From a virus (Duplodnaviria > Caudoviricetes), in the IMG/VR virus record IMGVR_UViG_3300020042_002832, positions 1-25,974 of that record: a stretch of 25,974 nt of DNA; one strand, written 5' to 3'. The notes under the pieces were generated by a model that saw only the letters and a program-made list of their open reading frames with translations, was not told the DNA's origin and made no database searches. Made by a program: the position numbers and the translations under genes. This document shows, piece after piece, positions 1 through 25,974 of the stretch; positions within the stretch are counted from its first letter, which is position 1; every line of letters starts with the position of its first letter.

Positions 1-58
1 GCTCAATAGTTAGCTCTTCAATTCTGTTGGGGATCTCCCTTCCTAAAATAGTTACCAT
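1..58 (-). CDS. 5' part of a leftward gene (MVTILGREIPNRIEELTIE...), possibly tail assembly chaperone-like; truncated by window edge
   Basis: ATG at 58-56 on the - strand, open to the window edge; A-rich leader and TATATTTG element (80-73) upstream. Confidence 0.55.
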   Translation of the reverse strand, partial: MVTILGREIPNRIEELTIE

Positions 59-71
59 AGTTAATTTTTTT

Positions 72-103
72 ACAAATATATGAATAATTATAATATAGGT
101 ATG
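72..103 (+). promoter_or_regulatory. Putative phage late promoter, copy 1 (ACA-N16-TAATATAGGTA)
   Basis: Same bipartite motif with identical spacing at 2674-2705, 17005-17036 and 19138-19167. Confidence 0.7.
73..80 (-). promoter_or_regulatory. Bacteroidota housekeeping-type promoter -7 element (TATATTTG), leftward
   Basis: CAAATATA on the + strand equals TATATTTG on the - strand, 14 nt before the ATG at 58. Confidence 0.55.
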
Positions 104-1060
104 GCTAAAGATAATTTACCTGTTTACAAAATTACAATAGATCCTGAATACTCTGAAAATGGTGAGGACTTGGGTATAGAGCAAATTGCTTTTACATCCA
201 CTCCTGCTATCAAAGTAATGGGTATGGCTTTCAATAGCCAGGTTAAGCCTATGATCTTTACAGATGATATTAAGTATCGCATAGTAGCACCTGCTCTTAT
301 ACCTATGGAGATCTATAGAAAGGATGATGAGGATGGTAAAGAGTACTATGTTAAGTTTACTATAGAAGAGATAGAGAAGATACATTCAAAGTTTATGAAG
401 GACATGTCTAACAAAGACTTGTTTAACCTAGAGCATGATACAGATAATACTGTACCTGCTTATGTACTTGAGGCATGGATAGTAGATACACCCAAAGAGG
501 ATAAGGCTTATTCTAGTTTTGGCATTGAGGTACCTGAAGGCACACTAATGGTAACAGCCCAGGTAACAGATAAAGAATACTATGCTCAACTGGTAGCAGA
601 TGGGCAGGTAGGTTTCAGCATAGAGGGATATCTAGGCATGAAGCTCAAAGAACAGCAACAACTAAAATTAAATAATATGAACAAGTTACCTGATGGTGAA
701 CACTTAATTGACGGCAAGATCTACGTTGTAGTTGATGGTGAAATCACTGAAATTAGAGAAAAAGAAGAGGAAGTAGTAGTAGAAGAAAAAGCAATGTCTG
801 ATACTGTAGTAGAAGAGGAAGTAGTAGAAGAGGAAGAAATGGCTGTAGATCCTGCATTAGATGCAGAGGCTATCTTAGAGATAGTACGCCCATTTATTAC
901 TGAGCAAGTTGATGCACTTGTGGCTATGATAGCTGATTTAAAAAATCAATTTGAAGAGTCTCTAGTAGTTGATACAGAAGAGGAGGTAGTTGAGGAGGTT
1001 GTAGCGTTAAGCGTACAACAAAAATTAAGTATGTTTAATAAATTTAACAATAACAAATAA
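101..1060 (+). CDS. Prohead protease (XkdF-like) fused to acidic scaffold domain
   Basis: Motifs IAFTSTPAI, FNLEHD, EAWIV, PEGTLM, GFSIEG typical of XkdF-like phage proteases; Glu/Val-rich C-terminus; directly upstream of the capsid gene. Start 101 preferred over 80 because it follows the promoter motif. Confidence 0.75.
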   Translation: MAKDNLPVYKITIDPEYSENGEDLGIEQIAFTSTPAIKVMGMAFNSQVKPMIFTDDIKYRIVAPALIPMEIYRKDDEDGKEYYVKFTIEEIEKIHSKFMKDMSNKDLFNLEHDTDNTVPAYVLEAWIVDTPKEDKAYSSFGIEVPEGTLMVTAQVTDKEYYAQLVADGQVGFSIEGYLGMKLKEQQQLKLNNMNKLPDGEHLIDGKIYVVVDGEITEIREKEEEVVVEEKAMSDTVVEEEVVEEEEMAVDPALDAEAILEIVRPFITEQVDALVAMIADLKNQFEESLVVDTEEEVVEEVVALSVQQKLSMFNKFNNNK

Positions 1061-1068
1061 AAAACAAA

Positions 1069-2025
1069 ATGAGAAAACTAAGATTTGATTTAACAATCGA
1101 CCCGAGTGCAGCTCTTGCACCCAACGCTGATGCTTTTTATGCTCAAGCTTACCTAGGAGGTAGTGAGATAGCAGACAACTTTCGTACTTTACCAGGTATT
1201 AAGTATAAAACTAAAATTGGTACAGTTACTTTTGGTACAGGCTTGCTAGCTGCATCCCCTTGTAACTTCCCTAACCTTAACACTGATGATTTAAGCTCAG
1301 TAGAAGTAGACGTTTGTGCTCTTTCTGCTATGGCTCAGGTTTGTCAGTTTGACTTAGAGCAGTCTTTTGTATCTTTACAAATGGCAGCAGGTTCAAACGG
1401 TGATTTCACTGTAGCTAACTTCTTTAACTTCTACTGGTCTGAAATGGCAAACGCTATTGCAGGACAAATTGAGTCTTTAAGATGGCAAGGTGATACAACT
1501 TCCGTTAACCCACAACTTGCTTTATGTGATGGTTATGAGGTTTTACTTGGTAATGGTCTTACTCCTGGTCCTGGAATTGATCCTGTTATCTCAGGTGGTA
1601 CAGGTGCTATCACTACATTCTCAGGTGTTGGTGGATTAGGTGCAAAATTAGAAGCTGCTTTTGCTTTGGTTCCTGCAGCTATTGCTTCACGTACTGCTGA
1701 CTTGCGTATCTACATGCCTACTCAATTGGTTAATATCTACCGTTTAGGTGTAGCTACAGGTAACACTAATGCATTTATCACTCAGGACCTATCTTTGACT
1801 TACTTAGGTATTAAGATTGTACTTTGTCCAGGGATGTCAAATAATACTTTTGTAATCACTTTAAAGGATAATTTACTTTTTGCTTTTGATGGTGAAGGTG
1901 ACTCTTCTGATTTACGTGCTGTAAACTTAGCAGATACAGTTGCTGAGCCAATTATCAGAACACGTGCTAACATGAAGGTAGGATTTAACTATGTTAATCC
2001 AGGTGATATCGTTTACTATTCTTAA
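1069..2025 (+). CDS. Major capsid protein
   Basis: 318 aa after the protease/scaffold gene; codon bias suggesting high expression; WQGDT...CDG motif; followed by a hairpin. Confidence 0.75.
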   Translation: MRKLRFDLTIDPSAALAPNADAFYAQAYLGGSEIADNFRTLPGIKYKTKIGTVTFGTGLLAASPCNFPNLNTDDLSSVEVDVCALSAMAQVCQFDLEQSFVSLQMAAGSNGDFTVANFFNFYWSEMANAIAGQIESLRWQGDTTSVNPQLALCDGYEVLLGNGLTPGPGIDPVISGGTGAITTFSGVGGLGAKLEAAFALVPAAIASRTADLRIYMPTQLVNIYRLGVATGNTNAFITQDLSLTYLGIKIVLCPGMSNNTFVITLKDNLLFAFDGEGDSSDLRAVNLADTVAEPIIRTRANMKVGFNYVNPGDIVYYS

Positions 2026-2034
2026 TATTAATTC

Positions 2035-2058
2035 ATAGAGGGGGGCAACCCCCTTTAT
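2035..2058 (+). terminator. GC-rich hairpin with GCAA tetraloop (weak terminator or mRNA stabiliser)
   Basis: ATAGAGGGGG-GCAA-CCCCCTTTAT, short U tail. Confidence 0.6.
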
Positions 2059-2073
2059 ATAAAACTTAAACAC

Positions 2074-2616
2074 ATGCCAACATGTCAAGCCCTCGAGGCA
2101 ATCTTAAAATCATGCGATAATAACAGTGGGGGTATCTATGGAATATGGATTAACCAACAAGATGAAATCGCATCTATCACTCCAGCAGATCCATCTGCAG
2201 GGGCAGGATGGTCTATCACAGCTATCACTTTACAGGCTAGCCCTGTATTATTTGAGAACTACTACATCCGTAGAAATACATCTAGTTTCACAGAAGAGGC
2301 TGCTATTGATTTAATCAATGGTTCATCTTTTGTTACTTCTACTATTAACTTAATGTTTCAAAGACGAGAAGCTGCTAAGTCTAGATCTATCAAAATTTTA
2401 GGATCAGGACAGCAGTATCTTACTGCAATAGTATTAGATGCAAATGGTCTTTATTGGTACTTCCCATACTTACAAGTTACAGGTGTAGCTGAAGGATCAG
2501 GTACTGCTAGAGCAGATGGTTCTAAATATGCCGTTACTTTGCTAGGTGAAAATGAATATCTAGCTTATGAGGTCAATATGACTGCAGGTGCTTTAGCTGC
2601 TATCGGAGTATCTTAA
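2074..2616 (+). CDS. Putative major tail (tube) protein
   Basis: 180 aa, N-terminal C-x9-C..GGI motif, beta-rich pattern, GSGTARADGSKY, co-transcribed with the capsid gene. Confidence 0.55.
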   Translation: MPTCQALEAILKSCDNNSGGIYGIWINQQDEIASITPADPSAGAGWSITAITLQASPVLFENYYIRRNTSSFTEEAAIDLINGSSFVTSTINLMFQRREAAKSRSIKILGSGQQYLTAIVLDANGLYWYFPYLQVTGVAEGSGTARADGSKYAVTLLGENEYLAYEVNMTAGALAAIGVS

Positions 2617-2638
2617 TAGACTTAACACTATCAAAATT

Positions 2639-2665
2639 AGCCCTGCATATTGTGGGGCTTTTTTT
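2639..2665 (+). terminator. Intrinsic terminator
   Basis: AGCCCTGCA-tat-TGTGGGGCT followed by a T run. Confidence 0.85.
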
Positions 2666-2673
2666 ATTTCTAA

Positions 2674-2705
2674 ACATTTGACTAACATCATATAATATAG
2701 GTATG
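2674..2705 (+). promoter_or_regulatory. Putative phage late promoter, copy 2
   Basis: ACA...TATAATATAGGTATG; the 15-mer is identical to 89-103; sits directly after a terminator. Confidence 0.7.
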
Positions 2706-3053
2706 ATATACATTGAACAGGGAACTATTAACCAGGTAGTGCTAACCTTAACAGAGGTTACTACTGTACCTACCCCTCATTATCTATTTGCTTTCACTAA
2801 TGAAATGAATACTCTATCAGTTACTCAGCTATTTACTACTGCAGATATTAGCTTATACCCTGAAAGATACAATTTTTTTGTACTTGATGAGCCTGTAGAT
2901 ATTATTTTAAAACAAGGGCAGTTTATTTATCAAATATATCAGAGCTCAGTACCCTATGTACTACCTTTAACTATTGCACAGTCCACAGGAGTGGTGATAG
3001 AAGAGGGTAGAATGGTGGTAAGTGGGCCAGTAGGAACTTCAATATATGATTAA
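2703..3053 (+). CDS. Hypothetical virion structural protein
   Basis: 116 aa ORF between tail tube and portal genes. Confidence 0.6.
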   Translation: MIYIEQGTINQVVLTLTEVTTVPTPHYLFAFTNEMNTLSVTQLFTTADISLYPERYNFFVLDEPVDIILKQGQFIYQIYQSSVPYVLPLTIAQSTGVVIEEGRMVVSGPVGTSIYD

Positions 3054-3055
3054 TT

Positions 3056-4393
3056 ATGGCATGGTATAGTAACTTTTTTAAGAAAGAGAGCACAGCTCCA
3101 GAAGTGGTAGAGGGCTATCAATCTTTTAGCACCCCTTTTCTACCGGTAGGTAAAGGTAACTTAACACTACCTTATGTAAATGGTAGGTACTCTACCAATA
3201 TGTGGGTGAGATTTGGTGCAGATAATCTCTATCCTGAAATGCTTAATCAAATGTATTTTTCTAGCCCATTACATGGTGCCATAGTAGATTACAAAACTAA
3301 TGCAGTTATCGGTGGTGGCTTTGCTTTGGCAACTGATAAACTAACTACTCCTGAGAAGCTAGAGCTATACATGTTTGAAAGAAAAATTAAAATAAGACAA
3401 ACAGTAAAGGCTGTAACACGTCAATTAATTGTGCACAATAGGATCTATTTTAAACTTTGCTTTGACAGCACTAAGAAATTAGTTAAGATAGAGAATGTAT
3501 CACCTGAGAAAGTAAGAATATCTAGGTATAAAGATATGTACTATCTATGTGAAGATTGGAGTACTAATATAGATGTAAGAGAAATCAAACCTTACCACGT
3601 TACATGCTCAGACTATGAGCAACTTTATTGCTATGAGATAAAATCACTAGGGCAGGATTACTACAGCCTACCACAATATACCTCAGCTTTAAACTTTGCT
3701 TTTTTATCAGGTGAGCTTAGCTACTTTGCAAAAAGTAATATACAAAATAGTGTATTCCCATCCTTTGCTATGATGTTCCCTAAGAGACCACAGTCTGAGG
3801 AGGAGAAGCACATGATTAAAGAAACTATCGACAGGTTAAAAGGTGCTGCTAATGCAGGGAAGGCTGTTGCTTTCTTTGCTAATAGCCAGGATCAGTTACC
3901 TAAGATAGAAGCTTTACCTAATAATGGTAATGATAGTCTCTTTCAGGAAGCCTCACAACTTAACACAGAGCAGATTTGCTTTGCTCACACTATAGATCCT
4001 ATCTTAATGGGAGTAAGAACCACAGGATCCCTAGGAGGTGGTGCAGATATTAAGCAGGCTTATGTAATATTTGAAAAGAATGTAGTAATGGAGCTTAGAT
4101 CATGTATACAGCATATCTTTAATGAGCTATTAACCATCTCAAAAATACCTGCAGAATTTACTATCAATAACTTCCAGATAATTAATGAGTCCATCGTAGA
4201 ACTAGAAGCTGAAAGCTCCAAAGTAAATGATGCAATTAACTCACTAAGCCCATTGGTAGCTAACAAAGTATTAGAGACTATGACTATTAATGAGGTCAGA
4301 GCTTTGGCTTCCCTTCCTCCTATAGAAGGTGGTGATATGACTCAGAGTGCAGCAGCTGCTATAGTAGTAACCCCAACAACAACCCCTGTATAA
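3056..4393 (+). CDS. Portal protein
   Basis: 445 aa; FGADNLYP, SPLHGAIV..K, YYSLPQY, GAANAGK, ICFAHTIDPILMG and MTINEVRAL motifs characteristic of phage portals. Confidence 0.85.
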   Translation: MAWYSNFFKKESTAPEVVEGYQSFSTPFLPVGKGNLTLPYVNGRYSTNMWVRFGADNLYPEMLNQMYFSSPLHGAIVDYKTNAVIGGGFALATDKLTTPEKLELYMFERKIKIRQTVKAVTRQLIVHNRIYFKLCFDSTKKLVKIENVSPEKVRISRYKDMYYLCEDWSTNIDVREIKPYHVTCSDYEQLYCYEIKSLGQDYYSLPQYTSALNFAFLSGELSYFAKSNIQNSVFPSFAMMFPKRPQSEEEKHMIKETIDRLKGAANAGKAVAFFANSQDQLPKIEALPNNGNDSLFQEASQLNTEQICFAHTIDPILMGVRTTGSLGGGADIKQAYVIFEKNVVMELRSCIQHIFNELLTISKIPAEFTINNFQIINESIVELEAESSKVNDAINSLSPLVANKVLETMTINEVRALASLPPIEGGDMTQSAAAAIVVTPTTTPV

Positions 4394-4959
4394 TGCTATA
4401 TTTCATCACAGAAACTTACCTTAAGGTTAATACACCCATCACTGCTAATGTGGATGTAACAGATCTAACACCTTATGTAGCTACTCAGGCAGCCTTAAGA
4501 GTACAGCCTATTTTAGGTACTACTTTCTATAATTATTTGCTTACTCAGTATAATAACCAGGCACTACTTCCTGATGAGGTAGATCTAGTGGAGTTTATAC
4601 AGCCAGTAATAGCATGGAGAAGTGCTGAGGATGCTGTCTTTGGCTTGACTTACCAACTTAAGAATAAAGGAATACAAACACAGTCAGGTGATTACTCTGC
4701 TAGTGTATCACGTAATGAGGTGGCCTTTGGAATGGAGCACTATGCACAGAAGGCTAGTTTCTTTGAGCAAAGATTAATCAGATGGTTACTTGCTAACAAA
4801 AATCTATTCCCTCTGTTCATATCTACCACTAACATGGATACAGATCTACGGCCTATGTTTAATAACTGTAGCTGTATCAATCAATTTCAGAGTGTATGCA
4901 CTGGCATGTGTGGTAACCTTAGAGAAAATGGATATAACAACGCTATTCTAATCTTATGA
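4393..4959 (+). CDS. Putative head-tail connector/adaptor protein
   Basis: 188 aa helical protein coupled to the portal gene; VQPILGTTFY motif. Confidence 0.55.
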   Translation: MLYFITETYLKVNTPITANVDVTDLTPYVATQAALRVQPILGTTFYNYLLTQYNNQALLPDEVDLVEFIQPVIAWRSAEDAVFGLTYQLKNKGIQTQSGDYSASVSRNEVAFGMEHYAQKASFFEQRLIRWLLANKNLFPLFISTTNMDTDLRPMFNNCSCINQFQSVCTGMCGNLRENGYNNAILIL

Positions 4960-5447
4960 GACTACAGTTAGCCATCTTATTAGCCTCAATAAAACAATAT
5001 ATATTACAATTATTAACAGTGATAGGAGCTTTCTTTTTACCTATATCAGGAATATTATTTTTAATTGGTTTTGCTATAGTACTAGACACCATTACAGGTG
5101 TATGGAAGGCTAAGAAATTAAAGATACCAATTACATCACGTGGCCTATCTGCTATCATCTCTAAATTAATGCTTTATGAGGTGGCTGTTATTGGTTTCTA
5201 CCTGATAGATTATTTTATTCTTAATGATATTATCATGAAGTTTTTTTCTGTACCATTAATGCTCACCAAAATTCTATCTTTAGTACTTTGTAGTATAGAG
5301 GTTATCTCTATCTCAGAAAATTACAAGGCTGTAAAAGGCATAGATATATGGTCAGCATTTAAGCAGTTACTTAGGAGATCAAAAGAAATTAAACAAGATA
5401 TAGATGGAGTTAGATATAAGCAAGATAATTCAGCACCGATTATCTAA
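4956..5447 (+). CDS. Holin (Phage_holin_4_1-like)
   Basis: Several hydrophobic segments, DTITGVWKA..ITSRGL and EVISISEN motifs; directly before the endolysin. Confidence 0.8.
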   Translation: MRLQLAILLASIKQYILQLLTVIGAFFLPISGILFLIGFAIVLDTITGVWKAKKLKIPITSRGLSAIISKLMLYEVAVIGFYLIDYFILNDIIMKFFSVPLMLTKILSLVLCSIEVISISENYKAVKGIDIWSAFKQLLRRSKEIKQDIDGVRYKQDNSAPII

Positions 5448-6051
5448 GGATCAATTTGTAGATGAGCTTACAGATAAAAGACAAATCTATTTACACCATA
5501 CAGCAGGTGGACCTGATGCAGTATCAGTAGCTAAATTTTTTAATCAGAAAGTAGGTAAGGTAGCCACTGCTTTTATAATTGGTTCTAAAGGCACAATAGT
5601 GCAATGCTTTAGCTCTAAAAATTGGGCTTATCATTTAGGACTTAAGCAAGAAGTATTTGAAGAGGCAGGGGTAACTTATAGGAGCCTTGATAGATTATCT
5701 GTAGGCATAGAGATCTGTAACTATGGACCACTTACCAAAAGAAATGGATACTACTATAACTATGTAGGTGGTAAAGTAGATTACACTCAGCTAACTATCT
5801 TAGACAAACCATACAAAGGGCACATCTATTGGCAAATGTACACAGATGCACAAATAGAGAGCACTAGACAGCTGCTAGTTTACCTTTGTAATCAGTATAA
5901 CATCCCTAAAGATTACTTTGCTACCATCTTTGATATTGATAAACGTGCTTTGAGGGGAGAAAGTGGTATATTTACACACAATAGTGTCAGAAAAGATAAA
6001 TCAGATATATACCCATGTCCTAGAATGATACAAATGCTACAGAATTTATGA
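5404..6051 (+). CDS. Endolysin, N-acetylmuramoyl-L-alanine amidase (Amidase_2)
   Basis: IYLHHTAG, WAYHLG, SVGIEIC, YTDAQIES, THNSV..K.D..P Zn-amidase motifs. Confidence 0.9.
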   Translation: MELDISKIIQHRLSKDQFVDELTDKRQIYLHHTAGGPDAVSVAKFFNQKVGKVATAFIIGSKGTIVQCFSSKNWAYHLGLKQEVFEEAGVTYRSLDRLSVGIEICNYGPLTKRNGYYYNYVGGKVDYTQLTILDKPYKGHIYWQMYTDAQIESTRQLLVYLCNQYNIPKDYFATIFDIDKRALRGESGIFTHNSVRKDKSDIYPCPRMIQMLQNL

Positions 6052-6503
6052 GATACATCCTACCAATTATAGCACTATGCCTGTTAGGCTCCTGCTCAGA
6101 TGCTAAAAAAGCACAATACCACTATAAGAAAGCTGTTAAGTTTGGCTTAAGCATAGCAAATGATACTATCAAAATTAATACTATAGATAGCTTTGCAGTG
6201 ATACGCAATGATACGCTTATATACGAAAAATTCATAACCACTAAAGATACTATTATACAGATCTTAGAGATGCCTAAGACCAGGTATCAGACCAGGATAG
6301 AATATAGGTATAAGACTAAGGTGCTAAAACAAGATGTGCTTAAGTATAAATACATATATAAGGAAGCTAAAGAGCAGCGTAAAGAGGTACAGCTAACTAA
6401 GGCCAAAACTAATTGGAGGTTATTCTTTTGGGGCTTTGGCTGTGGGATAGCTCTATTTTTTATCCTAAGACTGCTAGACAAATTATACAACCCTTTTAAA
6501 TAA
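6048..6503 (+). CDS. Lipoprotein, candidate unimolecular spanin
   Basis: Signal peptide with lipobox LGSC (Cys16) plus a C-terminal hydrophobic segment; follows holin and endolysin. Confidence 0.65.
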   Translation: MRYILPIIALCLLGSCSDAKKAQYHYKKAVKFGLSIANDTIKINTIDSFAVIRNDTLIYEKFITTKDTIIQILEMPKTRYQTRIEYRYKTKVLKQDVLKYKYIYKEAKEQRKEVQLTKAKTNWRLFFWGFGCGIALFFILRLLDKLYNPFK

Positions 6504-6507
6504 CTTT

Positions 6508-7383
6508 ATGATTAGACACTCAAAGAATGTTCACGAGCTTTCACTAGACGGCAGTGAAGTAAGGATAGCTATGCTTAGTGATTTGCACTGGGATAACCCT
6601 CACTGTGATAGAGATATGTTAAAGAGACACCTAGACTACTGCCTAAAAGAGGAGATACCTGTAATGATTAATGGTGATATGTTCTGCTTAATGCAGGGCA
6701 GGGGAGATAACAGGAGAAATAAATCTGATATTAGACCTGAGCACAATAATGCTATGTATTTAGACTCTATAGTTAACACAGCTGTGGAGTGGTTCCTACC
6801 CTATGCACATATCATTAAGCTAATAGGATACGGTAACCATGAGACAAGTATAATTAAATTTCAAGAGACTGATATCCTGCAGAGATTTGTAGATATTTTA
6901 AACTTTAAAGCAAAATCTAATATACAAGTAGGAGGATATGGTGGATGGTTAGTAGTTAAGCAAGCTTTTAGCCCTGGCAATACTACCTCTTTTACTACTA
7001 AGATCAAATACTTTCATGGATCAGGTGGTGGTGGTATAGTTACAAAAGGTGCAATCAATTTAACCAGGGCCCTAGAAACTTATGAGAACTTTGATGTTTT
7101 TACAATGGGCCATATCCATGAAAATTCATGCAGAAATGATGTGAGAGATACATTAGAAAAGCATTCTGTAACAGGTTACACACTTAAGCAAAAACAATTA
7201 CATTTAATGCTCACAGGAACTTATAAGGAAGAGTACGGTGATGGATCTTATGGATGGCATGTTGAACGTGGAGCTCCCATTAAGCCATTAGGTGGTAGGA
7301 TACTTACTATAAAATGTGGTAGAGAGACTACAGGAGATAGAAAATGTATAAAATTTATTGATAGTCACAAATTTAATTTGTAA
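6508..7383 (+). CDS. Calcineurin-like metallophosphoesterase
   Basis: SDLHWD, NGD, GNHE, FHG and GHIH metal-binding motifs. Confidence 0.85.
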   Translation: MIRHSKNVHELSLDGSEVRIAMLSDLHWDNPHCDRDMLKRHLDYCLKEEIPVMINGDMFCLMQGRGDNRRNKSDIRPEHNNAMYLDSIVNTAVEWFLPYAHIIKLIGYGNHETSIIKFQETDILQRFVDILNFKAKSNIQVGGYGGWLVVKQAFSPGNTTSFTTKIKYFHGSGGGGIVTKGAINLTRALETYENFDVFTMGHIHENSCRNDVRDTLEKHSVTGYTLKQKQLHLMLTGTYKEEYGDGSYGWHVERGAPIKPLGGRILTIKCGRETTGDRKCIKFIDSHKFNL

Positions 7384-7388
7384 GTTTG
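7358..7388 (+). promoter_or_regulatory. Host-type promoter (TTG...TAAGTTTG) for the candidate sRNA
   Basis: TTG 7358-7360, 20-nt spacer, TAAGTTTG 7381-7388. Confidence 0.55.
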
Positions 7389-7390
7389 CA

Positions 7391-7465
7391 CTAGGTTAAT
7401 ACGCCCAATGTGTTGCCTAAGCCCCTCTGCATCTTTGGTTAGTTTGGCAGGGGGGTATTTTTTTT
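7391..7465 (+). ncRNA. Candidate small antisense RNA (two hairpins, the second an intrinsic terminator with a 16-nt loop)
   Basis: Own promoter; loop segment TTTGGTTAGTTT (7434-7445) is the reverse complement of 7621-7632 and, over 11 nt, of 13995-14005. Confidence 0.5.
7421..7465 (+). terminator. Intrinsic terminator ending the lysis/phosphoesterase operon
   Basis: GCCCCTCTGC / GCAGGGGGGT stem followed by T8. Confidence 0.85.
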
Positions 7466-7540
7466 GCCAAGATTTGTGACAGGAATGTCAAGTATATTTA
7501 AGGTTATCATGTATAAATTCAGGCTATTCCTTTACATTCC

Positions 7541-7563
7541 TTATTTAGAATGATTATAAATTA
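7541..7563. promoter_or_regulatory. AT-rich palindromic operator-like site
   Basis: TTATTTAGAAT-G-ATTATAAATTA, 9 of 11 positions dyad-symmetric, just upstream of the early promoter. Confidence 0.4.
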
Positions 7564-7571
7564 CACTAAAG

Positions 7572-7604
7572 TTGTATACATTTAATTGTTTGTTCGTATA
7601 TTTG
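7572..7604 (+). promoter_or_regulatory. Early host-type promoter (TTG...TATATTTG)
   Basis: TATATTTG 7597-7604 matches the Bacteroidota TAnnTTTG consensus; precedes a cluster of small ORFs. Confidence 0.7.
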
Positions 7605-7632
7605 CTTCACTAACCAATTAAAACTAACCAAA

Positions 7633-7809
7633 ATGGAAACAAAACTAACAGCTGTTGAGTACCTACTCCAGCAAATTAACACCAACAAAGCCTTTACTGA
7701 CAAGCAATGGGAGAGTATCTGCGAATTAGCTCTTGCTATGGAGAGATCACAGTTAATATCTGCAGAAATTAAAGCAATTGATAACCTTTACAAAATTCAA
7801 AAGAAATGA
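7633..7809 (+). CDS. Small early hypothetical protein (58 aa, METKLTAVEYL...)
   Basis: Manually translated ORF, A-rich leader, ATGA overlap with the next ORF. Confidence 0.7.
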   Translation: METKLTAVEYLLQQINTNKAFTDKQWESICELALAMERSQLISAEIKAIDNLYKIQKK

Positions 7810-7943
7810 GAAAGAAACTAACCGACCTTATCTATTACTTTACACCCCTCACTGATGAGCATAGAGACATTTTAAGCACTGCTATGGTGTTTATATTGTT
7901 TTGGGTGAGTGTCTATACCTTAGCTTACATTACTAACCTTTAA
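7806..7943 (+). CDS. Small membrane protein (45 aa)
   Basis: Manually translated ORF with one C-terminal hydrophobic segment; ATGA coupling. Confidence 0.6.
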   Translation: MRKKLTDLIYYFTPLTDEHRDILSTAMVFILFWVSVYTLAYITNL

Positions 7944-7954
7944 AACGCTTTAAA

Positions 7955-8287
7955 ATGAACCTAGAAGATTTACAAGTAGAAAAGTACACAGCGTCCATTT
8001 GGTATGAGACCTATCACATTGAATTTATTCTTGATTTTGAGTGGTGCTTTACCTCATTTGATGAGGAAACTAATGAAACCACAGTAAGTATTTGGCTAGA
8101 TAAGGGTGAGCAGTGGTGTAACAACGTATGCCATCCCTACACACCTAATAAAGATGAGCTAAAAGAAATAATAACAGCTATTGAGGATAGCATCCTAGAA
8201 GATCCTGATAGATTTGATGTATGGCAGTGGCACATGGATAATAAAGAGTATCAGAACGAACTAAATAATGATAGAGATGATAGATAA
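7955..8287 (+). CDS. Highly acidic hypothetical early protein
   Basis: 110 aa, about 28 Asp/Glu versus about 8 Lys/Arg (manual count). Confidence 0.7.
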   Translation: MNLEDLQVEKYTASIWYETYHIEFILDFEWCFTSFDEETNETTVSIWLDKGEQWCNNVCHPYTPNKDELKEIITAIEDSILEDPDRFDVWQWHMDNKEYQNELNNDRDDR

Positions 8288-8447
8288 TACATACACATAT
8301 ACAACTTATAGTCTTAAAAGAAAAATACTATGGTGGCGAGAGCAATCAATAGAGAATGATAAAGGTGGAAGCTTTAACTTAGAGCTGTACCTAGATTATT
8401 TAGAGGCACAAGATGAATACTTAAACCCTATAAAAAAAGACAAATGA
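8268..8447 (+). CDS. Small hypothetical protein (59 aa; alternative start 8277)
   Basis: Manually translated ORF filling the gap, ATGA overlap with the next ORF. Confidence 0.6.
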   Translation: MIEMIDNTYTYTTYSLKRKILWWREQSIENDKGGSFNLELYLDYLEAQDEYLNPIKKDK

Positions 8448-8590
8448 AAAGGTATAAAGTAACTTACAACTATTTTGAAAGTGGAAAAAAACGAATAGCT
8501 ATCAGAATACTAGAAGCACTAGATAGAGAACACGCAATAATGCAAATGGCTATGTGGCCAAAACTAATATTAAAAGTAGAAACATTATGA
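8444..8590 (+). CDS. Small hypothetical protein (48 aa, MKRYKVTY...)
   Basis: Manually translated ORF, ATGA overlaps at both ends. Confidence 0.65.
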   Translation: MKRYKVTYNYFESGKKRIAIRILEALDREHAIMQMAMWPKLILKVETL

Positions 8591-8979
8591 TTGATCGAAT
8601 AGAACAAATAATCGAGGAACAAAATTTAAGAGAAAAATCTAGATACAGGTATTTAGTGCATAGAAGGTGGTTTTTATTTGGAATCTTGCGTAAACACGGA
8701 ATTATTTATAAACGTATTGGAGAGATGTTTGATTTAAATCACTCAACAATTTTATATGGTATGGCAATGGCTGACTTTTACGAAAGACAAAAAGATGAGC
8801 TTTACCTACTAGACACTATGGAGCTACAAAAAGAATTTGCAGGAATAGAAATAGTATTTCATCAGCGCAATCTTATTGATGACATCTTAAATTGCAAATC
8901 AATAAACGAGTTATCAGTTATTCAAGCAAGATTAAGAAATTTTCAATATAAAAATTATAATAATAGATCTCAAGATTAA
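8587..8979 (+). CDS. DNA-binding protein with DnaA domain IV-like HTH
   Basis: YKRIGEMFDLNHSTILYG resembles the DnaA C-terminal signature IG..F..RDHSTV; start 8587 chosen from ATGA coupling. Confidence 0.65.
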   Translation: MIDRIEQIIEEQNLREKSRYRYLVHRRWFLFGILRKHGIIYKRIGEMFDLNHSTILYGMAMADFYERQKDELYLLDTMELQKEFAGIEIVFHQRNLIDDILNCKSINELSVIQARLRNFQYKNYNNRSQD

Positions 8980-8988
8980 AATAATAAC

Positions 8989-8996
8989 TATATTTG
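8989..8996 (+). promoter_or_regulatory. Host-type promoter -7 element for the modification/replication operon
   Basis: TATATTTG immediately before the structured leader. Confidence 0.65.
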
Positions 8997-9001
8997 TCAA
9001 A

Positions 9002-9090
9002 GGATTGGCTCGACACCATAAATCCAAAAGGAAATTATTAGCCTTGTATCAAAACAGAAGTCGAGTCCTGTGGAGATATGAGGCTTTTTT
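9002..9090 (+). ncRNA. Structured leader RNA/attenuator with predicted loop-loop pairing
   Basis: Hairpin GGATT/AATCC with loop GGCTCGAC; terminator AGCCTTGTATC/GATATGAGGCT plus T run, with loop GTCGAGTC complementary to the first loop. Confidence 0.6.
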
Positions 9091-9111
9091 ATTTATTAAT
9101 AAATTAACATT

Positions 9112-9375
9112 ATGAACATTTTAGAAAAAGCGAATGAAATTGTAAATCTTCGATCTGAAGAAAAAGAAAGAGAGTACGGACCGTTTACAGAAGGAATGAA
9201 AAGATCTGCACAAATTTTAAGTGGTATGACAGGAAAGGATGTAGACGCTGTATTTATGTATAAAGCTTTAATAGCTTTAAAATTGTCTAGAGAGTCTTAT
9301 AATCATAAAGAAGATAATTTATTGGATGCTATAGCATATTTAGGAAGTTTAAATAATTATTATAATGAAAAATAA
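9112..9375 (+). CDS. DUF6378-like small helical nucleotide-metabolism-associated protein
   Basis: ILEKA.EIV..R...REYG, LKLSRE...HKEDNLLDAIAY motifs. Confidence 0.65.
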   Translation: MNILEKANEIVNLRSEEKEREYGPFTEGMKRSAQILSGMTGKDVDAVFMYKALIALKLSRESYNHKEDNLLDAIAYLGSLNNYYNEK

Positions 9376-10006
9376 ATTTAAAAACGCACAAGAAGCATTT
9401 GGATATTACTATGATTTAATATGTAATAAAGGTTTAAAAAGCAATAATACACTTTCTATTTTTAATTGTGGATTTTACCTAGAAAACCCTCTAGAAAATA
9501 AAATTAATTTAGAATTTAGAAAATGGAATCATGATTATGCTGAATATGAATGGCAGTGGTATTTAATGGGCAACCCTGATGCTTTAGAAATTGCTAAAAG
9601 AGCAGCAATATGGTATAATCACATGGACGAAAATGGATTAGTTAGATCTAATTATGGTTGGCAATGGTTACGAAAAGAGCAATTAAAAAAGGTTATAAAT
9701 AAATTAGCTGAAAATAAGCATACTAGACAAGCTGTAATTTCTATATATGATGGCAAAGAAATAGATACTTATTATAAAGACACTCCGTGCACTTTGTCTA
9801 TTCATTTTCAAATTATAAATGATTTGCTTTGCATGACAGTTAATATGAGATCAAACGATTTATGGTTTGGCTTTTGCAATGATCAATATTGCTTTTCAAA
9901 ATTACAAGAAATAGTATCTAAAGAATTAAATTTAAAAATTGGATGGTACTATCATTTTACATCAAATATGCATTTATATAATAATTTTTTAAATAAAAAC
10001 AAATGA
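9365..10006 (+). CDS. Thymidylate-synthase-fold enzyme, dCMP hydroxymethylase (T4 gp42)-like
   Basis: EWQWY, SNYGW, TRQA, PCT (Cys142), MRSNDLWFGFCND with Asp at Cys+31, H.Y motif; short 213 aa. Confidence 0.8.
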   Translation: MKNKFKNAQEAFGYYYDLICNKGLKSNNTLSIFNCGFYLENPLENKINLEFRKWNHDYAEYEWQWYLMGNPDALEIAKRAAIWYNHMDENGLVRSNYGWQWLRKEQLKKVINKLAENKHTRQAVISIYDGKEIDTYYKDTPCTLSIHFQIINDLLCMTVNMRSNDLWFGFCNDQYCFSKLQEIVSKELNLKIGWYYHFTSNMHLYNNFLNKNK

Positions 10007-10308
10007 AACTAAAAAACGAATTTAATCCTATTAGAGAATGGGCAAATGATAAAGGTATTTTATCAAAAGGTGATATCAAAACCCAGTATGTAAAATTTCA
10101 AGAGGAAGCTGGAGAACTAGCAAAAGCAATTATTAATGATGATAATGATGAGATCATTGATGCAATTGGTGATTGTATAGTTGTGTTAACCTCAATAGCT
10201 TATTTTAACGGTACAAGCATAGAAGATTGTATAAATTCAGCTTATGAAGTAATAGCACAAAGGAATGGAAAAATGATTAATGGAACATTTATAAAAGAAA
10301 CAAAATGA
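10003..10308 (+). CDS. MazG-like all-alpha NTP pyrophosphohydrolase
   Basis: WA..KG, KFQEEAGELA, EIIDAIGD, AYEVI..R.G...NGTFIK. Confidence 0.85.
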   Translation: MKLKNEFNPIREWANDKGILSKGDIKTQYVKFQEEAGELAKAIINDDNDEIIDAIGDCIVVLTSIAYFNGTSIEDCINSAYEVIAQRNGKMINGTFIKETK

Positions 10309-10724
10309 GAACTTATAAATCAAGAATAAAAATACCAATGGAGTTAGAAAATAGCTCAACAGGTTTAATAGGCGAAAAAATATTTGAATTATGGTTTACG
10401 CTTAATTTTCAAGGTGAAAAAATATTTAAACAGTTAGCTGATCGAGACTACCAACAAATTGATTTTGCAGATGAGAAAGGTTTTACTTACCAAGTTAAAG
10501 CAACTAAGCATCGTACATATACATTTAATTGTTGTTTAGATGATCTTAGAGACCATTTAAATAGTGATTACTACGTATTCATTCAAATAAAAGATCATTA
10601 TGCTTATATTGAATCTATTTATTTAAAAACTGATATTTTAGATAAAGCAAGTGTTTCTTTTAAATCTCCTGCTAGTTGTTTTATATGGGCTAATGATTTG
10701 CTACAACAAAAGCTGGAAATATGA
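10305..10724 (+). CDS. PD-(D/E)XK-fold (restriction-like) nuclease
   Basis: GLIGE ... IDF ... YQVKAT motif arrangement. Confidence 0.55.
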   Translation: MRTYKSRIKIPMELENSSTGLIGEKIFELWFTLNFQGEKIFKQLADRDYQQIDFADEKGFTYQVKATKHRTYTFNCCLDDLRDHLNSDYYVFIQIKDHYAYIESIYLKTDILDKASVSFKSPASCFIWANDLLQQKLEI

Positions 10725-11335
10725 GCGGCTGGATTAAAATTCATAGGCAAATTCTTGAATGGGAATGGTACTCAGATACAAATACTTTTCGTGTGTTTTT
10801 ACATTTGCTTTTAAAAGCTAATCATATTGAAAAAAAATATAAAGGAATGGATTTAAAAATTGGTACAATAATAACTTCTAGAGATATTTTAGCTATTGAA
10901 ACAGGTCTTAGTGTAAGGCAAATCAGAACTGCATTAGAAAAGCTAAAAAAGACCAGCGAATTGACCATCAAAACAAGCTCGCAAGGAACTGTAATTGAAG
11001 TAGTTAACTATAAAAAGTATCAACTAACGACCAGCGAGTTGACCAATGAAAGACCAACGAGTGACCAACAAGTGACCAGTAACAAGAAAGAGAATAAAGA
11101 AAAGAATATAAGAAGTATATTTATAGAGCCATCTTTTAATGAAATTCTTGAGTACTGTTCAGAGCGAAAAAATGGTGTTGATGTAAATAAATTCTTAAAC
11201 TTTTATTCAGCTAAGGGCTGGATGGTTGGTAAAAATAAAATGATTGATTGGAAAGCTTGTGTAAGAACATGGGAGAAACCAATTGAAATAAAAGAAGTAA
11301 ACGAACCTAATAAATGGAAAGCGCCATGGAGTTAA
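10721..11335 (+). CDS. Phage replication initiator (lambda O-analogous replisome organiser)
   Basis: GWIKIHRQILEWEW N-terminus, winged HTH (LAIETGLSVRQIRTALEKL), C-terminal FLNFYSAKGW...DWKACVRTW; contains iterons. Confidence 0.8.
   Translation: MSGWIKIHRQILEWEWYSDTNTFRVFLHLLLKANHIEKKYKGMDLKIGTIITSRDILAIETGLSVRQIRTALEKLKKTSELTIKTSSQGTVIEVVNYKKYQLTTSELTNERPTSDQQVTSNKKENKEKNIRSIFIEPSFNEILEYCSERKNGVDVNKFLNFYSAKGWMVGKNKMIDWKACVRTWEKPIEIKEVNEPNKWKAPWS
10951..11115 (+). repeat. Replication origin iterons (GACCA-core repeats) and adjacent A-rich tract
   Basis: GACCA at 10951, 10963, 11029, 11041, 11052, 11063 and 11074, then a purine-rich stretch. Confidence 0.7.
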
Positions 11336-12243
11336 ACGGATTTAAAATAACAGAAGCCGGTGACGTGATCACAGATCTGTTTAAATATAGAGATACATAC
11401 CACGAAAAAGGAAAATATCTAGGATTTGCTAAACTACATGAGCATTATTCAATGAGTTTAGGTAACTGCACAGATTGGACAGGATTTCCAATGAGTGGCA
11501 AAACCCAGGTTTTAATGGAGTGTTTAATGAATACTTCAAAATTTTATGGTTGGAAACATTTGGTTTACTTTCCGGATGTTGGTTCCAATGTTGAGATAAT
11601 AGCGGATTTAATAAATAAGAAAACAGGAAAGAGTTTTAATCCACTTGATAGAAACGTAATTGAGGATAGAGAAATTACTCAAGCAATTGATTGGGTATTA
11701 AATCACTTTAAAGTTTTGACTAAAAAAGATGTAAAAGCTAAATTAACTCCAATTCAATTTTGGGATATGGCTGTTGAGATTAAAAAAACTGAAGAGCTAC
11801 ATACTGCATCAATAGATAGTTGGAAGGATTTAAATCATCCTTACAATGACTTCGGTGGATACGCTCAATATCTTGAATATGTTTTACCTTACAGAAATCA
11901 AATAGCTGAGGATAATAATTTACATTTGCATACGATCATACACCCAAAATTAACTGAGAAAGAAAATGGAAAAAGAAATCCACCTGTGCCATATGATTTA
12001 AAAGGTGGAAGTGAGTGGTTTAATTCAGGCAAATGTATGATCACAGTACATAGGCAAGATCCAACTTTTAACCTAGCTGAAATACATTTTAATAAAATTA
12101 AACCTAGATCAAATGGTAACATCGGAATGATAGAAATTTGGTTTGACAAAGAAAGACTAAGCTATTTTGAGCAATCAAACCCTGCACCAAATGTTTATAA
12201 AAAAGCATACGCAACTAAACAAATAATTAATCAATTAAATTAA
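11326..12243 (+). CDS. DnaB/RecA-like (SF4-type) replicative helicase
   Basis: Walker A GFPMSGKT, Walker B-like ASIDSW, HP and DLKGGSEW motifs, KIK; follows the initiator (alternative start 11314). Confidence 0.75.
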   Translation: MELNGFKITEAGDVITDLFKYRDTYHEKGKYLGFAKLHEHYSMSLGNCTDWTGFPMSGKTQVLMECLMNTSKFYGWKHLVYFPDVGSNVEIIADLINKKTGKSFNPLDRNVIEDREITQAIDWVLNHFKVLTKKDVKAKLTPIQFWDMAVEIKKTEELHTASIDSWKDLNHPYNDFGGYAQYLEYVLPYRNQIAEDNNLHLHTIIHPKLTEKENGKRNPPVPYDLKGGSEWFNSGKCMITVHRQDPTFNLAEIHFNKIKPRSNGNIGMIEIWFDKERLSYFEQSNPAPNVYKKAYATKQIINQLN

Positions 12244-12247
12244 AAAT

Positions 12248-13123
12248 ATGAAAACAATAAACAGCATTAGCGGAGGACAAACATCTGCATACATTGCCGC
12301 AAATTATCCTGCAGATTATAATATTTTTGCATTGGTAACAACTGATGACATTAAGTGTAAATATCCAGATGAGAAGCTTAGACAAGTTGTAAGTGATAAA
12401 ATAGGAAAGGAATTTATTGGTACTTTAGAAGAGGACACAATAATTAAAACAATTTTAGATCTAGAACAATTTATAGGAACTAAAATAGATTGGGTAAGTG
12501 GCATTTCTTTTGATGAGCAAGTAAAAATATATAAAAAAAATGGCGAGATAAAAACGCATTTACCATCTGTAATGCGAAGAACTTGCACTATTGAAATGAA
12601 AATACAACCAATTTTTGAGTTTTGGCTTAAAAACATAAAAGAAATAACAGAAACTCGTATTGGTTTTAGAGCAAATGAAACTAGAAGAGCTAACAACATG
12701 ACTGAAAGAGCAGCTTTAACAAATGGAATATTAACATTTAAAACAATCGTTGGTCAATCTAAAAATGGTAATAATAAATGGTTAGATATGCCTTATCAAA
12801 TACCAAGATTTCCTTTGATTGAGGATAACATTTACAAAGATACTATTGTTGAATATTGGAAAGACAAACCTGTTGAATTTGCATACATGAACAATTGCGT
12901 TGGTTGTTTTCATAGAAATCCAATTGTTTTAAAGCATATGTCAGATAGACATCCTAATAAATTTCAATGGTTTATTGATACAGAAATTGAAGGTATGAAA
13001 CATTTTAACGGAAATAATTGGAAACAAGGAATGACATATGAAAAAATAAAAAGCTCATATAAACAGTTTGAACTATTTGACACTGATTTTAACGAATGTG
13101 ATTCAGGATATTGCGGACTATAA
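12248..13123 (+). CDS. PAPS-reductase-like PP-loop protein with cysteine motifs
   Basis: SISGGQTS PP-loop, RTCTIEMKI, IGFRANE..RA, FPLI, NNCVGC, C-terminal CDSGYCGL. Confidence 0.75.
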   Translation: MKTINSISGGQTSAYIAANYPADYNIFALVTTDDIKCKYPDEKLRQVVSDKIGKEFIGTLEEDTIIKTILDLEQFIGTKIDWVSGISFDEQVKIYKKNGEIKTHLPSVMRRTCTIEMKIQPIFEFWLKNIKEITETRIGFRANETRRANNMTERAALTNGILTFKTIVGQSKNGNNKWLDMPYQIPRFPLIEDNIYKDTIVEYWKDKPVEFAYMNNCVGCFHRNPIVLKHMSDRHPNKFQWFIDTEIEGMKHFNGNNWKQGMTYEKIKSSYKQFELFDTDFNECDSGYCGL

Positions 13124-13140
13124 ACTAATAAAAAAAAACA

Positions 13141-13425
13141 ATGGAAATACAAATTTTAAAAGCAAGAGTAATCTTACATAAGACATTACTTAAGCTTAAA
13201 GCAAGTAGAGAGGAAATTGAGCAAAAAAACGAACATCGCAGCGACTTAATAAATTCAATGCAGGAAACTGAAAACGAACTAAGCGAAGTATTAACAACTT
13301 TTATTATCCTAGAAAAACAAGCTAGAGAATTTTCACAATCATCTTATAGATTAGAGCGAATTAATTTAGATTTAAAATCTGAAATGAAACAATTAGAAAA
13401 CGAAATTAAAGCAAATAATTTTTGA
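13141..13425 (+). CDS. Hypothetical coiled-coil protein
   Basis: 94 aa heptad-rich ORF with A-rich leader. Confidence 0.65.
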   Translation: MEIQILKARVILHKTLLKLKASREEIEQKNEHRSDLINSMQETENELSEVLTTFIILEKQAREFSQSSYRLERINLDLKSEMKQLENEIKANNF

Positions 13426-13426
13426 T

Positions 13427-13942
13427 ATGAAGAAATGTAAGAATTGCAAGGAACAATTTGATCAAGTAAATTTTAACCAAAAGTATTGCCTTGCAAAAGA
13501 TTGTGTACAAATTTGGTTAAAAATTGAACATGATAAGAAATGGGTAAATAAAAAGAAAGAAATTAAAGAAAAGCTTCAAACAGTTCAAGAGCTGCATAAA
13601 CTTGCTCAAATTTATTTTAATTCATTTATTAGGAATAGAGATCGAAATAAAGGTTGTATATCTTGTGGATCACCTTTAGGCCAAAAGTTCGATGCTGGCC
13701 ATTATTATTCAATGGGTGGACATAAAGCAGTTACATACGACGAGAACAATGTTCACGGCCAATGTGTATACTGCAATCAATTTTTACATGGCAATCTTTT
13801 AAATTATCAAATAGGTATACAAAAACGCATTGGAGCTGATCAACTAATTGATTTACAAGGCAAAGCACATAAAGAAAAAAAATACTCAAGAAATGAATTA
13901 AAAGAAATAATAGAAAAATATAAAAATAAATTAAAAAAATAG
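13427..13942 (+). CDS. ninG: NinG/Rap-like recombination endonuclease
   Basis: N-terminal CxxC...C...C, FNSFIRNRD, CISCG, DAGHY, NVHGQCVYCN. Confidence 0.85.
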   Translation: MKKCKNCKEQFDQVNFNQKYCLAKDCVQIWLKIEHDKKWVNKKKEIKEKLQTVQELHKLAQIYFNSFIRNRDRNKGCISCGSPLGQKFDAGHYYSMGGHKAVTYDENNVHGQCVYCNQFLHGNLLNYQIGIQKRIGADQLIDLQGKAHKEKKYSRNELKEIIEKYKNKLKK

Positions 13943-13972
13943 TTGCTATATTAAAGTAAAGTATTATATTTG
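13943..13972 (+). promoter_or_regulatory. Early host-type promoter for the recombination operon
   Basis: TTG 13943-13945, 19-nt spacer, TATATTTG 13965-13972. Confidence 0.75.
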
Positions 13973-14004
13973 TAGATAATTATTAACCAATTAAAAACTA
14001 ACCA

Positions 14005-14532
14005 ATGAAACATTTATTTAAAAGCCTAGCAGAATTTCAGCAGGAAGTTCCAACAATTCACAAAGCAACACAGGGATATGGATACACATATGCCGACTTA
14101 CCAAAGATCTTTGAAGTAATTAACCCATTGCTAAAAAAGCATGGCTTAGGATTCACTCAATTGATTAATGGCAAAGAATTAATAACAATTGTATTCCACG
14201 TTGAAAGTGGAGAAAATTTAGAAAGCAATACGTTAATACCTCAAGGGGTACAATTAAAAGGAATGAATGATTTCCAGGTTTTGGGTAGTGCAATTACTTA
14301 CTTGCGTCGTTATGCTTTAAGTAGTATTCTAGGAATAGTTAGCGATAAGGATACAGATGCAGGTGGCGAACAAGTAAAGACCGAAGCAAAAAATGAATCA
14401 AAGAAAGTCGCTATTGACGATAAAAGACTTGCTAAGGCAATTAAGGCAATAAGCGAGGGTGATTATACTATGAAAGAGCTATTAAACACATTTGACTTAA
14501 CTCCTGAACAACTTAAAAACATTGCACAATGA
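14005..14532 (+). CDS. erf: ERF-family single-strand annealing protein
   Basis: YTYADL, PLLKKHGL, GSAITYLRRYALSSILGI..D.DTDA signature. Confidence 0.9.
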   Translation: MKHLFKSLAEFQQEVPTIHKATQGYGYTYADLPKIFEVINPLLKKHGLGFTQLINGKELITIVFHVESGENLESNTLIPQGVQLKGMNDFQVLGSAITYLRRYALSSILGIVSDKDTDAGGEQVKTEAKNESKKVAIDDKRLAKAIKAISEGDYTMKELLNTFDLTPEQLKNIAQ

Positions 14533-15200
14533 AGATAAGATGCTCCGCCATTGGCAAGATAATGACCTCTCCCAAATCTAAGGGGGAGGTTTTAAGCCAA
14601 ACAACTAAGACATACCTGCACGAGTTAGCTATTGAGGAAATCTACGGCATACGAAAAGAATTTAGCTCACGTTACACCGACAAAGGCAACGAAGTAGAAG
14701 ATCTTTCAATTGCTTTGTGTAATGATGTGCTTGATGTTGGATTTATATACAAGAATGAGGAACATTTTACCAATGATTGGATAACCGGAACACCGGATGT
14801 AAACACTAATGAGATCCTACTTGATGTAAAATCAAGCTGGGATGCGACAACTTTCCCATTTTTTGATACTGAGCTATTAAATAAATCGTATTTTTACCAA
14901 ATGCACGGATACATGTGGTTAACTGGTAAAGAAGAATCATTTCTTTGCTATTGTTTAATTGACACACCATTGCAAACTGTTGAAGACGAAATAAGACGCG
15001 AACATTGGAAAGCAAGTTTGATCGAAGAAAGTTTAGATTTAAGAGCGTTTGTACAATCAAAGCATACATTTGGTCACATACCAAAAGAAAAACGCTTAAA
15101 GAGCTTTAAAATAACAAAGGATGATAAAGTAATCGAAGATATCAAAACACGAATAGAACAATGTCGAGAATATTACAATGATTTAATACAAAAACTATGA
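14529..15200 (+). CDS. Lambda-exonuclease/YqaJ-like PD-(D/E)XK exonuclease
   Basis: IRCSAIG, KGNEVE, GTPD, DVKSSW, YQMHGYMWLTG; adjacent to ERF. Confidence 0.8.
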   Translation: MKIRCSAIGKIMTSPKSKGEVLSQTTKTYLHELAIEEIYGIRKEFSSRYTDKGNEVEDLSIALCNDVLDVGFIYKNEEHFTNDWITGTPDVNTNEILLDVKSSWDATTFPFFDTELLNKSYFYQMHGYMWLTGKEESFLCYCLIDTPLQTVEDEIRREHWKASLIEESLDLRAFVQSKHTFGHIPKEKRLKSFKITKDDKVIEDIKTRIEQCREYYNDLIQKL

Positions 15201-15289
15201 TAATTTTACTATCAATTTTACTAGCTCCTGCAATTGTATGGGGATGGTGGTGTACAATAGCTTATTTATTAACAATTAAAAACAAATAA
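15197..15289 (+). CDS. Small membrane peptide (30 aa)
   Basis: Manually translated MIILLSILLAPAIVWGWWCTIAYLLTIKNK; ATGA overlap, fills the gap exactly. Confidence 0.55.
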   Translation: MIILLSILLAPAIVWGWWCTIAYLLTIKNK

Positions 15290-15291
15290 AA

Positions 15292-15648
15292 ATGAAAGTA
15301 ACAGGTAAAATCCACTTTGTTGGACAAGTAAAGCAAGTGAGCGACAAGTTTAAATCAAAGGATGTTGTAATATTAACGGATGAGAAGTATCCTCAGTATA
15401 TTAATATTCAATTTACACAAGACAAAACGGAGTTAGTAAATCAAAACAACATAGGCGAACAAGTCGAAGTAAGTATCAATCTAAGAGGTAGAGAATGGAA
15501 AAGTCCAACGGGCGAAATAAAGTATTTTAACACGATTGAAGGATGGCAAGTTAACACAACAGCAAGAGCAAATGAAATAGCATCTGAAAGATTAGCTGAA
15601 TTACCACAAGCACCATTTAGATTAGATGATGATGACTTACCTTTTTAA
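15292..15648 (+). CDS. DUF3127-family single-stranded DNA-binding protein
   Basis: YPQ, F.QDK, INLRGREW, YFNTIEGW and acidic tail DDDDLPF. Confidence 0.85.
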   Translation: MKVTGKIHFVGQVKQVSDKFKSKDVVILTDEKYPQYINIQFTQDKTELVNQNNIGEQVEVSINLRGREWKSPTGEIKYFNTIEGWQVNTTARANEIASERLAELPQAPFRLDDDDLPF

Positions 15649-15650
15649 TT

Positions 15651-15875
15651 ATGAAAGCAACTATAGAATATAACCTACCGGAAGACCAATTTGAATTTGA
15701 TTGTGCCTCAAAGTCTTTAAAAATGTTTCACGCATTAAACGAGATAAAGGTAGAGCTGAGATCCATTTGGAAATACGAGGACTTAAAGGATAATGAGTTT
15801 GAAATGGTTGAAAGAATAAGAGAAAAGTTCTTTGAAATCTTAGCCGATAACGAAATAAATCTTGACCTATGCTAA
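15651..15875 (+). CDS. Hypothetical protein
   Basis: 74 aa, MKATIEYNLPED start, tightly packed. Confidence 0.7.
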   Translation: MKATIEYNLPEDQFEFDCASKSLKMFHALNEIKVELRSIWKYEDLKDNEFEMVERIREKFFEILADNEINLDLC

Positions 15876-16087
15876 TAGATGATCATAGCCTTAGAAATTA
15901 TCTAAGAGAGGCTTTAAAAACACGAACCCGAAACCAAATAGTAAAAGAAATACAGGAAAGAGGTGAGAAGTTTCACCAATATAACATAGACAGGTTTTTG
16001 TTAGGTAAAGATGTAAGTTTAGAAACAGCAAAAAAGCTTGATAAATATATTTATAGAATTAATTTATATGATTGTAATTTATTTTAG
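15869..16087 (+). CDS. Small HTH-like protein
   Basis: HQYNIDRFLLGKDVSLETAKKL resembles an XRE/Cro HTH. Confidence 0.5.
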   Translation: MLIDDHSLRNYLREALKTRTRNQIVKEIQERGEKFHQYNIDRFLLGKDVSLETAKKLDKYIYRINLYDCNLF

Positions 16088-16099
16088 TATATTTACCGC

Positions 16100-16348
16100 A
16101 TGAATTTACTCGCATTAGTTCCTTTAGCTTGGTGGTTTGTTAATTTTGAGCCACTTCAAGCAATGTTTGATCAATTATTTAGGTACAGACCTAATAGTAC
16201 ATTGGCTATTCATATCCATTCTGCTTTAGGGTGTATAAAATGTGTGGCTTTTTGGCTTACCTTACTTTGTACCTTTGATTTTATACTTGCTTGTCAGGCT
16301 GCACTACTTGCTTTTATACTAGACGAATGTTTACAGAAACTGAGATAA
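16100..16348 (+). CDS. Membrane protein with CxxC motif
   Basis: Hydrophobic segments, GCIKCVAFW. Confidence 0.6.
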   Translation: MNLLALVPLAWWFVNFEPLQAMFDQLFRYRPNSTLAIHIHSALGCIKCVAFWLTLLCTFDFILACQAALLAFILDECLQKLR

Positions 16349-16542
16349 ACCTTGTAGCTGAAATAGAGTTACTACCTGAGAACATTAGGTACTCTAAGCA
16401 CAGCTGTGTGGCTTTAGCAAGGATTAGAACAAAGTACGATGGGCTGCAACCTAGGGAGTGCTTCTGTGCATCTGTTAGGAGGAGGATATGGTACAAAGAT
16501 TTTATGATTTGGTATGAAAAAGCTCTTAGACAACTACATTAG
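16327..16542 (+). CDS. Hypothetical protein
   Basis: ATG at 16327 (MFTETEIN...), CFC motif, overlaps neighbours. Confidence 0.6.
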   Translation: MFTETEINLVAEIELLPENIRYSKHSCVALARIRTKYDGLQPRECFCASVRRRIWYKDFMIWYEKALRQLH

Positions 16543-17056
16543 TAGGGCTTACCCTGAAGTGAGAGCTTATACGGCTTACTTTCTATCTAAGATGGGGAGC
16601 TATATAGACGCTGATACAGTCATAAACAACAGTTACCTTCATGTGCTTACTATAATTGATTATAAAGCAGATGAGGACAAAGTAAAGAGCTACCTGCTAA
16701 ACACAATCAAGTATCAAATCCTTTGGAGTACATCAAAAAGCCATAAAGACGATAGAATAACAGCCATCGAGGACAAATCAAACGATAGAATGGAAGATGA
16801 TGAACTAGCAGATAAGATAAGGGAGGACAGAACTTACTCTTTTAACAAGGGATTGATAGAGATATATAGATCAGAGATAGTGGACCAGGTACAAAGGATA
16901 GTATTTGAGGCATACATTGATAAAGGGTACATAACAAGCAGAGCACTGGCTACTTATTTTGGTATTACTCATACCTCAGCTTACTACCTGATCAAAGAAT
17001 TAAAACAAAATCTAAACAAATTGCAATATAGGTATGAAACCGAGTCAGTTTATTAG
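16514..17056 (+). CDS. Phage sigma70/ECF-like factor (putative late-gene sigma)
   Basis: Region-2-like DADTVINNSYLHV...KSYL; region-4-like QRIVFEAY...SRALATYFGITHTSAY HTH; located just before the late genes. Confidence 0.6.
   Translation: MKKLLDNYISRAYPEVRAYTAYFLSKMGSYIDADTVINNSYLHVLTIIDYKADEDKVKSYLLNTIKYQILWSTSKSHKDDRITAIEDKSNDRMEDDELADKIREDRTYSFNKGLIEIYRSEIVDQVQRIVFEAYIDKGYITSRALATYFGITHTSAYYLIKELKQNLNKLQYRYETESVY
17005..17036 (+). promoter_or_regulatory. Putative phage late promoter, copy 3
   Basis: ACA-N16-CAATATAGGTATG ahead of the terminase operon. Confidence 0.6.
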
Positions 17057-17198
17057 TATCTTGTCACTGCTTACAGCTCTGAGCTGTGGACTTGCTTTGT
17101 TTACCCTAGATTATATTTGGGCTAGTAGGGCAGCAGGAATTTGGATAGCATTATATTACACTTTTTTAATTTTATTACAGTATGAAGACAAAAACTGA
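17034..17198 (+). CDS. Small membrane protein (54 aa)
   Basis: Manually translated MKPSQFISILSLL...; two hydrophobic segments; ATG directly after the promoter motif. Confidence 0.6.
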   Translation: MKPSQFISILSLLTALSCGLALFTLDYIWASRAAGIWIALYYTFLILLQYEDKN

Positions 17199-17382
17199 AC
17201 ACCTAGGAAAATATATTACTATGTATAATGGTAATTTTGAGACCAGCTTTACAGTAACAGAAGAGACTGCTAAAGACCACAAGTATTATACATCTAAAGG
17301 ATTGGGTTATCTATTTGAAGAGAGCACTCCTAAGGCAAAGTACACAGGCGTTGAAAACACGAAAAAAGATAAAGATGCCTAG
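17182..17382 (+). CDS. Hypothetical protein
   Basis: 66 aa ORF overlapping both neighbours. Confidence 0.6.
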   Translation: MKTKTEHLGKYITMYNGNFETSFTVTEETAKDHKYYTSKGLGYLFEESTPKAKYTGVENTKKDKDA

Positions 17383-17788
17383 AGTAAAGTTAATAGAGAC
17401 GCCTGAGAAGTTAATGCAAATCTTTGAAGAGTATAAAGCATATTGTGCTGCTAACCCTAGAGTAAAATGGGTGCTATCACAAAAGACAGCAGAGATGGTA
17501 GCAGAACCATTAAGAGTACCTTTGACTAATGAGGGCTTTGAGATATTCTGCTATAATAATTACTCTGATGTACATAACTATTTTGATAATGCTGAGGGTA
17601 GATATTCCGAATACAAGACAGTCTGTTCGCACATAAAGAAAGAGATCCGTAACGATCAAATTACAGGAGGGATGGTAGGACAATTTAACCCATCCATAAC
17701 TCAGAGACTAAATGCACTGAAAGAGCACACAGATGTAACCAGTGGTGATGAGAAGATATCTGCTATAACTGTTACTATAGTTAAGTAG
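17375..17788 (+). CDS. terS: Terminase small subunit (P22 gp3-like)
   Basis: ETPEKLMQIFEEY, PLTNEGF, GGMVGQFNPSITQRLN; upstream of TerL; start 17375 preferred. Confidence 0.8.
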   Translation: MPRVKLIETPEKLMQIFEEYKAYCAANPRVKWVLSQKTAEMVAEPLRVPLTNEGFEIFCYNNYSDVHNYFDNAEGRYSEYKTVCSHIKKEIRNDQITGGMVGQFNPSITQRLNALKEHTDVTSGDEKISAITVTIVK

Positions 17789-17839
17789 TAATAATAATAA
17801 CAATAACTATATAGTATCTAACTAGGTACTAGCTTTGCT

Positions 17840-18988
17840 ATGGATATAAAAGCGACTGCCATATTTGAAAAGAACTATGAGGCCATCTTAAGTGATAAGA
17901 GGTTTATCATTAATGAGGGTGGTTCCAGGAGCTCTAAGACCTACAGCCTGTGCCAGCTCATGATTATCTACTGCCTGCAGAATAACAATAAGGTGGTGAG
18001 CGTAATTAGAAAGACCTTCCCTGCCCTACGTGCTACAGTGCTTAGGGACTTCATAGAGATACTTAAGGATATAGGGCTGTATAAGCAGGAGAGCCACAAT
18101 AAGAGTGAGCACATCTATACCTTTGGTAATGGTAGCATGGTGGAGTTTTTTAGTGTAGATGATGAGCAGAAGATAAGGGGTAGGAAGAGAGATATAGCCT
18201 GGTGCAATGAAGCTAATGAGCTGTACTTTGATGACTTCACTCAGCTTAACATGAGAACAGAAGATAAGCTAATCTTTGACTACAACCCATCTGATAGTGT
18301 ATCGTGGCTATATGAGCTCCCTGCTAATGAGAGCACCCTGATAAAGTCTACCTACAAAGATAACCCATTCCTACCTGATAGCATCAAGGCACAGATCGAG
18401 GATCTAGCTAGAACAGATGAGGCACTGTATCAGATCTATGCCCTAGGTGAGAAGGCAACAAGCAAGAGTAACATATACAGCAACTGGTCCTTTGTGGCAC
18501 ATAGGCCTGCTAGGTTTGTCAAGTATGTATATGGCTTAGACTTTGGTTACAACCACCCCACAGCTTTGATGAGGGTGTACTACTGTGATAATGATATCTA
18601 CATAGAGCCTGTGATATATGAGAGCTACCTCACCACTACTATGCTCATAGAGAAGTTAGGCACCCTAGGGATAGAGCAGACTGTTACCATCCTAGCAGAT
18701 TACTCACGTCCAGAAATCATACAAGAAATGAACATAGCAGGGTATGATGTTCAGAATGCGAACAAGGTGGTGAAGAAAGGCATAGACAACCTTAAGACCT
18801 TTGGGGTAATATGTCAAGATGATAAGGCAGTGAAGAGGGAGTATGAGAATTACAAATGGAAGAAGATAGGAGATTTTATAACTGACGAACCAGTCAAGCT
18901 ATTCGATGATGCTATGGATGCAATCAGGTATGCCACTACTCACATAAGGCAGGAGTATTACACTGATGATAGTTACTATGCATTCTGA
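17840..18988 (+). CDS. terL: Terminase large subunit (PBSX/Terminase_3 family)
   Basis: GGSRSSKT Walker A, WCNEANE Walker B, DYNP, STYKDNPFL, GLDFGY, DAMDAIRYA. Confidence 0.95.
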   Translation: MDIKATAIFEKNYEAILSDKRFIINEGGSRSSKTYSLCQLMIIYCLQNNNKVVSVIRKTFPALRATVLRDFIEILKDIGLYKQESHNKSEHIYTFGNGSMVEFFSVDDEQKIRGRKRDIAWCNEANELYFDDFTQLNMRTEDKLIFDYNPSDSVSWLYELPANESTLIKSTYKDNPFLPDSIKAQIEDLARTDEALYQIYALGEKATSKSNIYSNWSFVAHRPARFVKYVYGLDFGYNHPTALMRVYYCDNDIYIEPVIYESYLTTTMLIEKLGTLGIEQTVTILADYSRPEIIQEMNIAGYDVQNANKVVKKGIDNLKTFGVICQDDKAVKREYENYKWKKIGDFITDEPVKLFDDAMDAIRYATTHIRQEYYTDDSYYAF

Positions 18989-19178
18989 TACGCTACATAA
19001 GATACAAGTGGTGCAGGCCTACATCCACCATAAGACAGGCAAGCATGTGAGGATAGTATTCAACAACCCTATGAGGATGCAACAACATTTGGCCATGTTA
19101 GATCATGCCTACCTCATAGCAATGGGTGGCTTTAAAAACAATAATAGTAATGACACTAATATAGGTAAAGACAAGTAA
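18978..19178 (+). CDS. Hypothetical protein
   Basis: Short ORF between TerL and the tail gene (alternative start 18966). Confidence 0.55.
   Translation: MHSDTLHKIQVVQAYIHHKTGKHVRIVFNNPMRMQQHLAMLDHAYLIAMGGFKNNNSNDTNIGKDK
19138..19167 (+). promoter_or_regulatory. Putative phage late promoter, copy 4
   Basis: ACA-N16-TAATATAGGTA, 10 nt before the ATG at 19178. Confidence 0.65.
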
Positions 19179-20656
19179 TGGCATTAGTAGCACAAGCAAC
19201 CCCACAAGTAATAGTTCCTGCATATAACCCTGTTAAGTATATCTACAGCAGTAGCAATGTAAACCTGCAGGGCTTCAAGTTTATCTATGATATCTATCAG
19301 AGTGGTACCCTAAATAAGATAGCAGAGTACCGGGTGCTGCCAACTTATGCTACTGGCTTTGGTGAGATAGATTTAAGCAAGCTTTTACAAGCTAAGGTAA
19401 GCTATGACCTGAACTTAAATAACACCTCAGTATATAATGCACCTGGATCCCATTACAAATATGATGTAAGGATAGGGGAGGAGTACCTCACTACCACTTT
19501 GTACACTGCAGCACTCACTCAATGGGTAACAGCTCCCTATAATGGTAGAGTGAGAATAAACGTAGCTAACACATTTATAGTAGGTGATCAGATTAACATC
19601 ACTCAGAACTTACCTGGTCCTACAGCCAACCCAAACTTAGAAGGGCTCTTCACTGTGTTAGTAGCTAACCCTGCTTATATCGTAGTAAACAGCTTATGGT
19701 CATTGGTAACCAATACAGGTACAGGAGGAGCCATCACCTATGCAGATGGGAGAAAGACAGTTGTACGTAACCTAGCCCAACAGCTTAACAGATACGTGTT
19801 TAATGGTGCTATCAATTGGGCTGAGTGGCCAAGCTATAACTATCAGGATTTTATGCTGAATGGCATTACTGATAGGTTCCTGACTAACTACCCTGCAGGT
19901 AACAAGAATATGTATGCTACCCTATCGCAGGATATGTGGGTGAACTGCATAGCTAATGGATCCCCAACGGCACCAGATACCATGGTATTCAGTAATGATG
20001 GTGGTAACATCTTTGAAAAGAACGTAACAGCTGCAGACCATCTTAGTGGTGTATCAGTAGGGCCTAATAATTTTGGGGTGCTTACCCTGGTCTTTGGTTC
20101 AGGTAACTTGATAGAGCCTACCACTGAGTACTATGACTTCCACTATGAACGTAATGGAGTGATGAGCTCAGCAAGGTACAGGGTAACACTAGATAGAAGG
20201 ATACGCACCACTGAGTACAGCATCTTATTCCTAGACAAGCTAGGTTCATGGAACAGCTTTGCCTTTAGCCTTAACAGCTATGAGAAAGGTAACGTAACAC
20301 GTGAGCAGTTTAATCAGGATGTGCCTGGCTTTATCAATGGCAGTAACCACTGGGACTATGCCCTCACTGAGAGAGGTATGACAAACACCTATGTAAGCAC
20401 TGACACTACCATAGATCTAGCTACCAACTTCATGACTATGGATATGGCTAACTACTTTACTGAGCTCATCAGCTCACCGTTCACATATGTTAAGCTAAGC
20501 TCTTATGCAAATGACTGTGATGTGCCTGAGAGTGAGGAGTACATCAGCTGTAATATCATGACTAGTGACTACCAGGTGTATAACCAACGCAACAAGAATT
20601 TAATTAAGCAAAATGTAACTATTAAGCTAGCTAATAACAATATCGTAAATGGTTAA
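19178..20656 (+). CDS. Tail/baseplate structural protein
   Basis: 492 aa beta-rich; FLDKLGSWNSFAF and ELISSP motifs; first gene of the tail operon. Confidence 0.6.
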   Translation: MALVAQATPQVIVPAYNPVKYIYSSSNVNLQGFKFIYDIYQSGTLNKIAEYRVLPTYATGFGEIDLSKLLQAKVSYDLNLNNTSVYNAPGSHYKYDVRIGEEYLTTTLYTAALTQWVTAPYNGRVRINVANTFIVGDQINITQNLPGPTANPNLEGLFTVLVANPAYIVVNSLWSLVTNTGTGGAITYADGRKTVVRNLAQQLNRYVFNGAINWAEWPSYNYQDFMLNGITDRFLTNYPAGNKNMYATLSQDMWVNCIANGSPTAPDTMVFSNDGGNIFEKNVTAADHLSGVSVGPNNFGVLTLVFGSGNLIEPTTEYYDFHYERNGVMSSARYRVTLDRRIRTTEYSILFLDKLGSWNSFAFSLNSYEKGNVTREQFNQDVPGFINGSNHWDYALTERGMTNTYVSTDTTIDLATNFMTMDMANYFTELISSPFTYVKLSSYANDCDVPESEEYISCNIMTSDYQVYNQRNKNLIKQNVTIKLANNNIVNG

Positions 20657-23525
20657 GATACAACTTGCAACAGGCTTCCTAGATGTTAAAGAGGGCACTG
20701 CCTTCCCTTTGAATTTTCAGGTAGGAGATATTAGAGATATATCAAAGAGACAGGGTAACTTCTCTAAGACCATTACACTCACTGGCAGTAAGAATAATAA
20801 CAACTTGCTTAACCACTACTACGATGTAAATATAGTGGAGGGCACCTTCAACATTAATGCTCTTACTACTTGCTCAGTTATTCAGGATGGCCTACCAATA
20901 ATGGAGGACTGCTCAATGCAATTAACAGGGGTGGTAAAGACTCAGGTAACAGATGGCTACGAGGAGCAGGTAACCTATGAGGTATTGGTTAAGGATAGCA
21001 AAGCAGATTTTTTTACAGCCATTGCTAATAAGGAACTAACTGATATAGACTTCAGCGACTTTAACCACCCCTATGATGCATTCAATGTAGTCGCTAGGTT
21101 CCCTAATACAGTGGTTAATGGTTTTAAGTATTTCTTACCGGGTAGTGGTGATGCTATCTATAACACTCAAGAGTTTAAGCCTGCTATATTTGCTAAGACT
21201 TACTTTGATAGAATATTTGAGGATGCTGGCTTTACCTACACTTGGCCTACAATGTCTTATGATAGATTTGAAAAGCTGCTCATACCTTACAACGGGGGTA
21301 CTGATAACTTTGATTATAATGACTACCTAGTTAAAGCAGAAAAGACAGCGCCAACTACTATCAATGGGGCTAATAACTGGGCAGGCTTTTCTAACATAGC
21401 ACAAATAGCTCTTAGCCAATCTGCTGCCACTAAGATTAACATAACAACATGGACTGAGCTAGAGGATCCACAGAATATCTTTAACCCTGTAACAGGTGTA
21501 TACTCTACACCATTTATCATAAGCTCAGCTAATGCTCAAAGCTATGACTACAGCGTTACTATGACTTACACTTTAAACCTGGTGAATACATCAGGAGGTG
21601 TATTGTATGGTAGCGCTCCCGGTGGTGTAGCAGGTAATGTATATTACAAACCGGCTATAGGAGTAAGTGCAGGACAACCTATTATCTTTAGTAATCTTTA
21701 TACTAATACATCACCTACTGCTACATTGTTAGGTGTTCAAAATGGTATTCAATGTCCTTTAACTATACCTAATGGTACTACTACTTTATTAACCCAAACA
21801 GTACAGACTACCATACCACTTAGTTACCCTTTACTTAATAACTTAACGGCAGCAACAATAGGATTAAATGTAAGCCAACAAACTGTTGTTATAGGTAACC
21901 AACCATCTGTAAGAAGTTGGAGAAAAACTTCCCCATCCGGAGTAGCTCCGGCTTCAGGTCAAATCATTATACAGGCTGTTATATCTAACATACAAATTAG
22001 CATTGTTCCTAGTAGCACAGTATATGCTATAGGTGGTACAATAGATGTAAATGATTACGTGCCTAAAAAGATAAAGCAGAGTGATTTCATTAAGGGTATC
22101 TTTAACATGTACAACATCTACGCTCAAGTAGATAGCACCCAACCCAACAAGCTATTGCTACAGAATAGGGATGATTTCTACGATAGTGGTGCTGAGGTGG
22201 ACTGGACTGCTAAGTTAGCAAAGGACCAAGAGCAAAACTTATCTTTTCTCCCGGAGCTTACCTCTAAGAAAATAATACTTACATACGCTGCAGATAAGGA
22301 TAACCCTAACACTACTTATACAAACGCTACTAATAACATCTATGGCCAAGCTGAGGTTATCTTTGATAATGAGTATGTGAAAGAGGTAACTACCAAGGCC
22401 GTATTGTTTAGCCCCACTCCTGTGATTAAAACTATCTTTGGTGCCTATGTACCTATGCTAGCAGGCTCAGCTCCTGAGACAAACATAAGGATACTATATG
22501 ATAAGACTACAGTAGGACAGCCACTAGCTACCTGTGGACAGTTTTACATATATGACTACTTATCTGTAGGGCAAATTAACTTAACTAGCTATCCACTAGT
22601 AGGCCACTTTGATGATCCACTAACTCCTACCTTTGATATTAATTTCGCCATCTGTGATTACTACTATTACCAACCTACTAGCCTAACAGAGAATAACCTG
22701 TACAACAGATACTGGAGGAGGACAATGGGGCAGATTAATAATGGTAAGATGCTCACTGCTATGTTTAATCTTAAGGAGCCTGACATCCAGGCAATGAAAT
22801 TAAATGATAAGATTAGGATAGATAATTCATGGTGGAATATCAATAAGGTAATTGACTACGATGCCAATGCTAACAAGCTCACAAAGGTGGAGCTCATCAG
22901 TATTGATAGTGAGATTAACTTTACTCCGTTCATGGGACCTAGTGGTCCTAACATACCTAACCCTCCTGCAGGAATAGGTCCTATACAAATGTTAGCAATG
23001 AGTAGTATTAACACTACTAGAATGACTACCTCTAATGTATTCTCTAATCAGGCAACAGCAACTGTTATGGGTAGGGGTAATGTGATAGTTGGTGGAACTA
23101 GATCAGTGATAGCAGGAGATGATCGTATCATCAGTGAGACTACTCTAGCAGGTGATCACTTAGTGGTTAATAGTTTAAATGGAGTACCTACAGGCACAGT
23201 GCCATTAATCTACATAGCCAACTTAACACAGGCAGGAATAACAGATCCTATAGTGCAGGTTAAAAATGATAGCTTAGGTGGAGTAACCTGGACTAGAACA
23301 GGAGTAGGTACATATGAGGGATACTTAGATGCTTACGAGCCTTCACTTATCTCTAGTACTAATGTCCCTACGATAATGATAAGCAATGTTAATTTTGACG
23401 GAGTTATTTCTGCTCAATATTCAACAAGCTCAAATACAGTATCAGTTACCACCACTCAAATAGGGGTAGGCTTTGTAGATGGATACTTAGACGGAACAAC
23501 AATAGAAATTAAATATTACACATAG
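20649..23525 (+). CDS. Large tail tip/hub protein with probable receptor-binding regions
   Basis: 958 aa; DIRDISKR..FSKTITL.G..NN, DFIKGIFNMYNI, DWTAKL; Thr/Ser/Gly-rich insertion; C-terminal WTRTGVGTY. Confidence 0.65.
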   Translation: MVKIQLATGFLDVKEGTAFPLNFQVGDIRDISKRQGNFSKTITLTGSKNNNNLLNHYYDVNIVEGTFNINALTTCSVIQDGLPIMEDCSMQLTGVVKTQVTDGYEEQVTYEVLVKDSKADFFTAIANKELTDIDFSDFNHPYDAFNVVARFPNTVVNGFKYFLPGSGDAIYNTQEFKPAIFAKTYFDRIFEDAGFTYTWPTMSYDRFEKLLIPYNGGTDNFDYNDYLVKAEKTAPTTINGANNWAGFSNIAQIALSQSAATKINITTWTELEDPQNIFNPVTGVYSTPFIISSANAQSYDYSVTMTYTLNLVNTSGGVLYGSAPGGVAGNVYYKPAIGVSAGQPIIFSNLYTNTSPTATLLGVQNGIQCPLTIPNGTTTLLTQTVQTTIPLSYPLLNNLTAATIGLNVSQQTVVIGNQPSVRSWRKTSPSGVAPASGQIIIQAVISNIQISIVPSSTVYAIGGTIDVNDYVPKKIKQSDFIKGIFNMYNIYAQVDSTQPNKLLLQNRDDFYDSGAEVDWTAKLAKDQEQNLSFLPELTSKKIILTYAADKDNPNTTYTNATNNIYGQAEVIFDNEYVKEVTTKAVLFSPTPVIKTIFGAYVPMLAGSAPETNIRILYDKTTVGQPLATCGQFYIYDYLSVGQINLTSYPLVGHFDDPLTPTFDINFAICDYYYYQPTSLTENNLYNRYWRRTMGQINNGKMLTAMFNLKEPDIQAMKLNDKIRIDNSWWNINKVIDYDANANKLTKVELISIDSEINFTPFMGPSGPNIPNPPAGIGPIQMLAMSSINTTRMTTSNVFSNQATATVMGRGNVIVGGTRSVIAGDDRIISETTLAGDHLVVNSLNGVPTGTVPLIYIANLTQAGITDPIVQVKNDSLGGVTWTRTGVGTYEGYLDAYEPSLISSTNVPTIMISNVNFDGVISAQYSTSSNTVSVTTTQIGVGFVDGYLDGTTIEIKYYT

Positions 23526-25889
23526 ATGAACGAAGTAGAAATACCATTAAAGGTCTCGGGAATAGGAGCTATAAAAGCTGAATTAAAAGCATTAAAAGGT
23601 GAGATAGCAAACGCTACAGACCCGGCAGATATTGCTAGGTTATCTCAGGCAGCAGGTCAGTTATCAGATCAGATAAAGGATGCTAATGAGGCTGTTGCCG
23701 TCTTTGCTACAGGATCTAAATTTGAGCAGGTTAGTAATGGCTTAGGTGGTATCAAAGAAAGTTTGATGAGCCTTGACTTTGAAGAGGCAGCTGCTAAGTC
23801 TAAGACTTTTGCTACAGCTTTGGGTAGTGTGAACCCTAAAGAGTTAGCTGCAGGAATGGGTAACCTTACTAAGACAATCACTACTATGGGTGGTGCCTTC
23901 ATGAAGTTAGGAGCTCAGATATTAATGAACCCTATCTTTTTATTGGTAGCTGTTATCGTGGCTATTGTGGCTGCAGTAGCTTTAGTGTTAAATAAATTTG
24001 GATTATTAAAAGGGGTAATAGATGCTTTAATGATGCCTGTTAATGCTTTGATAGCTGGCTTTGAGATGCTAACAGATTGGATGGGGCTTACTGATCATGC
24101 AGGTGAAGAGAGAGCTCAAAATGAAATGGCTAGGATGGATAGAGAGGCAGCCGCAAGTGAGAAGAGAATGCAGAGATTAGATGCTGCTAACAAGTCTGAG
24201 ATGGGTGACTATGATAGGAAAATTGCTTTAGCTAAAGCTGAGGGCAAGAGTACTGTTGAGTTACAAAAGGCTAAGGTAAGATCTTCCATTGCATATCAGA
24301 CAGCAGTAATAGCAGAGAATAGATTAAAACTACAGACCATCTATCTTAACCTTCAGGAGCTACAAACATTAAACATAGATGATGCTGAAAAAAAGAAGAG
24401 ACAAACAGAAGGCAACAAAGCAATGGCAGAAGCTAGGGCTCTTATCACATCTATGGGTGAGGCTAGAAAGAACAGCTTTAATGAGCTTAAGCTAATAGAC
24501 CTTGCAGAAATAAATGCACAAAAAGCAAAAGTATCAGAAGGTAAAAAAGGTACAGGTGCTAACAAAAATAATCTTAAAGAGCAACTAGATGACCTCAAAG
24601 CATTCAATGCAGATAAAGAAAAGCTAGAAGCTATGACTATTCAAAGTACACTTAACCTTATGGCTAGTGGTATGGAGAAAGAGAAAGCTGTAAGAGAGCA
24701 GGCCTTTGTAGACTACCAAAAAACTTTCATAGATGAGAGATTAAAGAAAGAGATAGAGGGATTAGATAAACAATTCTTAGCTAAGAAATTAACTGAGGAT
24801 CAGTACAACGCTAAACTAGCTGAGCTAAGATTAACAGCTACCACTAAACTATCTGCAGAGGAATTACTTATCTTAAAAAATGCAGAGGAATTAAAAGATA
24901 AAGAACTAAAAGCTATTAAAGATACCTATGCTCAGAACTTAATCAATGGGGATGCTATGATTGCAGACGCTAAATTTAATGCTATGGCTGAAGGCTTTGA
25001 GAAAGAACAGTTAGCACAGGCTGCACAATATGAAAAACTAAGAGCAGATGCACTGGCTAATACTACCCTAACAGAAGAGCAGAAAAAATCATTGATAGCT
25101 ATATATAATGAGCAGGAGAAAGCACAGATAGCTACTCAGTTAGCTGAAAAGAAAAAGACTCAAGAGGATCTATTGCTTACCCTACAAGATGAGGCAACTC
25201 AAAAGAGGGAAGCAGAGCAAGCTCAATTTGCATTAGATGTAGAGGCTGCTAATGGTAACTATGAGACACTAGAGCTACTTAAAAAAGCACATGAGGATAA
25301 GCTATTAAATATAGAAACTGAGGCTAATAATGCTAAGGTAGCAGAAGCAGCTAAAGAAAGGGACGCAAAGCTATCACTAGCTAAGGATACAGTAGATGGG
25401 CTTACCAACTTAGGAGGCATGCTCATTAAGGACCAAAAGAAACTAGAGAAATTTAACAAGGCTAGTGCATTGATACAAATAGGCATAGATACTGCTAAGG
25501 CTATCTCAGCTTTGGTGGCAGCTGCTAATACTAACCCATTGAATGGAGTCACTGCAGGTGCTGCAGGTATAGCACAATTCGCTAGTGGTATTATACAGAT
25601 AGCTACCAATGTTGCTAAGGCTAAGCAGATACTATCATCACCAGGTACAACCCCTAGCACTGGTGGTGGTGGAGGTGATGCTGGTGGTGGAGGTGGAGGA
25701 ACTGCTGCAGCCACAGCTTTACCACAGGCAGCTCAATTATTTGGCAGTGCTAACACAGGTGGCACCATGAGTGCAGGAGGTAGCTCTAGTGAGTCAGGCA
25801 ATATGACTGTAACAGCTGTAGTATCTGAGACTCAAGTAACATCTACTCAACAGAAAATAAACCGTATAAATAAATCAGCAGAACTATGA
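23526..25889 (+). CDS. Tail tape measure protein
   Basis: 787 aa Ala/Lys/Glu-rich coiled coil, NPIFLLVAVIVAIVAAV hydrophobic segment, Gly-rich C-terminus. Confidence 0.8.
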   Translation: MNEVEIPLKVSGIGAIKAELKALKGEIANATDPADIARLSQAAGQLSDQIKDANEAVAVFATGSKFEQVSNGLGGIKESLMSLDFEEAAAKSKTFATALGSVNPKELAAGMGNLTKTITTMGGAFMKLGAQILMNPIFLLVAVIVAIVAAVALVLNKFGLLKGVIDALMMPVNALIAGFEMLTDWMGLTDHAGEERAQNEMARMDREAAASEKRMQRLDAANKSEMGDYDRKIALAKAEGKSTVELQKAKVRSSIAYQTAVIAENRLKLQTIYLNLQELQTLNIDDAEKKKRQTEGNKAMAEARALITSMGEARKNSFNELKLIDLAEINAQKAKVSEGKKGTGANKNNLKEQLDDLKAFNADKEKLEAMTIQSTLNLMASGMEKEKAVREQAFVDYQKTFIDERLKKEIEGLDKQFLAKKLTEDQYNAKLAELRLTATTKLSAEELLILKNAEELKDKELKAIKDTYAQNLINGDAMIADAKFNAMAEGFEKEQLAQAAQYEKLRADALANTTLTEEQKKSLIAIYNEQEKAQIATQLAEKKKTQEDLLLTLQDEATQKREAEQAQFALDVEAANGNYETLELLKKAHEDKLLNIETEANNAKVAEAAKERDAKLSLAKDTVDGLTNLGGMLIKDQKKLEKFNKASALIQIGIDTAKAISALVAAANTNPLNGVTAGAAGIAQFASGIIQIATNVAKAKQILSSPGTTPSTGGGGGDAGGGGGGTAAATALPQAAQLFGSANTGGTMSAGGSSSESGNMTVTAVVSETQVTSTQQKINRINKSAEL

Positions 25890-25974
25890 ACAGTCTACAA
25901 GCCATAACAAACCACATCATTGCTTTTTACACAGCTCACAAACAAGTATTCAAAGTAGGCAGTGACTTTAAAGA
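25886..25974 (+). CDS. 5' part of next structural gene (MNSLQAITNHII...), truncated
   Basis: ATGA overlap with the tape measure stop; open to the window end. Confidence 0.6.
   Translation, partial: MNSLQAITNHIIAFYTAHKQVFKVGSDFK

Follow-up and report, generated by a model that had tools for sequence, protein, structure and literature searches.

Organisation of the locus

The window, by which we mean the whole 25,974-base stretch of DNA analysed here, is a virus record that is ~90% complete and AT-rich, with all assigned genes on the + strand. These follow the order head and lysis genes, phosphoesterase, small genes of no known family, replication genes, NinG, ERF, exonuclease, SSB and terminase. 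Three of them frame the locus described below:

6508..7383, + strand: phosphoesterase-like gene, closing the lysis/late block
7633..7809, + strand: first early gene, 58 aa, no known family
14005..14532, + strand: ERF single-stranded DNA-annealing protein (PHROG hits), first gene of the ERF-exonuclease-SSB cluster

Family searches with the 58-aa first early protein gave no assignment. Elsewhere in the early region there are thymidylate synthase, MazG-like and PAPS-reductase-like genes (9112-10308 and 12248-13123), and a DnaD-like and helicase pair occupies the place held by a primase-like gene in two related genomes (G001 and G004). Just before the packaging genes, positions 16514-17056 encode a 180-aa protein whose counterpart by position in the relative G005 (177 aa) matches a putative HTH family, making it a candidate late activator.

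Promoter boxes of the TAnnTTTG type and A-rich start regions make a Bacteroidota host likely. The same phosphoesterase occurs on three phage-sized contigs and one short contig in Flavobacteriaceae or Flavobacterium bins; however, binning is weak host evidence because other contigs with this gene sit in unrelated bins. No cultured relative was found, the best phosphoesterase match among deposited phages being 34.8%.

A predicted small RNA unit between late and early genes

At the end of the phosphoesterase gene lies a short unit, formed of a promoter and an intrinsic terminator and without an open reading frame, which on its sequence motifs can stand alone:

7358..7388, + strand: predicted Bacteroidota primary-sigma promoter of the RNA, with TTG (7358-7360), 20 nt, then TAAGTTTG (7381-7388), overlapping the phosphoesterase stop
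7392..7419, + strand: first hairpin, variable in sequence among relatives
7393..7465, + strand: predicted small RNA of ~73 nt
7421..7465, + strand: intrinsic terminator, with a 10-pair stem (7421-7430/7447-7456), a 16-nt loop (7431-7446) and a U tract of 8 U (7458-7465)
7430..7445, + strand: seed, comprising a loop 12-mer and adjacent anti-AUG bases

An earlier note on this DNA had described a promoter across the phosphoesterase stop, followed by a first hairpin and a terminator with a 16-nt loop. The TTG-N20-TAAGTTTG motif is present as it said, and folding, together with an alignment of 11 units, agrees with both hairpins (~7392-7419 and 7421-7430/7447-7456). Folding z-scores were -2.28 for the terminator part and only -1.47 for the whole 92-nt region. 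In Flavobacterium johnsoniae, transcripts start 4-5 nt after the -7 box (PMC6847099); this spacing would place the start of the predicted RNA at 7393 or 7394, with its end at 7465.

The F. johnsoniae -7 consensus, given as TAHHTTTG in the same paper (PMC6847099), disfavours G at -9, and against this consensus the window box TAAGTTTG has a G there; the TAA within it is the phosphoesterase stop codon. A census of -7 boxes showed that in 15/46 distinct class A units (class A being the seed class of the window) the box is TATATTTG and lies 12 nt past the stop, immediately preceding the same RNA start. A box that moves along with the RNA start argues for a real promoter belonging to the RNA, and -7-like boxes are also found in front of units placed behind another gene. 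A promoter of its own is thus supported for the predicted RNA. The phosphoesterase is a neighbour of the unit and not a requirement, with 14/74 distinct class A copies having no phosphoesterase C-terminal signature upstream.

A generic promoter and terminator scan missed the unit because it uses sigma-70 boxes and 3-8 nt loops. The Rfam search that the earlier note had proposed returned no family, with 0 gathering hits to the covariance models in the window and in four relatives of other classes (best E=1.1, to unrelated families). One RNA run contains 7% of the sequence words; its contigs cover parts of the unit but also coding stretches, and as the run may contain DNA it speaks neither for nor against transcription.

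The terminator loop is complementary to two early leaders

Downstream of the terminator are two predicted early promoters, each followed by a leader with two boxes:

7572..7604, + strand: predicted early promoter 1, with TTG, 22 nt, then TATATTTG (7597-7604); it recurs before the first early gene in relatives
7609..7635, + strand: target 1, two-box leader and start codon of the first early gene
13943..13972, + strand: predicted early promoter 2, with TTG, 19 nt, then TATATTTG (13965-13972)
13981..14007, + strand: target 2, two-box leader and start codon of ERF

The central claim of the earlier note, that the loop is antisense to both start regions, proved exact, as positions 7434-7445 are the reverse complement of 7621-7632 (12/12) and also of 13995-14005 (11/11). 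Allowing up to one mismatch, the loop 12-mer occurs three times in the window (the loop itself and the two targets), compared with a mean of 0.32 in shuffled sequences, 0/100 of which reach three. With accessibility included, target 1 ranks best of the 41 called gene starts at -13.1 kcal/mol and target 2 second at -12.8 kcal/mol, with the third-ranked start at only -7.9 kcal/mol. The loop duplex with the first early leader (-15.9 kcal/mol) extends over the AUG with one bulged base, and that with the ERF leader has an energy of -15.2 kcal/mol. Both leaders are short, each lies behind its own TATATTTG box, and both are predicted to be unstructured.

Four partial sites had also been proposed (7609-7617, 7642-7649, 7815-7823 and 7932-7938) and all are present as matches, although the last three are probably not targets: those at 7642 and 7932 lie in coding sequence and are weak (-8.4 and -9.8 kcal/mol versus -15.9 and -15.2 for the main leaders), and that at 7815 is broken in 6/12 distinct relatives. 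Likewise, we rejected pairing of an 8-nt match between the first hairpin and 13981-13988, which sits in a stem of a hairpin that is not conserved. A plain RNAduplex scan without accessibility was swamped by GC-rich chance sites; in the plain energy scan just 22/115 top sites fell at an ATG (~6 expected), with none for several leader-type RNAs.

Conservation of the unit in class A relatives

The same loop is present in the terminator at 39/40 distinct junctions with a phosphoesterase identity of at least 81% (window included), the exception being L051, and it stays constant while the first hairpin varies among the 11 aligned units. The 12-mer, in a loop predicted to be mostly unpaired, is invariant in 46 distinct class A units, which had been selected on its central 6 bases. 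A pattern scan recovered 98 loci representing 74 distinct class A copies, and a U tract follows in 73/74. Where there was enough flank, 46/53 copies have a tagged ATG within 580 nt downstream, and 0 have one on the opposite strand. In some relatives (L051, L067, L324 and L325) no unit was found at the junction.

Seed classes covary with the leaders of early genes

Distant relatives keep a promoter-terminator unit at the same junction but with other seeds. Among 315 loci, a set in which loci overlap and contigs recur, 231 have the phosphoesterase end and 187 have a terminator within 330 nt by our rule; by the same rule 32/219 phosphoesterase loci with flank have no terminator. Addition of genome-bin and ERF-anchored loci gave 196 units, which reduce to 93 distinct RNAs. 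Among these units, the seed is found at the 5' end, in the loop of the first hairpin (L294) or in the terminator loop. Examples of seed and leader pairs are CATAGCGT versus ACGCTATG in class B, TCATAATTGT versus ACAATTATGA in class F, and GTTTCATAGT versus ACTATGAAAC in class E.

Classes were set from the RNA sequence alone, and the RNA of each class was scored against the leaders of each class. The matrices cover seven seed classes, with H and A2 (2 loci each) left out, and sample at most 4-5 distinct leaders and at most 2 non-cognate RNAs per class. Pairing with the first early gene was -9.9 kcal/mol for cognate versus -6.1 kcal/mol for non-cognate combinations (p=1/5040), with the cognate RNA best in 6/7 classes. 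For ERF the values were -11.8 versus -5.9 kcal/mol (p=1/720; cognate best in 6/6), and for the primase-like gene, present in part of the family, -10.3 versus -5.7 kcal/mol (p=1/120; 5/5). Cognate preference was seen in 0/9 control genes (p 0.12-1.0) and in 0/8 of a second sample (p 0.13-1.0). The result held when the analysis was rerun with the RNA start at +5 and a new sample (first early gene 6/7, ERF 5/6). Cross-class pairing is weak, for example -2.7 and -2.0 for A leaders with B RNA. Covariation of the loop with its targets was a check named beforehand in the earlier note, and the leaders of these three genes do change with the seed, but those of the controls do not.

Seed classes correspond to lineages on the phosphoesterase tree, with 7 changes for 8 classes (52/146 proteins used), so that the number of independent events is ~7. 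Using tag motifs that were defined after inspection of the data, one (short) ERF subfamily has the B tag in 17/17 class B leaders, the E tag in 2/2 class E leaders and the A tag in 5/9 class A leaders, and a second (long-N) subfamily has the A tag in 13/13 class A leaders and the D/F tag in 9/9 class D and F leaders. Judged from these sequences, the tag goes with the RNA of the genome and not with the ancestry of the gene, and relatedness does not explain the pairing. On class F first genes the simple D/F tag was found in 0/13, and generic U/A pairing contributes in this class.

The top-ranked gene starts are promoter-proximal in 4/5 genomes. The RNAs of three more near-complete genomes likewise pair best with the starts of the first gene, which is promoter-proximal, and of ERF; in the two genomes that rank it, the primase-like gene joins them. 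The terminal-repeat-complete relative (G005, locus L105) carries a seed variant without a good target of its own at RNA start +5 (best -4.6). This one-base seed variant complements a one-base variant of the first-gene leader in the class B genomes L082 and L084, and these may possibly be intermediates of a seed change.

Several further elements were observed. Six loci (L236, L237, L239, L243, L247 and L248) have units with two antisense boxes, in a free 5' part and in the loop, matching two-box leaders; the window unit retains only a trace of the 5' box, inside the first hairpin. At 7932-7957 in the window, the leader of a 110-aa gene contains an A-type box and a AAAACGCT stretch resembling the class B tag, kept in 10 distinct class A loci and possibly a relic of an earlier seed. 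A small GC hairpin (GGTGCG, short loop, AACGCAC) recurs 10-30 nt upstream of tagged starts of ERF or the second early gene (L088, L122, L239, L248 and others); its pattern is found in 49/338 loci and is absent from the window, and it could be a processing site or a second signal for genes without a promoter box. A second, long-stemmed promoter-terminator unit, which was not observed in the window, is present in L258, L288, L298, L306 and L310 (3.1-4.3 kb upstream of ERF) and in L062, L067, L324, L325, L327 and L213. Its loop looks complementary to its own 5' end, and it is possibly an attenuator or pseudoknot. In L251-L279, ERF relatives with a tagged-looking leader have instead a short promoter-terminator unit ~2 kb downstream of ERF.

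Proposed mechanism

The anatomy of the unit, its complementarity, its covariation with the leaders and the choice of targets can all be read from sequence. We propose that the small RNA pairs in trans with the tagged early leaders and blocks ribosome loading, most likely as a delayed shut-off of early genes in lytic growth, a reading that we favour with some reserve. Since both promoters lie downstream of the terminator, the ERF and first-gene transcripts cannot contain the seed. The host primary-sigma polymerase would transcribe the RNA from the start of infection, and this short, structured RNA would accumulate, more so as the genome replicates. Behind each predicted early promoter, its seed would then pair with the tag, specific to the lineage, that marks the start codon of the first gene, occluding an A-rich initiation region with no Shine-Dalgarno (SD) sequence, and the effect may spread to downstream genes through polarity or decay. 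Pairing over such SD-less start regions represses Bacteroidota mRNAs in the case of GibS (PMC7366714). The earlier note had likewise read the unit as a trans-acting RNA on early leaders, and covariation and the moving -7 box largely bear this out.

As to timing, delayed shut-off is favoured over lysogenic immunity because no integrase, HTH_3 or lysogeny gene was found: tyrosine integrase was detected in 0/4 and HTH_3 in 0/5 near-complete relatives, and there was no lysogeny gene among the 54 ORFs of G005. The remark in the earlier note that no CI repressor is visible needs qualifying for a 72-aa protein (15869-16087), which may be related to Cro/C1-type HTH_26 proteins on the weak hint of one cluster (0.91; 12% of members). 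Pfam and PDB searches with this protein were negative, and a protein repressor is a possibility.

Alternative explanations

The same RNA and pairing might instead serve immunity or exclusion, a role that we consider possible but rather doubtful. The RNA would keep a resident, non-integrated phage quiet or silence superinfecting phages with the same tag, and the seed classes would be immunity groups, as for c4 of P1 and P7, where this RNA underlies heteroimmunity (PMC12197685). Consistent with this, the targets head all detected early operons, as expected for a master repressor, cross-class pairing is weak, the seed has changed ~7 times even though two to three targets must follow each time, and the fit of the L105 seed variant to the L082/L084 leader variant looks like escape and follow-up. 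Against it, no integrase was found; the terminal-repeat-complete relative (54 ORFs) has no partition ATPase or resolvase and only a ParB_N domain; and all close matches among genome contigs are on contigs of at most 34 kb, the sole long contig being a 42% match. In its fullest form, which we offer just as tentatively, an RNA barcode would have replaced the protein repressor in small Bacteroidota phages without an integrase, with a 35-75 nt RNA reading the start-codon tag of each early operon, seed classes acting as immunity groups for superinfector silencing or non-integrated persistence, and escape and follow-up driving seed divergence.

An unlikely alternative is that the late transcript itself supplies the active RNA, as its 3' end or a fragment cleaved from there, and that the apparent promoter is minor. 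Silencing would in that case begin with late transcription, as a late-to-early feedback. The unit does lie directly after the last late gene, where its terminator would end the late mRNA, and the window -7 box has the disfavoured G and a TAA that is fixed by the stop codon; however, neither the TATATTTG box placed 12 nt past the stop in 15/46 class A units nor the -7-like boxes preceding units behind another gene fits this explanation.

Both of these alternatives, like the delayed shut-off that we prefer, take the complementarity to act between RNAs, of which we are highly confident. The repeats could also act as DNA, either as operators for a phage DNA-binding protein or as inverted repeats that flip the early promoter, and we regard this as very unlikely. 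The tags are just downstream of promoters, the usual place of operators, early promoter 1 is flanked by the inverted pair 7434-7445 and 7621-7632, and two HTH-like proteins are encoded. In addition, pairing between RNAs would be expected to keep G-U and avoid A-C, and the 13 internal positions in RNA-leader pairs comprise 3 G-U, 2 A-C and 8 other combinations, a split that points clearly neither to RNA-specific pairing nor away from it. The tags are nevertheless tied to the ATG and not to the promoter: the B tag adjoins the ATG in 44/44 tagged leaders, its distance to the -7 box ranging over 17-34 nt with 11 leaders having no box, and for the A tag the distances are 0-4 nt to the ATG and 14-42 nt to the -7 box. 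The reversed copy, moreover, is nearly confined to the single-stranded part of a unit without an ORF. Antisense copies of the A tag fall inside the RNA unit in 24/26 cases, versus 61 sense copies (21 long loci), and those of the B tag in 16/41 cases, versus 76 sense copies. The duplexes also need bulges. Inversion of the promoter was rejected, as 64/64 loci have one orientation with the terminator intact and none is inverted; no recombinase was found, serine recombinases having been sought solely by a Pfam scan of one complete relative. As far as sequence comparison can tell, tag position and the confinement of antisense copies favour RNA pairing over an operator or invertible segment.

It is likewise most improbable that the RNA pairs with the leaders with an outcome other than repression, such as mRNA stabilisation or titration by the leaders of an RNA aimed at host mRNAs with similar starts. 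Class D, E and F seeds resemble the generic A-rich start context of Bacteroidota (PMC6847099), so host mRNAs could pair, but the tags of classes A and B are distinctive and go with phage genes, and the duplex covers the AUG of leaders predicted to be unstructured, in which there is nothing to open. Finally, a chance match of a U-rich terminator flank or loop to A-rich start regions, for which the AT-rich genome and the generic U/A pairing in class F might speak, is rejected by the shuffles, the cross-class matrix and the control genes, is refuted by cognate-specific covariation at three gene families, and can be given almost no credence.

Comparison with known systems and implications

Known phage antisense RNAs, c4 among them, control one operon in temperate enterobacterial phages. 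The c4 and CI RNAs mature from a precursor and confer immunity, and P4 CI RNA derives by processing from the leader of its own target operon and causes premature termination. T4 silences its own early mRNAs post-transcriptionally at initiation regions by means of the proteins RegA and RegB; the silencing proposed here would act on early mRNAs at the same kind of region, with a pairing RNA instead of proteins.

The closest parallel in mechanism is c4 of P1 and P7, listed as Rfam RF01695, the c4 antisense RNA family (PMC2864571). This is likewise a phage RNA encoded away from its target that pairs by loop-exposed sequences around the ribosome binding site, and its specificity differs between related phages (PMC12197685). 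The window RNA correspondingly has an exposed seed complementary to the ribosome-binding region of phage mRNA, and seed and target differ together between relatives. Unlike c4, it has no Rfam covariance-model match, and where c4 acts on a temperate phage's antirepressor mRNA, the predicted targets here are genes that head two or three separate early operons. No antirepressor or immunity-operon target of a temperate element was seen: searches gave no antirepressor, integrase or HTH_3 hits, and the targets are the 58-aa gene of no known function, ERF and the primase-like gene. A cryptic antirepressor or immunity role of the 58-aa protein is possible. Like P4 CI, the RNA would take the place of a protein repressor and pair with early-operon leader sequences, but its unit ends in a terminator of its own ahead of the early promoter, one of its predicted targets is a leader 6.5 kb distant, and it shows no sequence match to CI. 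The likeness to P4 CI and P1 c4 drawn in the earlier note hence stands for the mechanism, although no integrase or antirepressor was found. From its sequence the mechanism is c4-like, but the RNA is not a member of the c4 family.

Outside phages, GibS of Bacteroides thetaiotaomicron is also a trans-encoded RNA with a single-stranded seed over the start codons of SD-less Bacteroidota mRNAs, and for GibS repression is known (PMC7366714). The conserved single-stranded seed described here is likewise predicted to pair with distant start regions. GibS is a host metabolic regulator with a long 5' seed (PMC7366714), whereas the phage unit is 35-75 nt, carries its seed in one of three places (5' end, hairpin loop or terminator loop) and addresses targets with a dedicated, co-evolving tag.

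We found no description of this RNA family in the literature, including the accessible text of PMC2864571, PMC10690425 and bioRxiv 10.64898/2026.10.21.760802. Six supplements of PMC10690425 do not contain the loop 12-mer; the remaining supplements, which probably hold alignments, may list the structure without a function. Comparative evidence strongly supports a new form of trans-acting antisense control in phages, that is, a predicted RNA-leader code under selection.

In this common group of uncultured phages, whose hosts do not use Shine-Dalgarno sequences, every early operon detected seems to be addressed by one very small RNA by way of a start-codon tag that co-evolves with it. If true, this would provide an answer to how small phages without a repressor time or restrain their early genes. 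The family also offers no fewer than seven natural pairs of RNA and leader, several of them cross-pairing weakly, and these might serve as translation switches for Bacteroidota.

Follow-up and report, generated by a model that had tools for sequence, protein, structure and literature searches.

We describe a small tailed phage in which four overlapping genes lie directly upstream of the replication initiator gene. In our reading, to which we give a probability of roughly 0.58, they form an exchangeable insert that replaces cytosine with 5hmC at the level of the nucleotide pool. MazG would convert dCTP to dCMP, a TS-fold enzyme would turn dCMP into 5hm-dCMP, a DUF6378 protein would phosphorylate the modified dCMP, and host enzymes would complete and incorporate the modified nucleotide. 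A small nuclease would cut DNA retaining plain cytosine. The modification would protect the DNA of the phage against restriction by the host and against the phage-encoded nuclease, an enzyme that would also recycle host DNA into dCMP and could exclude unmodified sisters.

A precisely bounded insert at the replication initiator

The window (the whole stretch of DNA that was analysed, a virus record of 25,974 nt) encodes a terminase, portal, amidase, lambda-like initiator, helicase, NinG, Erf, exonuclease and SSB. Complete relatives measure 28.7-33.7 kb, so the record is probably 3-5 kb under the full genome. On sequence grounds a Bacteroidota host is likely, as Flavobacterium sp. is recorded as the source of one nuclease homolog and the cultured TS genes nearest to that of the window come from Bacteroides phages (48-49%); searching prokaryote genomes with the TS gene returned two loci, one of them weak, and no prophage pointing to a host. 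The features under study are as follows.

8980..9111, plus strand: intergenic leader of the replication operon (backbone), also in empty sisters
9112..9375, plus strand: DUF6378 protein, 87 aa (PF19905, E 2.6e-10)
9365..10006, plus strand: TS-fold enzyme, predicted dCMP 5-hydroxymethylase, 213 aa (PF00303, E 8.5e-22)
10003..10308, plus strand: MazG-type NTP pyrophosphatase, single-domain, 101 aa (PF03819, 27.5 bits against a cut-off of 22; PHROG 1992, E 7e-32)
10305..10724, plus strand: small PD-(D/E)XK endonuclease with a QxK motif, 139 aa (AF2 fold, pLDDT 90)
10721..11335, plus strand: replication initiator / helicase loader (PHROG 2514, E 8e-28; DnaD/lambda-O-like)

The preliminary description had proposed four overlapping AT-rich genes followed by a lambda-like initiator, and the ORFs were located accordingly. 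Overlaps along the cassette and into the initiator measure 11, 4, 4 and 4 nt, and the GC content of the cassette is 0.272, compared with 0.362 for the remainder of the window. Alignment with three empty sisters (L170, L176 and L182) runs up to position 9115 and resumes from 10720; with a fourth (L177) it runs up to 9114. The insert (9112-10720) therefore consists of exactly four genes, and its insertion point is the ATG of the initiator. Cassette genes were visible in 8 of 80 loci fetched with the initiator, some of which are incomplete. Among the 17 loci with an initiator identity of at least 79%, seven carried the cassette, nine had the upstream gene followed by the initiator with no cassette between them, and one was incomplete. 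The proposal that the cassette is a portable module is thus supported, the insert being exact and precisely absent from empty sisters.

A structured leader had been counted as part of that module, which did not hold up: its folding relative to shuffled sequences gave a z of -1.28, with 15 of 200 shuffles equally good, and its presence in the same four empty sisters assigns it to the backbone. The leader contains TAnnTTTG at 8989, which we take to be a Bacteroidota promoter element and which occurs 34 times on the plus strand, as well as a hairpin with a T-run near 9040-9090. PADLOC returned no matches for eight proteins.

No polymerase or P-loop kinase among the scanned ORFs

Base replacement is usually described together with viral polymerases and kinases (PMC13326640). 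As the preliminary description had noted, no polymerase is visible here: polymerase families found no match among the window ORFs scanned (21, then 18 of these again, and 9 more), nor in three fully scanned relatives (G453, G458 and G460; ATG-start ORFs of at least 90 aa). P-loop motifs in seven relatives were confined to helicase and terminase, and Pfam found no kinase or polymerase family in 61 unlabelled relative ORFs, which comprised all of G453, G458 and G460 and 11 of 16, 6 of 18, 1 of 17 and 1 of 8 for the other four. By T4-type criteria, the window and the three fully scanned relatives thus show neither a replicative polymerase of their own nor a P-loop dNMP kinase.

The TS-fold enzyme is a predicted dCMP hydroxymethylase

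The best PDB matches of the TS-fold protein were MilA (E 3e-18) and T4 gp42 (E 2e-10). Its residues D139, C142, T143, D165 and D173 correspond to positions 143, 146, 147, 169 and 177 of E. coli ThyA and are invariant in 57 of 57 aligned homologs; D139, C142, D165 and D173 line up with gp42 and MilA, the catalytic cysteine C142 standing against gp42 C148. The Asp at ThyA position 177 that marks dCMP specificity (D173) is present in all 80 TS loci and in all 120 homologs among the matches listed. The acidic residue at position 143 that marks hydroxymethylases is D139, within a DTPC motif found in 88 of 88 genes of this type (type A, see below). TS homologs are numerous (at least 7,980 clusters among 8,000 scored), many of them more distant TS genes.

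According to Lee et al. 2026, N177D marks action on dCMP, L143D/E hydroxymethylation and D169N 5-hydroxylation (PMC13326640). Yang et al. 2021 identify positions 177 and 147 as those best separating experimentally modified from unmodified contigs, and Asp177 TS genes as markers of contigs experimentally found to be cytosine-modified (PMC8670742). Read by the published rules, D177, D143 and D169 make the window TS a predicted dCMP hydroxymethylase, and the enzyme very probably makes 5hm-dCMP. The diagnostic residues agree with the initial suggestion of a dCMP-acting C5 modifier and narrow it to hydroxymethylation.

Three other TS activities were considered and rejected. A 5-hydroxy-dCMP synthase of the RB69 gp48 type needs D169N, and D165 is retained here, with D in 124 of 124 cassette genes. 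A canonical ThyA needs Asn177 and His147, where the window has D173 and T143. In MilA, Ala replacing Ser167 leads to a preference for ribonucleotides; a MilA-type CMP hydroxymethylase is dismissed on the motif RSND, shared by the window TS and gp42, where MilA has RAND.

Four TS types occupy one slot

The four genes co-occur, as a neighbourhood check of 80 TS loci and 80 nuclease loci confirmed. The TS loci, many of which are incomplete, contained MazG in 71 cases, DUF6378 in 57 and the nuclease in 21; the nuclease loci contained TS in 78, MazG in 76 and DUF6378 in 65. The two TS-less nuclease loci have just 1.4 and 0.5 kb of upstream sequence.

Fetching loci by the nuclease rather than by TS exposed other TS genes in the same place. 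The 157 loci with a TS gene reduced to 124 unique ones, which fell into four types. Type A (88 of 124) carries DTPC. Type B (28 of 124; LPPC in 15, ALPC in 13) has a non-acidic residue at 143 and is a predicted dCMP methylase. Type C (4 of 124) carries RLPC and occurs with an asparagine-synthase-like amidotransferase, and type D (4 of 124) carries QLPC and consists of TS and nuclease without MazG or DUF6378. D169 and D177 are present in all 124, whatever the type.

The exchange is visible between close relatives. In locus L085, the flanking replication proteins are 89-98% identical to those of the window, MazG 97% and the nuclease 91%, compared with 56-60% for DUF6378 and 26% for TS, which is of type B. 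Loci L118 and L121 likewise share 98% of MazG and 99% of the nuclease, compared with 68% of DUF6378. The TS gene is the exchangeable part of the cassette, and the slot accepts four enzyme types.

MazG stays constant across TS types

The MazG assignment rests on PF03819 (27.5 against 22 bits), the metal motif of the family (EEAGE at 34-38, with DAIGD), and a match to PDB 1vmg (E 6e-5). MazG is 97-98% identical across cassettes with differing TS types, and every one of these TS enzymes is predicted to act on dCMP, which makes dCTP its most likely substrate. MazG thus probably acts on dCTP; the constancy is the argument here, as the substrate is not readable from the sequence.

DUF6378 tracks the TS type

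The remaining genes differ in how they follow TS. Mean identity within and between TS types was 0.705 and 0.566 for DUF6378, 0.651 and 0.659 for MazG, and 0.592 and 0.577 for the nuclease. In FastTree phylogenies, from which type D and rows with a fused MazG were excluded, changes of type label numbered 3 for DUF6378 and 11 for MazG (81 loci), or 3, 12 and 14 for DUF6378, MazG and the nuclease (60 loci); the means over 60 shuffles lay at 22.6-26.4 changes. Among these three genes, DUF6378 alone is shown to track the TS type. It often lies 3 kb from TS and yet follows its type, and MazG is the gene that abuts TS. Ten mid-protein columns, including P24, G28 and Y63, split types A and B. One exception is locus L107, where a type-B DUF6378 accompanies a TS of type A.

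G23, K57, R60 and D72 of DUF6378 are invariant across 106 diverse homologs, and the AF2 model is a five-helix fold (pLDDT 92). Against the PDB, this fold matched nothing at E 0.001, the best hit having a Z of 7.3 at an rmsd of 5.0 and none reaching Z 8; structure searches of a viral library and the ESM Atlas returned DUF6378 proteins only. The comparison with T7 gp1.7 suggested in the preliminary description gave no support for homology: three hhalign tries against gp1.7/DUF3310 were non-significant, with a probability of 0.1-0.2% from shallow profiles and column shuffles scoring as high, and the PDB sequences contained no gp1.7 counterpart for comparison. DUF6378 is a widespread phage family, found also in mycobacteriophages and Dhillonviruses, with three mentions in the literature that we searched. 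That search turned up no account of DUF6378 function or of an exchangeable TS slot; MetaGPA supplements may list TS genes of this clade as tested.

In published work, related TS enzymes expressed alone in E. coli gave trace incorporation only (PMC13326640), and with T4 gp42 and gp1 together 5hmC was incorporated by the host polymerase (bioRxiv 2024.12.05.627091). Trace incorporation without a kinase implies that the pathway requires a monophosphate kinase. No kinase was found among the ORFs of relatives that were scanned, which together with its co-variation with the TS type makes DUF6378 the best candidate. By this elimination and co-variation, we give even odds to its being the kinase of the modified dCMP.

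A base-specific hydrolase, or a binding partner, would account for this co-variation just as well. DUF6378 could be a sanitising enzyme (acting, for example, on 5hm-dUTP, the deaminated product) or a partner of TS, with host kinases acting and substitution partial. The trace incorporation seen without a phage kinase (PMC13326640) is compatible with this, as is the restriction-site avoidance of G458 (see below), which suits incomplete substitution. So too are a faint resemblance to a different family of small helical phage proteins (probability 5.7%) and a Z of 5.2 to the MazG protein 1vmg, which lies among noise. The fusions found in 65 long homologs bear on both sides. One joins DUF6378 to an Asp-type TS (P0450), in keeping with such a role; others, to dUTPase (2) and MazG/PRA-PH (4), make it unlikely that DUF6378 duplicates these enzymes, and UDG and HAD fusions also occur. 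DUF6378 lacks the MazG EExxE motif, and a toxic nuclease would demand dense modification and hence an efficient kinase. We consider a hydrolase or partner role rather unlikely.

A small nuclease almost always accompanied by TS

Pfam and PHROG gave no match for the nuclease. Its AF2 model matched NhoI and Eco15I (Z 9.8, rmsd 3.2-3.4, 106-107 residues aligned), followed by I-Ssp6803I (Z 9.1), DpnI (Z 7.9), Hjc (Z 7.1) and PvuII (Z 6.9), all re-scored Foldseek matches. The fold and the conserved residues E24, D53, Q63 and K65 (D53 and Q63 in 106 of 106 homologs, K65 in 105) bear out the PD-(D/E)XK nuclease first proposed, and the QVK motif conforms to the QxK of the BisI family. The family is small (160 clusters). 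A backbone gene it is not, given TS in 78 of 80 and MazG in 76 of 80 of its loci.

TS is present in 78 of 80 nuclease loci and the nuclease in 21 of 80 TS loci, so that the nuclease needs TS and not the reverse. This suggests the dependence expected of a toxic gene needing protection.

BisI enzymes share the QxK motif and cut 5mC and 5hmC DNA, and PvuII is the closest canonical relative of their fold (PMC11347163). The window nuclease might accordingly be a true BisI-like, modification-dependent enzyme directed against methylated host or competitor DNA, as NhoI, Eco15I and DpnI among its best folds, the common motif and the 47 of 106 homologs that touch DUF6998 (E up to 0.1, best E 8e-4) would fit. 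The link from DUF6998 to Eco15I is itself weak (E 0.84), a PDB profile search gave no sequence match to NhoI or Eco15I, and the canonical enzyme PvuII shares the fold. Nucleases 91-99% identical to one another stand beside predicted 5hmC and predicted 5mC enzymes alike, and BisI-type cutting would therefore be self-cutting, both in the window and in the predicted 5mC sisters. We regard a BisI-like specificity as quite improbable; judged by its genomic setting, the enzyme would rather have the opposite one.

Likewise improbable is a homing role, in which the enzyme, indifferent to modification, would cleave the leader-initiator junction of empty sisters and so spread the cassette. This would account for the exact insert at the initiator ATG, for the tie of the homing endonuclease I-Ssp6803I with the top matches and for the fact that the nuclease gene adjoins an initiator homolog in 51 of 80 loci. 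Yet the gene is also found in different surroundings, for instance upstream of the terminase (12 of 80), and TS accompanies it in 78 of 80 loci; none of the 80 loci with enough upstream sequence lacks TS. We slightly favour the simplest reading, a nuclease of canonical type that would be blocked by C5 modification.

Relatives carry putative hypermodification payloads

Many relatives hold further genes between DUF6378 and TS, which we counted in 62 unique type-A loci.

SGNH-like, aGPT-Pplase-motif and PLP genes: 32 loci, plus 2 with the first two fused
SAM methyltransferase: 10 loci
350-aa gene, no assignment: 4 loci
Inositol-phosphate synthase set with PF18723: 1 locus
None of these payloads: 13 loci, the window included

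Neither these payloads nor the exchangeable TS gene figured in the preliminary description. Two near-sisters of the window (L006 and L007) have the three-gene payload. Its SGNH-like protein matches the N-terminus of ORF233c of Aeromonas phage 44RR2.8t, a phage that has gp42, and its PLP enzyme matches M6 gp52 (E 0.001). The payload motif D-x-E-x-x-x-C-D-F resembles D-I-E-H-T-L-C-E-F of M6 gp55. Profile comparisons with M6 gp51 and gp55 gave negative results, and homology to the gp51 amino acid:DNA transferase was rejected as non-significant, the likeness being one of motif. A cluster that we had considered as two paralogs proved to be two families joined by one fusion.

No hypermodification payload was seen with a type-B TS. 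The payloads require a hydroxyl acceptor, which fits 5hmC. By analogy, they look like cytosine counterparts of thymidine hypermodification (PMC8989533).

GATC avoidance is relaxed in cassette genomes, with exceptions

We compared palindrome frequencies in 31 records, fetched from a list of 40, and the window, 21 with the cassette and 11 without. Four palindromes were picked after viewing the 4-mer table; all 12 C-containing and 4 AT-only palindromes were therefore also tabulated. Median observed/expected ratios for GATC were 0.48 with the cassette and 0.00 without (p 5e-4), and for CATG 0.54 and 0.00 (p 0.004). The ratios over all 12 C-containing palindromes were 0.74 and 0.62 (p 0.014), compared with 0.95 and 0.91 (p 0.07) for the AT-only ones; GGCC and CCGG showed no difference between the 21 and the 11 genomes. 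Within the closest clade, GATC stood at 0.86 in the window, 0.88 in G453 and 0.93 in G454, compared with 0-0.30 in seven empty close sisters. A DNA methyltransferase, TAGT or GNAT gene was present in 9 of the 11 empty records. GATC is still avoided (0.06-0.18) in 6 of the 21 cassette genomes, including the complete G458 with the same minimal cassette as the window; recent gain or partial substitution could explain these exceptions. The genomes are related and were chosen by us, and their hosts possibly differ, so the GATC signal is supportive of modification rather than proof.

Cytosine is present in both GATC and CATG, the sites at which avoidance is most relaxed, and this speaks against a scheme in which the modified dCMP is deaminated to 5hm-dUMP or dTMP and the DNA holds 5hmU or ordinary bases. 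One study reports phage deaminases converting 5m-dCTP to dTTP beside Asp177 TS genes (bioRxiv 2024.12.05.627091), a dCMP deaminase adjoins TS in locus L014, and the commonest payload, with its PLP enzyme, resembles thymidine-hypermodification clusters. Against these stands the link of Asp177 TS genes to experimentally cytosine-modified contigs (PMC8670742). A deaminase homolog is also absent from the window, the 80 nuclease loci and the 31 fetched genomes. We hold deamination to be very improbable and retain the reading in which cytosine is replaced by 5hmC.

Relation to known systems

The T4 hmC system comprises the gp42 dCMP hydroxymethylase, the gp56 dCTPase, the gp1 dNMP kinase, DenA/DenB and gp43. 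The window shares the TS fold with residues equivalent to D145, C148 and D179 of gp42, and the cassette, in part by inference, works on the same principle, by which dCTP is depleted, dCMP modified and plain DNA cut (PMC8056088). It differs in being a 1.6 kb insert in a phage of ~30 kb in which no polymerase, P-loop kinase or glucosyltransferase was found, in having MazG where T4 has gp56, DUF6378 where T4 has gp1 and a nuclease of BisI/PvuII fold instead of the T4 enzymes, and in its exchangeable TS.

Type-B sisters share D177 and a non-acidic 143 (Leu in 15, Ala in 13) with Xp12-type dCMP methylases and the MetaGPA Asp177 TS genes. MetaGPA Asp177 contigs are reported to have PRA-PH/MazG-like neighbours and, unlike the cassette, often a family A polymerase and a deaminase (bioRxiv 2024.12.05.627091); the parts of the MetaGPA accounts at hand mention neither DUF6378, nor MazG by name, nor exchange of TS types (PMC8670742; bioRxiv 2024.12.05.627091). 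The TS of Bacteroides phage BF486P2 is 49% and that of Enterococcus phage VPE25 35% identical to the window TS, with Asp177 kept and with the hypermodifying neighbours carbamoyltransferase and beta-glucosyltransferase. They differ in that the TS gene of BF486P2 adjoins a P-loop (AAA_28) gene and VPE25 has both a polymerase and a P-loop gene; in the polymerase-less group DUF6378 is the constant TS neighbour.

The window nuclease shares its small stand-alone PD-(D/E)XK fold and QxK with the BisI family (NhoI, Eco15I), PvuII and I-Ssp6803I, at 16-17% identity and with no profile match. Like the payload of the relatives, the M6/ViI thymidine clusters (aGPT-Pplase, PLP decarboxylase) include a PLP enzyme (PMC8989533); the payload differs in being tied to a dCMP-type TS, in having an SGNH-like protein in the place of the 5hmU kinase and in being absent from the window.

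Cytosine replacement at the level of the pool was already known, as were TS genes with Asp177 in viromes. New here are four TS types in one slot and a DUF6378 that tracks the type while MazG and the nuclease cross types. A broader picture remains tentative, with the odds clearly against it: the cassette might be a plug-and-play phage restriction-modification system working through the host polymerase, in which DUF6378 would be a new family of non-P-loop, base-specific kinases swapped together with TS. The slot would then yield 5mC, 5hmC and undescribed derivatives (SGNH with aGPT-Pplase-like and PLP, inositol and amidotransferase payloads) in very common aquatic phages.

If true, a kit of 1.6 kb that moves among 30 kb phages without a polymerase would be the smallest of its sort. 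Its naturally matched DUF6378 pairs (5hmC and 5mC variants) predict specificity, the cassette includes a small nuclease that might respond to C5 modification, and the relatives offer several candidate new cytosine hypermodifications.

Payload genes beside the predicted dCMP hydroxymethylase

Three gene groups from other loci (L, locus) are considered here:
L006:3361-5996 (also L007, L012, L020 and a further 30 loci), payload of three genes that separates DUF6378 from the predicted dCMP hydroxymethylase
L058:421-4750, SGNH-like gene, inositol-1-phosphate synthase, FkbM methyltransferase and PF18723
L083:3408-7388, Aeromonas phage 44RR2.8t ORF233c-234c, 795-aa protein and sodium:solute symporter

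The three-gene payload, which encodes an SGNH/GDSL-like protein, a protein whose D-x-E-x-x-x-C-D motif is invariant, and a PLP enzyme, is a candidate for an undescribed cytosine hypermodification. In 44RR2.8t, the 795-aa protein has an SGNH-like N-terminus and the symporter gene adjoins; together with L058, this points to a possible inositol-type adduct on hmC.

Second variable slot, cassette-less sisters and CpG depletion

Window 12248-13123, PAPS-reductase-like gene (PHROG 424) after the helicase
L165:7833-9048 and L178:1721-2957, TET-associated glycosyltransferase (PF20691) in cassette-less sisters

In the second variable slot, which holds DNA-modifying genes in sisters, the window has the PAPS-reductase-like gene, which may itself be a DNA-modification gene. 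A 131-132 aa gene of no known function precedes both glycosyltransferases; in other cassette-less sisters, the interval from helicase to NinG holds a GNAT/ATPase gene or encodes methyltransferases of the C5 or N6/N4 kind.

CpG is strongly depleted across the window (1-25974; observed/expected 0.32, compared with 0.6-1.7 in close relatives), reaching 0.20-0.24 in structural genes, with no specific tie to the nuclease.

Other TS loci

L090:829-2855 (also L092, L116, L117), type-C TS (RLPC, RSCDARRHFRND) and asparagine-synthase-like amidotransferase
L115:1033-2084 (also L120, L122, L123), type-D TS (QLPC, Asp177), nuclease directly after
L014:5604-5999, dCMP deaminase between MazG and type-A TS
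L081:6641-12669, Bacteroides phage BF486P2, group made up of two TS homologs, carbamoyltransferase, P-loop gene and dUTPase

The amidotransferase accompanies type-C TS every time, and these loci have their own DUF6378 variant. Type-D loci comprise TS and nuclease without MazG or DUF6378; GATC avoidance persists in their genomes (observed/expected 0.12 in G488). The deaminase arrangement was seen solely in L014. BF486P2, a cultured phage, is fit for testing the TS clade of the cassette.
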